A stretch of DNA of 64,000 bases from Sphaerobacteraceae bacterium (GCA_016781925.1 JADDPH010000077.1:878-64877); one strand, 5' to 3'. Positions 1 through 64,000 are shown, numbered from the stretch's first letter. Numbers and translations are program-made. The notes: generated by a model from the letters alone, not told the origin.

Positions 1-585
1 GGCATCACTATTCACGATCCTGACAGCCTAACAGCCTTCTTCGGCCCTCGGCTGCTCGAATCGTGTGCTCGTTCCTACCGGCTTGACTCCTAACGAGACG
101 AGGAGGCGGCTATCGTCTTTCGGGAACAGTACGCGAACACGGGGCTGTTCGAGAACGCCGTCTACCCAGACATCCCCGCCCTTCTGTCGCGGCTGCGCGC
201 GGACGGGCAAGTACTGATCTTCGCACCCTCGAAGCCGACAGTGTTTGCGGAGCGCATCCTGAAGCACGTCGCCTTGGCGGGGTACTTCCGCCTGATTGTG
301 GGGAGCAACCTGGACCACACCCACGTCTCCAGGGCGGAGGTGATCCATCACGTTCTGGACGACTGCCCGGACCTCAATGACCAGCGGGTCGTCATGGTTG
401 GCGAGCGAGAACACGACATCAACGGAGACCCCAACAACGGCCGTGACACCATCGCCGGGAGTTTTGGTTCGGGACCTATGGGCGAATTGCTGGCCGTGGG
501 GTCAACCTACCTCGTCCTCTTCGTTAGGGAGTTGGCAGACCTGCTGGAGTGGCAGGGGGAAGGATGCCACCCAGGTTGCTCATGA
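1..585 (+). pseudogene. HAD-superfamily hydrolase (phosphoglycolate-phosphatase-like), 5' end outside window, disrupted
   Basis: Frame 1 reads GITIHDPDSLTAFFGPRLLESCARSYRLDS*RDEEAAIVFREQY...LIFAPSKPTVFAERILKHVALAGYFRLIVGSNLD...VMVGEREHDINGD.... An in-frame TAA at 91-93 lies inside the domain. The expected ATSKP motif reads APSKP, and the expected GDxxHD reads GEREHD. Confidence 0.6.
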
Positions 586-863
586 CCGGGCCAGGAACAA
601 GCATGGCTGAGATCCTGGCCCGCCGCCCGATCCATGCCCCGACTATGATTGGAAGGGCTCGAGCGCATGAAAGCGCATGCAGATCCGAGGAGGATGCAAG
701 CGGGCGGAGCAAGGAGAACCGGAGCCAATGTGATCCGGCGGACTGTGGGGCGGGGACGGTCAAGGAATCAAAAGCGACGCCAGGGGGTACGAAAGTGCCT
801 GACCTGGGACTCAACGGGACGGGGAAACGGTGTTGTCGAGGGTTACGCTAGGTCGTTAGATCA

Positions 864-1229
864 ATGGCAGATCCATCCGAAGCGCGGGAAAGAGAGGGCG
901 AGATCGACCGTCCCCGCATCCTGGTTGCCCACGATTTAGCGATGTATGCCGAGTCGTTGGCCACGATCCTTCCCGAACTTCGTCCCGACCTCCGGGTTCA
1001 CCTTCTCGGTCCGGAAGAGCTGGAGGTGCTGGTCCAGGCCCTCTCACATGCCATCGTGATTTGCCGTCGTCTCACCGCAGTCGTTGCCACCCACTCTTCC
1101 GGCTGGATCCTCTTCCACCCCGACGGAGAAAACGTGCTCGTCGTCGGTGGCAATGGCAGGTCCTACCGGATTGAGAAACCACAGCTCGTCGATGTCCTCG
1201 ATGCCGTCGATGCCCTGATTTCGCAATGA
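864..1229 (+). CDS. hypothetical protein with receiver (CheY)-like N-terminal pattern
   Basis: 121-aa ATG ORF with high third-position GC. RILVAHDLAMYAESLATILPELRPDLRV resembles the start of a receiver domain. No clear SD. Confidence 0.45.
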   Translation: MADPSEAREREGEIDRPRILVAHDLAMYAESLATILPELRPDLRVHLLGPEELEVLVQALSHAIVICRRLTAVVATHSSGWILFHPDGENVLVVGGNGRSYRIEKPQLVDVLDAVDALISQ

Positions 1230-2110
1230 ACCGCGACGCCGCCGCAGCCCGAGGTGGAGAACGGAACCCTCAGGGACAGCCCTCACCTCGAGTGACGCCA
1301 GCGGTCTCCCAGCCGCCCATAACTCACGCGGCCACCACCCGGCCGCTGGCTGAGAGATCCGGATTCCCTATCGCGAGTATGGTTGCCCGTGCCCCTGAGT
1401 ACGCGGCCCCGATCAATCCGGGGCCGTGCATGCTCATGTCGTGTGGCAGTGAAGCCGACTCTACCGGCGACAACCCTACCCGGATGAGTGGCGACGCCGG
1501 TGAAAACGGGGCAGATAGCCACCTGCCGACCGGGGCCGAAGGAGTTTGCCACGCGGGTCACGTGGCCGCGCTTGGCCGGCCTCCACTTGACCGGTAACCA
1601 GTTGAGGGTACGTAGGAGCGTAGGATCGCATCGCAACCTCCTTTGCCGGCGTGGTGCAGGCGTCGACCTCCTGACGGTCCAGGAGACCTCGAATTCAGTA
1701 CCGGCTTGTTCACATGATGAATCCGAACGAGGTTGGCCACATCGGTAAAATGACGTATATGGGAGAACGGATTTAAGCAGTTCTCTAGCAAACATTGACT
1801 CTTGCCGAGCATTTCCCAACTCGGGACCATGTTCTCTGATCGGCGCGGCGTCGGCCGAGAGAATCACGGTCTCCGGGTGGCGTGGAACGATTAGGACACC
1901 GTCCTCCGTGTCATCCGTTCCAGGTCCGCTCCGTCTGCGTCACGCGGCTGACATTGACGACGCCCCGAAGGCGGACACTGGTGCGTACTCCTAGACTGCC
2001 TCCAGCTAGCGGTGGAACGTCAAGGTCGGACGAATCATGGCATCAGGAGTGCTACTTCCCTGCTTCATGCGAGGGCGGTAGTAGGAGCGCCCTCAAAGGA
2101 GGAGCAGCCG

Positions 2111-2290
2111 ATGCTGAATAGGATGACGACCAAGTCCCCTGTTCCGCGGTACCGGGCCCACGTCTCGGGACGCGTCAGCCCGGTCGCGCGTCCGACGCTT
2201 ACCTTCTTTCGCGGCCTGGCCTGGGTACTCCCGTTGAGTCTAGCGCTCTGGGCTGCACTCGTTTGGGTGTTGCAGCGCCTGATTGGCTAG
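2111..2290 (+). CDS. small membrane protein (59 aa), hypothetical
   Basis: The internal ATG at 2111 is preceded by a strong SD (AAAGGAGGAG) 6 nt upstream. C-terminal hydrophobic helix FFRGLAWVLPLSLALWAALVWVL. A hairpin GAGGGCG-N10-CGCCCTC sits just upstream. Confidence 0.5.
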   Translation: MLNRMTTKSPVPRYRAHVSGRVSPVARPTLTFFRGLAWVLPLSLALWAALVWVLQRLIG

Positions 2291-2646
2291 AGGGTCCAAC
2301 GGGCAGGGCGACAGCGGCCCGTGACAGACCTCGAACCGGCCCCCGGATGAGCGACACGTTGCCGGCGGGGACCGCTCGAGTTGGTGCGATCCTTACCCGG
2401 GGCATCGGACGGTTGGGCCGAGGCACGATTTCCGACGACCGTCACGTCATGAACTGATGACCGCGACCCTCGCCCACGCCCACGGGATTCCATGGCCAAC
2501 GGTCGGCAATTCGATGCCGTCAGACCGTTCACGGGTCGCTTGATCGTCCGACAGAGCCGTGCCGCAGAGCGGCGGAGCGATGCCTGCTCCGCCGCAGTCG
2601 GAGTCGACGGTGGCCAGCCCTCCTGATCCCACCGCCCCACGTATGT

Positions 2647-2943
2647 CTAGGTCATTTGCTGGGCCACAGAGCGCAACTGCTCGATCTGCTCGTCGTACCG
2701 GTTCTCGGTGATCGCCCGCACGTCAAAGCTCATCAGGTCCATGTAAGGTTGCAGAAACGCCGTCAACTGCTTCGGGTCGTCATAGTCGACCAGGAGGAAT
2801 CCGGCCCCACCTCCGACCAGGTTGTACCAGCCTCGGATGCGTTCTGGATTGTTCTTGCCGGCGTCGTGTTGCTGCACCACGCGCTGCGCCACCTGAGCCC
2901 GATTCGTTCCAGGGAACCAGGTGAACTGACAATAGAAGAGCAT
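2647..2943 (-). CDS. DUF3303-like small protein
   Basis: 98-aa ORF MLFYCQFTWFPGTNRAQVAQRVVQQHD...GWYNLVGGGAGFLLVDYDDPKQL, matching the pattern I recall for the DUF3303 family. Clean ATG and stop. Confidence 0.75.
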   Translation of the reverse strand: MLFYCQFTWFPGTNRAQVAQRVVQQHDAGKNNPERIRGWYNLVGGGAGFLLVDYDDPKQLTAFLQPYMDLMSFDVRAITENRYDEQIEQLRSVAQQMT

Positions 2944-3570
2944 CTCGGACCTCTCCTTCCTTGCCGCCTACACCCAACTGCTGGTACCACCGTCCTTCAC
3001 CTGCGTCGATGGCACTCTCCTCTTTAGGGACACGGGGCAGGTTGCCTTCTCGACGTTGCAACCTCGTTCGTCCCAGCGTCCGCGCTGCCTCGACCACCGG
3101 CACCGGCGCTCACGCCACCCAGCCTGTCACCAGTCCCGGCCGTCCCGTCCTGTCCCTACCAGTCAGCGGAGTGCAAGAACTGCGCCCTGGTCACCTATCA
3201 CGACCTCCTGCTGATCCCACCCTTCAAGCCGTAGGGAGAGGGCTCGCAGAGCGCGTGCCACCTGCCTACGCAGGGCAACCACTCCACGGCCATCGCGTTC
3301 TAGACGGTTCGTGCCTCGTGGTGTCTGGGAAGCTAGCGCTGCGGACCGAGTTGGTTCAACAGGAGGCTGCTCTGCGGTGCTATGGGGTGTCGCCCGAGCT
3401 TTCTGCGTGCCTACAGTCTCGACCTTCGCTGCCAGCCAATGCCGACGTATCTTGGCTGGTGATGACTCGCTGCTCACCACGCTGTGACCGAAACCCGCAA
3501 GGCGTTTCGCTCGGGGAGAGTAGCTCCCTTCGTCTTCGGGAGCACGCCATGCCGATCGGCGGCACCGTGG

Positions 3571-3705
3571 TTCGATAAGCTTCATGGCTTCCAGGAGCGC
3601 ATCCTCTATCCGGCTGCGCTGCCGACGGAATTTCGTCCGCAGGAAGTGGAACTCGCTGGAGGACGGGTCGAGCCCGGCCAACTCCCACGTCGGTGTCCGC
3701 GACCT
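3571..3705 (-). pseudogene. relic of the C-terminal tail of an M28-peptidase paralog
   Basis: The minus-strand frame reads RTPTWELAGLDPSSSEFHFLRTKFRRQRSRIEDALLEAMKLIE. The end of the intact neighbour (4368-6086) reads RTPPLPGLTEVGQLAALASDGNDFHFLRTKLMRERNRVEHALRAASRVMD. FHFLRTK is identical, and the core is about 80% identical at DNA level. No upstream body of the gene is present. Confidence 0.6.
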
Positions 3706-3871
3706 CGATGAGGACGCCACGGCCATCAGCACGCCAATCTTCGACGACGCGGGCCGGATCGTCGGAGCCGTTGGCGTCACTGCCCCGGCCCTCCCACTCA
3801 CCGAGGCCGAGTTCAGGCGGTCGATCAGCCTCGTCCCCGAAGTGACAGCAACGATCTCCCGGGACCTCGGC
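3689..3871 (+). pseudogene. relic of the C-terminal effector domain of an IclR-family regulator
   Basis: The plus-strand frame reads ...AISTPIFDDAGRIVGAVGVTAPALPLTEAEFRRSISLVPEVTATISRDLG, the typical IclR C-terminal signature (aPvfd..G.vvgAisvsgP..rl). No HTH or N-terminal part is present, and it abuts the M28 relic. Confidence 0.55.
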
Positions 3872-4367
3872 GACCGTCCTGCCCCTGAGACTGGGCCCTC
3901 CCAGCCCAGCGTCCCGCCGGACCGGTCTCGTCATCCCGCAGCGGCTGGATCTGTTGGCGCTTCCCTGCCTGCCGAGGGAATGTCTCCGGGCAGCGAGAGG
4001 AGCCGCTCGGCGTACCTGGCGGCGACAGATCAGTGCAGATCCGGGTTCCGCGGCGCCGATGCCGTCGCGACCTGCGCTGGCATGAATGATCCTCTCTGTC
4101 AGGCCCATCCCGGCGCCAGGGATGTCGGCGGTCGCAAGTGCTCGCCTAGACACGGCGGTCCGGTGGATATCCTCTCCATCCCCGGCGGTCCAACGTTCGC
4201 TGCTGTCGCTGCTCCTCATCCCGGGCGCCGACTCCAGACGAGCCCAGCCAGGCACGGCCTGAAAATATGGAGGGAGTTCGGCTCCATGGTGGAGCGAATT
4301 GCGGCGTCACTAGCGGACAAGTCTGTCGCAGGAGCTGGACGGATCTCCCAGATCCCGTGGCAGCCCG

Positions 4368-6086
4368 TTAGTGGCCGTCCATGACCCGCGAGGCGGCGCG
4401 GAGGGCGTGCTCGACGCGGTTCCGCTCGCGCATCAGCTTCGTGCGCAGAAAGTGAAAATCGTTGCCATCCGAGGCGAGTGCGGCCAATTGCCCAACCTCG
4501 GTGAGGCCCGGCAGCGGCGGGGTCCGGAGGGCAAGGTCGTGCTCGAAGGGGCCGGAGCGGGTGTAGTTGACCGGAATCAGCAGCCGGCAGAGCGCCATCG
4601 TCCGGCGGTTGGCCTCCTCCGCGCTGGATGACCCGGGCTCGCTGGTCCTGACCGCGGCGGCAAGGTCCCGGGCGAGGTCCCGCGTGCCCGCCAGGTCGAG
4701 GGTCCCGCTGGCAGCCTCGTGATAGCGATCAAGGTGCGCCGCCATCTCCTCCGCCGCGGCGGCGGGGTCGAACGGCAGGCGCGACAAGGTGCAGAGCCGC
4801 CAGAGGGTCTCGGCGTAGACCCCGGCGTCGCGGACGAGATGGGCTGGGTCAATCTTGTCGCGGGTGTCCTCGGTGGTGTGCCACCACCAGCCGAGGCCGC
4901 CGCCCTTGCCGCCGCTGCCGAGGAGTTGGGCCAGAGCCGCGCCGGTGGCCGAGTCGTCCCGTTCCTGCTCCGAGAGCGCGGCGAAGACGGTCGGAATCCC
5001 GTGGCCCCAGAACGACTGGTCACTGGAGCGGCTGATCCGCTGGTAATCAAGCTCCACGCCGACCGTGTCGGCCAAGACGCTACGGGCAAAGCCGTGAGTC
5101 TCGGCCATCGTCGGGGCCTCCTCCAGCACCGTCGCGCCGATGGCACCGACCGAGTCGACGTTTACGTGGCAGACGCAGCGCTCATGCAGCTCGTGCCAGA
5201 AGGCATCGGCGTACCAGGCGCTCCCGGCGTAGCGGGCGTGGGAGTGGCCGGACCAGAAGGCCAGGCGGATCCCGCGCCGCAGTTCCCCCCGGCGCTCGGC
5301 CAGGAGGCGGGCCACTTCGAGCTGAGTGGCGTTGGCGGTCCCGTTGTCCATCGCCCCATAGTGCCAGGAATCGACGTGACCGCTGAAGAGGACGAATCCC
5401 TCTTCGACCGTGCCGGGGAGGTCGGCGGTCAGGGTCGGCAGCGTGACCCAGCCCAGGAACGGTTCGGTGATCAGGCGGGCGCGAACTGGCCCCTGCCGAA
5501 GCACTGCCTTGAGCCGCTCGCCGTCCGGGCCGGTGATCCCGACCGCGGGCACGCGGGGAAGAAGCCGGGCCGTCTCGGGCGTCGGCGTGCCCCAGACGGG
5601 GGAGAGGCACATCTCGTGGATGTGCTCGTCATTGACGTGGATCTGGCCCACCGCCCCCGCCGCGGTCGCCGCCAGCGCCTTGGCCGGCATGGCGAGGCCG
5701 TCGGTAAGGACGATCTTGCCCCGGACGTCGAGGTCCGTGTAGTCCTTCGGCTGCCCGGCCCCGGCGTAGGCAAGGTCGGCCGTGATCCCGACCGGTCCGG
5801 TACCAGGACTGAGGGAGTAGCCGTTGACCGTGATGGCGACGGGGTCGGGAGACAGCAACTCCAGGGAGGCGTGGCGGGGATAACCGACCAGGGCATGGCT
5901 CTGGTGCCGGGTGACGAGGTAACCGAAGCCCTGCAGGGCAGAGGCGAGGTAGTCGAAGGCCTCGCCCTCCTCGGGGGTGCCCGAGAGGCGGACGACCCGG
6001 CTGATGGCCCGCAGGTGCCGGTCCAACTCGCTCCCGGAGACCGCCTCGAACAGCGTCGTCACGACTCTGCCTCCCCTCTCACCCAC
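4368..6086 (-). CDS. M28-family metallopeptidase with PA-type insert
   Basis: 572 aa. FSGHVDSWHYGAMDNGTANATQLEVARLL...RLAFWSGHSHARYAGSAWY are M28 zinc-ligand motifs. The antisense 480-aa ORF is a GC-driven shadow. Confidence 0.9.
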   Translation of the reverse strand: MGERGGRVVTTLFEAVSGSELDRHLRAISRVVRLSGTPEEGEAFDYLASALQGFGYLVTRHQSHALVGYPRHASLELLSPDPVAITVNGYSLSPGTGPVGITADLAYAGAGQPKDYTDLDVRGKIVLTDGLAMPAKALAATAAGAVGQIHVNDEHIHEMCLSPVWGTPTPETARLLPRVPAVGITGPDGERLKAVLRQGPVRARLITEPFLGWVTLPTLTADLPGTVEEGFVLFSGHVDSWHYGAMDNGTANATQLEVARLLAERRGELRRGIRLAFWSGHSHARYAGSAWYADAFWHELHERCVCHVNVDSVGAIGATVLEEAPTMAETHGFARSVLADTVGVELDYQRISRSSDQSFWGHGIPTVFAALSEQERDDSATGAALAQLLGSGGKGGGLGWWWHTTEDTRDKIDPAHLVRDAGVYAETLWRLCTLSRLPFDPAAAAEEMAAHLDRYHEAASGTLDLAGTRDLARDLAAAVRTSEPGSSSAEEANRRTMALCRLLIPVNYTRSGPFEHDLALRTPPLPGLTEVGQLAALASDGNDFHFLRTKLMRERNRVEHALRAASRVMDGH

Positions 6087-6808
6087 GATGACGCGCTACC
6101 CCATGATCCTGTCATCAGCGCCAGCCGCTCGGTCTGCACCCCAAGGACGGTAACCGGGTAACCGAGCTTGGTCGCACCGTAGAGTGGGCTTGACTTCGAC
6201 GCCACAGCACTCAGCAGCGTCTTTAGGGCATCCTCGAATCAAGCCACTCCAGAATGCATCGCTCGAAACTGCTGCTGCCAGGTAAGGGAAACGGTCGATC
6301 CGACTGCCCGATCTTACCCTATGCATGGATCCTTTCAGAGGTTCTCCCCAGCGCTATTCAGATCGCGTCCTTGCCCCTGGCGCACCTGCGGTGAGGCCCG
6401 AAATTGGATCGGCTTGCACCAGGCAGCCGGGCGTGCGGTCCAAGGGCTGGCCCCTTGAGGAACGAACCGGGCGGCCTCCTTCGTCACCACCGCGCTGTCC
6501 GACAATCGGCAACGACGGCAACGCGTGGAGCAGGAAATGGCCCAACGGCTGCTCCGATTGGCTCGGAACACGATGGCGTTTGGCCTCCTGTTTGATCGCA
6601 GTGCCCCAGGGCGCGCCGGCACCGCCTCCATGATCTACTCCACATGAAGTGCGGGGCAGGGGCATCAACCTCAACGTCGATGCGGGTCACCGGGGTGCAG
6701 AGCGATCGCCTTGATCCCCAACCGCTCTTGACACGTCTGAAGCGCGCCGACCTGATCACCTACAGGCAGGGGTGACTACGAGGGCCGATGCGGGTTGAGA
6801 ACGGACGT

Positions 6809-8413
6809 CTATACGCCCTTCTTGTTGGTCGTGTGCGGACCGAACTGGTCCGCGGTGGGCTCTGCTCAGCAAAACCAGCTTTCGGTGAGGCGTGGCGGGG
6901 GGCGACGGCGGGTGGTCGGACGTGGAGGCCGAGTCGATACGAGTCCCGCCGCCGCATGGGCCGCCCGCCAGATCTTGCCGAACGTCGCCGTGGCCCGTTC
7001 CTGAGTCTCCGTCGCTTCCTCGACCAGGGCAGAGACGGCGGCGTGGAGCGCATCCATCCTCGGGTCCGGGTGGGCCCAGCGATAGGTGAACGCCTCGGCG
7101 TTGAGTTCGCCAAGCCAGGTCGCACTCGTTGGGTCGCCAAGCAAGGCCGATCCAGGTGGAACGAGAAGACGAATAGCGAGCATGACCGGATCGACGTGGG
7201 CCACGAGATCGCGCTCGGCGACGAAGCGCAGCAGGTCCAGGTAACCGTCAAGGGTTTCCCACGGGGTGAAGGGCAGCAAGGAGGGGCGCATCGGGATTCC
7301 GACCGCATCAAGAAGGTCCAACGCTTCGACCACCCCCGCCCGGCTGTGGCCCTTGTCCAGTTTCCGGAGTACCGCATCGCTCAGGGATTCGACGGCTGAG
7401 ACCACGAAAGCGCAGCCAAGTTCGGCTAGCTCCGGTAGCAGACGGCGGTGTTGCAGCAGATGCTCGATCTTGATCGTCACGTCGAAGGTGACGTCCGGAT
7501 GCTCGGCATGGAGCGCACGGCAGATGCGAAGGCCGTGGCCGGGACCATTGAAGAAGTCGGGATCGCCAAAGGTGAGGTGGCGAGCGCCAGCGGAGATTTG
7601 AGCCCGGGCGTCCGCGAGCACGGTATCCCGTGGGACCACCGTGAAGCGCCCCCCATAGATGGGGGTGATTGGACAGTGACGGCAGGTGTGGTGGCACCCG
7701 CGGGTCGCCTCGACGTACCCGGCCCGCACGATCGTTCCGGTCCGCTCCAGACCGGCGTAGGCGCGTAGCTGCGGCAAGCTGTCGCGCTCCGGGACCAGGA
7801 GGGCGGCAGGCTCCAGCACCGGTGGGGCTGGGCGGTCAACCGTGCCCAGGCCCTGAACCGTGGCAAGGTCGTTCCCTCGGTCCAGGGCAGCCGCGAGGTC
7901 CAGCAGCGGCCGCTCGTACTCGCCGCCGATCACGCTGTCGCCAACGCCGGTAACACCAAGCAGGTAGCTGGCGTTAAGCGTTGCGTAGAGTCCGTAGAAG
8001 CAGACGTGGGCATCGGGGTTCGTCGCCCGAACGCGAGCGGCGATTCGTGCTCCGAGCCGCAAGGCGGTGTGCATCGGCACCGAGATCGCCACCAACCGAG
8101 CGGCGCGGATCGTGGCATCCTCAAGTGACTCGACCGACGTGTCGACCGTGACGGGCGCGAAGCCGGCTTGGCGCAGCGACGCCAGCGGAGAGGCAAGGCT
8201 GAGCGGCTGATGCCCGAGTTCATAGCAGGAGATCAGCAGGATGGCGCCGGGGTCCGTGACGGCGCGAGGTGGGGCAACAGCGAGGGGAGTGCTGACCAAG
8301 GACATGCTCCTGGGAATAATCCCGGTCGGTCTCCCCGCCCGGGTAGGGTCAAACCTATAATCCAGGTCGGTGGCCCGGCGCAACGTCCTCACGGACTGAG
8401 CCACGACGGGCAC
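6809..8413 (-). CDS. B12-binding-domain/radical SAM selenoprotein with C-terminal Cys-Sec-Ala-Glu-Pro tail (TGA 6866-6868 = Sec)
   Basis: N-terminal ILLISCYELGHQPLSLASP (cobalamin-binding-like) and radical SAM CxxxCxxC = CHHTCRHC. The ORF track stops at TGA after ...LTESWFC, but the frame continues AEPTADQFGPHTTNKKGV to TAG at 6809-6811. A SECIS-like hairpin follows. The start is uncertain (GTG 8413, GTG 8404 or ATG 8305). Confidence 0.8.
6835..6853 (-). promoter_or_regulatory. SECIS-like recoding hairpin
   Basis: The mRNA forms GCGGACC-AGUUC-GGUCCGC, a perfect 7-bp stem. It starts 12 nt after the UGA, the loop starts 19 nt after the UGA, and G is at loop position 2. Confidence 0.6.
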
Positions 8414-8435
8414 AACCCTCCAAGGAGACGGCGCC

Positions 8436-8975
8436 GTGCGACCAGCCTACCTCACCGGTGACCGCATCTACCTGCGGCCCCTCCTGTCGGGAGATGCCGA
8501 GCAGGCCACGGCCTGGTTCGAGAGCCCCTTCCCTATCAACAGCACGCGTGCCGCCGCGTTTCTTTTGGAGGCGCATACCCAGGCGTGGGGGGAAGCGGAT
8601 CCATTGCACCTTGCCGTCGTGAGACTGGACGATGAGGTGATCGTCGGCAGCACCATGGTCAAGGGGCATTCCGGGCCCCACGGGAGGGTTCGAGTCCGCG
8701 CTGCGCCCTGGTTGTCTGCCGAGGAGGCCGAGGCGCTGCACGCCGAGACCCTCAGTCTGGTCGTCCCGTGGCTGCGGGACGAGTTGGAGTTGATGACCGT
8801 GACTGTCGATATCGCCGCCGACGAACCGGCCTCCCTCGCCGCGGCAACGGCGCTCGGCATGATCCTCGGCGTTCGCCTCCGGGAGCACCAGGTGCGACCG
8901 GGTGGCCGGGTCGACCTCCTCCAGTTCCAGGCCCTCAACCCGAACCGCCGCGTGCCGGAGGGTGGGGATGCGTAA
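8436..8975 (+). CDS. GNAT-family N-acetyltransferase (RimJ/RimL-like)
   Basis: 179 aa. GTG start 8 nt after AAGGAG. N-terminal DRIYLRPL and a RimL-like layout. Confidence 0.8.
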   Translation: MRPAYLTGDRIYLRPLLSGDAEQATAWFESPFPINSTRAAAFLLEAHTQAWGEADPLHLAVVRLDDEVIVGSTMVKGHSGPHGRVRVRAAPWLSAEEAEALHAETLSLVVPWLRDELELMTVTVDIAADEPASLAAATALGMILGVRLREHQVRPGGRVDLLQFQALNPNRRVPEGGDA

Positions 8976-9549
8976 TGCGCTCGTCGTTGGCGACCGCGTC
9001 TATTTGCGGCCACTGGAAACGAGCGATGCCGAGGGGTTGGCGCGAGACTTCTCCGAAGAGGCGGAGACGTTCATGTACCGCGGCCGGATCCCGGTCAGCC
9101 CGCTCGCGTTTGCCCATTGGATCGAAAAACAGCATACGAGCCACCCCCCGGCCGAGGTCAATCTCGCCGTCTGTCTGCGCGCTGGGGACGAGGCCGATCG
9201 GATGATCGGCCTCGTCAACGTCGACCACATCGACTGGCTGAATCGAACCAGCGAGACGGGCAGTATCCTCCTACCCGCTCGATTCCGGGGCCAGGGGTAC
9301 GGTACGGAAGCGAAGCACCTGCTGCTGGAGTACGCCTTCGATCGCCTCCACCTCCACGTGCTGCGCTCCCACGTCTGGGAGCCGAACGGCCGCTCCGCGG
9401 CAGCCTTGGTCAAGCAAGGCTATCGGCCGGCTGGCCGGCTCAAGTGGGACGATGTGAAGCACGGCATCTATCGGGACACCCTGGTTTTCGACGTGCTCCG
9501 GGAGGAGTGGCTCCAGGCCCGCGCCGCGTGGAAAGCCAGTCGGTTCTGA
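8968..9549 (+). CDS. GNAT-family N-acetyltransferase (paralog of the upstream gene)
   Basis: ATG 8968 overlaps the upstream stop (ATGCGTAA). DRVYLRPLETSDAEGL...FRGQGYGTEAKHLLLEYAFDRLHLHVLRSHVWEPNGRSAAALVKQGYR is the acetyl-CoA motif A. Confidence 0.85.
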   Translation: MRNALVVGDRVYLRPLETSDAEGLARDFSEEAETFMYRGRIPVSPLAFAHWIEKQHTSHPPAEVNLAVCLRAGDEADRMIGLVNVDHIDWLNRTSETGSILLPARFRGQGYGTEAKHLLLEYAFDRLHLHVLRSHVWEPNGRSAAALVKQGYRPAGRLKWDDVKHGIYRDTLVFDVLREEWLQARAAWKASRF

Positions 9550-9668
9550 CCCGCCGTGGCGCTGCATGAAGGTGATCCGCTTCACGCTCGCCTGGCCCGT
9601 CTCATCAAGCAAAGGCCAGAAGACCGCAAGCCGGGACTGGTGAGGATCGGAGCGAGGTTGACGCAACG

Positions 9669-10154
9669 ATGGAGGATTGGCGGCAAGATCGCATCGGCGC
9701 CGCTGAGCGGGGTGAGAACCCGACGGTGCTGGTCCAATTGACAAGCGGATTCGCCGTGATCGGCGATACGCAGTTTCTGCCGGGGTATTGCCTCCTACTG
9801 GCTTCACCTCGGGTCAACCACCTGACCGACCTACCCTTGAACCGTCGGTGCGCGTTCCTCAGAGAGATGAGCCTTCTTGGGGAGGCCATCGAAGCGGTCT
9901 GCCGACCCCGTGGACTGCAGCGGGTGAACTACGAGATCCTCGGCAACACGGATGCGTACCTCCAGGCCCACGTGTTCCCGCGTTACGATTGGGAGCCGGT
10001 CGAGTACGTGGGCACCACGGTGTTTCGCTATCCGCCCAACAAGTGGTCCGATGCCCGGTACCAGTTGTCGGAGGAGACCCACGGGCCGTTGCGAGCCGAA
10101 TTGACTGACGCACTGCGGCGGCTCGTTGGCGCTCAACGCGTGGAAGAGACTTAA
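9669..10154 (+). CDS. HIT-superfamily-like protein with degenerate histidine triad
   Basis: 161 aa. SGFAVIGDTQFLPGYCLLLASPRVNHLTDL...NTDAYLQAHVFPRY has a HIT fold pattern, but the HxHxH region reads LQAHVFP. Confidence 0.7.
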   Translation: MEDWRQDRIGAAERGENPTVLVQLTSGFAVIGDTQFLPGYCLLLASPRVNHLTDLPLNRRCAFLREMSLLGEAIEAVCRPRGLQRVNYEILGNTDAYLQAHVFPRYDWEPVEYVGTTVFRYPPNKWSDARYQLSEETHGPLRAELTDALRRLVGAQRVEET

Positions 10155-10218
10155 GGGTGACAGATCAGGGGTCATCGCGATTGCGACCCGGTCTGCTCGC
10201 CGGCGCCAGGATCGACCA

Positions 10219-10968
10219 TTAGGATGCTGGGACAGTCTCCAGGGCAATGTCTCCAGCGCCCCCCTCCACGTCAAGGCGGAGGGTGACAGGCGATGTTCCA
10301 TAGGCGTCATTGACGTAGACGCTGCCTTGCCGGTGAAGGCCGGACACGTTCACGTTCCCGCTGCCCGCATCTACCGAGACCTGGACGCCGATATTTTGGG
10401 GCAGTTTCACCGTGGTGGGTCCGGCTCCGCCCTCGATGCGACCGTTCACATCCCGCCCGCCGGCTTGGCCAAAGTCAATCGTCGTCGGGCCGGCGCCTGT
10501 CTCGACGGTGAACCCCGTCAGGTCCAGGTCACCGAGGTGGAGGGAGCCCGTTCCCGAACCCAACTCGACCTTCAGATCCATGGGTGTTTCACCGTTCAGG
10601 CGGACATCCCAGGAGTTCTCAACCTCGTCCATGTCCCAAGGAGCGACAAAGGAGGCTCGCTCGCCCTGCCGGAGGCGCAGCGTGCCTTCCCCATCATTCA
10701 CGATGTACCGCACGTTCGGACGCCAATCGCTCACGTTAAACGAAAAGTCGCCGTTCATCAGTGACGTTGATCCACCCCCAAGCCGGAGGTCGCCGTCATC
10801 CATCTCGACATCGACGCGAACCGAGGACGCATCCCTCAACGAGAGAATCCGGTTTTGGAACTGCAGATTGCTCACCGCCGCGACGCCGCCGCTCAGCGCA
10901 AGAGTCCCAGCCAGCGCCACCATTACCGCGCCAACCCCGATCGCTACCTTAAATCTGATCCGCATCAC
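10219..10968 (-). CDS. DUF4097/toast-rack (LiaG-like) protein with N-terminal membrane anchor
   Basis: 249 aa. N-terminal TM VAIGVGAVMVALAGTLAL, then repetitive beta-strand units (GSGTGSLHLGDLDLTG, GAGPTTIDFG, GAGPTTVKLP, GSGNVNVSG, GGAGDIAL). Confidence 0.75.
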   Translation of the reverse strand: MMRIRFKVAIGVGAVMVALAGTLALSGGVAAVSNLQFQNRILSLRDASSVRVDVEMDDGDLRLGGGSTSLMNGDFSFNVSDWRPNVRYIVNDGEGTLRLRQGERASFVAPWDMDEVENSWDVRLNGETPMDLKVELGSGTGSLHLGDLDLTGFTVETGAGPTTIDFGQAGGRDVNGRIEGGAGPTTVKLPQNIGVQVSVDAGSGNVNVSGLHRQGSVYVNDAYGTSPVTLRLDVEGGAGDIALETVPAS

Positions 10969-11302
10969 CCGCTCCGTGGGCCGTGGCGCCGTTCATGTCT
11001 GCCCTGCATGTCGTCATGATAGAGGACCGATGTCACCAGAGAGCCGCGAGAACGTCACAAAATCGTCACAATTTGTCGCTCCCACCGAGGGCGTTTTGTT
11101 CGCTAGAAGTGGAGCGCCTCGACGACCAGTCGTGTCCAGACGCCTATAGGCTGACATTCAGGGAGATGGGCGTTCGGTCCGCTGTGAGGGGATTGGCAGA
11201 CGGTCGCTAATCTGTCTCCCACCGTGGCCCGTTGGTATACGCCTTGCGGTCCTGAACGAGGGATCGCAGCGACAACGCTGCCTTGTAATCAGGAAAGGGA
11301 AG

Positions 11303-11920
11303 GTGACCGTGGACAATTCGACCGCGATTGACGAGAAGGGTCAGAAGACAATCGCCGACTATGTCGGCGACATGGTTGCCCTCGAGAGCCATATTGAGGA
11401 GGCCCTCGATCGGCAACTCACGGAGACGAAGGAGGACCCGCAGGCCAACGCGGCCGTGCAGCGGTTCCATGACATGGTCAAGAGCAATCGCGACGCGCTC
11501 AAACAGCACCAGGAGGAGGTCGGCAGCACGGCCGGCAACCCGATCATTGCGGCCGGAGCCTCACTGCTCGGCGTGGCAGCAGGCGTGATCGACAAGATTC
11601 GGACTGAGGGTATTTCCAAGGCCCTCCGGGACGATTACACGGCCTTCAACCACGCCTGCATCGGCTACACCATGCTTCACGTGACCGCTCTCGCCCTCGG
11701 CGACCAACGGACGGCAGATCTGGCCGCGCGGGGCCTCACGGGTCACGCCAGCGCAGTCCAGGAGATCAATCACATCATGGCGGATGTGGTGATGCGGGAA
11801 CTGGAGAAGGACGGCCACACAGTGGCGAACCCGGCTGCCGCCTCACAGAACCGCGAGGCAGTCGACCGGATCTGGAAGCAGACCGATAAGAGCGGGATGA
11901 CGCAGCAACTCAGCAGCTAA
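11303..11920 (+). CDS. helical-bundle (ferritin-like/DUF892-type) stress protein, tentative
   Basis: 205 aa with GTG start. IADYVGDMVALESHIEEALDRQL...RFHDMVKSNRDALKQH is an amphipathic helix pattern. Followed by a strong terminator. Confidence 0.65.
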   Translation: MTVDNSTAIDEKGQKTIADYVGDMVALESHIEEALDRQLTETKEDPQANAAVQRFHDMVKSNRDALKQHQEEVGSTAGNPIIAAGASLLGVAAGVIDKIRTEGISKALRDDYTAFNHACIGYTMLHVTALALGDQRTADLAARGLTGHASAVQEINHIMADVVMRELEKDGHTVANPAAASQNREAVDRIWKQTDKSGMTQQLSS

Positions 11921-11940
11921 TCCGGCGGCAACCGGTGTAC

Positions 11941-11985
11941 AGAACAAGGAGAGGCTGGCCGGGTGGGCCAGCCTCTCCTTGTTCT
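11941..11985. terminator. bidirectional hairpin terminator between convergent genes
   Basis: Perfect 20-bp stem AGAACAAGGAGAGGCTGGCC / GGCCAGCCTCTCCTTGTTCT with a 5-nt loop. Confidence 0.7.
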
Positions 11986-12059
11986 GACGGATGCGCCACG
12001 AAAGGTGGCCTGTTTGTGGTTGGAGGAACGTCCGCCCGGCCGTCCCTCCAGTGAATGCT

Positions 12060-13136
12060 CTACCAGTGAATCTCCACCCGGGTGCCGAGGCGAGCAAAAG
12101 TGAACAGTTGATCCGCCGCCCACGGCTCAAGAGCAATACAACCGCCAGTGGGGTTCGCCCCCATCGGCAGCACCGACCCCTGCCAGTCCAGCGAGTAGGT
12201 ATGGAAGCCGTTGGCGCGGTAGGGATCGAACGCGACAAAGTCACGAATGAAGACCTGACCCCAGTCTGTCCAGGTCAGCCCCGCTTCCTTGGCATAGACG
12301 TAGTAGGTGCCGTTGGCGGTGGCGAAGAACCCGTCGTCTGATTGGTCCCAGCCCATCGCTCCCCAATAGCTGGCAACGGCCCAGTCCCCCTCGTAGAGGG
12401 TGACCATCCCTGAGCTGCGGTCAACGTCAATCCACCGCTCGGGACCTGGTGGTCCGTCGAAGCTGAGATAGCCGGCCCAAACCCAATCCCGGCCACCCCA
12501 ATGGTCAATCGGCAGGTAGCCGTCGACGGCCCTGCCGGTGACGGTGACCTCGTCGCCCCAATAGAGCCAGTCGCGGACACCGGAATTGAGGTCCGGCAAG
12601 GCCCGCACATTCAGTTGATCGGTGTCGACCCAGGCGACATAGGGCTCCACCCAGCCCCCGAGCGGACCGTCGCTCCAACCGTTCGCTCCGTCGATCTCCA
12701 GGTAGGCGCCGTACACGTAGCCATGCTGGTCACCGAACTGGATCTCGTACCACCCGTCATCGGATGGTCCCCAATAGATGTCGACCCGATACCCCCACGC
12801 CAACTGGGAAATCACGGGTGCCCACAGCCCGGGTGCTGCCCGTAGGCTGAGGACATCGGTCGCTACAGTTGCCGCGGTTCCAGCCGCCACGTTTGCCGGC
12901 TGGCCGAACAGCATGGACCACGCAAGGACTGCCGCGACGAGCGCGACACCGACTCCCCCACCGACTCGCCACAACCTCTGCCGGACGCGGGCCAGCCACC
13001 CACATCCTCCCCCTATGGATCCCAGCATCCCGACCAGTCCCTCCCACGTCGCGGGGCGAAGCGGGCTCTGCGAGGCTGCGGCGGCCACCCCCATGACCGC
13101 CAGCGGGATAATCTCACTGTACCTTATGCTGCGCAT
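12060..13136 (-). CDS. L,D-transpeptidase (YkuD domain) with two SH3b-like domains
   Basis: The C-terminus FHTYSLDWQGSVLPMGANPTGGCIALEPWAADQLF is the YkuD His...Gly-Cys catalytic motif. SH3b-like LSLRAAPGLWAPVISQLAWGYRVDIYW and LNVRALPDLNSGVRDWLYWGDEVTV. One TM. The start is uncertain; the ORF is open to 13259 through an AT-rich stretch. Confidence 0.8.
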   Translation of the reverse strand: MRSIRYSEIIPLAVMGVAAAASQSPLRPATWEGLVGMLGSIGGGCGWLARVRQRLWRVGGGVGVALVAAVLAWSMLFGQPANVAAGTAATVATDVLSLRAAPGLWAPVISQLAWGYRVDIYWGPSDDGWYEIQFGDQHGYVYGAYLEIDGANGWSDGPLGGWVEPYVAWVDTDQLNVRALPDLNSGVRDWLYWGDEVTVTGRAVDGYLPIDHWGGRDWVWAGYLSFDGPPGPERWIDVDRSSGMVTLYEGDWAVASYWGAMGWDQSDDGFFATANGTYYVYAKEAGLTWTDWGQVFIRDFVAFDPYRANGFHTYSLDWQGSVLPMGANPTGGCIALEPWAADQLFTFARLGTRVEIHW

Positions 13137-13619
13137 CTCTAAAAGGTCGTTGATCATTAAGATGATCATCCATTTGGGCCATGCATTTGACAGGTTGACA
13201 ATGAATACACGGCAACAACAACGGTTGGTGTTTGACCAGCGGTCACCACGTAAGTGCAAGCTGGGCGCGGCAGGAGAGTGAGAAGAGGCGATAGTGTGTC
13301 AATCCCGTCAGAACGGGGCAGGCGGTCATCGTTCGCCGTCATGCAGCAGCGTAGGAATCGCGGTGTCCTGGCGTCACGAGCGGGTTGGTAGGATGCTGGG
13401 GTTGGGTTGATCGGTAAAGTGGCTTCGGCGACGAAGAAAACTCTGGGGCTGGCTTCTCAATCCAATCCAGACCCGCGGTCGAGAGGCGGGAGTCCGCGAT
13501 AGGGGAAGGGATCTGGACCTCATTTGGTCCCGAGCGTATCCTCCTCCGATCCGGTCCCTCCGATGCTCGATCACTCGGGTACGCCATGGATGACAGAATG
13601 ATGCCGGGAGGTCGCGAGG

Positions 13620-14765
13620 ATGACAGGCTGGGCGCCATCGACAGGCAACATGACGGATGACGGGTGGTCCGGCGCCCCTCGCTTCCCACTGCCTCGGCTG
13701 ACCGAGTTCGCCGCTGCCCTTCTTGTTGGGATGGGAGTTCCCGCTGAGGATGCGGGGCCAGCGGCCGACTTGTTGCTGCTGGCCGACCTGCGGGGCGTTG
13801 ATTCCCACGGCGTCGCGCGCCTGCCGTTCTACGCCGCCCGCTTTCGACGGGGACTGATCCGCGCCGACGCCGAGCTACGCGTGCTCCGGGAGGGGCCCGT
13901 AACGCTCGCCTTTGACGCTGGGGATGGCTTTGGGCTGACGCAGGCCCCTCGCGCGATGGAGCGGTGCATCGCCAAGGCGGAGGAAACGGGGCTCTGCCTG
14001 GCAACCGTGGGGCACAGTAACCACTTCGGCATCGCCGGCGCCTACGCGCTGATGGCCGCTCGCCATGGGCTCGGCGGGATGGCAATGACCAATGCCTCGA
14101 CCCTTGTTGTGCCGACCTTTGGTGCCCAGCCGATGCTCGGAACCAACCCGATTGCCGTTGCCGTGCCGACATCCCCGGATGGAGCTACGCCGCCGTTGGT
14201 GCTTGACATGTCCACCAGCGCGGTTGCCTGGGGCAAGATCGAGGTCGCACGACGGGCAGGATCGCAGATTCCCCTCGGCTGGGCGGTGGACGAGGCGGGC
14301 GTCCCAACGACTGACCCATTCGCCGCCCGCTGGCTGACTCCTTTAGGTGGGCCGCGGGAAACGAGCGGACACAAGGGGTACGGCCTCGGCCTTATCGTCG
14401 ATCTCCTGTGCGGCCCGCTCGCCGGCGCCGCCTGGGGCGCTCACGTGCTGGGCTCCCGCGGCCCGAACCGACCGGCCAACGTCGGACACGCCTTCATGGC
14501 ATGGCGGATCGACGCCTTCCGCGATCTGGACGAGTTCTTCGCCGACCTTGGGGCGATGCTGGCGGAACTGCGCGCCACCCCGCCTGCACCGGGGCATGAG
14601 GCGACGGGTGTCCTGGTACCGGGTGACCCCGAGGCCCGGGCCGAAGCAGTGAACCGCCGGCTCGGTGTTCCCGTCCGTCCGCCCGTCGTCGAGGAGCTAC
14701 GCACCCTGGCGAGCGAGCTCGGCGTGCCGTTTGATCTGGACGCCGATCCTATCGGTATCTCGTGA
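13620..14765 (+). CDS. Ldh_2 family (malate/L-lactate/ureidoglycolate dehydrogenase-type) oxidoreductase
   Basis: LADLRGVDSHGVARLPFY...GHSNHFGIAGAYALMA...MTNASTLVVPTFGAQPMLGTNPIAVAVP are family hallmarks. Confidence 0.9.
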   Translation: MTGWAPSTGNMTDDGWSGAPRFPLPRLTEFAAALLVGMGVPAEDAGPAADLLLLADLRGVDSHGVARLPFYAARFRRGLIRADAELRVLREGPVTLAFDAGDGFGLTQAPRAMERCIAKAEETGLCLATVGHSNHFGIAGAYALMAARHGLGGMAMTNASTLVVPTFGAQPMLGTNPIAVAVPTSPDGATPPLVLDMSTSAVAWGKIEVARRAGSQIPLGWAVDEAGVPTTDPFAARWLTPLGGPRETSGHKGYGLGLIVDLLCGPLAGAAWGAHVLGSRGPNRPANVGHAFMAWRIDAFRDLDEFFADLGAMLAELRATPPAPGHEATGVLVPGDPEARAEAVNRRLGVPVRPPVVEELRTLASELGVPFDLDADPIGIS

Positions 14766-14897
14766 TGCCAACCTGTACCGGGATGGCCTGGGCCGCTACT
14801 GCGGTGCCTGCCGCCGGCCCGGGTCACCAGGATTGGGGCGAGATGAATCTGCCGTTTGTGCTGATCCTGACCGTGCATGCGCGGGAGGGGAACGACC

Positions 14898-16088
14898 CTA
14901 CAGCTGCCAGGAGCGCTGGTGGAAGGCGACGGCCTCATTGAGCGCGCGTTTGGCGTCGAGACCGAGGGTTCGGGTGGTCGGCATCTGCTCAGAGCGGGGC
15001 TGGTAGGGATCAGGGATGGGCGTCACGCCCTCAACGGGACCGACAAGCGCTTCGGCGATCGAGGCGGAACAGTAGGGCGCGTATTGCGGCGCGTAACCGC
15101 CCTCCTGCGTGATCACCAGCCGACCGTCGCAGGTTGCGGCCGCCACCTCCATCATCAGTCTCGTCATCTCGCCGTACGCCCCGGCCGTGAGGCACATCCG
15201 TCCCAGTGGATCCAGAACGCTGGCGTCTTGCCCGGCGGAGACAAGGATCAGGTCCGGCGCGAAGCGTCCTACCACGGGCAGCACAACCCGCTCGAACGCC
15301 TCCCGGTACCCGCGGTTCCCAGTCCCGGCCGGGAGTGGCACGTTGACAGTGAACCCCTCCCCGGCGCCAGTCCCGGCCTGGTCAATCGTGCCCCAGCCAA
15401 CGGGGTAGAGATCCTCCTGATGGAGGGAGATGAAGAGAACCGTGGGGTCGTCATAGAAGGCGTCCTGGGTCCCATTGCCATGGTGGACATCCCAGTCCAG
15501 CACCAACACCTTCTCGGCGCCGTGCGCGCGCTGCGCGTGCCGTGCGGCCACCACCACGTTGTTGAAGAGACAGAATCCCATCCCACGGTCCGCCATGGCA
15601 TGGTGGCCGGGCGGGCGGATTAGTGCGTAGGCGGCGCGTACCCGATCCTGCATCACGGCGTCCACCCCGGCCAGTGCGGCCCCGGCTGCGAGCCGTGCCA
15701 CCCGATCCCCGCCCGGTCCAAGGGGAGCGCCTTCACCGGCGTCACCCCCCGCCTTGGCGAGCTCGGCGACCCGCGCCAGATAGTCCGGCGTGTGGTACGC
15801 GAGCAGAGCCTGGTCATCCACCGGAACAGCATGCAGCCGCACCATCTGATCCGTCAGCCCCGCGAGGTCCATGAGATGCTTTGCCCGGCCCACCAGGCCC
15901 GGGGACGAGACGTGGGGGACGGGATCGGCAAAGGGGTAGAGCTCGCGATCCTGGATCAGCCAGAGGCCCGTATTGTGGGTCAGGAAACGGTCGTCGAACA
16001 CAAGCCCCACTCGATGATCCGTCTGTGCGCCGTTCGATCCGACCGCCACGCTGGCCTCCTCGGTGTGGTCCGGCCTGAATTCGCCCAT
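14898..16088 (-). CDS. histone-deacetylase-family amidohydrolase (AcuC/acetylpolyamine type)
   Basis: RPPGHHAMADRGMGFCLFNNVVVAA...VLVLDWDVHHGNGTQDAFYDDPTVLFISLHQ. Confidence 0.9.
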   Translation of the reverse strand: MGEFRPDHTEEASVAVGSNGAQTDHRVGLVFDDRFLTHNTGLWLIQDRELYPFADPVPHVSSPGLVGRAKHLMDLAGLTDQMVRLHAVPVDDQALLAYHTPDYLARVAELAKAGGDAGEGAPLGPGGDRVARLAAGAALAGVDAVMQDRVRAAYALIRPPGHHAMADRGMGFCLFNNVVVAARHAQRAHGAEKVLVLDWDVHHGNGTQDAFYDDPTVLFISLHQEDLYPVGWGTIDQAGTGAGEGFTVNVPLPAGTGNRGYREAFERVVLPVVGRFAPDLILVSAGQDASVLDPLGRMCLTAGAYGEMTRLMMEVAAATCDGRLVITQEGGYAPQYAPYCSASIAEALVGPVEGVTPIPDPYQPRSEQMPTTRTLGLDAKRALNEAVAFHQRSWQL

Positions 16089-16636
16089 GGGTCTCCTCCG
16101 TCGCGCGGCACGGCCGCTCTCCCCTGAATCGCTGGCATTGGGCTAACGCCTTTGAGGCTAGCAGACGTTGAAGAAGGGCGTCGAGGGACGTGATGAAAGC
16201 ATGGGTGCCTGGCGCTCGCCCCTTACCCAGCCGCGGCTTGGGCGCACATCCCCCCGAGCTTCCAACCACTATCGGATCGTGGCGAGCAAGCACACCGGCA
16301 GGGTTGTCTCAAGTCAACGTGCTGCCACACCTTCGTGGGAGGGGAAACGGACCGTTGACTCGCCTGGCGGTAGGTCAGGTTCTACAGGACTCCGTCTGGC
16401 CCCGCCCGGAGCGCCGCTCGGGCCAAGAGAAGATCGGCCCTGATAGCGTCATTGATGCCCAATCGAGCCTCCTCAGACCATCCGGCGAAGGCGATCCCGG
16501 CCTTCGATGATGATTCTCTGTTACTCTTTGATTCGACGCTTCCCGTCGCCTTTTTTCCATTCACCACCTGGTTGAGCACCACCTGCGCACGCTTTTGTGC
16601 GACCGGACGGTTGCCCGAGGAGATGAGGATCCGCAC

Positions 16637-17254
16637 ATGGCCAGACCTGTTAGCCAGACCGACCGGAGGATCATTCGGCTCCTCCAGCGCAATGCACGGG
16701 CGTCGTACGCCGAATTGAGTCGTGAAACCGGCATCCCAGAGTCGACGGTGCGCCGCCGCATGGACCGGCTCATGCGCCTGGGCGTGATCGAATTCGCGAT
16801 GCTGGCCGAGCCATCCAAGCTGGGGTACGAACTGCGCGCGATGATCGGCCTGAAGGTGGAGCTGCGCCGCCTCGAGGAGATCGCCGAGACGCTGCGGGGC
16901 ATGAACGAGGTGACCTTTGCCGCGTTTTTGACTGGCAACTTCGATGTCATGATTCAGGTCGTGGTGCGCTCCCAGGAAGCGCTGGTGGAATTTCTCACCC
17001 AGCGCCTCGCCCCGATTGAAGGCGTGCGATCGACCGAGACCTTCGTGATGCCCTACATCATCAAGCGGACGACGTCATGGGTGTTGCCGGACATCGAGAC
17101 CGATGCACCGGCCAGTGATGGGGCCGATGGTGATGATCTGGCCGCCGATTCCGATGATCTCCCAGCGCCGGTCGAAGCCGTCGCCGTGCCCAGCCCGAGA
17201 CCACGTCGTGGGCGCCCGCGACGAACGGTGGAGTCAGAAACCGCCGCCCGCTAG
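16637..17254 (+). CDS. Lrp/AsnC-family transcriptional regulator with acidic linker and basic RGRP tail
   Basis: ATG 16637 follows GAGGAG. DRRIIRLLQRNARASYAELSRETGIPESTVRRRMDRLMRLGVI is the HTH, followed by a RAM domain. C-terminal ...DGADGDDLAADSDDL...PRPRRGRPRRT. Confidence 0.9.
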   Translation: MARPVSQTDRRIIRLLQRNARASYAELSRETGIPESTVRRRMDRLMRLGVIEFAMLAEPSKLGYELRAMIGLKVELRRLEEIAETLRGMNEVTFAAFLTGNFDVMIQVVVRSQEALVEFLTQRLAPIEGVRSTETFVMPYIIKRTTSWVLPDIETDAPASDGADGDDLAADSDDLPAPVEAVAVPSPRPRRGRPRRTVESETAAR

Positions 17255-17561
17255 GACGACAACGACAGGGACGAACACGTGTGGCCGTTCCCGTGCCCAC
17301 GACACGCAGGAGTCGCTGCCAGAGACCGGCGTGTTACCGGCGCTGGATCCGCGGGAGAGGCGGCCTGCGAGGGGTCGATGCGGGCGGGAAGATTGCGCCC
17401 CGCCCCGCAGCCCGAACGCTTGTCCAGGTCACCGAGCCCGCATTACCCAAGGCAGGGAGAATTAGGGGCGTTCTCCGGTGGGCAGCTCAGCTCCAGCAGA
17501 GCACCAGGATGCCCGACGGAGTGGGGGCCATAGCGTCAGATCGAGAGCCTGAGGAGCGGAC

Positions 17562-18500
17562 ATGGCGACGCACCACTTTGAGCCGACCTGCTACCACAAT
17601 GTCATCGGGTCCCAGGAGCCGGTGCTACGGGTCGCGGACGGGGACTCCGTGGTGACGACCACCCTCGACGCGGGCGGCTCGGACGGCCGAGGCGAGCGGC
17701 TCGCCCTGGCAGGCAACCCGATGACCGGTCCGTTCTACGTCGAGGGCGCCGAACCGGGTGACACTCTTGCCGTCACGATCGACCGCCTGACGCCGAACCG
17801 GGACACGGGGTTTACCCGCTCGGTTGTCGCATCGAACGTCGTCGATCCGGAGTTTGTGCACGACCTACCCCCGAGCGAGCGGGTTATCTGGGCCATCGAC
17901 CGCGTGGCTGGCACCGTCGCGCTCGCGGAACCGCCGGAACCGCTGCGCGACCTGGTGTTGCCGATCGCACCCATGATCGGCTGCTTCGGTGTCGCCCCGC
18001 CGGGTGGCCAGGCGATCTCGACCGCGACGAGCGGTGAGCACGGCGGCAACATGGACTACCGAGGCTTCGGTCCCGGCGTGACCGCCTTCTTTCCCGTCTT
18101 CGTGCCGGGGGCGCTCTTTCACCTTGGAGATGGGCACGCGCTGCAGGGCGACGGTGAGATCGTCGGCACGGGCGTAGAAACCTCGTTCGAGATGCAGTTC
18201 ACGGTGCGGGTCCAGAAAGGACGGTCCATCCGTTGGCCCCGGGGCGAGAACGCCCAGGACATCTTTACCGTCGGCAACGCCCGACCACTTGACCAGGCCG
18301 TCCAGCACGCGACGACGGAGATGCTGCGCTGGCTGGCCGAAGAGTATGGCCTGGACACCACCGCGGCGAGCCACCTCCTCGGCCAGGCTGTCCGCTACGA
18401 CCTCGGCAATGTGTTCGACCCGGCCTACACTATGGTCTGCCGCGTCGCGAAGCGCTGGTTAGTCTCATCCTCGCGGGGCACCGACCACACCTTGTGCTAA
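17562..18500 (+). CDS. acetamidase/formamidase-family protein
   Basis: 312 aa. NPMTGPFYVEGAEPGDTLAVTIDRL...GGNMDYRGF...LFHLGDGHALQGDGEI is an FmdA/AmdA pattern. Confidence 0.9.
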   Translation: MATHHFEPTCYHNVIGSQEPVLRVADGDSVVTTTLDAGGSDGRGERLALAGNPMTGPFYVEGAEPGDTLAVTIDRLTPNRDTGFTRSVVASNVVDPEFVHDLPPSERVIWAIDRVAGTVALAEPPEPLRDLVLPIAPMIGCFGVAPPGGQAISTATSGEHGGNMDYRGFGPGVTAFFPVFVPGALFHLGDGHALQGDGEIVGTGVETSFEMQFTVRVQKGRSIRWPRGENAQDIFTVGNARPLDQAVQHATTEMLRWLAEEYGLDTTAASHLLGQAVRYDLGNVFDPAYTMVCRVAKRWLVSSSRGTDHTLC

Positions 18501-18518
18501 TCGTCCCCAGTCCGATCT

Positions 18519-19343
18519 CTACGCCCCGTCCACCCGATCCTGAGCGTGGTGGACCAGCTGCGTAACGAACGTGCGAGGCAGAAACCGGTTGGCTTCGGCC
18601 AGAACGCGGTTGCGTCGGCCGGGAATGACGACGGTCTTTCCTCGCAGCATGCCGGCGTAGCCCGCCTGGGCCACAGTGGCCGCGTCCATGATTGTGCGCC
18701 CCTTGATCAACCTGGATTCCTCCATGGCGGCCCGCGCTTGGAACCCCGTCTCTGTCGGGCCCGGGCAGAGTGCGGTCACCGTGACGCCGGAGCCACGAAC
18801 CTCTTCGGCCACCGCTTGGGAGAAGGAGAGGACATAGGCCTTGGTGGCGTAGTAGACAGCCATCAACGGCCCGGGTTGAAATGCCGCGGTCGAGGCCAGG
18901 TTCAGGATCTTGCCGTCCCGCCGCTTGAGCATATCTGGCAACAGCAGCTTGGTGAGGTGGGTCACGGTGAGCATGTTGACCCGCATCATCGCCAGCTCGT
19001 CCTGAAGGTTCGTCTCGGCAAATGGGCCGTAGATGGCGTATCCGGCGTTGTTGACCAGCACATGCACTGCCACCCCGCCTCGCCGTAGCTGAACCACGAT
19101 CTCCTCGACTGCCGCGGGCTGGGCCAAATCCTTGACGATGGTCGTCACCCGGCTGCCAAACCGGGTGCGGAGGTCGTCCGCGACGGCGTCCAGCCGGTCA
19201 GCGGTCCGCGCGACGAGGACTAGGTCGTGGCCGTCTCGAGCCAGGAGCTTGGCCAGTTCGAGTCCAATCCCGCTGGTCGCGCCGGTGATCAGCGCAACCC
19301 GCCCGGCCTTAATCTCACCTGGTCCGTCCATCACTCCCTCCAC
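18519..19343 (-). CDS. SDR-family oxidoreductase
   Basis: ALITGATSGIGLELAKLLA (TGxxxGxG), NNAG, YxxxK (YYATKAY). Confidence 0.9.
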   Translation of the reverse strand: MEGVMDGPGEIKAGRVALITGATSGIGLELAKLLARDGHDLVLVARTADRLDAVADDLRTRFGSRVTTIVKDLAQPAAVEEIVVQLRRGGVAVHVLVNNAGYAIYGPFAETNLQDELAMMRVNMLTVTHLTKLLLPDMLKRRDGKILNLASTAAFQPGPLMAVYYATKAYVLSFSQAVAEEVRGSGVTVTALCPGPTETGFQARAAMEESRLIKGRTIMDAATVAQAGYAGMLRGKTVVIPGRRNRVLAEANRFLPRTFVTQLVHHAQDRVDGA

Positions 19344-19758
19344 GCCGCTCCCCGCATATGGTCCTCGGGAGTCGCGTCATCACCCACGGCTGCCACGCAG
19401 TGCCGTGCCCGGCCTTGTCCGACCGAGCCAAGCGGATGAGTAGGATAGGCGCTTCCGCATCAGTTGGCGTGTCCTGGGCAGGCTACTGTCTCTCGCCCGC
19501 TCCGTCCCGGCGTAGTGCAACGATGAGGCGGAGACCCCGGGATCCTGCCCGCTCGATGGTGAGGGAGATGCAGGGAACCGGAATGAGAATGGAGTAGAAG
19601 CCCTCACAAGTGGGACTGGTCAGTTGACCGCGTCCAGCACCCACTGGAGGGCTACCGATGCGCCAGCGCCAAACCTGTCGTTAGACGGTCGCTGGCGTTT
19701 GCAGACGTGCTGATGATGGAGAGAATTGCGGCCTGAGGTGGTGTCTCTCTTGGGACCA

Positions 19759-20022
19759 TTACAGGGGCTGCGTCGCCAATAACGCCGTGAGTGCCGCGAC
19801 GATCAACGCAATCACCGCTATGGTGCGAAGGACCAGATCGCGCTTCGTCAGCAGATCCTCCGTCCGCCGCTGATTCTCGGTCACCCGTTTCGCCCTCCCA
19901 GCATCACAAAGATCAAGATGTACGTACACCGTACCATGGTAAAAAGAGACCCCCGGCGTGTCAATGGAACGGATGTCCGAGTCGACCGTCGTCTCACGCC
20001 GCAGGAAGGGCGCGGCGATCAC
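19759..20022 (-). CDS. hypothetical small protein with C-terminal TM helix
   Basis: The GTG start overlaps the stop of the upstream GNAT gene (GTGA). C-terminal RTIAVIALIVAALTALLA. The middle is AT-richer than its surroundings. Confidence 0.4.
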   Translation of the reverse strand: MIAAPFLRRETTVDSDIRSIDTPGVSFYHGTVYVHLDLCDAGRAKRVTENQRRTEDLLTKRDLVLRTIAVIALIVAALTALLATQPL

Positions 20023-20765
20023 ACCTCGTCCTTCGATGTAGAGACCGTTGGTTGAACGGTCACTGGGCCGCGCTGGTCATCCCGTGCGGCGAACTCGGCA
20101 CGGTCGAGAACCATCTCGATGACATGCAGCTCGGTCCGTGGCCAGCCGACGAACTCGACGTGTTCGCCGGTTTGCTGGAAGCCAACTCGCTGATAGGCGG
20201 CAATAGCGCGAGAGTTGTGACGGAAGACTTCCAACCGCACCTGGCTCAACCCATGGTGCTCGAACGCTTCGGCAACGACGAGTCGTGTCGCCTCGGTGCC
20301 GTAGCCCCTGCCCCAACACTCCTTTTCGCCGATCACGATTCGGAACAACGCTGAGGTGCCATTCGGAGGGATGTCGGTCAAGGCGGTCGTGCCAATCAGG
20401 CGGTCACTGACCGCCTCGTGGACGGCGTAACAGAGCCCCCTAGCCGACAACGGCAGGATGATGGTATCGAAGTATCCCCGAGATTGAATGGCGTTCAGTG
20501 GCTCCTGGTCATGCCGGAGCAGGTGCGCGATCTCCTCGTCGGCATACCAACGCTGGAACGCGGCGCGATTCGCGGGGACATGGGTCCGCAGACGAACAAG
20601 CCGTCCTTCTCGAACCAGGTCACCGGCGGGCTCGCCAGGGCCGGAACTATCCTGCCGTTGCTCGTCATCCACCGTCTGCTCGCTTCCTCGAACCGCCTTG
20701 GCCCGGTTGGCGACAGCCCAGAGGTGCCGACACGCGCGATAACACTGACCCAGGATTACCCTCAC
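20019..20765 (-). CDS. GNAT-family N-acetyltransferase
   Basis: LVRLRTHVPANRAAFQRWY...IGEKECWGRGYGTEATRLVVAEAFEHHGLSQVRLEVFRHNSRAIAAYQRVGF. The N-terminal 45 aa and the start are uncertain. Confidence 0.8.
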   Translation of the reverse strand: MRVILGQCYRACRHLWAVANRAKAVRGSEQTVDDEQRQDSSGPGEPAGDLVREGRLVRLRTHVPANRAAFQRWYADEEIAHLLRHDQEPLNAIQSRGYFDTIILPLSARGLCYAVHEAVSDRLIGTTALTDIPPNGTSALFRIVIGEKECWGRGYGTEATRLVVAEAFEHHGLSQVRLEVFRHNSRAIAAYQRVGFQQTGEHVEFVGWPRTELHVIEMVLDRAEFAARDDQRGPVTVQPTVSTSKDEV

Positions 20766-21077
20766 CGGTCACCATCAGCACGTCGTGGTCCTGCATCACA
20801 GGAACCGTCGCGAGTGAGCGGACCGGATGGTTGGGCTGAAGCGATCACCATCGCCGGGAGCAACCTGCCGCATCCGCACACGGGGAAGATGTTGCCGGAC
20901 CGCATGAGACCGGCCGTGGCACGACGGCAGTATACAGAGCGGGCTGCGGTGACCGGAACGCCAGGGACACAGAGCGATGGCGATCCGAAGATCGCCCGGC
21001 TGTCTGCCTGCTGCGGCATACCTCGGAATCCGGGACTCAGCGGAGACCTCCCGGCAGCGTGCACCTTCGTGGATCTT

Positions 21078-21118
21078 GAGAAAAACAGCGAGCCAGCCAG
21101 GTTTCCCTGGCTGGCTCG
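21078..21118 (-). terminator. Rho-independent terminator of the zinc-ribbon gene
   Basis: The minus strand reads CGAGCCAGCCAGG-GAAA-CCTGGCTGGCTCG (13-bp perfect stem), followed by CTGTTTTTCTC. Confidence 0.75.
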
Positions 21119-21198
21119 ACCGCGTCGCCGCCGGTCAGAAGCGGCAACGCGGCTGGGCTCCCGGTGAAACGACCGGCACGGGGCCGGCTGCTAACCGA

Positions 21199-21612
21199 TT
21201 AGTAGCTCCCGTAGCGCGGCGTCGAAGCGCGGCGGTCCTGGAAGCACTCGCGGCAGTAGACCGGCTTGTCGCTCCGCGGCTGGAAGGGGACCTCAGTCTC
21301 CTTCTGGCAGGAGGAGCAGACCGCGGGGTACATCTGGCGCGGGCCGCTGGAATAGCCGCCACCGCCGCCGGAGGAGTATCCCCCGCCGCCACCAGAAGAG
21401 TACCCGCCGCCACCGCTGGAGTAGCTGCCGCCACCCGAGTAGCCGCCGCCTGTATCGTAGCCGGAGGACGCTCGCTGCGCCTTCCGTGCCGACCGGCACG
21501 CGGGGCAGCGCTGCGGCTCAGAGAACCCGCGCTCCGTATAGAACGCCTGCTCGCCGGCTGTAAACGTGAATTCCTGACCGCAATCGCGGCAGGTTAGCGT
21601 ACGATCGCTCAT
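21199..21612 (-). CDS. double zinc-ribbon protein with Gly/Ser/Tyr-rich low-complexity linker
   Basis: ATG 21612 follows GGAGAGG. N-terminal CRDCGQEFTFTAGEQAFYTERGFSEPQRCPACR, C-terminal CSSCQKETEVPFQPRSDKPVYCRECF (CxxC-x17-CxxC). The 185-aa track ORF has a spurious N-terminal extension. Confidence 0.85.
   Translation of the reverse strand: MSDRTLTCRDCGQEFTFTAGEQAFYTERGFSEPQRCPACRSARKAQRASSGYDTGGGYSGGGSYSSGGGGYSSGGGGGYSSGGGGGYSSGPRQMYPAVCSSCQKETEVPFQPRSDKPVYCRECFQDRRASTPRYGSY
21343..21468 (-). repeat. coding tandem repeat, (G)nYS(S) units
   Basis: Encodes SSGYDTGGGYSGGGSYSSGGGGYSSGGGGGYSSGGGGGYSSG, with near-periodic GGC/GGT/TAC/TCC codon blocks. Confidence 0.8.
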
Positions 21613-22227
21613 TCCGCCTGGACCTCTCCTCGCCGTGGGTTCCCACGACACAGAACAAAAAAGAACGCTTGAGACGTTTCCTGGCGGAACGAGACACGTG
21701 GATACGCTGACCGCGGGTCCGACGAGCACGAGCGCTGTGGGATCGTCTCTGAGCATTCAGTATACCACGTTCGGGCGAATGTCAACTATTCGGTCAACAC
21801 TTTGTTCTGACAGTTTGTTGCCCCAGCTCGCCCAGTCAACGGACGGGGAAGAATCAGGGCAATCGCATTTGGCCTTCGCGTGCCTGCGAGGGGACTTGGG
21901 CGTGGTGGAGGGCGGTCCGATCTGGGTCGTCGATGACCCGGCCGGGAGGGGAATCTCAGCAAATTTGGGTGCCAACAACGACGGAGGTCACTGCGGCGAC
22001 CGTCCTTCACGTCGTCACCAGGGCTCCGGACGCCCAACCGACTCTAAATGCGATTGCCCTGGGGGAAGAATTGGTCGAACCGGGGTGTGCCGCGCCGCTA
22101 TGCTACGATGCGCCGGCCCTCCGGAGCCGTGCGACTGCGCCGGCCTCCAGATCCGCATGTCGTGGAATCCGGCTCCCCTCCAGCGACCAGCGCAATCGGG
22201 GCGGGTACCAAGGAGCAAGGACGGACC

Positions 22228-23358
22228 ATGAACGTCCACGAGTATCAGGCAGCCGAGGTTCTGGCGCGCCACGGTATTCCGGTCAACGAGGGACGGGTTG
22301 CGACAACGCCGGACGAGGCAGAAGAGGCGGCCCGTGCCTTCGGGAGCCTGGTCGCGGTCAAGGCCCAAGTCCACACGGGAGGCCGCGGCAAAGCGGGAGG
22401 CATCGCACTTGCCCGGACCCCGGAGGAGGCCCGCGAGGCGGCGACACGCATCCTGGGGATGGACATCCGCGGGCACAAGGTGGGCAAGGTCTTCGTGGTG
22501 CCGGGCGCCGACATCGCCAAGGAGTTCTACCTTGGCGTCGTGCTGGACCGGCCACAGCGTCGGACACTGGTGATGGCGAGCGCCGAAGGGGGCGTCGACA
22601 TCGAGGAGGTTGCTCGGGAGCGACCGGAGAAGATCGTCCGAGCGCTGGCCGATCCCCTGCTCGGCTTCCACGCCTACCAGGCCCGCCAGATGGCGTTCGC
22701 GCTCGGGATCGCGCCCGACAAGGTGGCCGGCTTTGCCGCCATCGCTCAGCGCCTCTACGAGACGTACATCGCTGAAGACGCGACCCTGGCCGAGATTAAT
22801 CCGCTGATCCTGACCGGCTCCGGCGAGTGGCTCGCGCTCGACGCCAAGATGAGCTTCGACGATAACGCGCTCTTCCGGCACCCGGATGTGGAAGCACTGC
22901 GAGATCCCGCCGAGGAGAACGCCACAGAGGTCGAGGCCCGGCGCAGCGGCATCTCGTTCGTCAAGCTCGATGGCACCATCGGCTGCATCGTCAATGGGGC
23001 TGGGCTTGCGATGGCAACGATGGACGCCGTCAAGCTGCACGGCGGAGAGCCAGCCAACTTTCTGGACGTCGGCGGCGGCGCGAGCGCCGAGCAGGTGGCC
23101 AAGGCATTTGGGCTGGTCACGGCTGACCCCAATGTCCGCGCTATCCTTATCAACATCTTCGGCGGTATCACTCGTGGCGATGTGGTGGCCAGCGGCATTC
23201 GTGAGGCCCTAGGCCGCGTCGAGGTCAAGGTCCCCATCGTCGTGCGCCTTGCCGGTACCAATGCTGAGGAAGGCCGCGCATCCTTGGCAGAGGCCGGGCT
23301 GACAGCCGTCGACACGATGGACGAAGCCGCCGCGCAAGTCGTCACCGCGGCGGCATAA
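22228..23358 (+). CDS. sucC: succinate--CoA ligase subunit beta
   Basis: [19 protein letters not shown]...[15 protein letters not shown]...[22 protein letters not shown] upstream. The track ORF starts 180 nt too early. Confidence 0.95.
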
Positions 23359-23377
23359 CAGGCGAGGAGTCGAGCGC

Positions 23378-24250
23378 GTGAGCATTCTGATCGATCGCGA
23401 GACCCGCCTGCTGGTCCAGGGCATTACCGGGCGGGAGGGATCGTTTCACACGACCCAGATGGTCGAATACGGCACGAACGTCGTCGCCGGAGTGACCCCC
23501 GGGGGACGAGGCAAGACCGTCGCGGGGGTACCGGTGTTCGACACGGTGGCCGATGCGGTGGGGGAGACCGGGGCCAACGCCTCTATCATCTACGTGCCCG
23601 CCCGGTTCGCCCCGGACGCCGTCTACGAGGCCGTGGACGCCGGGATCCCGTTCGTGGTCTGCATCACCGAGGGGATTCCCGTCTCAGATATGGTCCCGGT
23701 CGCAGCCTATGTCAAGGCGAAGGGCGCCCGCCTGCTGGGTCCGAACTGCCCGGGGCTCATTACTCCTGGCGAAGCCAAGGTCGGAATCATGCCGGGCTCC
23801 ATCCACACGCCCGGGCCGGTCGGGCTCGTGTCGCGCTCCGGCACCCTCACCTACGAGGTGGTGGATGCGCTGACGCGGGCCGGCCTTGGGCAAAGCACCG
23901 CCGTCGGGATTGGCGGCGACCCCGTGATCGGAACATCGTTCGTGGATGCGCTGCGCCTCTTTCAGGACGACCCGAAGACGGAAGCGATCGTCGTCATCGG
24001 GGAGATCGGCGGCAGCGACGAAGAGGACGCGGCCCGGTTCATCGCCGAGCACGTGACCAAGCCCGTCGCCGGATTCATCGCCGGGCAAACCGCGCCGCCG
24101 GGCAAGCGGATGGGCCATGCCGGCGCCATCATCTCCGGTGGAACCGGCACCGCTGCCGAGAAAATCGCGGCGCTGGAAGGGGCGGGCGTCCGCGTCGCTG
24201 AGAGCCCGTCACAGGTTCCGGGCCTGCTTCGGGAAGCGATGGCTGGCTGA
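23378..24250 (+). CDS. sucD: succinate--CoA ligase subunit alpha
   Basis: [31 protein letters not shown]...SRSGTLTYE...[13 protein letters not shown] (active-site His). Confidence 0.95.
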
Positions 24251-24390
24251 GGCGGCGTAGCCTCCTCGAAGCCTCACCGACAATGACGCCGACCCTCGGT
24301 TCAACGCGCGCTGAATGGAGGACACTGACGGTCCCGCTGGTCTGCGAACGCGTGCCCGGACGACGGGATGTGCTAGGTCGCGGCGATGGC

Positions 24391-24540
24391 TCAAAGGAAG
24401 AGCTTGACGAACCCCCAGCCGAGACCGCCGACGACCAGGACGAAGCCGACCGGCAGGGCGATGCCCATCACCGACTCACGCTCGAATCCGAGCCCGTACA
24501 CCCCCGACAGTTCCTTCACCCGGTTGATCAGCCCGCTCAT
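24391..24540 (-). CDS. hypothetical small membrane protein (49 aa)
   Basis: MSGLINRVKELSGVYGLGFERESVMGIALPVGFVLVVGGLGWGFVKLFL. GGGAG lies 10 nt before the ATG. Nearly all codons end in G/C. Lies downstream of lysS on the same strand. Confidence 0.4.
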   Translation of the reverse strand: MSGLINRVKELSGVYGLGFERESVMGIALPVGFVLVVGGLGWGFVKLFL

Positions 24541-24693
24541 CACCGCTGGACTCCCATGCATCACTCCCTGAAGCCGTGCCACCGTACGGCAGCGCGGCCA
24601 TGCTTGAGAGGCGTCACTCCCCGTACACGATCATAGCGCACCGGTTGCGCCCGCAACAGCGCGGGGCGTTCCTCTTGGGTATGGCCGCCGCGG

Positions 24694-26232
24694 CTAGCCC
24701 TCCTGCCCTTTTTCAGCCGGGGACGACCAGGAAAGGCCGTCGTCACCAGCCGGCAGGTTTCGCATCGCCGGGAAGAGGATGACGTCCCGGATGCTCGGTT
24801 GATCGGCGAGCAGCATCACCAGGCGGTCGATGCCGATGCCGATCCCGCCGGTCGGCGGCATGCCATACATGAGGGCGTTCACGAAGTCCGCATCGATCGG
24901 CATCGCCTCTTCGTCGCCAGCGTCGCGGTCCTGCTGCTGCTCTCGGAAGCGCGCCAACTGATCCAGCGGGTCGTTCAGTTCGGTGAAGGCATTGGCGAGT
25001 TCACCCCCGCCGATATAGATCTGGAATCGCTCGACGTGGGAGGGGTCCTCAGGCTTGCGCTTAGCCAGAGGAGAGAGCGCCACCGGGTAGTCGATGAGGA
25101 AGGTCGGCCGGATGAGCTTCGGGCGGACGAACTGTTTGAGCAACTCGTCGACGATCCGGGGCCAGACGGTCTCGTTGGGAACGTCGGCGCCGGCGGCACG
25201 GGCCGCAGCTAGCAGGTCCGCTTGCTCCGGGTGGGCCGCGTAGTCGACACCGGAGGCGTCGCGGATCGCCTCCCGGAGGGTGACCCGGGGCCAGGGCGGT
25301 GTCAGGTCAATCTCGTTGCCGTTGAAGGTCAGGCGGGGTGCGCCGAGCACCTCCGTCGCCGTCTGGACGAGCAGCTGTTCCGCCACCTCCATGATCGTTT
25401 GATAGTCCGCAAATGCCTCATAGAACTCCAGCATGGTGAACTCAGGAGAGTGGTTCCGGTCGATCCCCTCGTTGCGGAAGTCCTTGGAGATCTCATAGAC
25501 ACGCTCGTAGCCGCCGACCAGCAACCGCTTCAGGTACAGCTCGTCGGCGATTCGGAGGTAGAACGTCTGATCCAGGGCATTGTGATGGGTGGTGAAGGGA
25601 CGCGCGGCGGCACCGCCGTAGAGCGGCTGCAGCACCGGTGTCTCCACCTCAAGATACCCCCGCGCGTCGAGGAAACGGCGCAGCGCTGAGATGGTCCGCG
25701 AACGAATCTCGAAGACCCGGCGAACCTCGGCGTTGGCGAGCAGATCGACGTAGCGCTGCCGGTACCGCGTTTCGACATCGGTCAGGCCGTGCCACTTCTC
25801 GGGCGGGGCGTTGAGCGCTTTCGTGAGGATCGCGAACGTGGACACCCTTAAGGAGATCTCCCCCATCCGGGTCCGGAACAGGCGCCCCGTCGCCTGAACG
25901 AAGTCCCCTAGGTCGTAGAGCTTGAGAAAAGTCGCAAACAGCTCCTCACCGACCTCGTCCCGTCGAAGGTAGAGCTGCAAGTCACCATGGCCGTCACGGA
26001 TATGGGCAAAAATGGTCTTGCCCTGGTGCCGGCGGCTGACGATGCGACCCGCAACCGTGATCTGCTCCGGGTCCTCGCCTTCACCTAAAGAGGGCTCGAT
26101 GTCTTCAAAGCGAGCCACCGCCTGGAGGGTGCTGTGCGTCCGGTGGGCACGCGGCGGATACGGGTCGACCCCTTGCTCGCGGAGTTGATCGACCTTCTGC
26201 CGCCGTATCTCTTGGAGTTCGGAGAGTTCCAT
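24694..26232 (-). CDS. lysS: lysine--tRNA ligase (class II)
   Basis: MELSELQEIRRQKVDQLREQGVDPYP..., an OB anticodon-binding domain, and class II motifs (FRNEGID..., GGIGIGIDRLVMLL). Confidence 0.95.
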   Translation of the reverse strand: MELSELQEIRRQKVDQLREQGVDPYPPRAHRTHSTLQAVARFEDIEPSLGEGEDPEQITVAGRIVSRRHQGKTIFAHIRDGHGDLQLYLRRDEVGEELFATFLKLYDLGDFVQATGRLFRTRMGEISLRVSTFAILTKALNAPPEKWHGLTDVETRYRQRYVDLLANAEVRRVFEIRSRTISALRRFLDARGYLEVETPVLQPLYGGAAARPFTTHHNALDQTFYLRIADELYLKRLLVGGYERVYEISKDFRNEGIDRNHSPEFTMLEFYEAFADYQTIMEVAEQLLVQTATEVLGAPRLTFNGNEIDLTPPWPRVTLREAIRDASGVDYAAHPEQADLLAAARAAGADVPNETVWPRIVDELLKQFVRPKLIRPTFLIDYPVALSPLAKRKPEDPSHVERFQIYIGGGELANAFTELNDPLDQLARFREQQQDRDAGDEEAMPIDADFVNALMYGMPPTGGIGIGIDRLVMLLADQPSIRDVILFPAMRNLPAGDDGLSWSSPAEKGQEG

Positions 26233-26374
26233 GAAACCTCGCTGCGGGACCGTCGGCCTCCAGTGTCTCGCCATCGGCCCGACTTGAACGGGGGCCGCTC
26301 TCCCATCCCCCGCCACTCACGCCCGGGCATCAGATGATGAACAGAGCACTCGACGATTCGGGGATGGGAGGTTG

Positions 26375-26845
26375 CTAGGAGACCTCGATCACGGTGTAGA
26401 CGATGGTGCCGCCGGGTGTGGTCACGGTCGGGGAGTCTCCCTTGCGACACCCCACGAGGGCGCGACCGACCGGAGACTCCGTTGAGATCGTGCCGACCAG
26501 CGTGTTGGCCTCCTCCGGCCGCACCAAAATCCACGTCTCCTCTTCGCCGTCGTCACTGCGGAGGGTCACACGGGAGCCAAGGCCTACCGAGTCATCATTA
26601 ACGTCGCGCTGGATGACCTCGGCGCGCTGGAGGGTCTGTTCCAGATCCCGGATGCGGGCATCGACGAGAACGAGTTCTTCCTTCAACTCCTCGTACTCGC
26701 TGTTGTCGGAGATGTCCCCGTGCTCATTGGCTTCCTGGATACGAGCAGCGAGGTTTGGTCGCTTCGTCCCGAGCAAGGTTTGCAACTCCTCCTCGAGCCG
26801 GGCCTTGCCGCTAGAGGTGAGCTGCACGCTGCGATCCTTGACCAT
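26375..26845 (-). CDS. greA: transcription elongation factor GreA
   Basis: MVKDRSVQLTSSGKARLEEELQTLLGTKRPNLAARIQEANEHGDISDNSEYEELKEE. The track ORF carries a spurious 59-aa extension. Confidence 0.95.
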   Translation of the reverse strand: MVKDRSVQLTSSGKARLEEELQTLLGTKRPNLAARIQEANEHGDISDNSEYEELKEELVLVDARIRDLEQTLQRAEVIQRDVNDDSVGLGSRVTLRSDDGEEETWILVRPEEANTLVGTISTESPVGRALVGCRKGDSPTVTTPGGTIVYTVIEVS

Positions 26846-27811
26846 GGGAACGTCCTTTCGTCGTAACCCGGGACGGGCAGGACCGGAGGCCACATCGACA
26901 CACCAATCGTTGTCCTCCGCGGCCGCTACTCGCCCCGGACTCCCGGATCGATGACATCCGGTGCGGCAGATGCGGACCGCCGAACTCCGGCCGAGTGATG
27001 GCGAAGACGGAGAAGGAGCCAAAGGCCAATGCCCCCAGCTCCCCGCGCTAGGCAGTATATGGCGGTCACACCGCGCTGTAAATTCGCTGTCCTCGTGCCA
27101 CCGTCATCATGGCCGGCGCAAACCCCGGCCCTGTGGCCATCCTTATCGGTCATCACTGACCGAACACCTGCCCTTGGCGCCGGGCTCGCTCGAAGGCGAA
27201 TCCGGCGCCTCCGCTCCCGTTGCAGGAGATCGTGAGTTGCGATTCGCCGCGTTGACGGGAGATGGTCGATGGGATACCATCCGCTTCGGAACGTCGCGCC
27301 CGCGGCGCTCCGTTGTCGTGCGGGTCCATCGCACCGGCGTCGCGGTAATCGCGACGCCCGACTCGCACTCGGTCCCGTGAAGGGAGTCTCGTTGGACGCT
27401 GGCAGTCCCCGTCCCGACCAGGTGGAAAGGATCCCGGACTAGCCGGACGCGTCGTGCCTCCCCCGCGGAGGTCGCCCGCCCCGGTTGTTTCCGGGGCACG
27501 TGCTGCCGAGCCTTATCATCGGCTTGGCGGAAAGGGCGACCCAACTATGCAGCAGAGCCCCACGCGCTACTACATTGTCAAGGACGCCGACCAGCCGGTC
27601 GTGCGTTCAATCCCTGTGCGTTCGCACGCTGTTCGCACCGCCGTGGCGCCTCCCATTGTGTCTATCGATGAGAAGGCTTCGGCTTCCCCCATGCCGGCCA
27701 CACGCCAGAGTCAGGGGCATCGACGTGGCCCCACTCGGGTAGCGCACCTGGTTCGTGCCGCGATGCGCCGAACTGGGGCAGGGCGTTGAGCCGGTCCGGT
27801 CGTTGACCGGG

Positions 27812-29203
27812 ATGTCTCCGGTGAACACCGAAACCACCGACCGCGTCGAAGCCGAGGTCTCGCTTCTCCTCGGACTGCGCGAAGCTGTGGCTGGCGGAGA
27901 CGCCGCCCGGGCGCAAGCTTGCGCAGCCCAGATGCTGGAGGAGGACGCCCTTGCCCTCCTGGAAGACCTTCGCCCCGCCGAACTGAGCCGCCTGTTCGCC
28001 ATCATCGGTGATGAGGCGCTCGCGCAGCTCCTCGGGCGCCTCGACGACCGCGACGCAGCCGGCATCCTCTCCAGGATGTCGGCTGCCCAAGCGGCCGACA
28101 TCCTGGAGGAAATCGACCCCGACGATGCGACCGATATCGTCGACGAGATCGACGAGATCGACCCTGCCGTCGCCGAAGGCATCCTGGTCGCGATGGAGCC
28201 GGCCGAGGCAGCCGAAATCCGTGACCTGATGGCCTACCCGGCGGACTCCGCCGGCGGCATCATGACCCCGGCCTTCGTCGCCATTTCCCCGGACCTTCGC
28301 GCCGACGAGGCGGTGGCGGCCCTGCGACGGGTGGCTGAAGAGGCCGAAACCGTCAATTACGTCTATGTCGTTGACCCTGACGAGAAGTTGCTCGGCGTGC
28401 TCTCCCTCCATGCTCTCGTGCTCACCCGCGGCACAACGCCAGTCCGTGATCTGATCGTGCGAGACGTGGTCACGGTGCCCGTCGATGCGGACCAGGAAGA
28501 GGCTGCCCGGATCCTGACCGAGCGAGATCTCCTAGCGCTGCCCGTCGTCGACCATGATGGCCACCTGCTGGGAATCATCACCGCGGACGACGTGGCGGAC
28601 GTGCTGGAGGCCGAAGCAACGGAGGATATGGAGCGGCTCGGCGGCTCCCAGCCGCTGGAGGAGCCGTATCTTCGAGCCAGCCCCCTCCTGCTGTTCCGAA
28701 AGCGGATCGTCTGGCTCCTGGTCCTTTTTCTGGCTCAGTTCGTGACCATCGCCGTGCTGGACCATTACGAAGCGGATCTGGCGGAGGCGACGGTGTTGAG
28801 CCTGTTCGTGCCGATCCTGATTGGAACGGGTGGCAACGTTGGCAGCCAGACGGTGACAACGATCATTCGGGCAATGGCCGTCGGTGAGGCCGCGCCGCGC
28901 CATGCCCTCCGCATCGTCGGCAAGGAGATGACGACCGGGCTTGCCCTCGGCGCCACGATGGCCGTGCTGATGTTCTTTCGCGGCTTCTTCAACTCCGATG
29001 GGGACGCACGCTTGGGCCTTACGGTCGGCGCAACGGTGCTGGCGCTGACGGTCTGGGCCGCGATGGTCGGAGCCTTGCTACCACTGGGCCTGAGCAAGCT
29101 GCGTGTCGACCCAGCCGTGGTCTCGGCGCCCTTCATCACCTCCCTGGTTGATGGCACCGGTCTCATCATCTACTTCACCCTCGCAAATCTCCTCTTTCTT
29201 TGA
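27812..29203 (+). CDS. mgtE: magnesium transporter MgtE
   Basis: N-domain, tandem CBS (GIMTPAFVAISPDL..., LPVVDHDGHLLGIITADDV) and a 5-TM C-terminal domain (GTGGNVGSQT). Confidence 0.95.
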   Translation: MSPVNTETTDRVEAEVSLLLGLREAVAGGDAARAQACAAQMLEEDALALLEDLRPAELSRLFAIIGDEALAQLLGRLDDRDAAGILSRMSAAQAADILEEIDPDDATDIVDEIDEIDPAVAEGILVAMEPAEAAEIRDLMAYPADSAGGIMTPAFVAISPDLRADEAVAALRRVAEEAETVNYVYVVDPDEKLLGVLSLHALVLTRGTTPVRDLIVRDVVTVPVDADQEEAARILTERDLLALPVVDHDGHLLGIITADDVADVLEAEATEDMERLGGSQPLEEPYLRASPLLLFRKRIVWLLVLFLAQFVTIAVLDHYEADLAEATVLSLFVPILIGTGGNVGSQTVTTIIRAMAVGEAAPRHALRIVGKEMTTGLALGATMAVLMFFRGFFNSDGDARLGLTVGATVLALTVWAAMVGALLPLGLSKLRVDPAVVSAPFITSLVDGTGLIIYFTLANLLFL

Positions 29204-29526
29204 GTCCGGCACCAGCCAGGCGTAACACCGCCTTTCGCGTCTGTGACGCTATGTAGCTGGACTTGTGGTCGCCTGGCCCTGCCACCACGCCGCTGGTATG
29301 CCGTTTGCAAGGATGGGATCATCGTTCGCACGGTGGAGCCGTGCCCGTTCGATCCTGCGTCCTGGTTCAGGCCCACGACGCATCCAACGCTGGAAGCGAT
29401 CGCAGATCAATGCCCCATGCTCCCGGGCGGATGGTGAGCCACCAACGCTCGTTGAGCTAGGGCGCGTCAACCCATCCATCCGGAGCCGCTGCGACGCCGT
29501 GCAGCCGACAGCAGAAGGAGCACGCT

Positions 29527-30252
29527 ATGGATCATTCCGCTTCTCGCGCCTTGTCCGTTGAGACCGGGGCCATCGTGATGGCAGCAGATCAGCAGATCGG
29601 GATCGTCGAAGAGGTTGCGGCGGACCCAAGCACCGGGACGCCAAGTCAGCTCCTCGTGTACCGAACAGCGGACGCTAGCTACCTCAGAATCCCCTTCGAC
29701 CAGGTTGATGTGAGCGCCTCGACCGCGACCGAAGTTCGTTTGATCGCGACGCCGGCCGACCTGTCCGCCTATCAAGATGTTGGACACCCCGGGGGCGTCA
29801 AGACCAAGTTGGGCGCGACTCTCGCTGATGGTGAGCTGTTTGTGCCGATCCACGAGGAGGTTTTGGTCCCCACAACGCGGGAGATTTCCCTCGGTGAGGT
29901 CGTCGTCCGCAAGCGTGTCGAGCAGGTGCCGAGCGAGGCAACGGTAGATGTGGGCCACGACGAGGTGCTGGTGGAGCGGGTCGCGGTAAACCAACAGATC
30001 GATACCGCGCCGGCCCCGCGCCAGGAAGGCGACACCCTGGTCGTGCCGGTGGTCGAGGAGGTGCTCGTCACCGAGAAGCGCCTCATGCTGCGGGAAGAGG
30101 TCCGCATCACGCGTCGCCGACGAACCGAGCAGGTGACCGTGAGCGACACCGTCCGGCGGGAAGTGCTGGATGTCGAGGAGAACATTGCAACCTCGACCCA
30201 GAGCTCGGTCGGGTCGACGACGGTTGACGCCGACAACCGGCCTCTGACCTAA
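29527..30252 (+). CDS. YsnF/AvaK (DUF2382) domain stress protein with PRC-barrel-like N-terminus
   Basis: GAAGGAG SD. Repeated EEVLVPTTREISLGEVVVRKRVE / EEVLVTEKRLMLREEVRITRRR motifs typical of DUF2382. Confidence 0.8.
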   Translation: MDHSASRALSVETGAIVMAADQQIGIVEEVAADPSTGTPSQLLVYRTADASYLRIPFDQVDVSASTATEVRLIATPADLSAYQDVGHPGGVKTKLGATLADGELFVPIHEEVLVPTTREISLGEVVVRKRVEQVPSEATVDVGHDEVLVERVAVNQQIDTAPAPRQEGDTLVVPVVEEVLVTEKRLMLREEVRITRRRRTEQVTVSDTVRREVLDVEENIATSTQSSVGSTTVDADNRPLT

Positions 30253-30370
30253 CCGTCGCCGGCACCACGTCACTCCCGGGAGCCCCGACATGCCCGGTCA
30301 CCGTCCCCCGGAGCGCCGCCGTGGCCGCTCCGCCCGCCATGCCGGCCGCGAGCCGGCCGCGATTGGGTGG

Positions 30371-30775
30371 ATGACGCCGCCGATCGGATCGCGCAACGAC
30401 AGCGTCGTGGCCGTGTTCGAGCGGGACAGGTTGAGCAGCGGCCTCGCGGCCCTTCACCGGGAGCGGTACGGCCCGCACACCCGGGTCCTTGACGGCGCGC
30501 GGGGAGATCTGCCGGCCCAACTTTCCCGGGCGGGCGTCGAAGCGACCCTCGACCTACGCGGCTTGACGCCCGACATCGCGCTCGTGCTGGTGAACGCCCC
30601 GGGGCGAGCCGTTCTTGTGGCTGCCCTCTTGAGTGACGCGGGAGCCACGGAAGTCCACGTCCTCGGCGTTTCTCAGCAGGGCGGCAAGCCTGAGGAGTTG
30701 CGGGACCACGACCTTATCTCGCCCGGGTCGGACCCGGCCCACCTGGCCGAGCCCGACACTCCCGCGCCGGGATAG
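30371..30775 (+). CDS. hypothetical protein
   Basis: ORF with high GC3 in the gap between ysnF-like and hsp20. I recognise no motif. The start is uncertain. Confidence 0.4.
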   Translation: MTPPIGSRNDSVVAVFERDRLSSGLAALHRERYGPHTRVLDGARGDLPAQLSRAGVEATLDLRGLTPDIALVLVNAPGRAVLVAALLSDAGATEVHVLGVSQQGGKPEELRDHDLISPGSDPAHLAEPDTPAPG

Positions 30776-30805
30776 TCCACCACTTACCGATGGCCTGCGG
30801 ATCAA

Positions 30806-31318
30806 CTATGCCGATCCGCTCTGATCGGGTCCGCCGCTCACCTCGATCTCCTGCGCCCGGCTTTGCCCGCTACTGGTGCGAACCGGGATGGTGCGCGGCT
30901 TCGCCTGATCGGCCTTCGGTAGCGTCACCGTCAGCACGCCGTCCTTGAACTCGGCGTTGGCCGCATCGGCCTTCACCGCGGTGGGCAGCGAGACGGCGCG
31001 TTGGAAGGCGCCGAAGCGGCGTTCCCGAACTAGCCAGCGCCCCTCCTGATCACTCTCGTCGGACCGCTCCTCGCGTCGCTCTCCCCGGATCTGAAGGGTA
31101 TCCCCAAGGACGGTGATATCGACATCGGCGGGATCGACACCGGGAACGGAGGCGGTGACTACGAAGGCGTCGGCTGTCTCCCGGACATCAAGAGCGAGAC
31201 CGGCAGCGGTCTCTCCTTGACCGGGCCGTGGTCGAACGAAGCTCTCCTCCAACAGATTATTCATCGCCTCCCGCAGGCTGACGATGTCCCCAAAGGGGTC
31301 CCAGCGGGAAATACTCAT
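30806..31318 (-). CDS. Hsp20/alpha-crystallin small heat-shock protein
   Basis: MSISRWDPFGDIVSLREAMNNLLE...DVRETADAFVVTASVPGVDPADVDITV...AEFKDGVLTVTLPK. GGAGG SD before ATG 31318. The upstream 134 aa of the track ORF are spurious. Confidence 0.9.
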   Translation of the reverse strand: MSISRWDPFGDIVSLREAMNNLLEESFVRPRPGQGETAAGLALDVRETADAFVVTASVPGVDPADVDITVLGDTLQIRGERREERSDESDQEGRWLVRERRFGAFQRAVSLPTAVKADAANAEFKDGVLTVTLPKADQAKPRTIPVRTSSGQSRAQEIEVSGGPDQSGSA

Positions 31319-31492
31319 TGATGCACCTCCTGACGACGTCGGCCGCGGATCGAAACGCGCTGGCAAGGATGTTTTCGCGTGCCGCGTGCCACGATCGTAC
31401 GTCGCTCCGAGCGGGATGTGAGCTTGCCCAGGCTGTGACATGGGCCGGCTCCATTGACACGCATCCTGCCGCCGCCCATCCTGCTCCACGCA

Positions 31493-32410
31493 ATGATGCT
31501 GCCCCCTTCGGACGCCGTTCCCAGACGTAGCAGCGGGGCCGCGTCCCCCGCCAGATGGCGTCGCGCCGCGCGGATCGTCCACGCCTACCTCGTCTTGCCC
31601 CATGCGGTCCCAGTGCTGGTGGTGTTGGGGACCACGGCGGCCTTTGCCATGTTGGCAACCGACGGGGTGCCAACATGGGAGAGCCTGGCGCGGCTCCTCC
31701 TCGCCATGCTCGGCGGGCAACTCGCGATCGGTGCCATCAACGAGGTCGCGGACGCTGAGCTCGACGCGGTCTCCAAGCCAAACAAGCCCATCCCCGCCGG
31801 TTACGTCTCCGTCCGGGCCGCGCTGGTGCTGGCCTGCGTCTCGCTTCTAGTGATGCTCTGGTTCAGCGCCGGGTTCGGCCTCCCGTCGCTGCTGCTCTGC
31901 GCGCTCGGTACGGGTGCCGGCCTGGCCTACGATCTCTGGTTCAAGCGCACCTTGTTCTCATGGCTGCCCTACCTCATCGCCCTGCCGCTCCTGCCGGTCT
32001 GGGTATGGACCGCGATCGCACCCACCGGCTTCGATCCGCGCTTGCTGGCGCTCTATCCGCTCGGCGCCTTCGCGGTCGTTGGCGTCCACCTGAGCCAGGC
32101 CCTGCCGGACACGGTGGGAGACCGGGAAGCCGGCATCCGCAGCCTCTCCAGCTCGCTCGGTGAGCGCCGCGCGATCGTCACCTGCTGGCTCGCGACGCTC
32201 TCGACACCGCTGCTGGCCGTCGCCGCCGCTCCCCTCCTCGTCGATCGGCTCGGAGTCGTCTGGCTCGCCGCGATGGTGGTTGCGCTGCTTGTCGGCCTGG
32301 ATATCGCGCTCTACACCGTTCGACGCCGGCTGGGCGTCATGGCCTGCTTCCCCTGCGTCGCCGTCAGCACCGCCGTGATGGGATTGGGCTGGGTGCTCGC
32401 GCTGCGGTGA
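31493..32410 (+). CDS. UbiA-family prenyltransferase
   Basis: NEVADAELDAVSKPNKPIPAG (NxxxDxxxD motif) and about 8 TM helices. The start is uncertain (TTG 31454 or ATG 31493). Confidence 0.85.
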   Translation: MMLPPSDAVPRRSSGAASPARWRRAARIVHAYLVLPHAVPVLVVLGTTAAFAMLATDGVPTWESLARLLLAMLGGQLAIGAINEVADAELDAVSKPNKPIPAGYVSVRAALVLACVSLLVMLWFSAGFGLPSLLLCALGTGAGLAYDLWFKRTLFSWLPYLIALPLLPVWVWTAIAPTGFDPRLLALYPLGAFAVVGVHLSQALPDTVGDREAGIRSLSSSLGERRAIVTCWLATLSTPLLAVAAAPLLVDRLGVVWLAAMVVALLVGLDIALYTVRRRLGVMACFPCVAVSTAVMGLGWVLALR

Positions 32411-32462
32411 AGAACAAGCGTCAGGACGCCAAAAGTCCTACGCCGTATGCCGAGGAGAACCC

Positions 32463-32957
32463 ATGGTCGATCGACAGACGCTGCTCAGGGAACTGGACGA
32501 CGCGCGGGCACTGCTGCTCTCGGTCCTGGAAGGGATGGTCGACGCGGATTTAGGCTGTCCCCTCCCCGCACACTCGTGGACCGTGGCGGATCTCCTTCAC
32601 CACATCACTGCCTGGGACGAGGTCGGGGCGACGACGGTGGAGGCGATGGAGAACGGGACGAGGGTGAACACGTACGTCGATGACGTCGACGCCTGGAACG
32701 ATCAGGCCGTCGCCGCACGACGAGGCAATCTGCCAGAGACGACACTGGGTGACCTGCATGCGGTCCGCGAGCGCCTGCGCTCGGCCCTCATCACGGCTTC
32801 TCCCTCTCTATGGGAGAAGCCGTGCACGACCCCGAAGGGCCATCCCGTCAGCCTCCCTGAGATCTGCAGGACGTGGACGAGGCACGACGCCGAGCACGCG
32901 GCGGATCTGCGTGCCGTGCGCGATCGTGATCCGGCGGCCGGGCCGCAGACATCCTGA
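32463..32957 (+). CDS. DinB-family (four-helix bundle, metal-binding) protein
   Basis: WTVADLLHHITAWDE...WTRHDAEHAADL is a His-triad pattern of DinB/MDMPI-like proteins. Confidence 0.75.
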   Translation: MVDRQTLLRELDDARALLLSVLEGMVDADLGCPLPAHSWTVADLLHHITAWDEVGATTVEAMENGTRVNTYVDDVDAWNDQAVAARRGNLPETTLGDLHAVRERLRSALITASPSLWEKPCTTPKGHPVSLPEICRTWTRHDAEHAADLRAVRDRDPAAGPQTS

Positions 32958-32970
32958 GGCCGACGGGGTT

Positions 32971-34542
32971 CTACACAATCCGGGTGGAACGAATGGATCC
33001 CTGCCCGCGGGCTACGGCACGGCGCTCGGCCACGGTGCGCGCCGCCGCCCCGAGGCGCCGGGTTCCTTCCGCGATCTGCGTCGGAGCCAGGCCGGAGAAC
33101 GCCAAGCGGAGCGCGTCACGGCCGCCGCCGTCAACATGGAAGAGATCGCCCGGGACGAAGGCCACGCCCTCCCGCGAGGCTTCGGCAAGCACCTCCCGCG
33201 CCCGTAGCCCTGCCGCAAGATGGGCCCAGAGGTAGAACCCTCCAGCTGGCGAGCGCCAGGTGAGCATTTCCCCCACCTCCTGACGCAGCCCGGTCTCCAG
33301 GGCATCGCGCCGGGCGGTATAGACGGGCACCAGCTTGGCCAGGTGGCCATCGAATCCGCCGCGGTCGAAATACTCCGCGACCGCCCATTGCGCGAGCGGA
33401 TTCGATTCCAGATCGACCAGAGCCTTCACCCAGGCAAGACGCTCGATCAGCGGTGGCGCGGCGACCACCCAGCCCAGTCGGAATCCCGGGAACAACACCT
33501 TCGAGAAGGTGGACAGGTAGATCACGGGGCTGGCTGGCCCGTCGGCAAGCGTCAGAAGTGAGGGCATTGACTCGCCCTCATAGCGCAGTTCGCTGTAGGG
33601 ATCATCTTCGATCAGCGGCACACCGTGGCGCCGGGCGACCGCGAGGAGCCGCTGCCGGCGTTCCAAGGAGAGGGTCGCCCCGGTCGGATTTTGGAAGGTG
33701 GGCAAGACGTAGATCAGCTTGATGGGGCGGCGCTCCAACACCTCACCCAGCCGGTCTGGGTCCAGCCCCTCGCGATCGGCCGGGATGGTCACGAGCCGTG
33801 CCCCGGCCGCGCGGAAGACCTGGAGGGCCCCGAGGTAGGTGGGCGCCTCGACCGCGACGGTGTCTCCCGGCTCGATCAGGGCACGAGCCAACAGGTAGAG
33901 CCCTTGCTGGCTGCCGCCGCAGATGAAGACCGCGCCGGCGGGCACCGGCATTCCCCGGCGGGCCATCCGCGCCGCAATCGCTTCCCGCAATGGACCGTGC
34001 CCTTCCGGCGGGGAGTATTGGAGAAGCCCTTCTCCGCCCGGGCCAAGGGCTTCCGCGAGAAGCGAGCGGAACGTCCGTGTCGGGTAGGTTTCTGGTGCCG
34101 GCACGCCGGCGACGAACGAGACGACATCCTCCCGGCCCGCGAGCGCCGCGATGTCGGCCAACGCCGGGTCGTCCTCGACCATCGGGGCAAAGAGCTGCCG
34201 CCAGTCCAGCCGTCGCCCGCTTCCGCCAGCGGCAAGGGCATCCCGCCCATGAGCGGGGAATCGTTCCGAACTCGCGGCGACGGTGGTGCCACGCCCCACG
34301 TGGGCATGGACGAGCCCATCGGCGGCCAGCTCCCGGTACGCCGCGACGACGGTGGTGCGGTCGACGCCCAGGGCGGCGGCAAGGGTTCGCTCAGGCGGGA
34401 GTCGCGTGCCCGCGATCAACCTTCCCGACCCAATGGCCTCACGCACCCCGACCTCGATCTGGCGGTAGAGTGGCGTGGGGGATTCACGGTCCAGGCGGAG
34501 GCTCAGCTCGTCATCGTCATCGGCTGTTTCCCGCTTGTGCAT
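32971..34542 (-). CDS. MocR-type regulator (GntR HTH fused to PLP aminotransferase-like domain)
   Basis: PLYRQIEVGVREAIGSGRLIAGTRLPPERTLAAALGVDRTTVVAAYRELAADGLV, plus a fold-type I domain (YLSTFSKVLFPGFRLGW, with the PLP Lys in SK). Confidence 0.9.
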   Translation of the reverse strand: MHKRETADDDDELSLRLDRESPTPLYRQIEVGVREAIGSGRLIAGTRLPPERTLAAALGVDRTTVVAAYRELAADGLVHAHVGRGTTVAASSERFPAHGRDALAAGGSGRRLDWRQLFAPMVEDDPALADIAALAGREDVVSFVAGVPAPETYPTRTFRSLLAEALGPGGEGLLQYSPPEGHGPLREAIAARMARRGMPVPAGAVFICGGSQQGLYLLARALIEPGDTVAVEAPTYLGALQVFRAAGARLVTIPADREGLDPDRLGEVLERRPIKLIYVLPTFQNPTGATLSLERRQRLLAVARRHGVPLIEDDPYSELRYEGESMPSLLTLADGPASPVIYLSTFSKVLFPGFRLGWVVAAPPLIERLAWVKALVDLESNPLAQWAVAEYFDRGGFDGHLAKLVPVYTARRDALETGLRQEVGEMLTWRSPAGGFYLWAHLAAGLRAREVLAEASREGVAFVPGDLFHVDGGGRDALRLAFSGLAPTQIAEGTRRLGAAARTVAERRAVARGQGSIRSTRIV

Positions 34543-34709
34543 CGGCTTTCCAGGGTGACGAATGGGAGCGGGTCGAGGTTCGCTCCCAGAGCATACCCGC
34601 GCCCACATGGGGCTGCCAGAGGGAACTCGGCAGCAGCCAGGCGTCCAACGGGCGGGGGGAGTCGTCTGATGCGGGAGCCTGAGATAGGGTGCGGGGTGCG
34701 GTGAGGGTA

Positions 34710-34738
34710 TTGACGGCCTCTGAGGCCAGACCTATGAT
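34710..34738 (+). promoter_or_regulatory. sigma70-type promoter with palindrome in the spacer (candidate operator)
   Basis: TTGACG, a 17-nt spacer, then TATGAT. The spacer contains the perfect inverted repeat GGCCTC-T-GAGGCC (34715-34727). It lies about 110 nt upstream of the aldolase ATG, in the divergent region shared with the MocR gene. Confidence 0.5.
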
Positions 34739-34847
34739 CCCGCCATCGACGGCGCGATCATCTGCCACAACGGTGTGCACGATACAGTGCGGCTCGCGGC
34801 TTCGCGGGCCCGGGACTTGGACGGCCGGTACGACCGGCAACGAGAGG

Positions 34848-35654
34848 ATGGATCGCTTGAGCGGCGCTCAATTGCGGCTCGGACGCCTTTTCAACAAAGA
34901 GAGTGGACGCTCTTTCATCGCCGCGATCGATCACGGGGTCACCATTGGGGCAGCCACTGGTGCTGAGCGGGCCGTGGAGACCGTCGAGACCGTGATCGCC
35001 TGTGGCCCGGACGCCGTGCTGATTGGACCTGGCTTACTGCCGAAGACCGCACACCTCTTCGCCCATCGCGGCGCGCCTGCTCCGGTGCTGCGGGCTGACT
35101 TCATCATCAACGACCCCCGCCTCACGGATCTGGGCGAGGGCTACCGCGTCCTCGTCTCCCCGTCGCACGCGGCGCACCTCGGGGCCGAGGCCTTCATCAT
35201 GTTCCTCATCATGGGTCCCGAGGAGGGCACCATGTTCGCCGATAACGTGCGGGCGATCTCCCACGCGGCCGAGGAGGCCCACAAGGTCGGTCTCCCGCTC
35301 ATTGTCGAGGCGGTCCTCTGGGGATCGCGCATGAAGGACAAGCGGGATCCTGACCTCCTGACTTGGGCCTGCCGCACCGCGGCCGAACTCGGCGCCGACG
35401 CCATCAAGACGGAGTGGACGGGAGATGTCGCCAGCATGGCGAAGCTGATCGAGTCGGTGCCGGCGCCGGTCCTGGTGCTCGGTGGCCCGAAGTCAGATGA
35501 TCCTGAAACCGTTCTCGACGCGACTCGTGGGGCGATGGAGGCAGGCGCCAAGGGAGTGGCCTACGGTCGGAATCTCTGGGGAGCCGACAACCCGCGCGAG
35601 ATGGGCCAGCGCCTCCGTGAGGTGATTCACGGCACCGTCCTCGTAGCCTCGTAG
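34848..35654 (+). CDS. class I aldolase, DhnA/FbaB/LsrF-like family
   Basis: FIAAIDHGVTIG...GADAIKTEWTG (Schiff-base Lys context)...VLVLGGPK...GAKGVAYGRNLW. GAGAGG SD. Confidence 0.85.
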   Translation: MDRLSGAQLRLGRLFNKESGRSFIAAIDHGVTIGAATGAERAVETVETVIACGPDAVLIGPGLLPKTAHLFAHRGAPAPVLRADFIINDPRLTDLGEGYRVLVSPSHAAHLGAEAFIMFLIMGPEEGTMFADNVRAISHAAEEAHKVGLPLIVEAVLWGSRMKDKRDPDLLTWACRTAAELGADAIKTEWTGDVASMAKLIESVPAPVLVLGGPKSDDPETVLDATRGAMEAGAKGVAYGRNLWGADNPREMGQRLREVIHGTVLVAS

Positions 35655-35891
35655 TCTTTCGCACATAGAACCGGCCGAACGGGGCCCTTGCACAGGCGCA
35701 TCACCTAGACCGGGACGGGCACCCCGTCCGCAGTCGCAGCCGGGGTTCGGTTGGACGCGCCGTCGTGCAACCGAGGCGCCCCACCCACTCTTGGGAGCAC
35801 GGCTCTGGTTCCCACCGTATGGGACCGCAGGGGCGGTCCAGGGGAGCCGCCGGCGACGACGCCGGCGAGGCATCAAGGAGGAGACGCGCGG

Positions 35892-37523
35892 ATGGCAGAC
35901 CAGCGGGTGCATCAGCTCTTCGCGGAGTTGGCCAGCAACCAGATCGACCGGCGGACCTTCATCCGCCGCGCCGTCGGCATGGGCCTCTCGGCAACCGCGA
36001 TCGGGCTGTTCCTGAAGGCAGCTCCGAGGGTCTCGGCGCAAGACGTTACCGGTGGCGCTGGCGCGCCGGTGGTGGCCCAGCCCGGCTCCGCAACCCAGTT
36101 TTTCCAGGGTCAGGAGTTGACGGTCCAGTGCATCGACGACTCCGTCAAGATCCCCTGGGAGGAGGTTCGGCCCGAGTTCGAGGCGGCCACGGGCGCCAAG
36201 CTCACGATCATTGCCGATCCCATCGGCGAAGCGTTCCCGAAGCTGCTCGACGACCAGGCATCGGGCAACAATCAGATCGATGCCGCGATGATCGGCATGT
36301 GGTGGCTGGGTGACCTGGTCGCCGGTGACTACCTCCTTCCCTACGACGAGTACTACAACGACACCACCGGCAAGTTCCCGGCAATCAATTTCGATGACGA
36401 ATTGCCGGGCATGCGGGCGCTGCGGACGTACAACAATCAAAAATACGTGGTCCCGTACGACGCGGACGGACAGTGCCTCTACTACCGCCGGGATCTCCTG
36501 ACCGATCCGACCCACATGGAGGCCTTCAAGGCCGAGTACGGGAAGGACCTCGCCGTCCCAAGGACCTGGCAGGACCTGCGCGACATCGCCAAGTACTTCA
36601 ACGGCAAGCCGCTCGGCGGCGATGCCGGCAACGGTCACGGTATCTCGATGCACCTCAAGGTCGGCGGCCAGGGCATGTTCCACTTCATGTCCCTCTCTGC
36701 CCCCTTCGTGATCGGGCCCGAGAACCCGAAGCTCTACTGGTTCGATCCGGACAACATGGAACCCCTGGTCGCCAGCGAAGGCCACCGGCGGGCCATGGAG
36801 CTCTACCTGGAGTTGACCTCCTACGGCCCGCAGGCAATGGCCGGCTGGGCGCTGGGCGAAGCGTGGGACTACTTCCTGCGCGGCAATGCGGTCTTCACCT
36901 ACTCCTGGGGTGACGTCGCGGCGCTGGCGGTGGAGCGCAACTCGTTCGTCAAGGGCAAGGTTGGCACCGCGGCCCTGCCGGGGACGATGTCCTACTTCAA
37001 TCCCAAGACGGGCCAGGAGATCACCACCACCGAACCGAACCTGGTCGGCAACACGACCGGCGGTTCCTGGGCCGGTGTGCTCATGAAGTCCTCGGACGTG
37101 CCGGAGTTGGCCTACTACTTCCTGGCCCTGACGGCGACGGAGGCCAAGCAACGGTTCTACGCCACTCGCGGTACGGACGGCGTCGATCCCGGACGGCTCA
37201 GCCAAATGCCCCCGGACGCGGTCGAGGGCGGCACGGGCAACATCGAGGACTACACTGCCCAGGGGTGGGTCGCGGAGGACGCCGCGGAGTACGTCAAGGC
37301 GTACTACGACAACTACCAGAACCCGAACCAGCTGCCCTTCCTGCGCATCCCGGGCACGTTCGAGTACTGGACGCGGATGGACGTCCGCCTCTCGGAGGTC
37401 CTCACCAGCGGCGTGAGTCCAGAAGAGGCCGTCCAGTCCATGGCCCAGGACTTCCGGGAGATCAACGAGCGGCTCGGGGTCGAGCAGCAACTCGAGATCT
37501 ATAAGGCGTCTCTCGGGCTCTGA
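35892..37523 (+). CDS. ABC transporter substrate-binding protein (CUT1 sugar type) with Tat signal
   Basis: AAGGAGGAG SD. The twin-arginine leader is IDRRTFIRRAVGMGLSATAIGLFL...VSAQ. Size and pattern match family-1 solute-binding proteins. Confidence 0.9.
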   Translation: MADQRVHQLFAELASNQIDRRTFIRRAVGMGLSATAIGLFLKAAPRVSAQDVTGGAGAPVVAQPGSATQFFQGQELTVQCIDDSVKIPWEEVRPEFEAATGAKLTIIADPIGEAFPKLLDDQASGNNQIDAAMIGMWWLGDLVAGDYLLPYDEYYNDTTGKFPAINFDDELPGMRALRTYNNQKYVVPYDADGQCLYYRRDLLTDPTHMEAFKAEYGKDLAVPRTWQDLRDIAKYFNGKPLGGDAGNGHGISMHLKVGGQGMFHFMSLSAPFVIGPENPKLYWFDPDNMEPLVASEGHRRAMELYLELTSYGPQAMAGWALGEAWDYFLRGNAVFTYSWGDVAALAVERNSFVKGKVGTAALPGTMSYFNPKTGQEITTTEPNLVGNTTGGSWAGVLMKSSDVPELAYYFLALTATEAKQRFYATRGTDGVDPGRLSQMPPDAVEGGTGNIEDYTAQGWVAEDAAEYVKAYYDNYQNPNQLPFLRIPGTFEYWTRMDVRLSEVLTSGVSPEEAVQSMAQDFREINERLGVEQQLEIYKASLGL

Positions 37524-37640
37524 TCGAGCCCTGACCTGGCAACCGGGGGATGTCGAGGCCGCGGGATTCGGAACCATCCGGACCCCGCGGCCCCATTCGA
37601 CCCATCTTTACGTCTCCATCGCTGACGGCCGGGAGGAGCC

Positions 37641-39230
37641 ATGGCCCAGCTCGAAACCACCGGACCCGGCCCGGCGACGCGCGCGGGAATCGGCACCCTC
37701 CGCCCCACCCCCACAACCCGCCCAGCGAACACCCTTCGCACCTGGGGGTCGAAGGTCGCCGTCGTCGCGGCCCTTCTCCTCGGTGGTGTGCTGGCCTACG
37801 TCCTGCCGGCCGTAGGGATCAATGGCGGCGGCAGCCTGGGCTTGGATGAGGTCGGCACGAAGCTGACCCTCACCGGGGACGGCTGGGTGGTGACGCTCGG
37901 TTGGTTCGGCTGCATCGTCGGGATCGTCGCGGCGCTCGCCTTCCCCGCAACGGAGCGGTTCATCCAGTCCCTCACGATCACGGCCTGTGCCCTGGTCGCG
38001 ATGATCCTCCCGTACTTCGTCGCCACCCACCTGTCCCAGGTCGACAAGGAAGCATCCTCACTTGGGAGCGGCCTGCTCCTTGCCTGGATCTGCTTTGGCA
38101 TCGCGGCCGCTCTTCCCTGGCTGGCGCTGCTCTGGCGGGACAAAGCGCAACCGGTGCTCGACCGGGACTGGGCGAAATGGCTCTTCCTGCTCCCAGCGGT
38201 AGTTTGGGTCTTCCTGCTGACCCTCTTTCCCCTGGTCTACGCGTTCACCACCAGCCGCTACGCCTTTCGCAGCGGCCGGATCAGCCGCTCGGTCGGCTGG
38301 GACAACTACCAGCGGCTCTTTGTCGAAGGGTCGCTCTGGTCGGCATTCGGCGGCGCCTTACTTGCTGCGGCCGCGACCGCCGCGGTGGTGCTCGGCGGTG
38401 GACTGCTGCTGGCCTGGCTGAGCGACCGCGAGGTCACGCGTGAGGATGTCCGGGGCGTCGCCCGGTTCGTCCCACTCTTCGCGGTGCCGGCCGCCCTCAT
38501 CTACCTCGCCTCGAACATCCTGCGCGACCCCCTCGGCACGCAGCTCAACATCACGTTCTTCTTCGTGGCCGGAGCGGTCGTTTCGGAGATGATCCTCGGG
38601 TTCCTGATTGCGCTCCTGATGAACCGGGAGCTACGGGGCCGGAACGTGCTGCGGGCCACGATGACCCTGCCGATCTTCGCCACGCCGATCGCGATGGGCT
38701 ACCTGGGGCGGGCGATCTTCTACGAGACGGGCGGACCCATCAATGCGGGTCTCGGCGGGCTGGGCTTGGGTCAACCGCCATGGTTGTCCGATCCCCAGTG
38801 GGCCCGCATCGCGACGATCATCATCGACGTCTGGCAGTGGACGCCGTTCGTCTTCATCATCGCGCTGGCTGGGTTGCAGGGCCTGCCCCAGGACGTGCTG
38901 GAGGCCGCGGCGGTGGACGGCGGCGGCGGCTGGCAGGCGCTGCGTCACATCATCCTGCCCCTGATGGCGCCAATCCTCTGGCTCATCTTCCTACTGCGCG
39001 CGATCGACTCCTTCAAGGTCTTTGACATCGCGCAGGGGCTGACCCTCGGCGGCCCCGGTCGCTCCACCGAGTACTACAGCCTGTTCAACTACCGCACCGC
39101 CCGGCAGTTCTTCAATTACGGCGAAGCCGCCGCGCAAGCTTTTCTCTTGCTGCTGATCGTGATGATCCTTGTTTCCCTGCTTTGGGGCCGGATCCGGCAC
39201 GTGTACGACGACGAAGAGGTGAGGGCATGA
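37641..39230 (+). CDS. ABC transporter permease (MalF-like) with ~190-aa extra N-terminal TM region
   Basis: The EAA-loop region is EAAAVDGGGGWQALRHIILPLM. Several additional TM helices lie N-terminal. Confidence 0.9.
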   Translation: MAQLETTGPGPATRAGIGTLRPTPTTRPANTLRTWGSKVAVVAALLLGGVLAYVLPAVGINGGGSLGLDEVGTKLTLTGDGWVVTLGWFGCIVGIVAALAFPATERFIQSLTITACALVAMILPYFVATHLSQVDKEASSLGSGLLLAWICFGIAAALPWLALLWRDKAQPVLDRDWAKWLFLLPAVVWVFLLTLFPLVYAFTTSRYAFRSGRISRSVGWDNYQRLFVEGSLWSAFGGALLAAAATAAVVLGGGLLLAWLSDREVTREDVRGVARFVPLFAVPAALIYLASNILRDPLGTQLNITFFFVAGAVVSEMILGFLIALLMNRELRGRNVLRATMTLPIFATPIAMGYLGRAIFYETGGPINAGLGGLGLGQPPWLSDPQWARIATIIIDVWQWTPFVFIIALAGLQGLPQDVLEAAAVDGGGGWQALRHIILPLMAPILWLIFLLRAIDSFKVFDIAQGLTLGGPGRSTEYYSLFNYRTARQFFNYGEAAAQAFLLLLIVMILVSLLWGRIRHVYDDEEVRA

Positions 39231-40126
39231 GCGCAACAAGCACTTCCGTCGCCCGGACTGGCGCCGCGGCCGGCGCGACCACCCGCCACGGGGGGCGGCG
39301 CATCGGCGGCACGATCTTTCTCGTGGCCGCGATCGTGGTGCTACTGATCTGGACCCTCTTCCCCTTCTACTGGGCGGTCATCAGCTCGTTCAAGAATCCG
39401 GCCGACAACTACGGCAACCACTGGCTGCCGTGGATCACGTTCGAGCCGACGCTGAAGCCCTGGCGGGACCTTTGGGCGATCCGCGAGATCCGCCGGTCCC
39501 TGGTGAACAGCACCATCATCTCCGTCGGCGCGGCCACGGTCGCGCTGGTCCTCGGCACACTCGCGGCCTACGGGATCGCCCGCTTCCGGTTTTTCCGGCC
39601 GCAGAACGGGAGTCTGACCACCTGGTTCCTCTCCCAGCGGGTCCTACCGCCGGTCATCTTCGTCACCCCGTACTTCCTGATCATGGGCCAACTCGGCCTG
39701 CTTGACACCGTGTGGGCGCTGATCCTGCTTAACGCCACGTTCAACCTGCCCTTCCCGGTGATCATCCTGACCCAGATGTTCCGGGAGATTCCGAAGGAGT
39801 TGGAAGAAGCGGCGCAGGTGGATGGCGAAAGCCGTCTCGGCATCTTCCTCCGCATCGCGGTGCCCCTGGTCTTGCCGGGGTTGGTGGTGAGCTGGTTCCT
39901 CTGCCTTGCGTTCAGCTGGAACGAGTTCCTGTTCGGCTTCGCGATGTCCCAGAAGGACGCGCGGCCAATGCCGGTCTTCCTTGCCGGTGGCGACCAGACC
40001 CGCGGGGTCGACTTCCAGGCGATCGGCACCCGGATGCTCCTGACCGCGTCCGTCCCGCTCGTCGCCTCGCTTCTCGTCCAGCGCTACATCGTCCGCGGGC
40101 TCTCACTCGGGGCGGTAAAAGGATGA
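39227..40126 (+). CDS. ABC transporter permease (MalG-like)
   Basis: ATGA overlap with the upstream permease. EAAQVDGESRLGIFLRIAVPL is the EAA loop. Confidence 0.9.
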   Translation: MSATSTSVARTGAAAGATTRHGGRRIGGTIFLVAAIVVLLIWTLFPFYWAVISSFKNPADNYGNHWLPWITFEPTLKPWRDLWAIREIRRSLVNSTIISVGAATVALVLGTLAAYGIARFRFFRPQNGSLTTWFLSQRVLPPVIFVTPYFLIMGQLGLLDTVWALILLNATFNLPFPVIILTQMFREIPKELEEAAQVDGESRLGIFLRIAVPLVLPGLVVSWFLCLAFSWNEFLFGFAMSQKDARPMPVFLAGGDQTRGVDFQAIGTRMLLTASVPLVASLLVQRYIVRGLSLGAVKG

Positions 40127-40298
40127 CCGGGAGAACGAGTCGGGATGTCGAGGAGCCGAGCCGTCGAGGAGTGAGCGATCGATCGCGGAGGCACATGAGA
40201 AGTCGGAGCAGTGCGTGGCTGACTGAGCACCCTTCGGCTCCCGTCGCCCCCTCGATTTCTCACCTCCCCGACTTCTCGACTGTTCGACTGCTCGACTC

Positions 40299-41822
40299 GT
40301 GACCCCGCTCCTCGTCGGTGTTGACGTCGGAACGACCAACGTCAAGGCGGTGGTCTACAAACCAGATGGCACGGCCGTGGCCGTCGCGGTGGTGCCCACC
40401 CCGACCCATTACCCGCGGCCATCCTGGGCCTTCTACCGCCCGGATGAATTGTGGGCGCAGACGACCTCGGCCCTGCGGGACGCGCTGGCAAAGGTTGACG
40501 ACCCGAGGCGAGTCGCGGGCATCGCGATCACGAGCATGGGCGAGGCAGGCGTCCCCTTGGACACAGCCGGGAAGCCGACGTTCGACGCGATCGCCTGGTT
40601 CGACACCCGGACCGAACCCCAGGTGGCCTGGCTCGAACGGGAGATCGGCCGCGACTTCCTCTTTGCGACAACCGGGCTCTCTCTTCAGCCGATCTGGAGC
40701 CTCTGCAAGCTGCTCTGGTTGCGGGAGAACCAACCGGATGCCTTCGGCCGTACCGTCCGCTGGCTCAACATCGCGGACTACGTCGCCTACCGCCTGTGCG
40801 GGGCGCAAGCGACAGACCTCTCGCTCGCATCGCGGACGATGGCGCTGGATCTGGCCGGGCTTCGCTGGTCGGAGGATCTGCTCGCGGCTGTTGGACTGCC
40901 GCGCGATCTCCTCGCCCCGCTTGCACCGAGTGGCACCCGGCTGGCAGGGGTGACGGCGGAAAGCGCGCGCGAGACCGGTCTGCTGGCGCATACACCCGTC
41001 TCAGCCGGCGGCCACGACCACGTCTGTGGCGCCTTTGCCGCCGGCGTCACCGAGCCTGGCGCCGTCCTCAACTCGCTCGGTACCGCCGAAGCGCTGTTCG
41101 TGGCCCTGGAACGCCCCCTCACCGACGCGGCGATGGGCGACCAGGGCTACTCCCAGGGGGCGCACGTTGTTCCCGGCCGTTACTACGCCTTCGGCGGGCA
41201 GTACACGGTCGGCGCAAGCGTCGACTGGCTGCGAGGGATCCTCGGAGCCGACGCTGACTACGCGACCTTGCTAGCGGAGGCGGAAGCGACGCCGCCCGGC
41301 AGCCTGGGAGTCTGCTTCCTCCCTCACCTGCGCCTCGCCGGCCCCCCGGTCGACGACCCTCGCTCCCGCGGGGCATTCGTGGGCCTCAGCACCGACGCCA
41401 CCCGTGGCACGCTGGTTCGGGCAACACTTGAGGGTCTGGCCTTTGAATCTCGCAGCTCCTTAGAGCCCCTGCTTGCCCACGCGGGCGTGGCGATGCCGTC
41501 GGAAATCGTCGCCATAGGCGGGGTGACCCGGAACACCCTCCTTATGCGGATCAAGGCGACCACCCTGGATCGCCCGTTCACCATTGCGGATGTCGAGGAA
41601 GCAACGACCCTCGGCGCGGCAATCCTCGGCGGAATCGGAGCCGGCGTCTACCCGGACGTGCCAACCGCCCTCTCTGGTCTCCGCTACCCACGAACCCCCA
41701 CACTACCCATGGCAGAGGATGTTGTCAGCTACGACGCGCTCTATCGTGACGTCTACCGGCGCATCTATCCCGCGCTGCGCCCGGTCCACCACGCCGTCCA
41801 CGCTTCACAGTCGGGGTCATAA
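40299..41822 (+). CDS. FGGY-family carbohydrate kinase (paralog 1)
   Basis: GVDVGTTNVKAVVY phosphate-1 motif...GGHDHVCGAF...GGVTRNTLLMRIKA. Confidence 0.9.
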   Translation: MTPLLVGVDVGTTNVKAVVYKPDGTAVAVAVVPTPTHYPRPSWAFYRPDELWAQTTSALRDALAKVDDPRRVAGIAITSMGEAGVPLDTAGKPTFDAIAWFDTRTEPQVAWLEREIGRDFLFATTGLSLQPIWSLCKLLWLRENQPDAFGRTVRWLNIADYVAYRLCGAQATDLSLASRTMALDLAGLRWSEDLLAAVGLPRDLLAPLAPSGTRLAGVTAESARETGLLAHTPVSAGGHDHVCGAFAAGVTEPGAVLNSLGTAEALFVALERPLTDAAMGDQGYSQGAHVVPGRYYAFGGQYTVGASVDWLRGILGADADYATLLAEAEATPPGSLGVCFLPHLRLAGPPVDDPRSRGAFVGLSTDATRGTLVRATLEGLAFESRSSLEPLLAHAGVAMPSEIVAIGGVTRNTLLMRIKATTLDRPFTIADVEEATTLGAAILGGIGAGVYPDVPTALSGLRYPRTPTLPMAEDVVSYDALYRDVYRRIYPALRPVHHAVHASQSGS

Positions 41823-41872
41823 CCAGAGCCTCCACCAAGAAGCGTTCATATCCATCCCGGAGCCAATGAACC

Positions 41873-43396
41873 ATGCCCGTCTCCGACACCTATCTCGGCA
41901 TTGACCTCGGTACCTCCGCGGTCAAAGCGCTGCTCGTCGACAAAACGGGCCACGTCCTCGGCCGGGGCTCAGCAGAGCACCCGATCTCTCACCCTCGTCC
42001 CCACTACGCGGAGCAAGATCCTGCCGACTGGTGGTGTGGAGTTCTGCGAGCCACGCGACAAGCGGTCGGGAACACCGGGCCGGACCGTGTCGCGGCGATC
42101 GGACTTTCCGGACAGATGCACGGGACGGTTCTGCTTGGTGCCGCCGACGAGATCCTGGCACCGGCGATCATTTGGCCGGACCAGCGGAGCCGGCAGCAGG
42201 TGGACGAGATCACGGAGATGGTCGGGCCGGAGCGCTTGATCGAGCTGACCGGAAGCCCCATCGCGACGGGGTTCCAGGCCGCATCTCTCCGCTGGGTGCA
42301 GCAAGAACAACCCCGCCTCTGGGAGCGCACCCGGCACGTCCTCCTCCCCAAGGATGAGATCCGTCGTCGCCTCACGGGGACCCTCGCCACCGACCCAAGC
42401 GACGGCTCCGGCGCCCTGCTGTTGGACGTGCGGCAGCGGGACTGGTCGGACGACCTGCTCGCGGCACTGGACGTGGAGCGGGAGCAGCTCCCCCCGGTCC
42501 ACCCCTCGACATCGGTGGCCGGCGACCTACGGCCCGACGTGGCTGCAGAGCTCGGCCTGTCCTCCGGCATCCCCGTCGTCGTGGGTGCGGCCGACGCCGC
42601 CTGCGCCGCGCTCGGCGCCGGCATCGTCGAGCCGAGCACGATGCTCCTGACCTTCAGCACGGGAGCCCAGACGCTGATCCCAATGGTGGAGGTCGAGGTG
42701 GATCGGGAGGGCCGGCTGCACACCTTTTGCGGTGCTCTGGAGCCGGGGCCTGGGCAAGCGGGCTGGTACACGATGGGCGCCACTCTGAGCGCTGGCCTCG
42801 CGATGCGTTGGCTACGCGACAGCGTCTTCGCCCTGGATGGAGCGGACGCGTACGAGCGAATGACGGCCTGGGCCGAAGAAGCTTCGGTGGGTGCCGGTGG
42901 TCTCCTGTTCCTCCCCTATCTCGCCGGGGAGCGCACCCCCCACATGGACCCGCGGGCACGCGGGATGTTCCTCGGGCTGACGGCGCGGCACGGCCGGGCG
43001 GAGTTGGTTCGTGCCCTGATGGAGGGTGTGGTCCTCGCCGCCTACGACGCCTACGCGGCGCTCACTGACCTCGGCGCGGCACCAACGAGCATCATCGTCG
43101 CCGGCGGCGGCGCTCGTAGTCCCCTCTGGCGACAGATTGTGGCCGACGTGTTCAACCTGCCGGTGCTGCCCTTGCTCCACCAGGAGCAATCTGCCTCGGG
43201 CGCTGCTCTTCTCGCCGCTGCCGGAGTCCATGGCCTTGACCCGGAAAGCGTTGCACCGACCTGGGCCGCGTACGGCGATCCGGTGGAACCGGTTTCAGCG
43301 CACCATGACCGCTACGAGGACCTGTTCCACATCTTCCGTTCGTCCTACGTCAAGCATCGGGAGGATTTTGTCATGCTCGGGGCGTTGGAGGCATAG
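41873..43396 (+). CDS. FGGY-family carbohydrate kinase, xylulokinase-like (paralog 2)
   Basis: GIDLGTSAVKALLV...QDPADWW...GLSGQMHGTVLL...GGGARSPLWRQIVADV. Confidence 0.9.
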   Translation: MPVSDTYLGIDLGTSAVKALLVDKTGHVLGRGSAEHPISHPRPHYAEQDPADWWCGVLRATRQAVGNTGPDRVAAIGLSGQMHGTVLLGAADEILAPAIIWPDQRSRQQVDEITEMVGPERLIELTGSPIATGFQAASLRWVQQEQPRLWERTRHVLLPKDEIRRRLTGTLATDPSDGSGALLLDVRQRDWSDDLLAALDVEREQLPPVHPSTSVAGDLRPDVAAELGLSSGIPVVVGAADAACAALGAGIVEPSTMLLTFSTGAQTLIPMVEVEVDREGRLHTFCGALEPGPGQAGWYTMGATLSAGLAMRWLRDSVFALDGADAYERMTAWAEEASVGAGGLLFLPYLAGERTPHMDPRARGMFLGLTARHGRAELVRALMEGVVLAAYDAYAALTDLGAAPTSIIVAGGGARSPLWRQIVADVFNLPVLPLLHQEQSASGAALLAAAGVHGLDPESVAPTWAAYGDPVEPVSAHHDRYEDLFHIFRSSYVKHREDFVMLGALEA

Positions 43397-43446
43397 CCCA
43401 CTGGGTCCTGGCCACGGTTCCCGCCTTTCAGCCCGCACCGCCGGCC

Positions 43447-44973
43447 CTATCCGCCGATATCTACCGGTACTTTGGCCTCTCCGTCCCGACCAACCACAGC
43501 GGCCTGGGCGGAGATGAGACGGCGGCGCTCGTCAAGGGCGAAGGCCTCGCGGGCCCACGGTCGGGGCTCGACCTCGGCGATTACCGCTGGACGCCAGGCT
43601 GCCACCACGTCCGCTACGCGCTCGCCGCGCACGATCGCGGCGGCCTGCATCGCCGCGCCCCGCGCCGCGTGCTCCCCCCCAGTGCGAACCGTGACCGGCA
43701 GCCCGGTGGCGTCGGCAACGGCCTGCTGCCAGGCCGGGTGCGCCGAGCCACCACCGACCATGGTGGCAACAGGAGCAGAGATGCCGAGCCGGGCCAGCGC
43801 CTCGACGCAGTAGGCCAACCCGGCCGCTACGCCGTCCAGGGCGGCGCGCAAGAGCATGTCAGGCGTTGCCGTCCCGTCCGTCAGCCCGGTGATCGATCCC
43901 GTCGCCCGTGGCAGGTTCGGTGTTCGCTCGCCGGCGAGATAGGGCATCAGGAGGAGCCCGCCGGCCCCCGGCGGTACGGTGCCGGCTCGGTCCAGGGCCG
44001 TCGCACGGTCGATCCCGAGCAGACCGGCGATGGCGTCAACGACACGGGTGCAGTTGATCATGCAGGCCAGCGGCATGAACCGGCCGGTCGCGTCGGCGAA
44101 CCCACAGACCTCCCCCGTCTCGTCGGCAGTGGGCCGGTCGCTGACCACGAAGGCGGTCCCACTGGTACCAAGGCTAATCACGACTTCATCAGGGCCTGCC
44201 CCGACCCCGAGCGCGGCGGCCATGTTGTCTCCAGTTCCCGGGCCAACCGGAATCCCGGCCGGCAAACCGAGTTCCGCTGCCGCTGCAGATGAGAGGCTGC
44301 CGGCCGGCTCCTCCGGTCCGCGCACCGCCGGAAGGCGCAGCCGCTCGGCGGCCTCCTCCCCAGCGGCCAGCGCAAGGAGGTCCCGTCGATCCCTGCCCTC
44401 TCGCGGCGACCACCAGCCGCTGCCGGATGCATCCCCGCGATCGGTGGCCATCTCGCCCGTCAGCTGGAGGTTGAGCCAGTCGTGCGGGAGGCAAATCGCA
44501 GCCGTGCGAGTGAGGTCGTCCGGAGAGGTCCTGGCGAGGTGAGCCAGCTTGGAGATGGTGACCGAGGCCACGAGCCGGGTCCCGACAACGCCAGCGAAGT
44601 CGGCCAAGGCATTGAGCCGCTCCGCGTCGGGCGCCGCGGCAACGTTGTTCCAGAGCGGCGCCGGCCGCACGATCTCCCCGGCCGCATCGAGGGTGACGAA
44701 CCCGTGCTGCTGCCCGCCGACGGAGAGACCCGCCACCCGCAGGTCCGATCCATCCGGCACGGCGCCTGCCACCGCCGTGCGAAGCGCTCTCCACCACTCG
44801 CTGGGATGCTGCACGGAAAGTGGCGGCTCTGCCCCGGAAACGCCGGAGTGCGGCGCCCGTCCCTGGCCCACGACCTCGCCGCTCTCCACGTCGAGCGCGA
44901 CAACTTTCGTCGATTGCGTCCCCGAGTCGACCCCGAGCACCACGGTGCGCGCCACGGCCTCCTCCCTCCCCAC
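43447..44973 (-). CDS. FGGY-family carbohydrate kinase (paralog 3, convergent)
   Basis: GVDSGTQSTKVVAL...HPSEWWRAL...GGQQHGFVTL...GGGSAHPAWQQAVADA. Confidence 0.9.
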   Translation of the reverse strand: MGREEAVARTVVLGVDSGTQSTKVVALDVESGEVVGQGRAPHSGVSGAEPPLSVQHPSEWWRALRTAVAGAVPDGSDLRVAGLSVGGQQHGFVTLDAAGEIVRPAPLWNNVAAAPDAERLNALADFAGVVGTRLVASVTISKLAHLARTSPDDLTRTAAICLPHDWLNLQLTGEMATDRGDASGSGWWSPREGRDRRDLLALAAGEEAAERLRLPAVRGPEEPAGSLSSAAAAELGLPAGIPVGPGTGDNMAAALGVGAGPDEVVISLGTSGTAFVVSDRPTADETGEVCGFADATGRFMPLACMINCTRVVDAIAGLLGIDRATALDRAGTVPPGAGGLLLMPYLAGERTPNLPRATGSITGLTDGTATPDMLLRAALDGVAAGLAYCVEALARLGISAPVATMVGGGSAHPAWQQAVADATGLPVTVRTGGEHAARGAAMQAAAIVRGERVADVVAAWRPAVIAEVEPRPWAREAFALDERRRLISAQAAVVGRDGEAKVPVDIGG

Positions 44974-45036
44974 GCCGAGCCGTTCAAGGTGAAGGATTCT
45001 ACGGCAGTGCCGCCGGAACCACCTTCTCGCCAGTCG

Positions 45037-45888
45037 TCAGGCAGAGGGCTCGGGTGGGGGCAGCGATTCGGTGGGGCGGGTCAAGGAGGCCGCGTCCCGG
45101 ATCGGTGGGTAGGCCGATCCCCAGGTACCCCGCTGAAGGAGCAGCAGCAGCGCCCGCTGATCGGCCGGTTCCAGGGCCAGGCGCTGCTCGGCGAAGAACT
45201 CGGTCAGGCGGTCCCGATCCAGCCCATGAGCGTCGGAGAGATCCCGGCGGAGGTCACGCCGGCGCTCATGCCCAGCATCCCGTAGCGCCACGAGCGTCTC
45301 CAGCCCTGGGCCGAGGGCAGCACGATCGAGCGCGCGCGGCACCGCGAGGACGTGGGTGATGGCTGGTTCGCCGGTGAGTACGAACCAGGCTCGGCACAGG
45401 TCTTCCGCGAATCCGGCCTCGGGTGGCCGGAGCGCCTCCGCTCCCTCAACGACGACAACCTGCGCCTCGGCAGTATCATCGCTGGTCCAGGCCAGCGGGA
45501 CGATGCCGTAGAAGGGCTTCAGCGTTGCGCGGGCCAGCACCTCGGCCGCACCACTCGTTCGCCAAAGGCGAATGGGGGTGCGCTCGACCTCGTCCGGCCG
45601 CACCGGAACGCGCATGGCAATGGACCCCACGGACCCGGCAACGACTGCCGCCTCCCGGCCAAGGGTATGGGTTGCCAGCAGCGCGGCGATCTCCGGGGCC
45701 GGAACCAGGGCGATATCCTCCGGCCCCACATCCACGGCACGCAATTCGGAGCGGGCCTCGCTGGGAATCACCGGCGCGACCCAACCGGCTGTCAGCGGAT
45801 GGACGAACGGCGCCATAGCCAGGGTGTCATGGAGCAGGAGACGCACGTCGGTCCTCGTTCGTAGGAGGGCAGGAGCGCCCAACGACAT
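45037..45888 (-). CDS. MqnA-like (chorismate dehydratase / periplasmic-binding-fold) protein, divergent
   Basis: EDLCRAWFVLTGEPAITHVLAVPR and EFFAEQRLALEPADQRALLLLLQRG resemble conserved MqnA blocks. ATG 45888 is chosen to avoid overlap with pheA. Confidence 0.55.
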   Translation of the reverse strand: MSLGAPALLRTRTDVRLLLHDTLAMAPFVHPLTAGWVAPVIPSEARSELRAVDVGPEDIALVPAPEIAALLATHTLGREAAVVAGSVGSIAMRVPVRPDEVERTPIRLWRTSGAAEVLARATLKPFYGIVPLAWTSDDTAEAQVVVVEGAEALRPPEAGFAEDLCRAWFVLTGEPAITHVLAVPRALDRAALGPGLETLVALRDAGHERRRDLRRDLSDAHGLDRDRLTEFFAEQRLALEPADQRALLLLLQRGTWGSAYPPIRDAASLTRPTESLPPPEPSA

Positions 45889-45956
45889 CGTTGCTTCGTC
45901 GAGGATAGCAGCGGAGAGCGGGCGGGTGCAGATCAACCAACGAGCGGTCAGCCCAC

Positions 45957-46832
45957 CTACGAGGGAAAGGCAGGAGTATCCACCTGATTGCGGAGCGTCT
46001 CCATAGGGAATCTCGGATAGGACCCGAACACCTTCAAGACGGCGCAGAGCTCTCCGACGCGCTCCAGGGCCCTGACGACCGGAGGGTCGGTCCGGTGTCC
46101 CTCCAGATCCGCCAAGAAAACGTACTCGCCGAGCCAACCCTTGGTCGGCCGGCTTTCCACCTTGGTGAGTTGAAGCCCTTCCGCCGCAAACGCGCCGAGC
46201 GCCGCATAGAGCGCTCCGGGGACATTGTCCTTGACGGTGAAGCCAACGGAGGTCTTGTCGGCGCCGGTCGGCGCCGCGTCTTGCTGAGCCAGGACCACGA
46301 AGCGAGTGAAATTTGCTCGGACGTCTTGGATGTCGTGAGCGAGAACGGCGCCACCATACAACTCAGCCGCGCGGGCGGTCCCGATACCGGCCCGGCTGGA
46401 GTCGCCGCCGGACGCTGCATCCTGGACGGCCGCCGCGGTGCTGAGTGCGGCGATCTGCTCCGCACCTGGGAGGCAGCGCTCTAGGAAGCGGCGGCACTGA
46501 CCGAGCGCCTGCGGGTGGGAAGCGACTATGCGGATGTCCGCCAAGGTGGCACCGGGCGCAGTCACCAGGAAATGGCGGACCGGCAGCGCCACCTCAGCCG
46601 CAATCTTCAGCGGCGTTTCGTGGATCAGGAGATCCAGCGTGGCGAAGACCGCCCCCTCGATGGAGTTCTCGATCGGCAGCAACGCCTCGGTCGCCAGGCC
46701 CGTCTCGACCGCCGCGGTGAGGGCCGGGATGCTGCCGAAGGCGAGCAACTCCCCCTGCCCCGCCGTGTGAAGGAGCGCGGCCTCCTCGCTGAATGTCCCC
46801 CGCGGCCCTAAGAACGCCGTCGCCATCGTCAC
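45957..46832 (-). CDS. pheA: prephenate dehydratase
   Basis: AFLGPRGTFSEEAA...LLPIENSIEGAV...TRFVVL, then an ACT domain (LTKVESRPTKGWLGEYVFLADLEGH). Confidence 0.9.
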   Translation of the reverse strand: MTMATAFLGPRGTFSEEAALLHTAGQGELLAFGSIPALTAAVETGLATEALLPIENSIEGAVFATLDLLIHETPLKIAAEVALPVRHFLVTAPGATLADIRIVASHPQALGQCRRFLERCLPGAEQIAALSTAAAVQDAASGGDSSRAGIGTARAAELYGGAVLAHDIQDVRANFTRFVVLAQQDAAPTGADKTSVGFTVKDNVPGALYAALGAFAAEGLQLTKVESRPTKGWLGEYVFLADLEGHRTDPPVVRALERVGELCAVLKVFGSYPRFPMETLRNQVDTPAFPS

Positions 46833-46937
46833 ATGCCCTCCACGGGTAGGGACTGTATGGCAACGAGGAGGCGGTGTCCACCTTGGCAGCAGACTTGGAT
46901 AGCTGAAAAGGTCGGTCTGTCACCTATACTCAGCGGC

Positions 46938-47627
46938 ATGGCACCTCGGAAAGTCCGCTACGTCAAGGAACGGCCGCCGGCACCCTCCGTCGAGAGCGCC
47001 TGGCGGCTGTTCATCTCAGTTCCCCTCCCCCCGGCGGTCACGACGCTGGTCGGGGAGCTGGTGCGAGATCTCGGTGCGGAGGGGTGGCCGGTCCGCTGGG
47101 TGGCGCCAGACACGGCGCACATCACGCTCCAATTCATCGGTGACGTTCCGCCGGAGCGGGCGGAGTTTCTGCGCCTGGCGCTCCCGCCCGTCGTCGCCCG
47201 CCACGATGCCTTCAATCTCCGCACCGCCGACCTCGGCGTCTTTCCCAATCAGCGACGGCCGCGGGTGATCTGGCTCGGCCTGTACGGGCCCGCGCACCGT
47301 CTGGCGTCGCTCCGGGACGACATCAGCGATCTGCTGCGCCAGTTCGAGTTCCCCCTCGATGACAAGGAATTCCACCCTCACGTGACCCTCGGCCGGGTGC
47401 GGGACGTGCGAGATGGCTCTGGACGGGATCTGCCGGCGGCGATCCAGCGCCGCTTCGCGGAGGTAGCTGCTTCGGGCCAGGTCACCGCCAAGGCGCCGAT
47501 CCCCGTTCCCGTCCAAGAGGTGCACCTGGTTCGCAGCTTCCTCGGGCGGGAGGGGGCACGACACGAACCCATCGCCCGGTGTCCGCTCGGAGCCCCGGTT
47601 GCCAAGCCACGGCGCGACGACGAGTGA
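46938..47627 (+). CDS. thpR: RNA 2',3'-cyclic phosphodiesterase (2H phosphoesterase, ThpR/LigT)
   Basis: Two HxT/S motifs: AHITLQFIG and PHVTLGRV. The start is uncertain (ORF open from 46833). Confidence 0.8.
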   Translation: MAPRKVRYVKERPPAPSVESAWRLFISVPLPPAVTTLVGELVRDLGAEGWPVRWVAPDTAHITLQFIGDVPPERAEFLRLALPPVVARHDAFNLRTADLGVFPNQRRPRVIWLGLYGPAHRLASLRDDISDLLRQFEFPLDDKEFHPHVTLGRVRDVRDGSGRDLPAAIQRRFAEVAASGQVTAKAPIPVPVQEVHLVRSFLGREGARHEPIARCPLGAPVAKPRRDDE

Positions 47628-48136
47628 GCGACGACCGTCGTATTCAGGTGGCGGTCTGTGGACCCGGGGACGCGACCCAGGCAGAGGAGACCGCCGCCGA
47701 GCGAACCGGTCAACTTCTCGCAAAGCGCGGCTGCGTCCTGATCTGTGGCGGTCTCGGCGGGGTGATGGCCGCTGCGTGCCGGGGAGCGAAGACAGGAGGG
47801 GGCACGACGATCGGCATCCTCCCGGGCAGCGATCACACGGCCGCCAACCCGTGGGTGGATCACGCGATCTGCACGGGTTTCGGTCAAGCGCGAAACGCGG
47901 TCGTGGCCGCCACGGCTGAGGCAGTCATCGCCGTGGGTGGCGGATTTGGCACCCTTTCAGAGATCGCGCTCGCACTCCGTCTCAGACGTCCCGTGATCGT
48001 TCTCGGTGGCTGGTCGGCCACGCTAGATACCAGCGAGGGGCGCGAGATGATCGCCCTCCTCGGTGGCAACATGGAGCATGTGACATCACCGGACGAGGCG
48101 GTCGAGGCGGCGCTGCGGGCGATCCAACCAAAGTAG
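47624..48136 (+). CDS. TIGR00725/LOG-like (SLOG superfamily) Rossmann protein
   Basis: The GTG overlaps the thpR stop (GTGA). VAVCGPGD...LICGGLGGVMAAACRGA...AVGGGFGTLSEIALAL. Confidence 0.75.
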   Translation: MSDDRRIQVAVCGPGDATQAEETAAERTGQLLAKRGCVLICGGLGGVMAAACRGAKTGGGTTIGILPGSDHTAANPWVDHAICTGFGQARNAVVAATAEAVIAVGGGFGTLSEIALALRLRRPVIVLGGWSATLDTSEGREMIALLGGNMEHVTSPDEAVEAALRAIQPK

Positions 48137-48221
48137 GGCTGAGGGTCTGAAGAGTTTTCCCGTGCTCCCGGGTGTGGCGTCACACGGGGGAAGCGCCTCG
48201 GATTGCATCGTTCGCCACGGA

Positions 48222-48253
48222 GAAGTCCCGCCCCTGTGGTAGGGCGGGACTTC
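48222..48253. terminator. hairpin between convergent genes
   Basis: GAAGTCCCGCCC-CTGTGGTA-GGGCGGGACTTC, a 12-bp perfect stem. Confidence 0.6.
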
Positions 48254-48303
48254 AATGAACGAACACGTTCTGGAGTACCGGGTCGTCACCCTGTCACGCT
48301 GGG

Positions 48304-48762
48304 TTACGGTCCGGTCTGCTCAGCCAAGTTCTCCTCGCGGCGGCCGACGACTGGCTCACCCATCTCGGCGAAGTACTTGAAGTTATCCAGGTCCTGCTGG
48401 ACTTCCCGCGCGACGGCCTGGGTCAGTGTGTCTCCGACGGCTTCTAGCGGGTTGCGCTCGTACTCGATGGTCACAAAGACGTGGGTTCCGCCCTCATGCG
48501 GCTCGAAGCGGACGGTACCGCTATTCGGGGTGCCACTGGTGGAACGCCAGCTCACAGACTGGTTCGGCGTCATCTCCGTAATCTGGGCATCCCACTCTTC
48601 CCGCTTCCCACGGATATTCGCGATCCAGTGGAGCTGTCGCTCCGCCTGATCGATGGCCGTGACGTTTTGCATGAAGTTTGGAAACGCTTCGAAGTTCGTC
48701 CAGATCTCATAGGCCCGGCTCACCGGGACATTGACGTGGATGTCTTTCTCAACCTTGGCCAT
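48304..48762 (-). CDS. SRPBCC-family (polyketide cyclase/dehydrase-like) protein
   Basis: 152 aa. IHVNVPVSRAYEIWTNFEAFPNFMQNV...SVSWRSTSG...GTVRFEP. Confidence 0.85.
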   Translation of the reverse strand: MAKVEKDIHVNVPVSRAYEIWTNFEAFPNFMQNVTAIDQAERQLHWIANIRGKREEWDAQITEMTPNQSVSWRSTSGTPNSGTVRFEPHEGGTHVFVTIEYERNPLEAVGDTLTQAVAREVQQDLDNFKYFAEMGEPVVGRREENLAEQTGP

Positions 48763-48993
48763 CGTGTCTGGTCCTTTCCATAGCGGGCGGCGACGGCTGC
48801 GAGGGCGCCGTCCAAGCTTTTCGGGTTTCGCAGGGATCGTGCCGTCAAGCGACTACGCCAGATCCCCGAGTGTTATGGAATGTCGGCGTCGGGCGAATCC
48901 AGTATCATTGAACATGGCATCCCACCTTCATGACTGCTGTCTGGGGTTTCAATCGCGCTGCTGCGTCGCTCGCTCGCCGAAGGACCGATCCCG

Positions 48994-50097
48994 ATGAGCA
49001 ATCTCTTCACCACTCTCGCTGAGCTTGAGCGGCGGTACGCCGAACTTGATCACCTCATGGCCGACCCTGCGGTCGCCACGGACCCGACCAAGCTCCAGGA
49101 GTACGGGCGCGAGCGTGCAGAACTGGAGGATGTCGTCGGCGCCTACCGGGAGCTGCGAGCGGTCAACGCCGCCATCGAGGAAACCGAGGTGCTGGCGACC
49201 GATGTCAGCGACCGGGAGATGGCCGACCTGGCGACCGAAGAACTCAAGGAGCTGCGGGAGCAGCGAGAGGCACTGCTTGAGCGCGTGCGCCTGCTGCTGG
49301 TGCCGAAGGACCCGAACGACGAGAAGAACGTGATCGTCGAGGTCCGGGCCGGCACCGGCGGCGATGAGGCAGCGCTCTTCGCCGCCGACCTCTTTCGGAT
49401 GTACACCCGCTACGCCGAGCGGCATCGCTGGAAGGTGGATGTCGTCTCCGCGACCGAGACCGACGGCGGCGGGTTCCGGGAGGTGATCTTCGAGGTCCAG
49501 GGTCGCGGCGCCTACAGCCATCTCCGCTACGAGAGCGGGGTCCACCGGGTGCAGCGGGTCCCCGCGACCGAGAGTCAGGGCCGCATCCACACCTCGACCG
49601 CCAGCGTGGCCGTGCTGCCGGAGGCGGAGGAGGTGGACATCCAAATCAACGACAACGAGCTACGGATCGACGTCTACCGCTCCACGGGTCACGGCGGACA
49701 GAGCGTGAACACCACCGACTCGGCTGTCCGTCTGACTCACCTACCGACGGGGCTCGTGGTGACCTGCCAGGACGAGAAGAGCCAGCTGAAGAACAAGCTC
49801 AAGGCGATGACGGTGCTGCGCTCCCGGCTCTACGAGATCGAGCAGCAGCGGCTCTCTCAGGAGCGGGGGGACGCGCGCCGCTCCCAGATCGGCTCCGGGG
49901 AGCGAAGCGAGAAGATCCGGACCTATAACTTCCCGCAGGATCGGGTCACCGACCACCGGATCAAGCTGAACCTGAGCAACATCCCGGCGATCCTCGAAGG
50001 CCAGATCGACTCCTTCGTCCAGGAGTTGCGCGCCGCCGACGAGGCCGACCGTCTCGCCGATGCCGGCCTTGATGAGCGCGCCGAAGCCGCGGACTAG
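48994..50097 (+). CDS. prfA: peptide chain release factor 1
   Basis: PAT-type recognition region, GGQ motif ([25 protein letters not shown]). Confidence 0.95.
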
Positions 50098-50418
50098 GCG
50101 AACCGTCGCAACCTGCTGGAAGCGACTCGCACTAACCTCTGGCTTACACGCTTCAGCATCGACGATCGCCTGACGTTAGGCCCATCGCTGATTTGCGATG
50201 CCAGGGAACACCGTCAGTGGTTCGGTTTCTCCCTCTCGCATCGCGGGTCTAGCGACAGCGCGAAACTCGGGGCGGGGTTGGTTCTTCGTGCCACAACGCG
50301 GCGATGCTGCGCCAAGGGGATCCTCGTCCCGCCGGTCGGCTGGGCACGCGCTCCCCTGTGGCGTGGCACCAGCCTACGCCGTTGGGATCTGGGCCACGCG
50401 GGTCGGCCGCGGGCGGCG

Positions 50419-51303
50419 TTAGAACAGCGCCAACACCCGGCTCGGTCCCCCCGAGGCGTTGAGGTGCTTCGGGCCGCCGACGACAAGGGTGGCACCGACC
50501 GGGGGCGCGACAGACAGGTTCGCGAGGTTTTCCAGACCGTACTTGCCGGCTGGGAGAACCGTGAGATGGGTCGCGAAGTCGGTCGAGGCACCGAAATCCA
50601 GGCTGATGGTATCGACACCGATGCCGACGATAGAGCGCTCTTCAACCAGAAACGCCGCAGCGTCAGGTGCGAAGCCGGGGAAATGGAGCGTGCCTCCGGC
50701 GTCGGCGTTCAGGAATGCTCCCGGGGTGGCCAGGCGAGCCTCCCACCCGGAGTGCATCGCCACGAATGCCCCCTCTGGCAACGCGCTGTTCTGAGCCTCC
50801 CAGGCCAGGATGTCGTCCACCGTCACCTGATAGTCGTCGTTCGCCGCAGCCCTGGCCGCCACGTCAATCACGGCAAGCGGGGCGACGAAGTTGGCCACCG
50901 GCAAGGTATCCGCCTTCGGGCCATTGGCGTCGAAGTGGGCCGGAGCGTCCATGTGGGTGCCGGTGTGCTCGTCCAGAACGAGCTGACTCTTGTAGAACCC
51001 ATCCTGCTCCACTCGTACCAGCACGTTGGCCTGGAACTGCTCGCTGCCGGGGAAAACCGGGAAGTCCGGCGTAATGGTATGCGTCAGGTCCAGCACGCTG
51101 CCGAAGCAGCCCGTGGCGATCGGGGTGCCCAGGGGAGCGATCACGGGGGTCGCGCCCGGGGTCGCCGCGCCCTGAAGAGCGGCGCTCTGTGGACGTCCTA
51201 CTCCACCGAGCACGGCCAGCGCACCCGTCGATCCTGCCGCCCCAAGGAACCGCCGCCGAGTGATCGCTCGTTGCACCGTCGCCATTGCCTGCGGTGAACA
51301 CAT
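50419..51303 (-). CDS. cyclase-family protein (kynurenine-formamidase-like) with Tat-type leader
   Basis: TRRRFLGAAGSTGALAVLGG leader. DLTHTITPDFPVFPG...DEHTGTHMDAPAHF metal motif. Confidence 0.85.
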   Translation of the reverse strand: MCSPQAMATVQRAITRRRFLGAAGSTGALAVLGGVGRPQSAALQGAATPGATPVIAPLGTPIATGCFGSVLDLTHTITPDFPVFPGSEQFQANVLVRVEQDGFYKSQLVLDEHTGTHMDAPAHFDANGPKADTLPVANFVAPLAVIDVAARAAANDDYQVTVDDILAWEAQNSALPEGAFVAMHSGWEARLATPGAFLNADAGGTLHFPGFAPDAAAFLVEERSIVGIGVDTISLDFGASTDFATHLTVLPAGKYGLENLANLSVAPPVGATLVVGGPKHLNASGGPSRVLALF

Positions 51304-51498
51304 GGTCGTTCCCTCCCTGGATCCGTCGTTGAGACCCTGGCGGACTGTTGCCCGCCCCTTGCCTCATCATAGCCTTGAACGCCGCCGCGCCAAGTCCGGG
51401 CTAACGGCACAGTTCGGGTTGCTTAGCGGGTTTCCGCATATCGAGCCCAAACGAGCCTGCATCGAGCCGGGCTGAACGACCAAGACGAAGCGAATCGG

Positions 51499-52374
51499 GT
51501 GGAGCTCAACACCGTGTTGGGACGGAGCATTGCCGAGGCACTGGGCGCCGCGAGCGCCCGGCTCGCAGCAGCCGGCCGGGAAACACCGCGCCTCGATGCG
51601 GAGGTGCTGCTGCGTCACGTGTTGGGGCTGGACCGAGCGGGCCTCTTCGTGCGACTGCGGGAACCACTGCCTGTGATGGCGTGGGCCACATATGAGGACC
51701 TGGTGACGCGGCGCCTGGCGGGAGAACCGGTGGCATACCTCACGGGCGTGCGCGAGTTCATGGGCCTGGACTTCGCGGTCCGTCCCGGCGTCCTGGTGCC
51801 ACGGCCGGAGACGGAACTGCTCGTGGAGTGGGCACTTGGGTGGCTTGGTCAACGCCCGGCGGGGACGGTGCTGGATATCGGGACCGGGAGCGGTGCGATC
51901 GCCGTCGGGGTTGCCACCCACCTGCCGCCGAGTTGGGATGGTCGAATCATCGCCGCGGATGTCTCGGCGGCGGCGCTGATGGTTGCGGAGGCGAATGGAG
52001 TCCGGCACGGTGTGCGTAATCAGGTCTGCTTCGTGCTCGGCGACCTGGCGACGTGGTGCGGGGGTCCGGTGGATCTGTTGCTGGCGAATCTGCCCTACCT
52101 GCGTCCAGATCAGGTCGCGGGGAACTTGGATCTACGCCCCGAGCCCGTCCTTGCCCTCGTCGGCGGGGAGGATGGGCTCGATCTGATCCGCCGCCTGATC
52201 GACGACGCACCCCGCTTCCTCGCACCTGACGGGGCGCTGGGGCTAGAGATTGATCCGTCCCAGGCAGATGTCGTCGCTGGGCTGGTGGCCACCACGCTGC
52301 CGGACGCGGCCGTGGAGATTCTACCGGACTTGGCTGGCCTTGCCCGGCACGTGGTGGCGCGGCGCCGATCCTGA
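51499..52374 (+). CDS. prmC: release-factor glutamine N5-methyltransferase
   Basis: VLDIGTGSGAIAV SAM motif, NLPY catalytic motif (LLANLPYL), HemK N-terminal helix bundle. Confidence 0.9.
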   Translation: MELNTVLGRSIAEALGAASARLAAAGRETPRLDAEVLLRHVLGLDRAGLFVRLREPLPVMAWATYEDLVTRRLAGEPVAYLTGVREFMGLDFAVRPGVLVPRPETELLVEWALGWLGQRPAGTVLDIGTGSGAIAVGVATHLPPSWDGRIIAADVSAAALMVAEANGVRHGVRNQVCFVLGDLATWCGGPVDLLLANLPYLRPDQVAGNLDLRPEPVLALVGGEDGLDLIRRLIDDAPRFLAPDGALGLEIDPSQADVVAGLVATTLPDAAVEILPDLAGLARHVVARRRS

Positions 52375-52488
52375 CCTTTGCGGAGAGACCTGAAGCAACG
52401 CTCGGCCGACGGGCGGTACACTCGGGCCGTCGAGTCGCGGTGACAAGGATCTGGCCAAGCGCGAGGCGGGGCGGGGCGGAAAGGACTG

Positions 52489-53625
52489 ATGGCTGTGGAG
52501 GGCAACGACCTCGGTGAAGCGACAGCGGTGCAGGGAGATCCTGGCGATGAGACCCCTCCAAGCGACGTGCCCGCCGCGTTCGCGGGCAAGGATCCGCGCC
52601 TGACCCCGTACGGGGCGACCAACCTCGGTACGCCGCCGGAGTTGCTGGCGAATTTGGACGAGCTGACCGTACCGAACGACCGCTTCTTTGTCCGCTCCAA
52701 TGGGCCGACCCCGATCATCTCCCCCGAGACCTGGCGACTGCGTATCGGAGGGCTGGTCGAGCGGGAACTGATCCTGTCGCTAACGGATCTCCAGGCGATG
52801 CCAGGGCGAACCCTAACCGCGTTCCTGGAATGCTCCGGGAATAGCCGGAGCCGATTCGTCCCGACGGCGGAGGGGACGGCCTGGCAGGACGACGCGGTGG
52901 GCAACGCGACTTGGGGAGGCGTCTCTCTCGCGACGGTGCTCGATCTGGCTGGACTCCGGGACGGGGCGGTAGAGATCGTCTCCCAGGGAGGCGACTTCGC
53001 GGGGATGCAGCGGGGACTGCCGCTTCCGGTAGCTCGCGACCCGGATACCCTGCTGGCCTGGGAGATGAACGGGGAGCCGCTGCCGCTGCCCCATGGCGGT
53101 CCGGTGCGGCTGCTGGTGCCTGGTTGGGGCGGCATTGCCTCCACCAAGTGGCTGGTCGGTCTCGAGGTGATCGACCGGCCGTTTGACGGTCCGTGGAACA
53201 CCGACAGCTACGTCTTCTACGACGCCGACGGGACCGCCCTGGGTCCGGTGCGGGAGATGGGCGTCAAGTCGATCATCGTCGCGCCGGGCACGGAGACGCG
53301 CTTGGCCGCTGGAAGGCAGCCGATCGTCGGGTACGCCTGGTCGGGGTGGGGCCGGATTGCGCGGGTAGAGGTCAGCACCGACGGCGGCACCACCTACGAG
53401 GAGGCCCGGATCGTCCGGGCGGATGGACCGCGCTCCTGGGTACGGTTCGAGCACCCGTGGACGGCGGCACCGGGGCAGGCGCGGCTCCGATCCCGCGCGA
53501 CCGACGAGGCCGGCAACACCCAACCAGAGACGATTCCCTGGAACGCCAGGGGCTACGGCATGCACGCGGTGCAGGAGATTTCGGTCTCCGTCGTGGAGCC
53601 GGAACTGGGACGCGGGACATCGTGA
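52489..53625 (+). CDS. sulfite-oxidase-family molybdopterin oxidoreductase
   Basis: FFVRSNGPTP...WRLRIGGLV...LECSGNSR (Mo-ligand Cys)...GGPVRLLVPGWGGIASTKW, plus a C-terminal dimerisation Ig-like domain. Confidence 0.9.
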   Translation: MAVEGNDLGEATAVQGDPGDETPPSDVPAAFAGKDPRLTPYGATNLGTPPELLANLDELTVPNDRFFVRSNGPTPIISPETWRLRIGGLVERELILSLTDLQAMPGRTLTAFLECSGNSRSRFVPTAEGTAWQDDAVGNATWGGVSLATVLDLAGLRDGAVEIVSQGGDFAGMQRGLPLPVARDPDTLLAWEMNGEPLPLPHGGPVRLLVPGWGGIASTKWLVGLEVIDRPFDGPWNTDSYVFYDADGTALGPVREMGVKSIIVAPGTETRLAAGRQPIVGYAWSGWGRIARVEVSTDGGTTYEEARIVRADGPRSWVRFEHPWTAAPGQARLRSRATDEAGNTQPETIPWNARGYGMHAVQEISVSVVEPELGRGTS

Positions 53626-53659
53626 CGCTCTGGCACGCCGGCAGAACCCGAGCGGGGTG

Positions 53660-54046
53660 ATGCAGGAGGATCGCGACGTGGGTACGGCAGGGGCACCGGA
53701 AGCGAGGCGGGGGGAGGAGATTCCCTGGCAGGTGATGAGCAGGGTCGAGGGGCTCCCCCTGCTGGGAGGTGCGGGTGAGGCCCGACTCCTGCTGCGCGGG
53801 GAGGCGAGCTTGACCCTGCAGGTGCGATATCCGAAAGGCGTCTCCTCCCCGCCCCACGCCCATCGCCATGAGAGCCATGTCTACGTGCTGAGCGGCCGCG
53901 TGCGAGGGACCCTCCAGAGCGAGACGGTCGAACTTGAAGCGGGCGATGCGGTTCTTCACCCGGCCGGGGTGATCCACACGGTGGAGGCGTTGGAGGACGC
54001 CTCCTGGATCGAGGTGAAGACGCCGCCGGAAGTCGTTTGGAGTTGA
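53660..54046 (+). CDS. cupin-domain protein
   Basis: PPHAHRHESHVYVLSGR...LEAGDAVLHPAGVIHTV is a two-motif cupin signature. The upstream part of the track ORF overlaps the Mo-enzyme gene and is spurious. Confidence 0.75.
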   Translation: MQEDRDVGTAGAPEARRGEEIPWQVMSRVEGLPLLGGAGEARLLLRGEASLTLQVRYPKGVSSPPHAHRHESHVYVLSGRVRGTLQSETVELEAGDAVLHPAGVIHTVEALEDASWIEVKTPPEVVWS

Positions 54047-54123
54047 GGACCACGGTCCGTTCAGGTTCTTAAGCCCGTAGATGAGAGACATTCGTTGCCT
54101 TTACGTCACACTGTCCGAACATC

Positions 54124-54152
54124 TTGCACGAATAGAACATATGTTCTAATTT
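54124..54152 (+). promoter_or_regulatory. candidate promoter of the imuB operon
   Basis: TTGCAC, a 17-nt spacer, then TAATTT, in a locally AT-rich stretch. The SOS box fills the spacer. Confidence 0.45.
54133..54148. promoter_or_regulatory. LexA (SOS) box, GAAC-N4-GTTC type
   Basis: Perfect 16-bp palindrome TAGAACATATGTTCTA, 75 nt upstream of the imuB ATG. Confidence 0.75.
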
Positions 54153-54222
54153 AGAGCGCGGTCGGGTACCGTGCCTTCGCTCCCCCCTCCTGGCCTTGTT
54201 GGACCATACGACTGGGGGACTC

Positions 54223-55431
54223 ATGCCAATCGCCTGCCTCCGCGTGCCACACTTCGCCCTCCGGGTTGCCTTGCTGGAGCGGCCAGAACTCGATGGCGTG
54301 CCGTTGGTACTGAGCGCGTCATCAGGAGGGCGCATCATCGTTGCCGACCGCACGCCAGAGTCGGCGGCACGCGGGATCCAGATTGGGATGGCGATCCGGG
54401 AAGCGACAGCGCTCTGCCCGGAGGCAGTCATTCTCACACCCGATCCGGTCCGGGAAGCGACGATGGGCGAGCGGCTGCTGACAGCCCTCGAAGCCCTCAG
54501 CCCTTCCGTCGAAGCAGACGCGGCCGAGCCCGGCTGCTGGTACGTCGATCTGCGGGGCCTGGACCGCCGGCTTGGCCCGTCGCCACAGGCAGCCCAGGGC
54601 CTGCTCACGGTCGCCCCACCGGCACTGCGACCGCGGGTTGGAGTCGCACCCGGGAAGTTCGCGGCACGGGTCGCGGCGGGGCGAGCAGGACCGGGAACCG
54701 CCCGAGTGGTCGACCCGGCGGAGGTGCAGAGCTTCCTGGCCGGGGAGGCAATCACCTGGCTGCCGTTACCCCCGGAGACGCTGCGGCGGCTGGAGCGGCT
54801 GGGGCTCCGGACGCTGGGAGCGTTGCGAGCCCTGCCGGCTGCGGCGGTCGCGGCTCGGTTCGGCCCGGCCGGCCGGCACGCCTGGGAGCTAGCCGGCGGC
54901 CGGGATGATGCACCGGTTCGCCCCCGCCCGCGCGAAGAGACGATCGTCGAGACGCTCGACCTTGACGCGCCGGCGACCAGCCGCGAGACGCTGCTGATCG
55001 GGATGACCCGGCTCGTGCTGGGCGCCTTTGGGCGACCAGCGATGCGGAGCCGGCATGTGCGCCAGGCGCGGCTGCGGGCGACGCTGGAGGGGGGCCGCTC
55101 CTGGGAGAAGACCGCGACGCTGCGCGAGCCCGCCGGGGCGCAGAAGCTGGTGGAAACGCTGGGCTACCGGCTGCAGGCGGTGGAGCTGAGCGGAGCGGTC
55201 GAGGCGCTGGCGCTGGAGCTCACCGGCCTAACGGGAGCGGTAGCCAAGCAACCATCCCTGCCCGGCCTGAGGAGGGGATCGCGCCGCGGGCAGGTGCCGC
55301 GCTCGCTGGTGGACGCGACACGGCAACTCAAGCAGCGCTACGGCACGTCGCCGTTGTACCGGATCGTGGAGGTGGAACCGTGGTCGCGGATCCCAGAGCG
55401 CCGGCACGCGCTGATCAGCTACGACCCCTGA
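54223..55431 (+). CDS. imuB: ImuB-type Y-family polymerase homolog (catalytically inactive type)
   Basis: MPIACLRVPHFALRVALLERPEL...: the Y-family N-terminal motif lacks the catalytic Asp/Glu pair, as in ImuB. It sits directly upstream of dnaE2 and behind a LexA box. Confidence 0.8.
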   Translation: MPIACLRVPHFALRVALLERPELDGVPLVLSASSGGRIIVADRTPESAARGIQIGMAIREATALCPEAVILTPDPVREATMGERLLTALEALSPSVEADAAEPGCWYVDLRGLDRRLGPSPQAAQGLLTVAPPALRPRVGVAPGKFAARVAAGRAGPGTARVVDPAEVQSFLAGEAITWLPLPPETLRRLERLGLRTLGALRALPAAAVAARFGPAGRHAWELAGGRDDAPVRPRPREETIVETLDLDAPATSRETLLIGMTRLVLGAFGRPAMRSRHVRQARLRATLEGGRSWEKTATLREPAGAQKLVETLGYRLQAVELSGAVEALALELTGLTGAVAKQPSLPGLRRGSRRGQVPRSLVDATRQLKQRYGTSPLYRIVEVEPWSRIPERRHALISYDP

Positions 55432-55667
55432 ACCTGCCCCGCCCGGTTCGCGTCAAGACGCGGGGGCAGGGCGGATTCCCAGTGACCCTGATCGAGGGGG
55501 GCCGCCGTCGCCAAGTCGCCCATGTGGCCGACATCTGGTGCATCGAGGACGAATGGTGGCGGCATCCGATTAGCCGCCGCTACTTCCGGCTGGCGCTGGA
55601 GGACGGAGATATCCGCACCGTCTACCATGACGGCGTCGAGGATGCCTGGCATGCCCAGACCTACTGA
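55380..55667 (+). CDS. small Trp-rich protein of the mutagenesis cassette, hypothetical
   Basis: ...VAHVADIWCIEDEWWRHPISRRYFRLALEDGDIRTVYHDGVEDAWHAQTY. It lies between imuB and dnaE2. The start is uncertain: GTG 55380 overlaps imuB by 52 nt. Confidence 0.55.
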   Translation: MVADPRAPARADQLRPLNLPRPVRVKTRGQGGFPVTLIEGGRRRQVAHVADIWCIEDEWWRHPISRRYFRLALEDGDIRTVYHDGVEDAWHAQTY

Positions 55668-55808
55668 GGTGAAGCCGTCGTGGTCGCCGCGATGATCCGG
55701 CTTCATCGCCCGGCACCCTTCCTCCATCAGGAGCCAGGTCTCGTGGCGGGGATGGGTATCTCCATCCCCGCCACAGGGCTTCCCACCTCGCGCTGCCGCT
55801 GATTGGGC

Positions 55809-58800
55809 ATGACCCCCACTCCGGCCTACGCCGAACTGCATCTGCACACCGCCTTCTCGTTTCTGGACGGCGCCTCGCTCCCGGAGGAGATGGTCGGGCG
55901 GGCGGCGGATCTGGGTTACCGGCACCTCGCGATCACGGACCACGACGGCGTCCACGGCGCGATGGAGTTCGCTAAGCTCGCCCACGCGGCCGGCATCGCG
56001 CCGATCACGGGGGCCGAGCTGACCCTGCAAGACGAGTCCCACCTCACGCTGCTGGCCGAAACCGCGACCGGTTACGCCAACCTCTGCCGGTTGATTACCG
56101 CCGCCCACCACGCGACCGATGCTGCCAGCAGCTCCCAGGTCGATCAGACGCTTGCCCACCGAGATCGCAAGAGGGGGACGGGTCGGCACACCCATGCCGG
56201 CAGCGACGAACCCGCTCCCGAGCGCGCCCCTCGCCTCGACCCCGCGCTCCTGCCCGCGCACGCCGATGGGCTGGTGCTGCTCACGGGCTGCCGGAAGGGA
56301 TCGCTAGCTCGGCTGGTGGACGCTGGCCGGGTGGCAGAGGCTGAGGCGCTGCTGCGGGAGTACGTCGCGTGGTTCGGGGCACAAAACGTGGTCGTTGAGT
56401 TGCAGCAGAACCTGGTCTACGGCGACACCCGGAGGATTGCGGCGCTGGTCGGGCTAGCCGAGCAACTCCGGTTGCCCTACGCCGCGACCGGCAACGTCCA
56501 CTACCACCGTCCGGACCGCCATCGCCTGCAGGACGTGCTGGTGGCGATCCGGCACCGCACCACCCTGGACGGCTCCCACCGCATGCGGCGCCCGAACGCC
56601 GAGTTCGCCCTCCGCTCCGCCGCGGAGACGGCCGCCCTCTTCCGCCGCTACCCCGAGGCGCTCAGGACCACGCTCGCGATCGCCGAGCGCTGCGCCGGGT
56701 TCGACCTCACGCGGGATCTGGCCTACCGCTTCCCGGACCACCCCACCGCGCCCGGCCAGACCCCGGACGATCTGCTGGCGGAGGTCTGCCGGGCGGCACT
56801 TCCCGCCCGCTATCCGTGCGATACCGGTGCCGCGACGGCCCGGCTGGAGGAGGAGCTGGCTCTCATCCGTAAGCACGGACTGGCCGGGTTCTTTCTCCTC
56901 TACCGGGACCTGCTGGAGATGGCCCGGGATGTCGCTCGGGAGGTGCGGGGGGAAGGCTCGGCCCGGGCGGCCGGCAACCTCCCACCGGGACGGGGGCGCG
57001 GCTCCTCCGTCAGCTCCATCGTCTGCTACCTGATCGGCCTCTCTCCCGTAGACCCGTTGGCCCACGGTCTCTTCCTCGGCCGCTTCCTCAACGACGAGCT
57101 CTCCTCCGTCCCGGACATCGACCTGGACTTCCCGCGCGAGATCCGGGAGAAGCTGATCGAGCGCGTCTACGCGCGCTACGGTTCGGACCGCGCGGCGCTG
57201 GTCTGCGCCTTCTCCACCTACCGCCTGCGCTCGGCGGTGCGGGATGTCGGCAAGGCGCTGGGGCTGCCCGCGGCGGATCTGGACCGGATCGCCAAGCTGA
57301 GCGAACCCCGCTCCGCCCGGGAACTGGATGAGGAACTGGGCAAGATCCCCGAGTACGCCACGCGCAAGGATGCCCCCCCCTGGAAGCATCTGGTCGAGCT
57401 GGCCGGGCAGCTCGCCGGCTTTCCGCGCCACGTCACCCAGCACTCGGGCGGGATGGTAATCGCGTCCCAGCCGCTGACGGAATTGGTGCCGATCCAACCG
57501 GCGGCGATGCCCGGACGCTATCTTTGCCAGTGGGATAAGGACTCCTGCGACGACGCCCGGTTCGTCAAGATCGACTTCCTGGCCCTCGGCATGCTCTCGC
57601 TGGTGGAAGAGTGCCTGGAACTGATCGCGCTTCGTCGCCCGCCGCTGGATATGAGCCGGATCGACTTCGCCGACCCCCGTGTCTACGACATGATCTGCGC
57701 GGGCGACACGATCGGCACCTTCCAGATCGAGAGCCGGGCCCAGATCCAGATGCTGCTGCGGACCCGGCCGCGCACCCTGGAGGATCTGGTCGTCCAGGTC
57801 GCGATCGTGCGGCCGGGTCCGATCATCGGCGGCGCCGTCAACCCCTACGTCCGCCACCGCGAGCTGGTCCGCATCAACCCAGCCGCCCAGCCCACCTACG
57901 ACCACCCCCGCCTGGTACCGGTGCTGCGCGAGACGCTGGGGGTGATTCTGTACCAGGAGCAGGTGCTGGAGGTGGCGATGGCCCTGGCCGGGTTCACCGC
58001 CGGTCAGGCCGACATGCTACGCCGGGCGATGACCCGCAAGCGATCCCGTGAGGCGATGCTCCGGATCTGGGCCCAGTTTCGGGACGGCGCGCTGGAGCGG
58101 GACGTGGACCTGGAAACGGCCAAGACGGTCTTCCGCAAGCTGATCGGGTTCGCCGCCTACGGCTTCCCGAAGTGCCACGCCGCCGCGTTCGCCGTGCTCG
58201 CCTACCAGTCCTGCTGGCTCAAGCGCTACTACCCGGCCGAGTTCACCTGTGCGCTGCTCAACAACCAGCCGATGGGCTTCTACCCCCCGCACACCCTGAC
58301 CAACGACGCCAAGCGGCACGGAGTGCGCGTGCTGCCGCCCGACGTCAACGCGAGCGGCCCGCGCTGCACGGTCGAGCCGGGGCAAGCGCGGGCGATCCGC
58401 ATCGGCCTCGGCTACGTCCACGGGCTGGGAGAGGAGGCCGCGCAGGAGATCACGCGGGAGCGGGAGAGCAACGGGCCGTTCCGCTCCCTGGCGGACTTCG
58501 TGCGGCGGGTGACGCTGCGGCCGGAAGCGACGGAGCGCCTGGTTCTGGTCGGCGCCTTCGACCGGTTCGGCCTGGGGCGACGCGAGGCGCTCTGGCAGCT
58601 CGGGCTCTTCGTGCCGGCACGCGGCTTCGGTTCGACCCGCGCCAACCCGCCGACGGAGCGGGGCCGGCAGCTTTCCCTGCCGCTGCCGGTGGCGCAGGAT
58701 CAGGTGGCGCTGCCGCCGATGGGTCCGTGGGAGCAGATGGTGGCCGACTACGCCACCCTCGGTCTGTCCCCTCGCTACCACCCGCTTGGGCTGCTCCGCG

Positions 58801-59246
58801 CCCGCCTGCCGGCCGGCATTGCTAGCACGGTGGACCTAGCATCCATCCGGGACGGCTCGATCGTACGCGTGGCCGGGCTGGTGGTCTGTCGGCAGCGGCC
58901 GGGCACGGCGAAGGGGATCACGTTCCTGCTGCTGGAAGACGAGCGAGGGCTGGTGAACGCCGTCGTCTACCCGGATCTCTACGAGGAGCAGCGGCTGCTG
59001 GTCCGTGGCGAGCCGTTCCTGCTCGTGGAGGGGCAGCTCCAGCGGCGAGGCCAGAACCTCAACATCATCGCGCACCAGTTGCACCGTCTGGAAGGCGCCC
59101 GCGAAGCCATCTCCCCCATGCCGGTCCAGCATCAGGAGATTGACATCATCGCCGCCGGTCGAGGCCCCCAGGGGGATGATCCACGAGAACGCCAGCCAGC
59201 CGACGGCCTGCGATCCTTGGCGCCGCCGTCGCACAGCTACCGGTAA
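55809..59246 (+). CDS. dnaE2: error-prone DNA polymerase III alpha-like subunit DnaE2
   Basis: PHP domain YAELHLHTAFSFLDGASLPEE, a pol III alpha core, and a C-terminal OB fold. No beta-clamp/tau tail. About 1145 aa, typical of DnaE2. Confidence 0.95.
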   Translation: MTPTPAYAELHLHTAFSFLDGASLPEEMVGRAADLGYRHLAITDHDGVHGAMEFAKLAHAAGIAPITGAELTLQDESHLTLLAETATGYANLCRLITAAHHATDAASSSQVDQTLAHRDRKRGTGRHTHAGSDEPAPERAPRLDPALLPAHADGLVLLTGCRKGSLARLVDAGRVAEAEALLREYVAWFGAQNVVVELQQNLVYGDTRRIAALVGLAEQLRLPYAATGNVHYHRPDRHRLQDVLVAIRHRTTLDGSHRMRRPNAEFALRSAAETAALFRRYPEALRTTLAIAERCAGFDLTRDLAYRFPDHPTAPGQTPDDLLAEVCRAALPARYPCDTGAATARLEEELALIRKHGLAGFFLLYRDLLEMARDVAREVRGEGSARAAGNLPPGRGRGSSVSSIVCYLIGLSPVDPLAHGLFLGRFLNDELSSVPDIDLDFPREIREKLIERVYARYGSDRAALVCAFSTYRLRSAVRDVGKALGLPAADLDRIAKLSEPRSARELDEELGKIPEYATRKDAPPWKHLVELAGQLAGFPRHVTQHSGGMVIASQPLTELVPIQPAAMPGRYLCQWDKDSCDDARFVKIDFLALGMLSLVEECLELIALRRPPLDMSRIDFADPRVYDMICAGDTIGTFQIESRAQIQMLLRTRPRTLEDLVVQVAIVRPGPIIGGAVNPYVRHRELVRINPAAQPTYDHPRLVPVLRETLGVILYQEQVLEVAMALAGFTAGQADMLRRAMTRKRSREAMLRIWAQFRDGALERDVDLETAKTVFRKLIGFAAYGFPKCHAAAFAVLAYQSCWLKRYYPAEFTCALLNNQPMGFYPPHTLTNDAKRHGVRVLPPDVNASGPRCTVEPGQARAIRIGLGYVHGLGEEAAQEITRERESNGPFRSLADFVRRVTLRPEATERLVLVGAFDRFGLGRREALWQLGLFVPARGFGSTRANPPTERGRQLSLPLPVAQDQVALPPMGPWEQMVADYATLGLSPRYHPLGLLRARLPAGIASTVDLASIRDGSIVRVAGLVVCRQRPGTAKGITFLLLEDERGLVNAVVYPDLYEEQRLLVRGEPFLLVEGQLQRRGQNLNIIAHQLHRLEGAREAISPMPVQHQEIDIIAAGRGPQGDDPRERQPADGLRSLAPPSHSYR

Positions 59247-59287
59247 CCTGATCCTCCACAGAGCACGAAAACGTGCGATTTGCGATC

Positions 59288-59329
59288 GAGCGGAAAGATG
59301 GCTCCCCACCACGAGCCATCCTCCCGCTC
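59288..59329. terminator. hairpin between convergent dnaE2 and protease genes
   Basis: GAGCGGAAAGATGGCTC-N8-GAGCCATCCTCCCGCTC, with 15 of 17 positions paired. Confidence 0.5.
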
Positions 59330-59337
59330 GATCCGGG

Positions 59338-62300
59338 TCACGCGTCGCCGGACGCTTCCGGGCTCTCCACGACGGCAGGCTCGACCACCTCTGGGGTCGG
59401 TGTCTCTGTTGGCACCGGCTCCTCTGTCGGCGTGGCAGTTGGTTCCGGAGTCGCCGTGGGCTCTGGCGTGGCCGTGGGCTCTGAAGTCGCGGTCGGCTCC
59501 AGTGTCGCCGTTGCGGTGGGCTCGACCAACTCGGCGGTGGGCGTCGCGGTCGGCTCTGGTGTCGCCGTCGGCGTTGGAGAGGCAGTCACCGGCGCCACTG
59601 ACTCGCTGCTTTGGGCAGAGAAGTCGTCGAAGCTTGCCTCCGCCGAGCTCATCGCCGTCAGCCCCACCCCACCGGCCAGGTTCGCCAGTCCTTCAGCGGA
59701 CACGGCATCCTGGAACTCCGAGCCGTCGATTGACCAGGAGAGCGTGACCCACGTCTTCCCGGTCGCGTCCGTCCCGGCCTCACCCCGGATCCAGTAGCTC
59801 ACTCCTGGCTCAAACGGCACACTGCCCGGCTCGGCTGCGAACTGGGTTCGGACCACGCCGTCCACCACCTCCCGCAGCTCCAGCCTGTCCCGACCGGCAT
59901 CCGCGACAACAGCGATGTAATTCTCGGGTCCCTGCCACGCGAACAGGACGCCCGCCTCTCCACGGTTGTTCGCGAACTGAAGCTCTGCTGTCACGTCGGC
60001 CCGGTCGAACGTCGCGCCGTTCTTCACCAACCACGTACCACTATTGCCCACGCCTGAGACATTGACGTGGGGGTCTCCCACGGATCCCGCGGTTATGGCC
60101 TTACCCTTGCCACCCGCCGGGGTTACGGTCCAACCTGCTGCTGCCTTGCCGGGTGTACTCTCGTCGAACCCGTCGCTCACCGGCTCGTTGAGCGTTGCCG
60201 GCGTCGTTTCAGATTCCGTCGTTTCGGTCTCCATCGACTCCGGTGTCGTCGTCTCAGATACGGTCATCTCCGACATCGACGCAGTGGACGTACTTGACGC
60301 AACAGTAAATGTTGCCGCAGCCCGTGCGTATGTCGTTCCCCCGACTGCCTCGACCTTGTGCGCCCCCGCACTACTCTCCGGCACCATGAACGAGACCGTC
60401 GCGCTTCCGACCCCGGAGGTAGTCGCGGTCGCCACCGTCGTGGCGGACGTTGACGTGGCATACCACTTGACCGTGATCGCCTCACTTGCACCGAAGCCAC
60501 GAAGCACGACATCCGCGTTCGTCCCAGATCCACCGCTGGTCGGAGCAAGCTCTATGCTGGAATTCACGATCAAGAACACGTACGCGCTCGCTGCGCTCGT
60601 TCCCCCGACGGCCTCCAACTTGTGCGATCCACGGACGCTCTCAGGCACGGGGAAGGTTGGAGAAGCGCTACCGCGTGTGTCAGTCGTCACGCTGGTGATG
60701 ACGGTGAATGCCGAGACGGTGTTGTACCACCGCAAGGAAATCGTCTCGCCGGCCGCGAAGCCACGCAGCACGGGTGTCATGGGCGCTCCGACCGTGAGCG
60801 AGGTCGGGGAGACGGCCAGGCTCGGGGTGACTGTAAAGGCTGCCGAGGCTGTGCTCCCGTCCGAGCCAACCCCTTCGACCGTGTGCGCTCCCTTCGCAGC
60901 CTCCGGCACGGTGAGCAGGGTAGTGGCACTGCCCATGGAGGATGCGGTGGCGTTGGCCACCTTGGTCGAAGCCGTGGTCGTGTCATACCAGTTGATCGCG
61001 ATCGCTTCCCCGGCTCCATACCCATCGAGCATCATGGTGACGGTGGTGCCGACTCTTCCGAGAGCGGAGGAGAACCGCAGACGCGGCTTGACGGTGAACG
61101 ACACGGATGCGGTGGCGCCGCTGGCTGCTCCCACTGCCTCGATCTTATGCGCCCCCTTGACCGCCTCCGGTACAGCGATTGAGGTCGCGGCACCGCCGAT
61201 TGAGGAGACGACCACGCTCTTGATCACAGTCGAGGTCGAGGCGTCGGCGTACCATCGCAGATCGACCGTCTCACCCGCCTCATACCCCTTCAAGCTCACG
61301 AGAGGGAACGATCCTACGGTCCCAGATGTCGACCACAGACTTAGGCTTGCGTCAACGGTGAACCTGGCAATGGCCTGCTCGCCGCTTGGGCTCGCCAGGG
61401 CCACCACGTCATGGCTCCCGCCCGTCGCATCTGGAATCCTGAAGCTGGCCGAACCTCGGCCGTTGCCAGAGACGACGAACGAGGCGCGCTGGATCGTCCC
61501 AGCACTATCCCAGTAGATCCGGACCGTCTCTCCCGGAACGAAGCCGGCACACGTCGCCTTGGTCATCGTGCCGACTGGTCCGGAGACAGGGCTCAACTCA
61601 CACGTCTGCGGAGCGGCGACTGAGGTGATCGAGAAGGTTGTTGAGGCCGTGATCCACCCGACAGCTGCCTCTACCTTGTAGGTCCCCCCGCGAGACTCCG
61701 GAGCATCAAAGGAGGTCGTGGCGCTGCCAAGCGAGGAGGCTGTGGCGCTTCCAACGGTGATCGTAGTCGTGGCGGCGGCGTACCACTTGACAGTGATTGC
61801 CTCGCCCGCACCGAACCCCTTGAGTACCACGTCCACCGAGGCGCCGACCGGACCGGAGGTCGGATCCAAACTGATGCTGGGTTTCACCGTCAGGTAAGCA
61901 GAAAGGCTGCCGCCTGTGCTTCCAACGGCCTCAAACCGGTGCATTCCCCGGACCGACTCCGGGACAGCAAACGTGGGTGAAGCGCTTCCACGGGCATCGG
62001 CGATCACGGTGGTGATGTCGCTGGTCGCGGTTGTCGTGTCATACCAGCGGAGAGCGATAGTTTCGCCGGCCGCGTAGCCGCGCAGAGTGACGCCTACAGA
62101 GGATCCAACAGTGGCGGTCGTCGGGGAGATGGCCAGACTCGGGCCGACCGTGAAGGGCGCTGAGGCGACACTCCCCCCCGATCCCACCCCCTCGACCGGG
62201 TGCGCCCCCTTCGCCGCCTCGGGTATCGTGAACGAGGCCGACCCGCTACCGAGCGTGGAGGTTGTAGTCGTGGCCACTTGGGTTGAGGCAGTCGCGGTGT

Positions 62301-64000
62301 CATACCACTTGATCGCGACAACTTCCCCGGCCGCGTACCCACGCGGGGTCACGGTGACGGTGGTGCCGACCCTCCCCATCGTCGGCGAGAGGGTCAATCC
62401 AGGAACCACCGTGAACTCTGCCGAAGAAGCTGCTTCGCTTGAAGCTCCCACTGCCTCGACCTTGTGCGCGCCCTTGACCGCCTCCGGCACGGAGAATGCT
62501 ATCGAGGCGCTGCCAACGGAAGACGTAACCGCGCTCTTGATGATGGTCGAGGTCGAGGTATCGGCATACCACCGCAGGTCAAGAGTCTCGCTCGCCTCAA
62601 ATCCCTTCACCGTGGCGACGACAAATATCCCAACCTTGCCGGACGCCGAGGAGAGACTTGCACTTGGCGTAACCGTGAAGGGTTGGGAGACCTCCAGCCC
62701 GCTCGAAGTCCCCTTGACAATGATCGCGTGATTGCCGCCCACGGAGTCCGGAATCCGAACAGTCGCGACTCCGCTACCATCCGGCGAGGCGACAAATCCG
62801 CCGAGTTGCGTGCCGGTTGAGGTGTCCCAAGAAAGCTTCACCCACTCCGAGGGACCCAAGTTGGAGCAGGTCACCTTGACTGACGAGCCCACCGGACCAC
62901 TCGTCGCGCCAAGACTACAGGTCGTTGGAGGAGGCGTAAGGGGCTCAAGGCCGCCGACAGCCCCCGCATTAAGTAATGCCTCCGCACTGCCGTCAACATC
63001 TCCGCCGAATCCGTCTGCCGACCCCTGTGCCCACGCAATCGACTGTAAATATGCTTTGACGTTAGCTGGGGAGGCTCCTGGGTTTTGAAACAGGTAGACC
63101 GCGGCAGCTCCAGCGACATGGGGACTCGCCATGCTCGTGCCGGTATTTGTCGCGTAGCCCCCGCCTGGGTAGGTTGAATTGATATCGACACCTGGCGCCG
63201 CCAGATCGACTGCCGCGCCGTAGTTACTAAACGCGGCGAGCGTATCGTCGACACCATAGAAGAAGTTGAAGCCTCCGAGTCCGCCCGGACGACCGTCGGT
63301 ATTGACTATGGCCGAAACGGTGATCACCTCTGCGTAAGCAGCGGGAACAAAGGTGCCAGCGTCCACTCCGTCATTACCAGCGGCGACGACGTAGGTTACT
63401 CCGGCAGCTACTGAGGTGCAGACAGCTTGATGCAGTCCGCCGTCTGTGCAGGAACCAGGATCGTTGACCTCCCCAAGACTCATGTTGACAAGCCGAATCG
63501 AATCGGCGTTGGCGGTCACCCAGTCAATTCCACAAATAACGTCAGCGGTGCTGCCTTCGCCATTGGAATTAAGTACTCGGACAGCCCAAAGCCGAGCCCC
63601 AGGGGCAACACCAACTACACCAGAACCGTTGTCAAGCGCCCCGATCGTACCGGCTACGTGGGTACCATGCCCCTGCTCATCGTCATAGGAAGATGTCGTC
63701 GGATCGCAGTTCTTTCCACCGACCACGTTGAGGTCTGGGTGGTTGATGTCGATTCCAGTGTCAAGCACGGCCACATCGACTGCGATGGGATTGTCATGCG
63801 TGCCGATGGCGGCGAGCGCGTTGCGATCCGCCTGTGAGCGCCGAATGCCCGATGGGCGTCCATCGCTGGAAATCCGAATCTGCTGATCCGGAACGACGGA
63901 GGCTACATCGGGGTCCGCCATAATGGTCGCAAGGCGGTTGTCTGGAATGGTCGCAGAGAACCCCTGGAGCGCGGCGGTGTATACATGCCGCACCCCAAGA
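59338..64000 (-). CDS. very large subtilisin-like (S8) serine protease with 10 Ig-like (IPT/TIG-type) domains, ConA/LamG-like domain and Pro/Thr-rich tail; N-terminus outside window
   Basis: The window edge cuts the I9-type propeptide (YTAALQGFSATIPDNRLATIMADPDVASVVPDQ). Catalytic triad: VAVLDTGID, GHGTHVAGTIGA, GTSMASPHVAGAAAVY (about 63064-63780). Repeats at 60298-62928, ConA-like domain about 59614-60141, PT tail 59359-59598. Confidence 0.9.
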   Translation of the reverse strand, partial: LGVRHVYTAALQGFSATIPDNRLATIMADPDVASVVPDQQIRISSDGRPSGIRRSQADRNALAAIGTHDNPIAVDVAVLDTGIDINHPDLNVVGGKNCDPTTSSYDDEQGHGTHVAGTIGALDNGSGVVGVAPGARLWAVRVLNSNGEGSTADVICGIDWVTANADSIRLVNMSLGEVNDPGSCTDGGLHQAVCTSVAAGVTYVVAAGNDGVDAGTFVPAAYAEVITVSAIVNTDGRPGGLGGFNFFYGVDDTLAAFSNYGAAVDLAAPGVDINSTYPGGGYATNTGTSMASPHVAGAAAVYLFQNPGASPANVKAYLQSIAWAQGSADGFGGDVDGSAEALLNAGAVGGLEPLTPPPTTCSLGATSGPVGSSVKVTCSNLGPSEWVKLSWDTSTGTQLGGFVASPDGSGVATVRIPDSVGGNHAIIVKGTSSGLEVSQPFTVTPSASLSSASGKVGIFVVATVKGFEASETLDLRWYADTSTSTIIKSAVTSSVGSASIAFSVPEAVKGAHKVEAVGASSEAASSAEFTVVPGLTLSPTMGRVGTTVTVTPRGYAAGEVVAIKWYDTATASTQVATTTTSTLGSGSASFTIPEAAKGAHPVEGVGSGGSVASAPFTVGPSLAISPTTATVGSSVGVTLRGYAAGETIALRWYDTTTATSDITTVIADARGSASPTFAVPESVRGMHRFEAVGSTGGSLSAYLTVKPSISLDPTSGPVGASVDVVLKGFGAGEAITVKWYAAATTTITVGSATASSLGSATTSFDAPESRGGTYKVEAAVGWITASTTFSITSVAAPQTCELSPVSGPVGTMTKATCAGFVPGETVRIYWDSAGTIQRASFVVSGNGRGSASFRIPDATGGSHDVVALASPSGEQAIARFTVDASLSLWSTSGTVGSFPLVSLKGYEAGETVDLRWYADASTSTVIKSVVVSSIGGAATSIAVPEAVKGAHKIEAVGAASGATASVSFTVKPRLRFSSALGRVGTTVTMMLDGYGAGEAIAINWYDTTTASTKVANATASSMGSATTLLTVPEAAKGAHTVEGVGSDGSTASAAFTVTPSLAVSPTSLTVGAPMTPVLRGFAAGETISLRWYNTVSAFTVITSVTTDTRGSASPTFPVPESVRGSHKLEAVGGTSAASAYVFLIVNSSIELAPTSGGSGTNADVVLRGFGASEAITVKWYATSTSATTVATATTSGVGSATVSFMVPESSAGAHKVEAVGGTTYARAAATFTVASSTSTASMSEMTVSETTTPESMETETTESETTPATLNEPVSDGFDESTPGKAAAGWTVTPAGGKGKAITAGSVGDPHVNVSGVGNSGTWLVKNGATFDRADVTAELQFANNRGEAGVLFAWQGPENYIAVVADAGRDRLELREVVDGVVRTQFAAEPGSVPFEPGVSYWIRGEAGTDATGKTWVTLSWSIDGSEFQDAVSAEGLANLAGGVGLTAMSSAEASFDDFSAQSSESVAPVTASPTPTATPEPTATPTAELVEPTATATLEPTATSEPTATPEPTATPEPTATPTEEPVPTETPTPEVVEPAVVESPEASGDA
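59359..59598 (-). repeat. imperfect 18-nt tandem repeat encoding (E-P-T-A-T-P)n
   Basis: PTPTATPEPTATPTAELVEPTATATLEPTATSEPTATPEPTATPEPTATPTEEPVPTETPTPE. The plus strand shows GGCTCTGG(C/T)GT(G/C)GCCGT(G/C)-like units. Confidence 0.8.
60298..62928 (-). repeat. intragenic duplication: two co-linear blocks of five ~88-aa Ig-like domains (block period ~1.32 kb)
   Basis: Block A (61609-62928) and block B (60298-61608) share domain order: TCxL...SGPVG / DLRWYAD(T/A)STST(I/V)IKS / (K/N)WYDT / LRWY(D/N)T / ITVKWYA. By eye about 60% aa identity between corresponding domains. Confidence 0.85.

Follow-up and report, generated by a model that had tools for sequence, protein, structure and literature searches.

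Judging by sequence, the nearest characterised relative of the protein described here, at about 35% identity, is ArsL. This enzyme breaks the C-gamma-S bond of SAM and thereby generates a 3-amino-3-carboxypropyl (ACP) radical together with methylthioadenosine, and its RCCLKC tail binds the substrate As(III). When this tail is removed, product formation is abolished but SAM cleavage is retained, and the content of iron and sulfide is unchanged; when only the substrate is missing, the ACP radical is simply quenched to 2-aminobutyrate. What may be regarded as a sister family of ArsL is the NCBIfam family NF040546, which carries the name "CUAEP/CCAEP-tail radical SAM (seleno)protein". This family is mentioned in Haft 2022 (bioRxiv 10.1101/2022.07.06.499078) among the rare Cys-Sec proteins, and according to that preprint little is known about its structure and function. 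No published function was found for the family, and the preprint is the sole paper found that names it; it is absent from the text of a 2026 review (PMC13188914), which states that aerobes rarely keep selenoproteins.

The window, which is the whole 64-kb stretch of DNA that was analysed, contains on its minus strand what is very probably a genuine selenoprotein gene of the NF040546 family, in which the UGA at 6868-6866 would be read as selenocysteine by means of a downstream SECIS hairpin to give a 498-residue enzyme (Table 1). The ORF caller ends the protein at this TGA, directly after ...PPPRLTESWFC, and in translation the same frame continues from WFC and the TGA through AEPTADQFGPHTTNKKGV to the TAG at 6811-6809. 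The codons around the site are TGG TTT TGC TGA GCA GAG CCC ACC GCG GAC CAG TTC GGT CCG, followed by CAC ACG ACC AAC AAG AAG GGC GTA TAG, so that the translated product has Cys479 and Sec480 and a tail of residues 481-498. Translation and a check of the sequence confirmed every coordinate and sequence that the first-pass annotation had given for the TGA, the tail and the hairpin. The start codon is most likely the ATG at 8305, because this start agrees with the 477-aa length of an 89%-identical relative; the ORF caller starts at an in-frame GTG upstream (8413), which adds 36 residues beyond the coverage of the NF040546 profile.

Table 1. Positions of the features of the locus, counted from the first nucleotide of the window
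Feature	Position	Strand	Details
Probable CUAEP-tail radical SAM selenoprotein CDS	6809..8305	minus	498 codons; ATG 8305 (most likely start), stop TAG 6811-6809
Cys-Sec pair	6866..6871	minus	TGC 6871-6869 and in-frame TGA 6868-6866, the latter very probably read as selenocysteine
Post-Sec tail AEPTADQFGPHTTNKKGV	6812..6865	minus	AEPT kept as protein; ADQFGP overlaps the hairpin; remainder variable
SECIS-type hairpin, 7-bp stem GCGGACC/GGUCCGC	6835..6853	minus	apical loop AGUUC 6846-6842
Possible second helix GGUUUUGC/GCAGAGCC	6858..6876	minus	minimum-free-energy fold; UGA as three-base loop
Radical SAM core domain	7232..7711	minus	PF04055, 54 bits, E = 2.9e-14
CxxxCxxC motif CHHTCRHC, predicted [4Fe-4S] ligands Cys204/208/211	7673..7696	minus	translation
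N-terminal Rossmann-type domain resembling a B12-binding domain	7898..8236	minus	PF02310, 27.3 bits
Two divergent GNAT acetyltransferase genes	8436..9549 (8436-8975 and about 8968-9549)	plus	PF13302

The extended protein matches NF040546 with 715 bits (E = 3.6e-215, profile positions 1-467 of 468) against a curated cutoff of 500 bits, the match extending through the tail, and it possesses both the CxxxCxxC motif and the in-frame C-[U/C]-A-E-P, which are further membership features of the family. The first-pass annotation had pointed to a family named for this tail and without an assigned function; the family does exist, and Haft 2022, the one paper found that names it, assigns no function to it. 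The second-best NCBIfam match is ArsL (NF040542) with 303.5 bits over profile positions 1-414 of 423, which is below the curated cutoff of 450 bits, and the protein has no C-terminal RCCLKC motif. Searching 1.8 billion representative proteins turned up members of the family in both truncated and Cys form (WFCCAEP, WFCCAAP, WYC...), along with ArsL-type sequences ending in FKRCC[L/I]KC at 35-36% identity, and a joint alignment places the CC of ArsL under the C-[C/U] pair of the NF040546 family, with the cysteines of the CxxxCxxC motif being invariant in both. The family comprises 473 clusters (50% identity) at E <= 1e-30, species-representative genomes yield at least 590 hits to it, and it is common in Ktedonobacteria and Thermomicrobia, which are largely aerobic.

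With respect to the fold, the N-terminal domain is a sub-threshold match to PF02310 (gathering score 32.1), and a model of a natural Cys-form homologue has AprD4 as its nearest structure, followed by TsrM, MgmA and OxsB. Searching the PDB by sequence gave nothing closer than distant radical SAM enzymes, and a structure of ArsL was not among them. In the AlphaFold model of the natural Cys form, the body reaches a pLDDT of 85.6 and the tail stays below 50, which suggests a flexible or disordered C-terminal tail, a low-confidence prediction of this kind carrying no information on where the tail docks.

Whether the TGA is a codon for selenocysteine can be judged from orthologues, of which 80 loci were compared out of the at least 590 hits of one scan of species-representative genomes. 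Most of the 80 loci come from Thermomicrobiales, Ktedonobacteria and other Chloroflexota, and a few from Nitrospirota, Blastocatellia, Poribacteria and Latescibacterota; the best match among the genomes scanned is 73% identical. The codon after WFC is TGA in 66 of the 80 loci, TGC in 7 and TGT in 7, and it is followed in frame by AEP in all 80, usually as AEPTxxQ[F/L]. None of the 80 has TAA or TAG directly after WFC. Within the Ala-Glu-Pro codons that follow the TGA, variation is confined to the third positions, the first and second being invariant, which argues that the tail is translated. The 89%-identical relative has the UGA, AEPTADQFGP and the hairpin in identical form, and its sequence diverges after the GP and the hairpin; members at 38-47% identity still have WYC-TGA-[A/S]EPT and a hairpin with an AGKU loop. 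After the pair, the conserved AEPT is followed by 9-25 further residues across the family, and 18 residues in all follow the Sec in the present protein.

In the databases, the Cys forms read WFCCAEP at the Sec column, and among the best 120 homologues 114 stop at ...WFC, including GenBank entries named '(seleno)protein', and the other 6 read WFCCAEPTAEQF.... Both that annotators truncate this gene and that homologues keep Cys or Sec at this column with AEP behind it, which was an expectation formulated before the comparison, is thus borne out (TGA in 66 loci, TGC or TGT in 14, AEP in 80 of 80). The Sec tail is very probably genuine, but the family is already catalogued and its status as a Cys-Sec selenoprotein already recognised; the selenoprotein reading is right yet not new, as Haft 2022 already lists the family as Cys-Sec protein.

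The second line of evidence is the hairpin, which begins 12 nt past the UGA. The bSECIS model (Zhang and Gladyshev, via PMC13188914) has a loop of 3-9 nt (here 5 nt), an upper stem of 4-16 bp (here 7 bp), a G at loop position 1 or 2, as a rule with a G or U after it (here G at loop position 2, then U), and a distance from UGA to loop of 16-37 nt with a free energy of -7.5 kcal/mol or lower (here 19 nt and -12.8 kcal/mol). RNAfold predicts exactly the hairpin GCGGACC-AGUUC-GGUCCGC, the energy being that of the hairpin on its own. At the same time, 457 of 5000 random 34-nt windows (about 9%) from this sequence, which has 66% GC, reach the same or a higher stability, and the 81-nt region around the hairpin has a folding z of -3.07. 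A single hairpin of this type is not beyond chance by itself, and it is comparative genomics that lifts it above chance.

In an ungapped alignment of 64 TGA-containing orthologues, 84% of the alignment cells of the stem (7 bp) form pairs, double-sided stem changes number 68 as compared to 24 +/- 4 in shuffles, and shifting the 3' arm by one to three columns makes the pairing collapse. The alignment pair 27:35 is C-G in 28, U-A in 22 and G-C in 7 of these sequences. Column 27 falls on the third position of a codon for Asp or Gly, where the change is synonymous, and column 35 is a second position at which a change gives Gly->Asp; in a compensatory case, GAC->GAT (synonymous, Asp) stands opposite GGU->GAU (Gly->Asp). 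The RNA pairing is thus kept at an amino-acid cost, and the hairpin is selected as RNA. It also goes with the TGA: pairing of the inner 5 bp amounts to 94% in TGA forms (complete in 54 of 64) and to 57% in Cys forms (complete in 2 of 14), and the loop starts with AGUU in 60 of the 64 TGA forms and in 7 of the 14 Cys forms; the C-G pair that closes the loop and the AGUU are nearly invariant across the family. Some Cys-form genes, those of Thermogemmatispora (L014, L026), still have a hairpin, and SECIS-type hairpins can therefore outlast their use. The statements of the first-pass annotation that the hairpin fits the rules for bacterial SECIS elements and would have to be conserved in orthologous loci agree with these data.

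Rfam gave no matches in the whole window at gathering thresholds, and around the site at E <= 10 nothing relevant and no SECIS family, which is unsurprising because bacterial SECIS elements are heterogeneous. A scan of the whole window for the pattern of a UGA plus hairpin after a long ORF found the site at 6868-6866 only. As to the possible second helix, its arms are the Trp-Phe-Cys and Ala-Glu-Pro codons; for the Ala after the UGA, 64 of 66 loci use GCA or GCG as compared to 52% in gene bodies, and the other pairs of this helix are uninformative either way, because they are fixed by the codons.

Regarding the machinery for selenocysteine, ARAGORN found no tRNA in the 64-kb window and no tRNA-Sec in 60 related loci, and tblastn with SelA, SelB and SelD of E. 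coli found none of them in the window. The only SelD match among the loci searched by tblastn lies 2 kb from the orthologue in L047. There is no credible candidate for a second selenoprotein gene in the window, neither from a scan for a UGA with a GUU-loop hairpin nor from a scan for read-through of a TGA that has coding-like GC3 before and after it. From the conservation of codon, tail and hairpin we infer that Sec is inserted in this organism, and the hairpin in the mRNA, 12 nt downstream of the UGA, would be the SECIS element for SelB with its Sec-tRNA(Sec).

The neighbourhood was analysed by clustering the ORFs of the 80 loci. Of 77 loci, 54 have immediately upstream and in the same orientation a YggX-type gene for Fe(2+) trafficking or protection from oxidative damage (PF04362, 124 bits; NCBIfam NF003817, 133 bits at a cutoff of 74), and a divergent formyltransferase-like gene is found in 36 of 69. 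In 18 of the 80 loci, which belong to several phyla, and also in distant members, there is an adjacent ATP-grasp gene of the L-amino-acid-ligase type (PF13535 and PF18603). The distant members have a tight order of NifU, ATP-grasp ligase, radical SAM gene and a gene of the Rv0495c family, and NifU-type genes occur also in L047, L063 and L070. Arsenic genes, a methyltransferase and a permease are absent from the annotated recurrent neighbour clusters of the 80 loci, and a thioredoxin or reductase gene is not a conserved neighbour in them.

None of these partners, YggX, formyltransferase and ATP-grasp included, occurs in the present 64-kb window. The two divergent GNAT genes next to the radical SAM gene were considered as possible ArsN1/PAT-type resistance genes, which was rejected as evidence, as there is no such NCBIfam match (the first has no match at all, and the second weakly matches the SpeG and AAC(6') models) and as this arrangement is confined to the close relatives L003, L005, L007, L092 and L094; they are probably no more than neighbours of the radical SAM gene. 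The downstream M28 peptidase was likewise rejected as a partner, its adjacency being seen in no other locus. Neither Pfam nor Rfam matches anything in the 700-bp stretch that separates the radical SAM gene from this peptidase, and the strand of the gene shows no promoter or terminator pattern there. The scan for such patterns gave two hits only, both on the opposite strand, near 8300 and 8550. The remaining annotated window consists of ordinary housekeeping genes.

The layout of the enzyme is very probably an N-terminal domain of the Rossmann type, a radical SAM core with the [4Fe-4S] site, a linker rich in Pro and Arg, and the tail LTESWF-C-U-AEPT. By analogy to ArsL, we infer how SAM is cleaved, what the tail does and what the substrate is: as the ArsL tail holds As(III), the Cys-Sec pair could hold a soft substrate atom, such as a metalloid, a chalcogen or a metal, over the active site, a SAM-derived radical would attack the held atom, and an amino-acid-like product would result, which in many other lineages the adjacent ATP-grasp enzyme of the L-amino-acid-ligase type might process further. 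The ACP radical and the usual 5'-deoxyadenosyl radical are the two candidate outcomes of SAM cleavage. That the Cys-Sec pair presents a soft atom to the SAM-derived radical is a tentative proposal, and the sub-cutoff ArsL score, the presence of two ligands and not three, and the lack of recurring arsenic genes seem to speak against an ArsL-like chemistry. More doubtful still is the specific version in which an ArsL-type enzyme couples the 3-amino-3-carboxypropyl group from SAM with a soft element besides or instead of arsenic, with the ligase making a peptide from the product. If this were true, there would be an undescribed organo-element amino acid that is built into a peptide by the often co-located L-amino-acid ligase, and an organo-element pathway would be widespread among Chloroflexota of soil, which are largely aerobic and in which selenoproteins are regarded as rare. 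Taken as a whole, a selenoprotein gene whose product has a chemistry proposed by such analogy is likely the best explanation of the locus.

Independent of the substrate, the locus is a clear case of a selenoprotein that is shortened by gene callers (114 of the 120 closest entries), and because these entries end before the UGA, nearly all public sequences of a family that is large and strongly conserved lack the part of the enzyme with the best chance of contacting the substrate. The kinship with ArsL leads to the testable hypothesis of an ACP-radical chemistry on an atom that is held by the Cys-Sec pair, and as natural Cys forms occur in species that are in culture, Thermogemmatispora for example, its study is practical without any selenoprotein expression.

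The Cys-Sec pair could instead be a redox-active or hydrogen-atom-donating tail, like the GCUG of animal thioredoxin reductase or the cysteines at the C-terminus of ribonucleotide reductase, which would swing into the active site to quench or reduce a radical intermediate and, having formed a selenenylsulfide, would be re-reduced by an external system. This is a possibility that deserves some attention, albeit somewhat less than a holder of a soft atom. Sec is usually found at redox sites (PMC13188914), and since ArsL without substrate quenches its ACP radical to 2-aminobutyrate, a dedicated hydrogen-atom donor is chemically plausible. The likeness to thioredoxin reductase had been put forward already in the first-pass annotation, and it stands insofar as there is a vicinal Cys-Sec pair on a tail that is predicted to be disordered, but it is an analogy only, and in ArsL, the sole characterised homologue, the equivalent tail binds the substrate. 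Moreover, the pair is followed by AEPT and those 9-25 residues and not by the single terminal Gly of thioredoxin reductase, and a thioredoxin or reductase gene is not among the conserved neighbours.

It is also conceivable, although improbable, that the pair ligates an additional iron or iron-sulfur site, which would explain why YggX is encoded directly upstream in so many loci (54 of 77), and why NifU-type genes are found beside the gene in distant members and in L047, L063 and L070. However, any oxygen-exposed [4Fe-4S] enzyme in largely aerobic lineages would gain from such helpers, a cluster would be poorly served by just two ligands on a disordered tail, and ArsL keeps its iron and sulfide when the tail is gone. 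That the TGA is a true stop codon, with the protein ending at ...WFC and the hairpin being a leftover or having another role, for example because the Sec machinery was lost, is very improbable indeed, since, for all that sel genes and tRNA-Sec are absent from the 64-kb window and the Thermogemmatispora Cys forms still carry a hairpin, the TGA, the AEPT and the 7-bp hairpin with its AGUU are identical in the 89%-identical relative with diverged flanks, the same arrangement recurs in 66 genomes with compensatory changes, and no orthologue ends at WFC with TAA or TAG.

Coming back to the probable selenoprotein with its proposed substrate-holding tail, the locus can be compared to several known systems. 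Like bacterial SECIS elements of the type of E. coli fdhF, the hairpin is a stem-loop within the coding sequence directly 3' of the UGA, with a small apical loop that has an early G followed by U, a 19-nt spacing and an adequate stability; it differs in that it matches no Rfam SECIS family and may be accompanied by an extra helix that has the UGA in a three-base loop. In comparison to other NF040546 members, the clade of this gene is without the common YggX, formyltransferase and ATP-grasp neighbours; in all other respects of substance it is a further orthologue, probably from a member of the Thermomicrobiales. AprD4, the nearest fold to the modelled Cys-form homologue, has a domain of the cobalamin type but no cobalamin. 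Animal thioredoxin reductase also has adjacent Cys and Sec on a flexible C-terminal extension, but it is an unrelated flavoprotein in which the pair is penultimate, whereas here the host is a radical SAM enzyme and AEPT and more residues, 18 in total, follow the pair. The same rare CU dipeptide is found in selenoproteins with a link to the chemistry of metals or organometals, namely HgcA, SAO-locus proteins and some MerT (Haft 2022, bioRxiv 10.1101/2022.07.06.499078), for which it has been suggested that the CU motif contacts a heavy-metal atom, but these proteins are unrelated in sequence to NF040546 and have the motif at a different position. The likeness to ArsL extends over the catalytic body at about 35% identity and includes the same N-terminal domain, the CxxxCxxC motif and an aligned vicinal thiol or selenol pair. 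ArsL, however, ends in RCCLKC with three As(III)-binding cysteines, whereas the NF040546 tail continues as C-U-AEPT... after a linker that is about 50 residues longer and has two soft ligands, one of which is selenium, and the arsM and arsQ neighbours of the ArsL type do not occur among the annotated recurrent clusters around the NF040546 genes of the 80 loci.

Around the UGA codon itself, the Trp-Phe-Cys codons of the radical SAM gene are complementary to the Ala-Glu-Pro codons, so that the mRNA may form a short helix with the UGA as its loop. Of the 66 orthologous loci with a TGA at this position (within L001-L079), 64 have GCA or GCG as the Ala codon that follows, as compared to a share of 52% across the bodies of these genes (p ~4e-16 in a binomial test, uncorrected for the relatedness of the loci), and the same two codons are found at this column in 11 of the 14 forms that have Cys in place of Sec. 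In the Cys forms of Thermogemmatispora (loci L014, L023, L026 and L057), WFCC is followed by a long tail that carries a second adjacent Cys pair near its end (...CCGVGH or ...CCSVGH), and extra tail Cys pairs occur also in other Cys forms, namely the database homologues P0122, P0166 and P0204. In L014 and L026, a SECIS-like hairpin whose loop is AGUUC is still present, and this retention suggests that the change from Sec to Cys was recent in these two. Database entries can be cut short at the Sec codon: the GenBank proteins P0035, P0041 and P0087 are named 'CUAEP/CCAEP-tail radical SAM (seleno)protein' after the family model, yet their coding sequences stop at the UGA and the proteins end at ...WFC.

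Several neighbours recur beside the radical SAM gene. In 54 of 77 loci (within L011-L079), the gene that abuts it immediately upstream encodes a YggX-type Fe(2+)-trafficking protein whose C-terminus is extended by a Gly/Lys-rich tail (...KGGGGAPRKK); this YggX-type gene is absent from the window and its closest Thermomicrobiales relatives. Family members of several phyla adjoin a gene for an L-amino-acid-ligase-type ATP-grasp enzyme, and the stop codon of one gene often overlaps the start codon of the other. In distant members a divergent NifU gene lies beside the ATP-grasp gene, and a gene of the Rv0495c family (PF11307) comes after it. In L047, from a Blastocatellia genome, a SelD homologue lies upstream of the radical SAM gene, at a distance of about 2 kb and adjoining the ATP-grasp gene; among the matches listed, no other sel gene was seen near any orthologue.

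Downstream, the stretch up to the M28 peptidase gene has no coding-like GC3 signal and no match in Pfam or Rfam. The 89%-identical relative L092 has a DUF3303 gene no more than 550 bp beyond its radical SAM gene. In the window the DUF3303 gene lies at the position listed in the table, and the peptidase region thus looks like an insertion.

Features in the window and in orthologous loci
Feature	Locus	Position	Strand	Remark
Possible 8-bp helix, UGA as three-base loop	window	6858-6876	-	
Radical SAM stop to M28 peptidase gene	window	6095-6808		~700 bp
DUF3303 gene	window	2647-2967		
SelD homologue	L047	7425-8348		39% identical to E. coli SelD
YggX-type gene (example)	L053	9591-9995		directly upstream of radical SAM gene
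ATP-grasp gene	L083	1989-3260		
ATP-grasp gene	L084	6466-8013		
ATP-grasp gene	L087	1188-2486		
ATP-grasp gene	L088	4805-5986		
ATP-grasp gene	L047, L073 and 16 other loci			

The main hosts of the CUAEP/CCAEP-tail family are largely aerobic soil Chloroflexota. No mention of this family, of Thermomicrobia or of Ktedonobacteria was found by text search in a 2026 review of prokaryotic selenoproteomes (PMC13188914), and according to the same review selenoproteins are rarely retained by aerobic bacteria.
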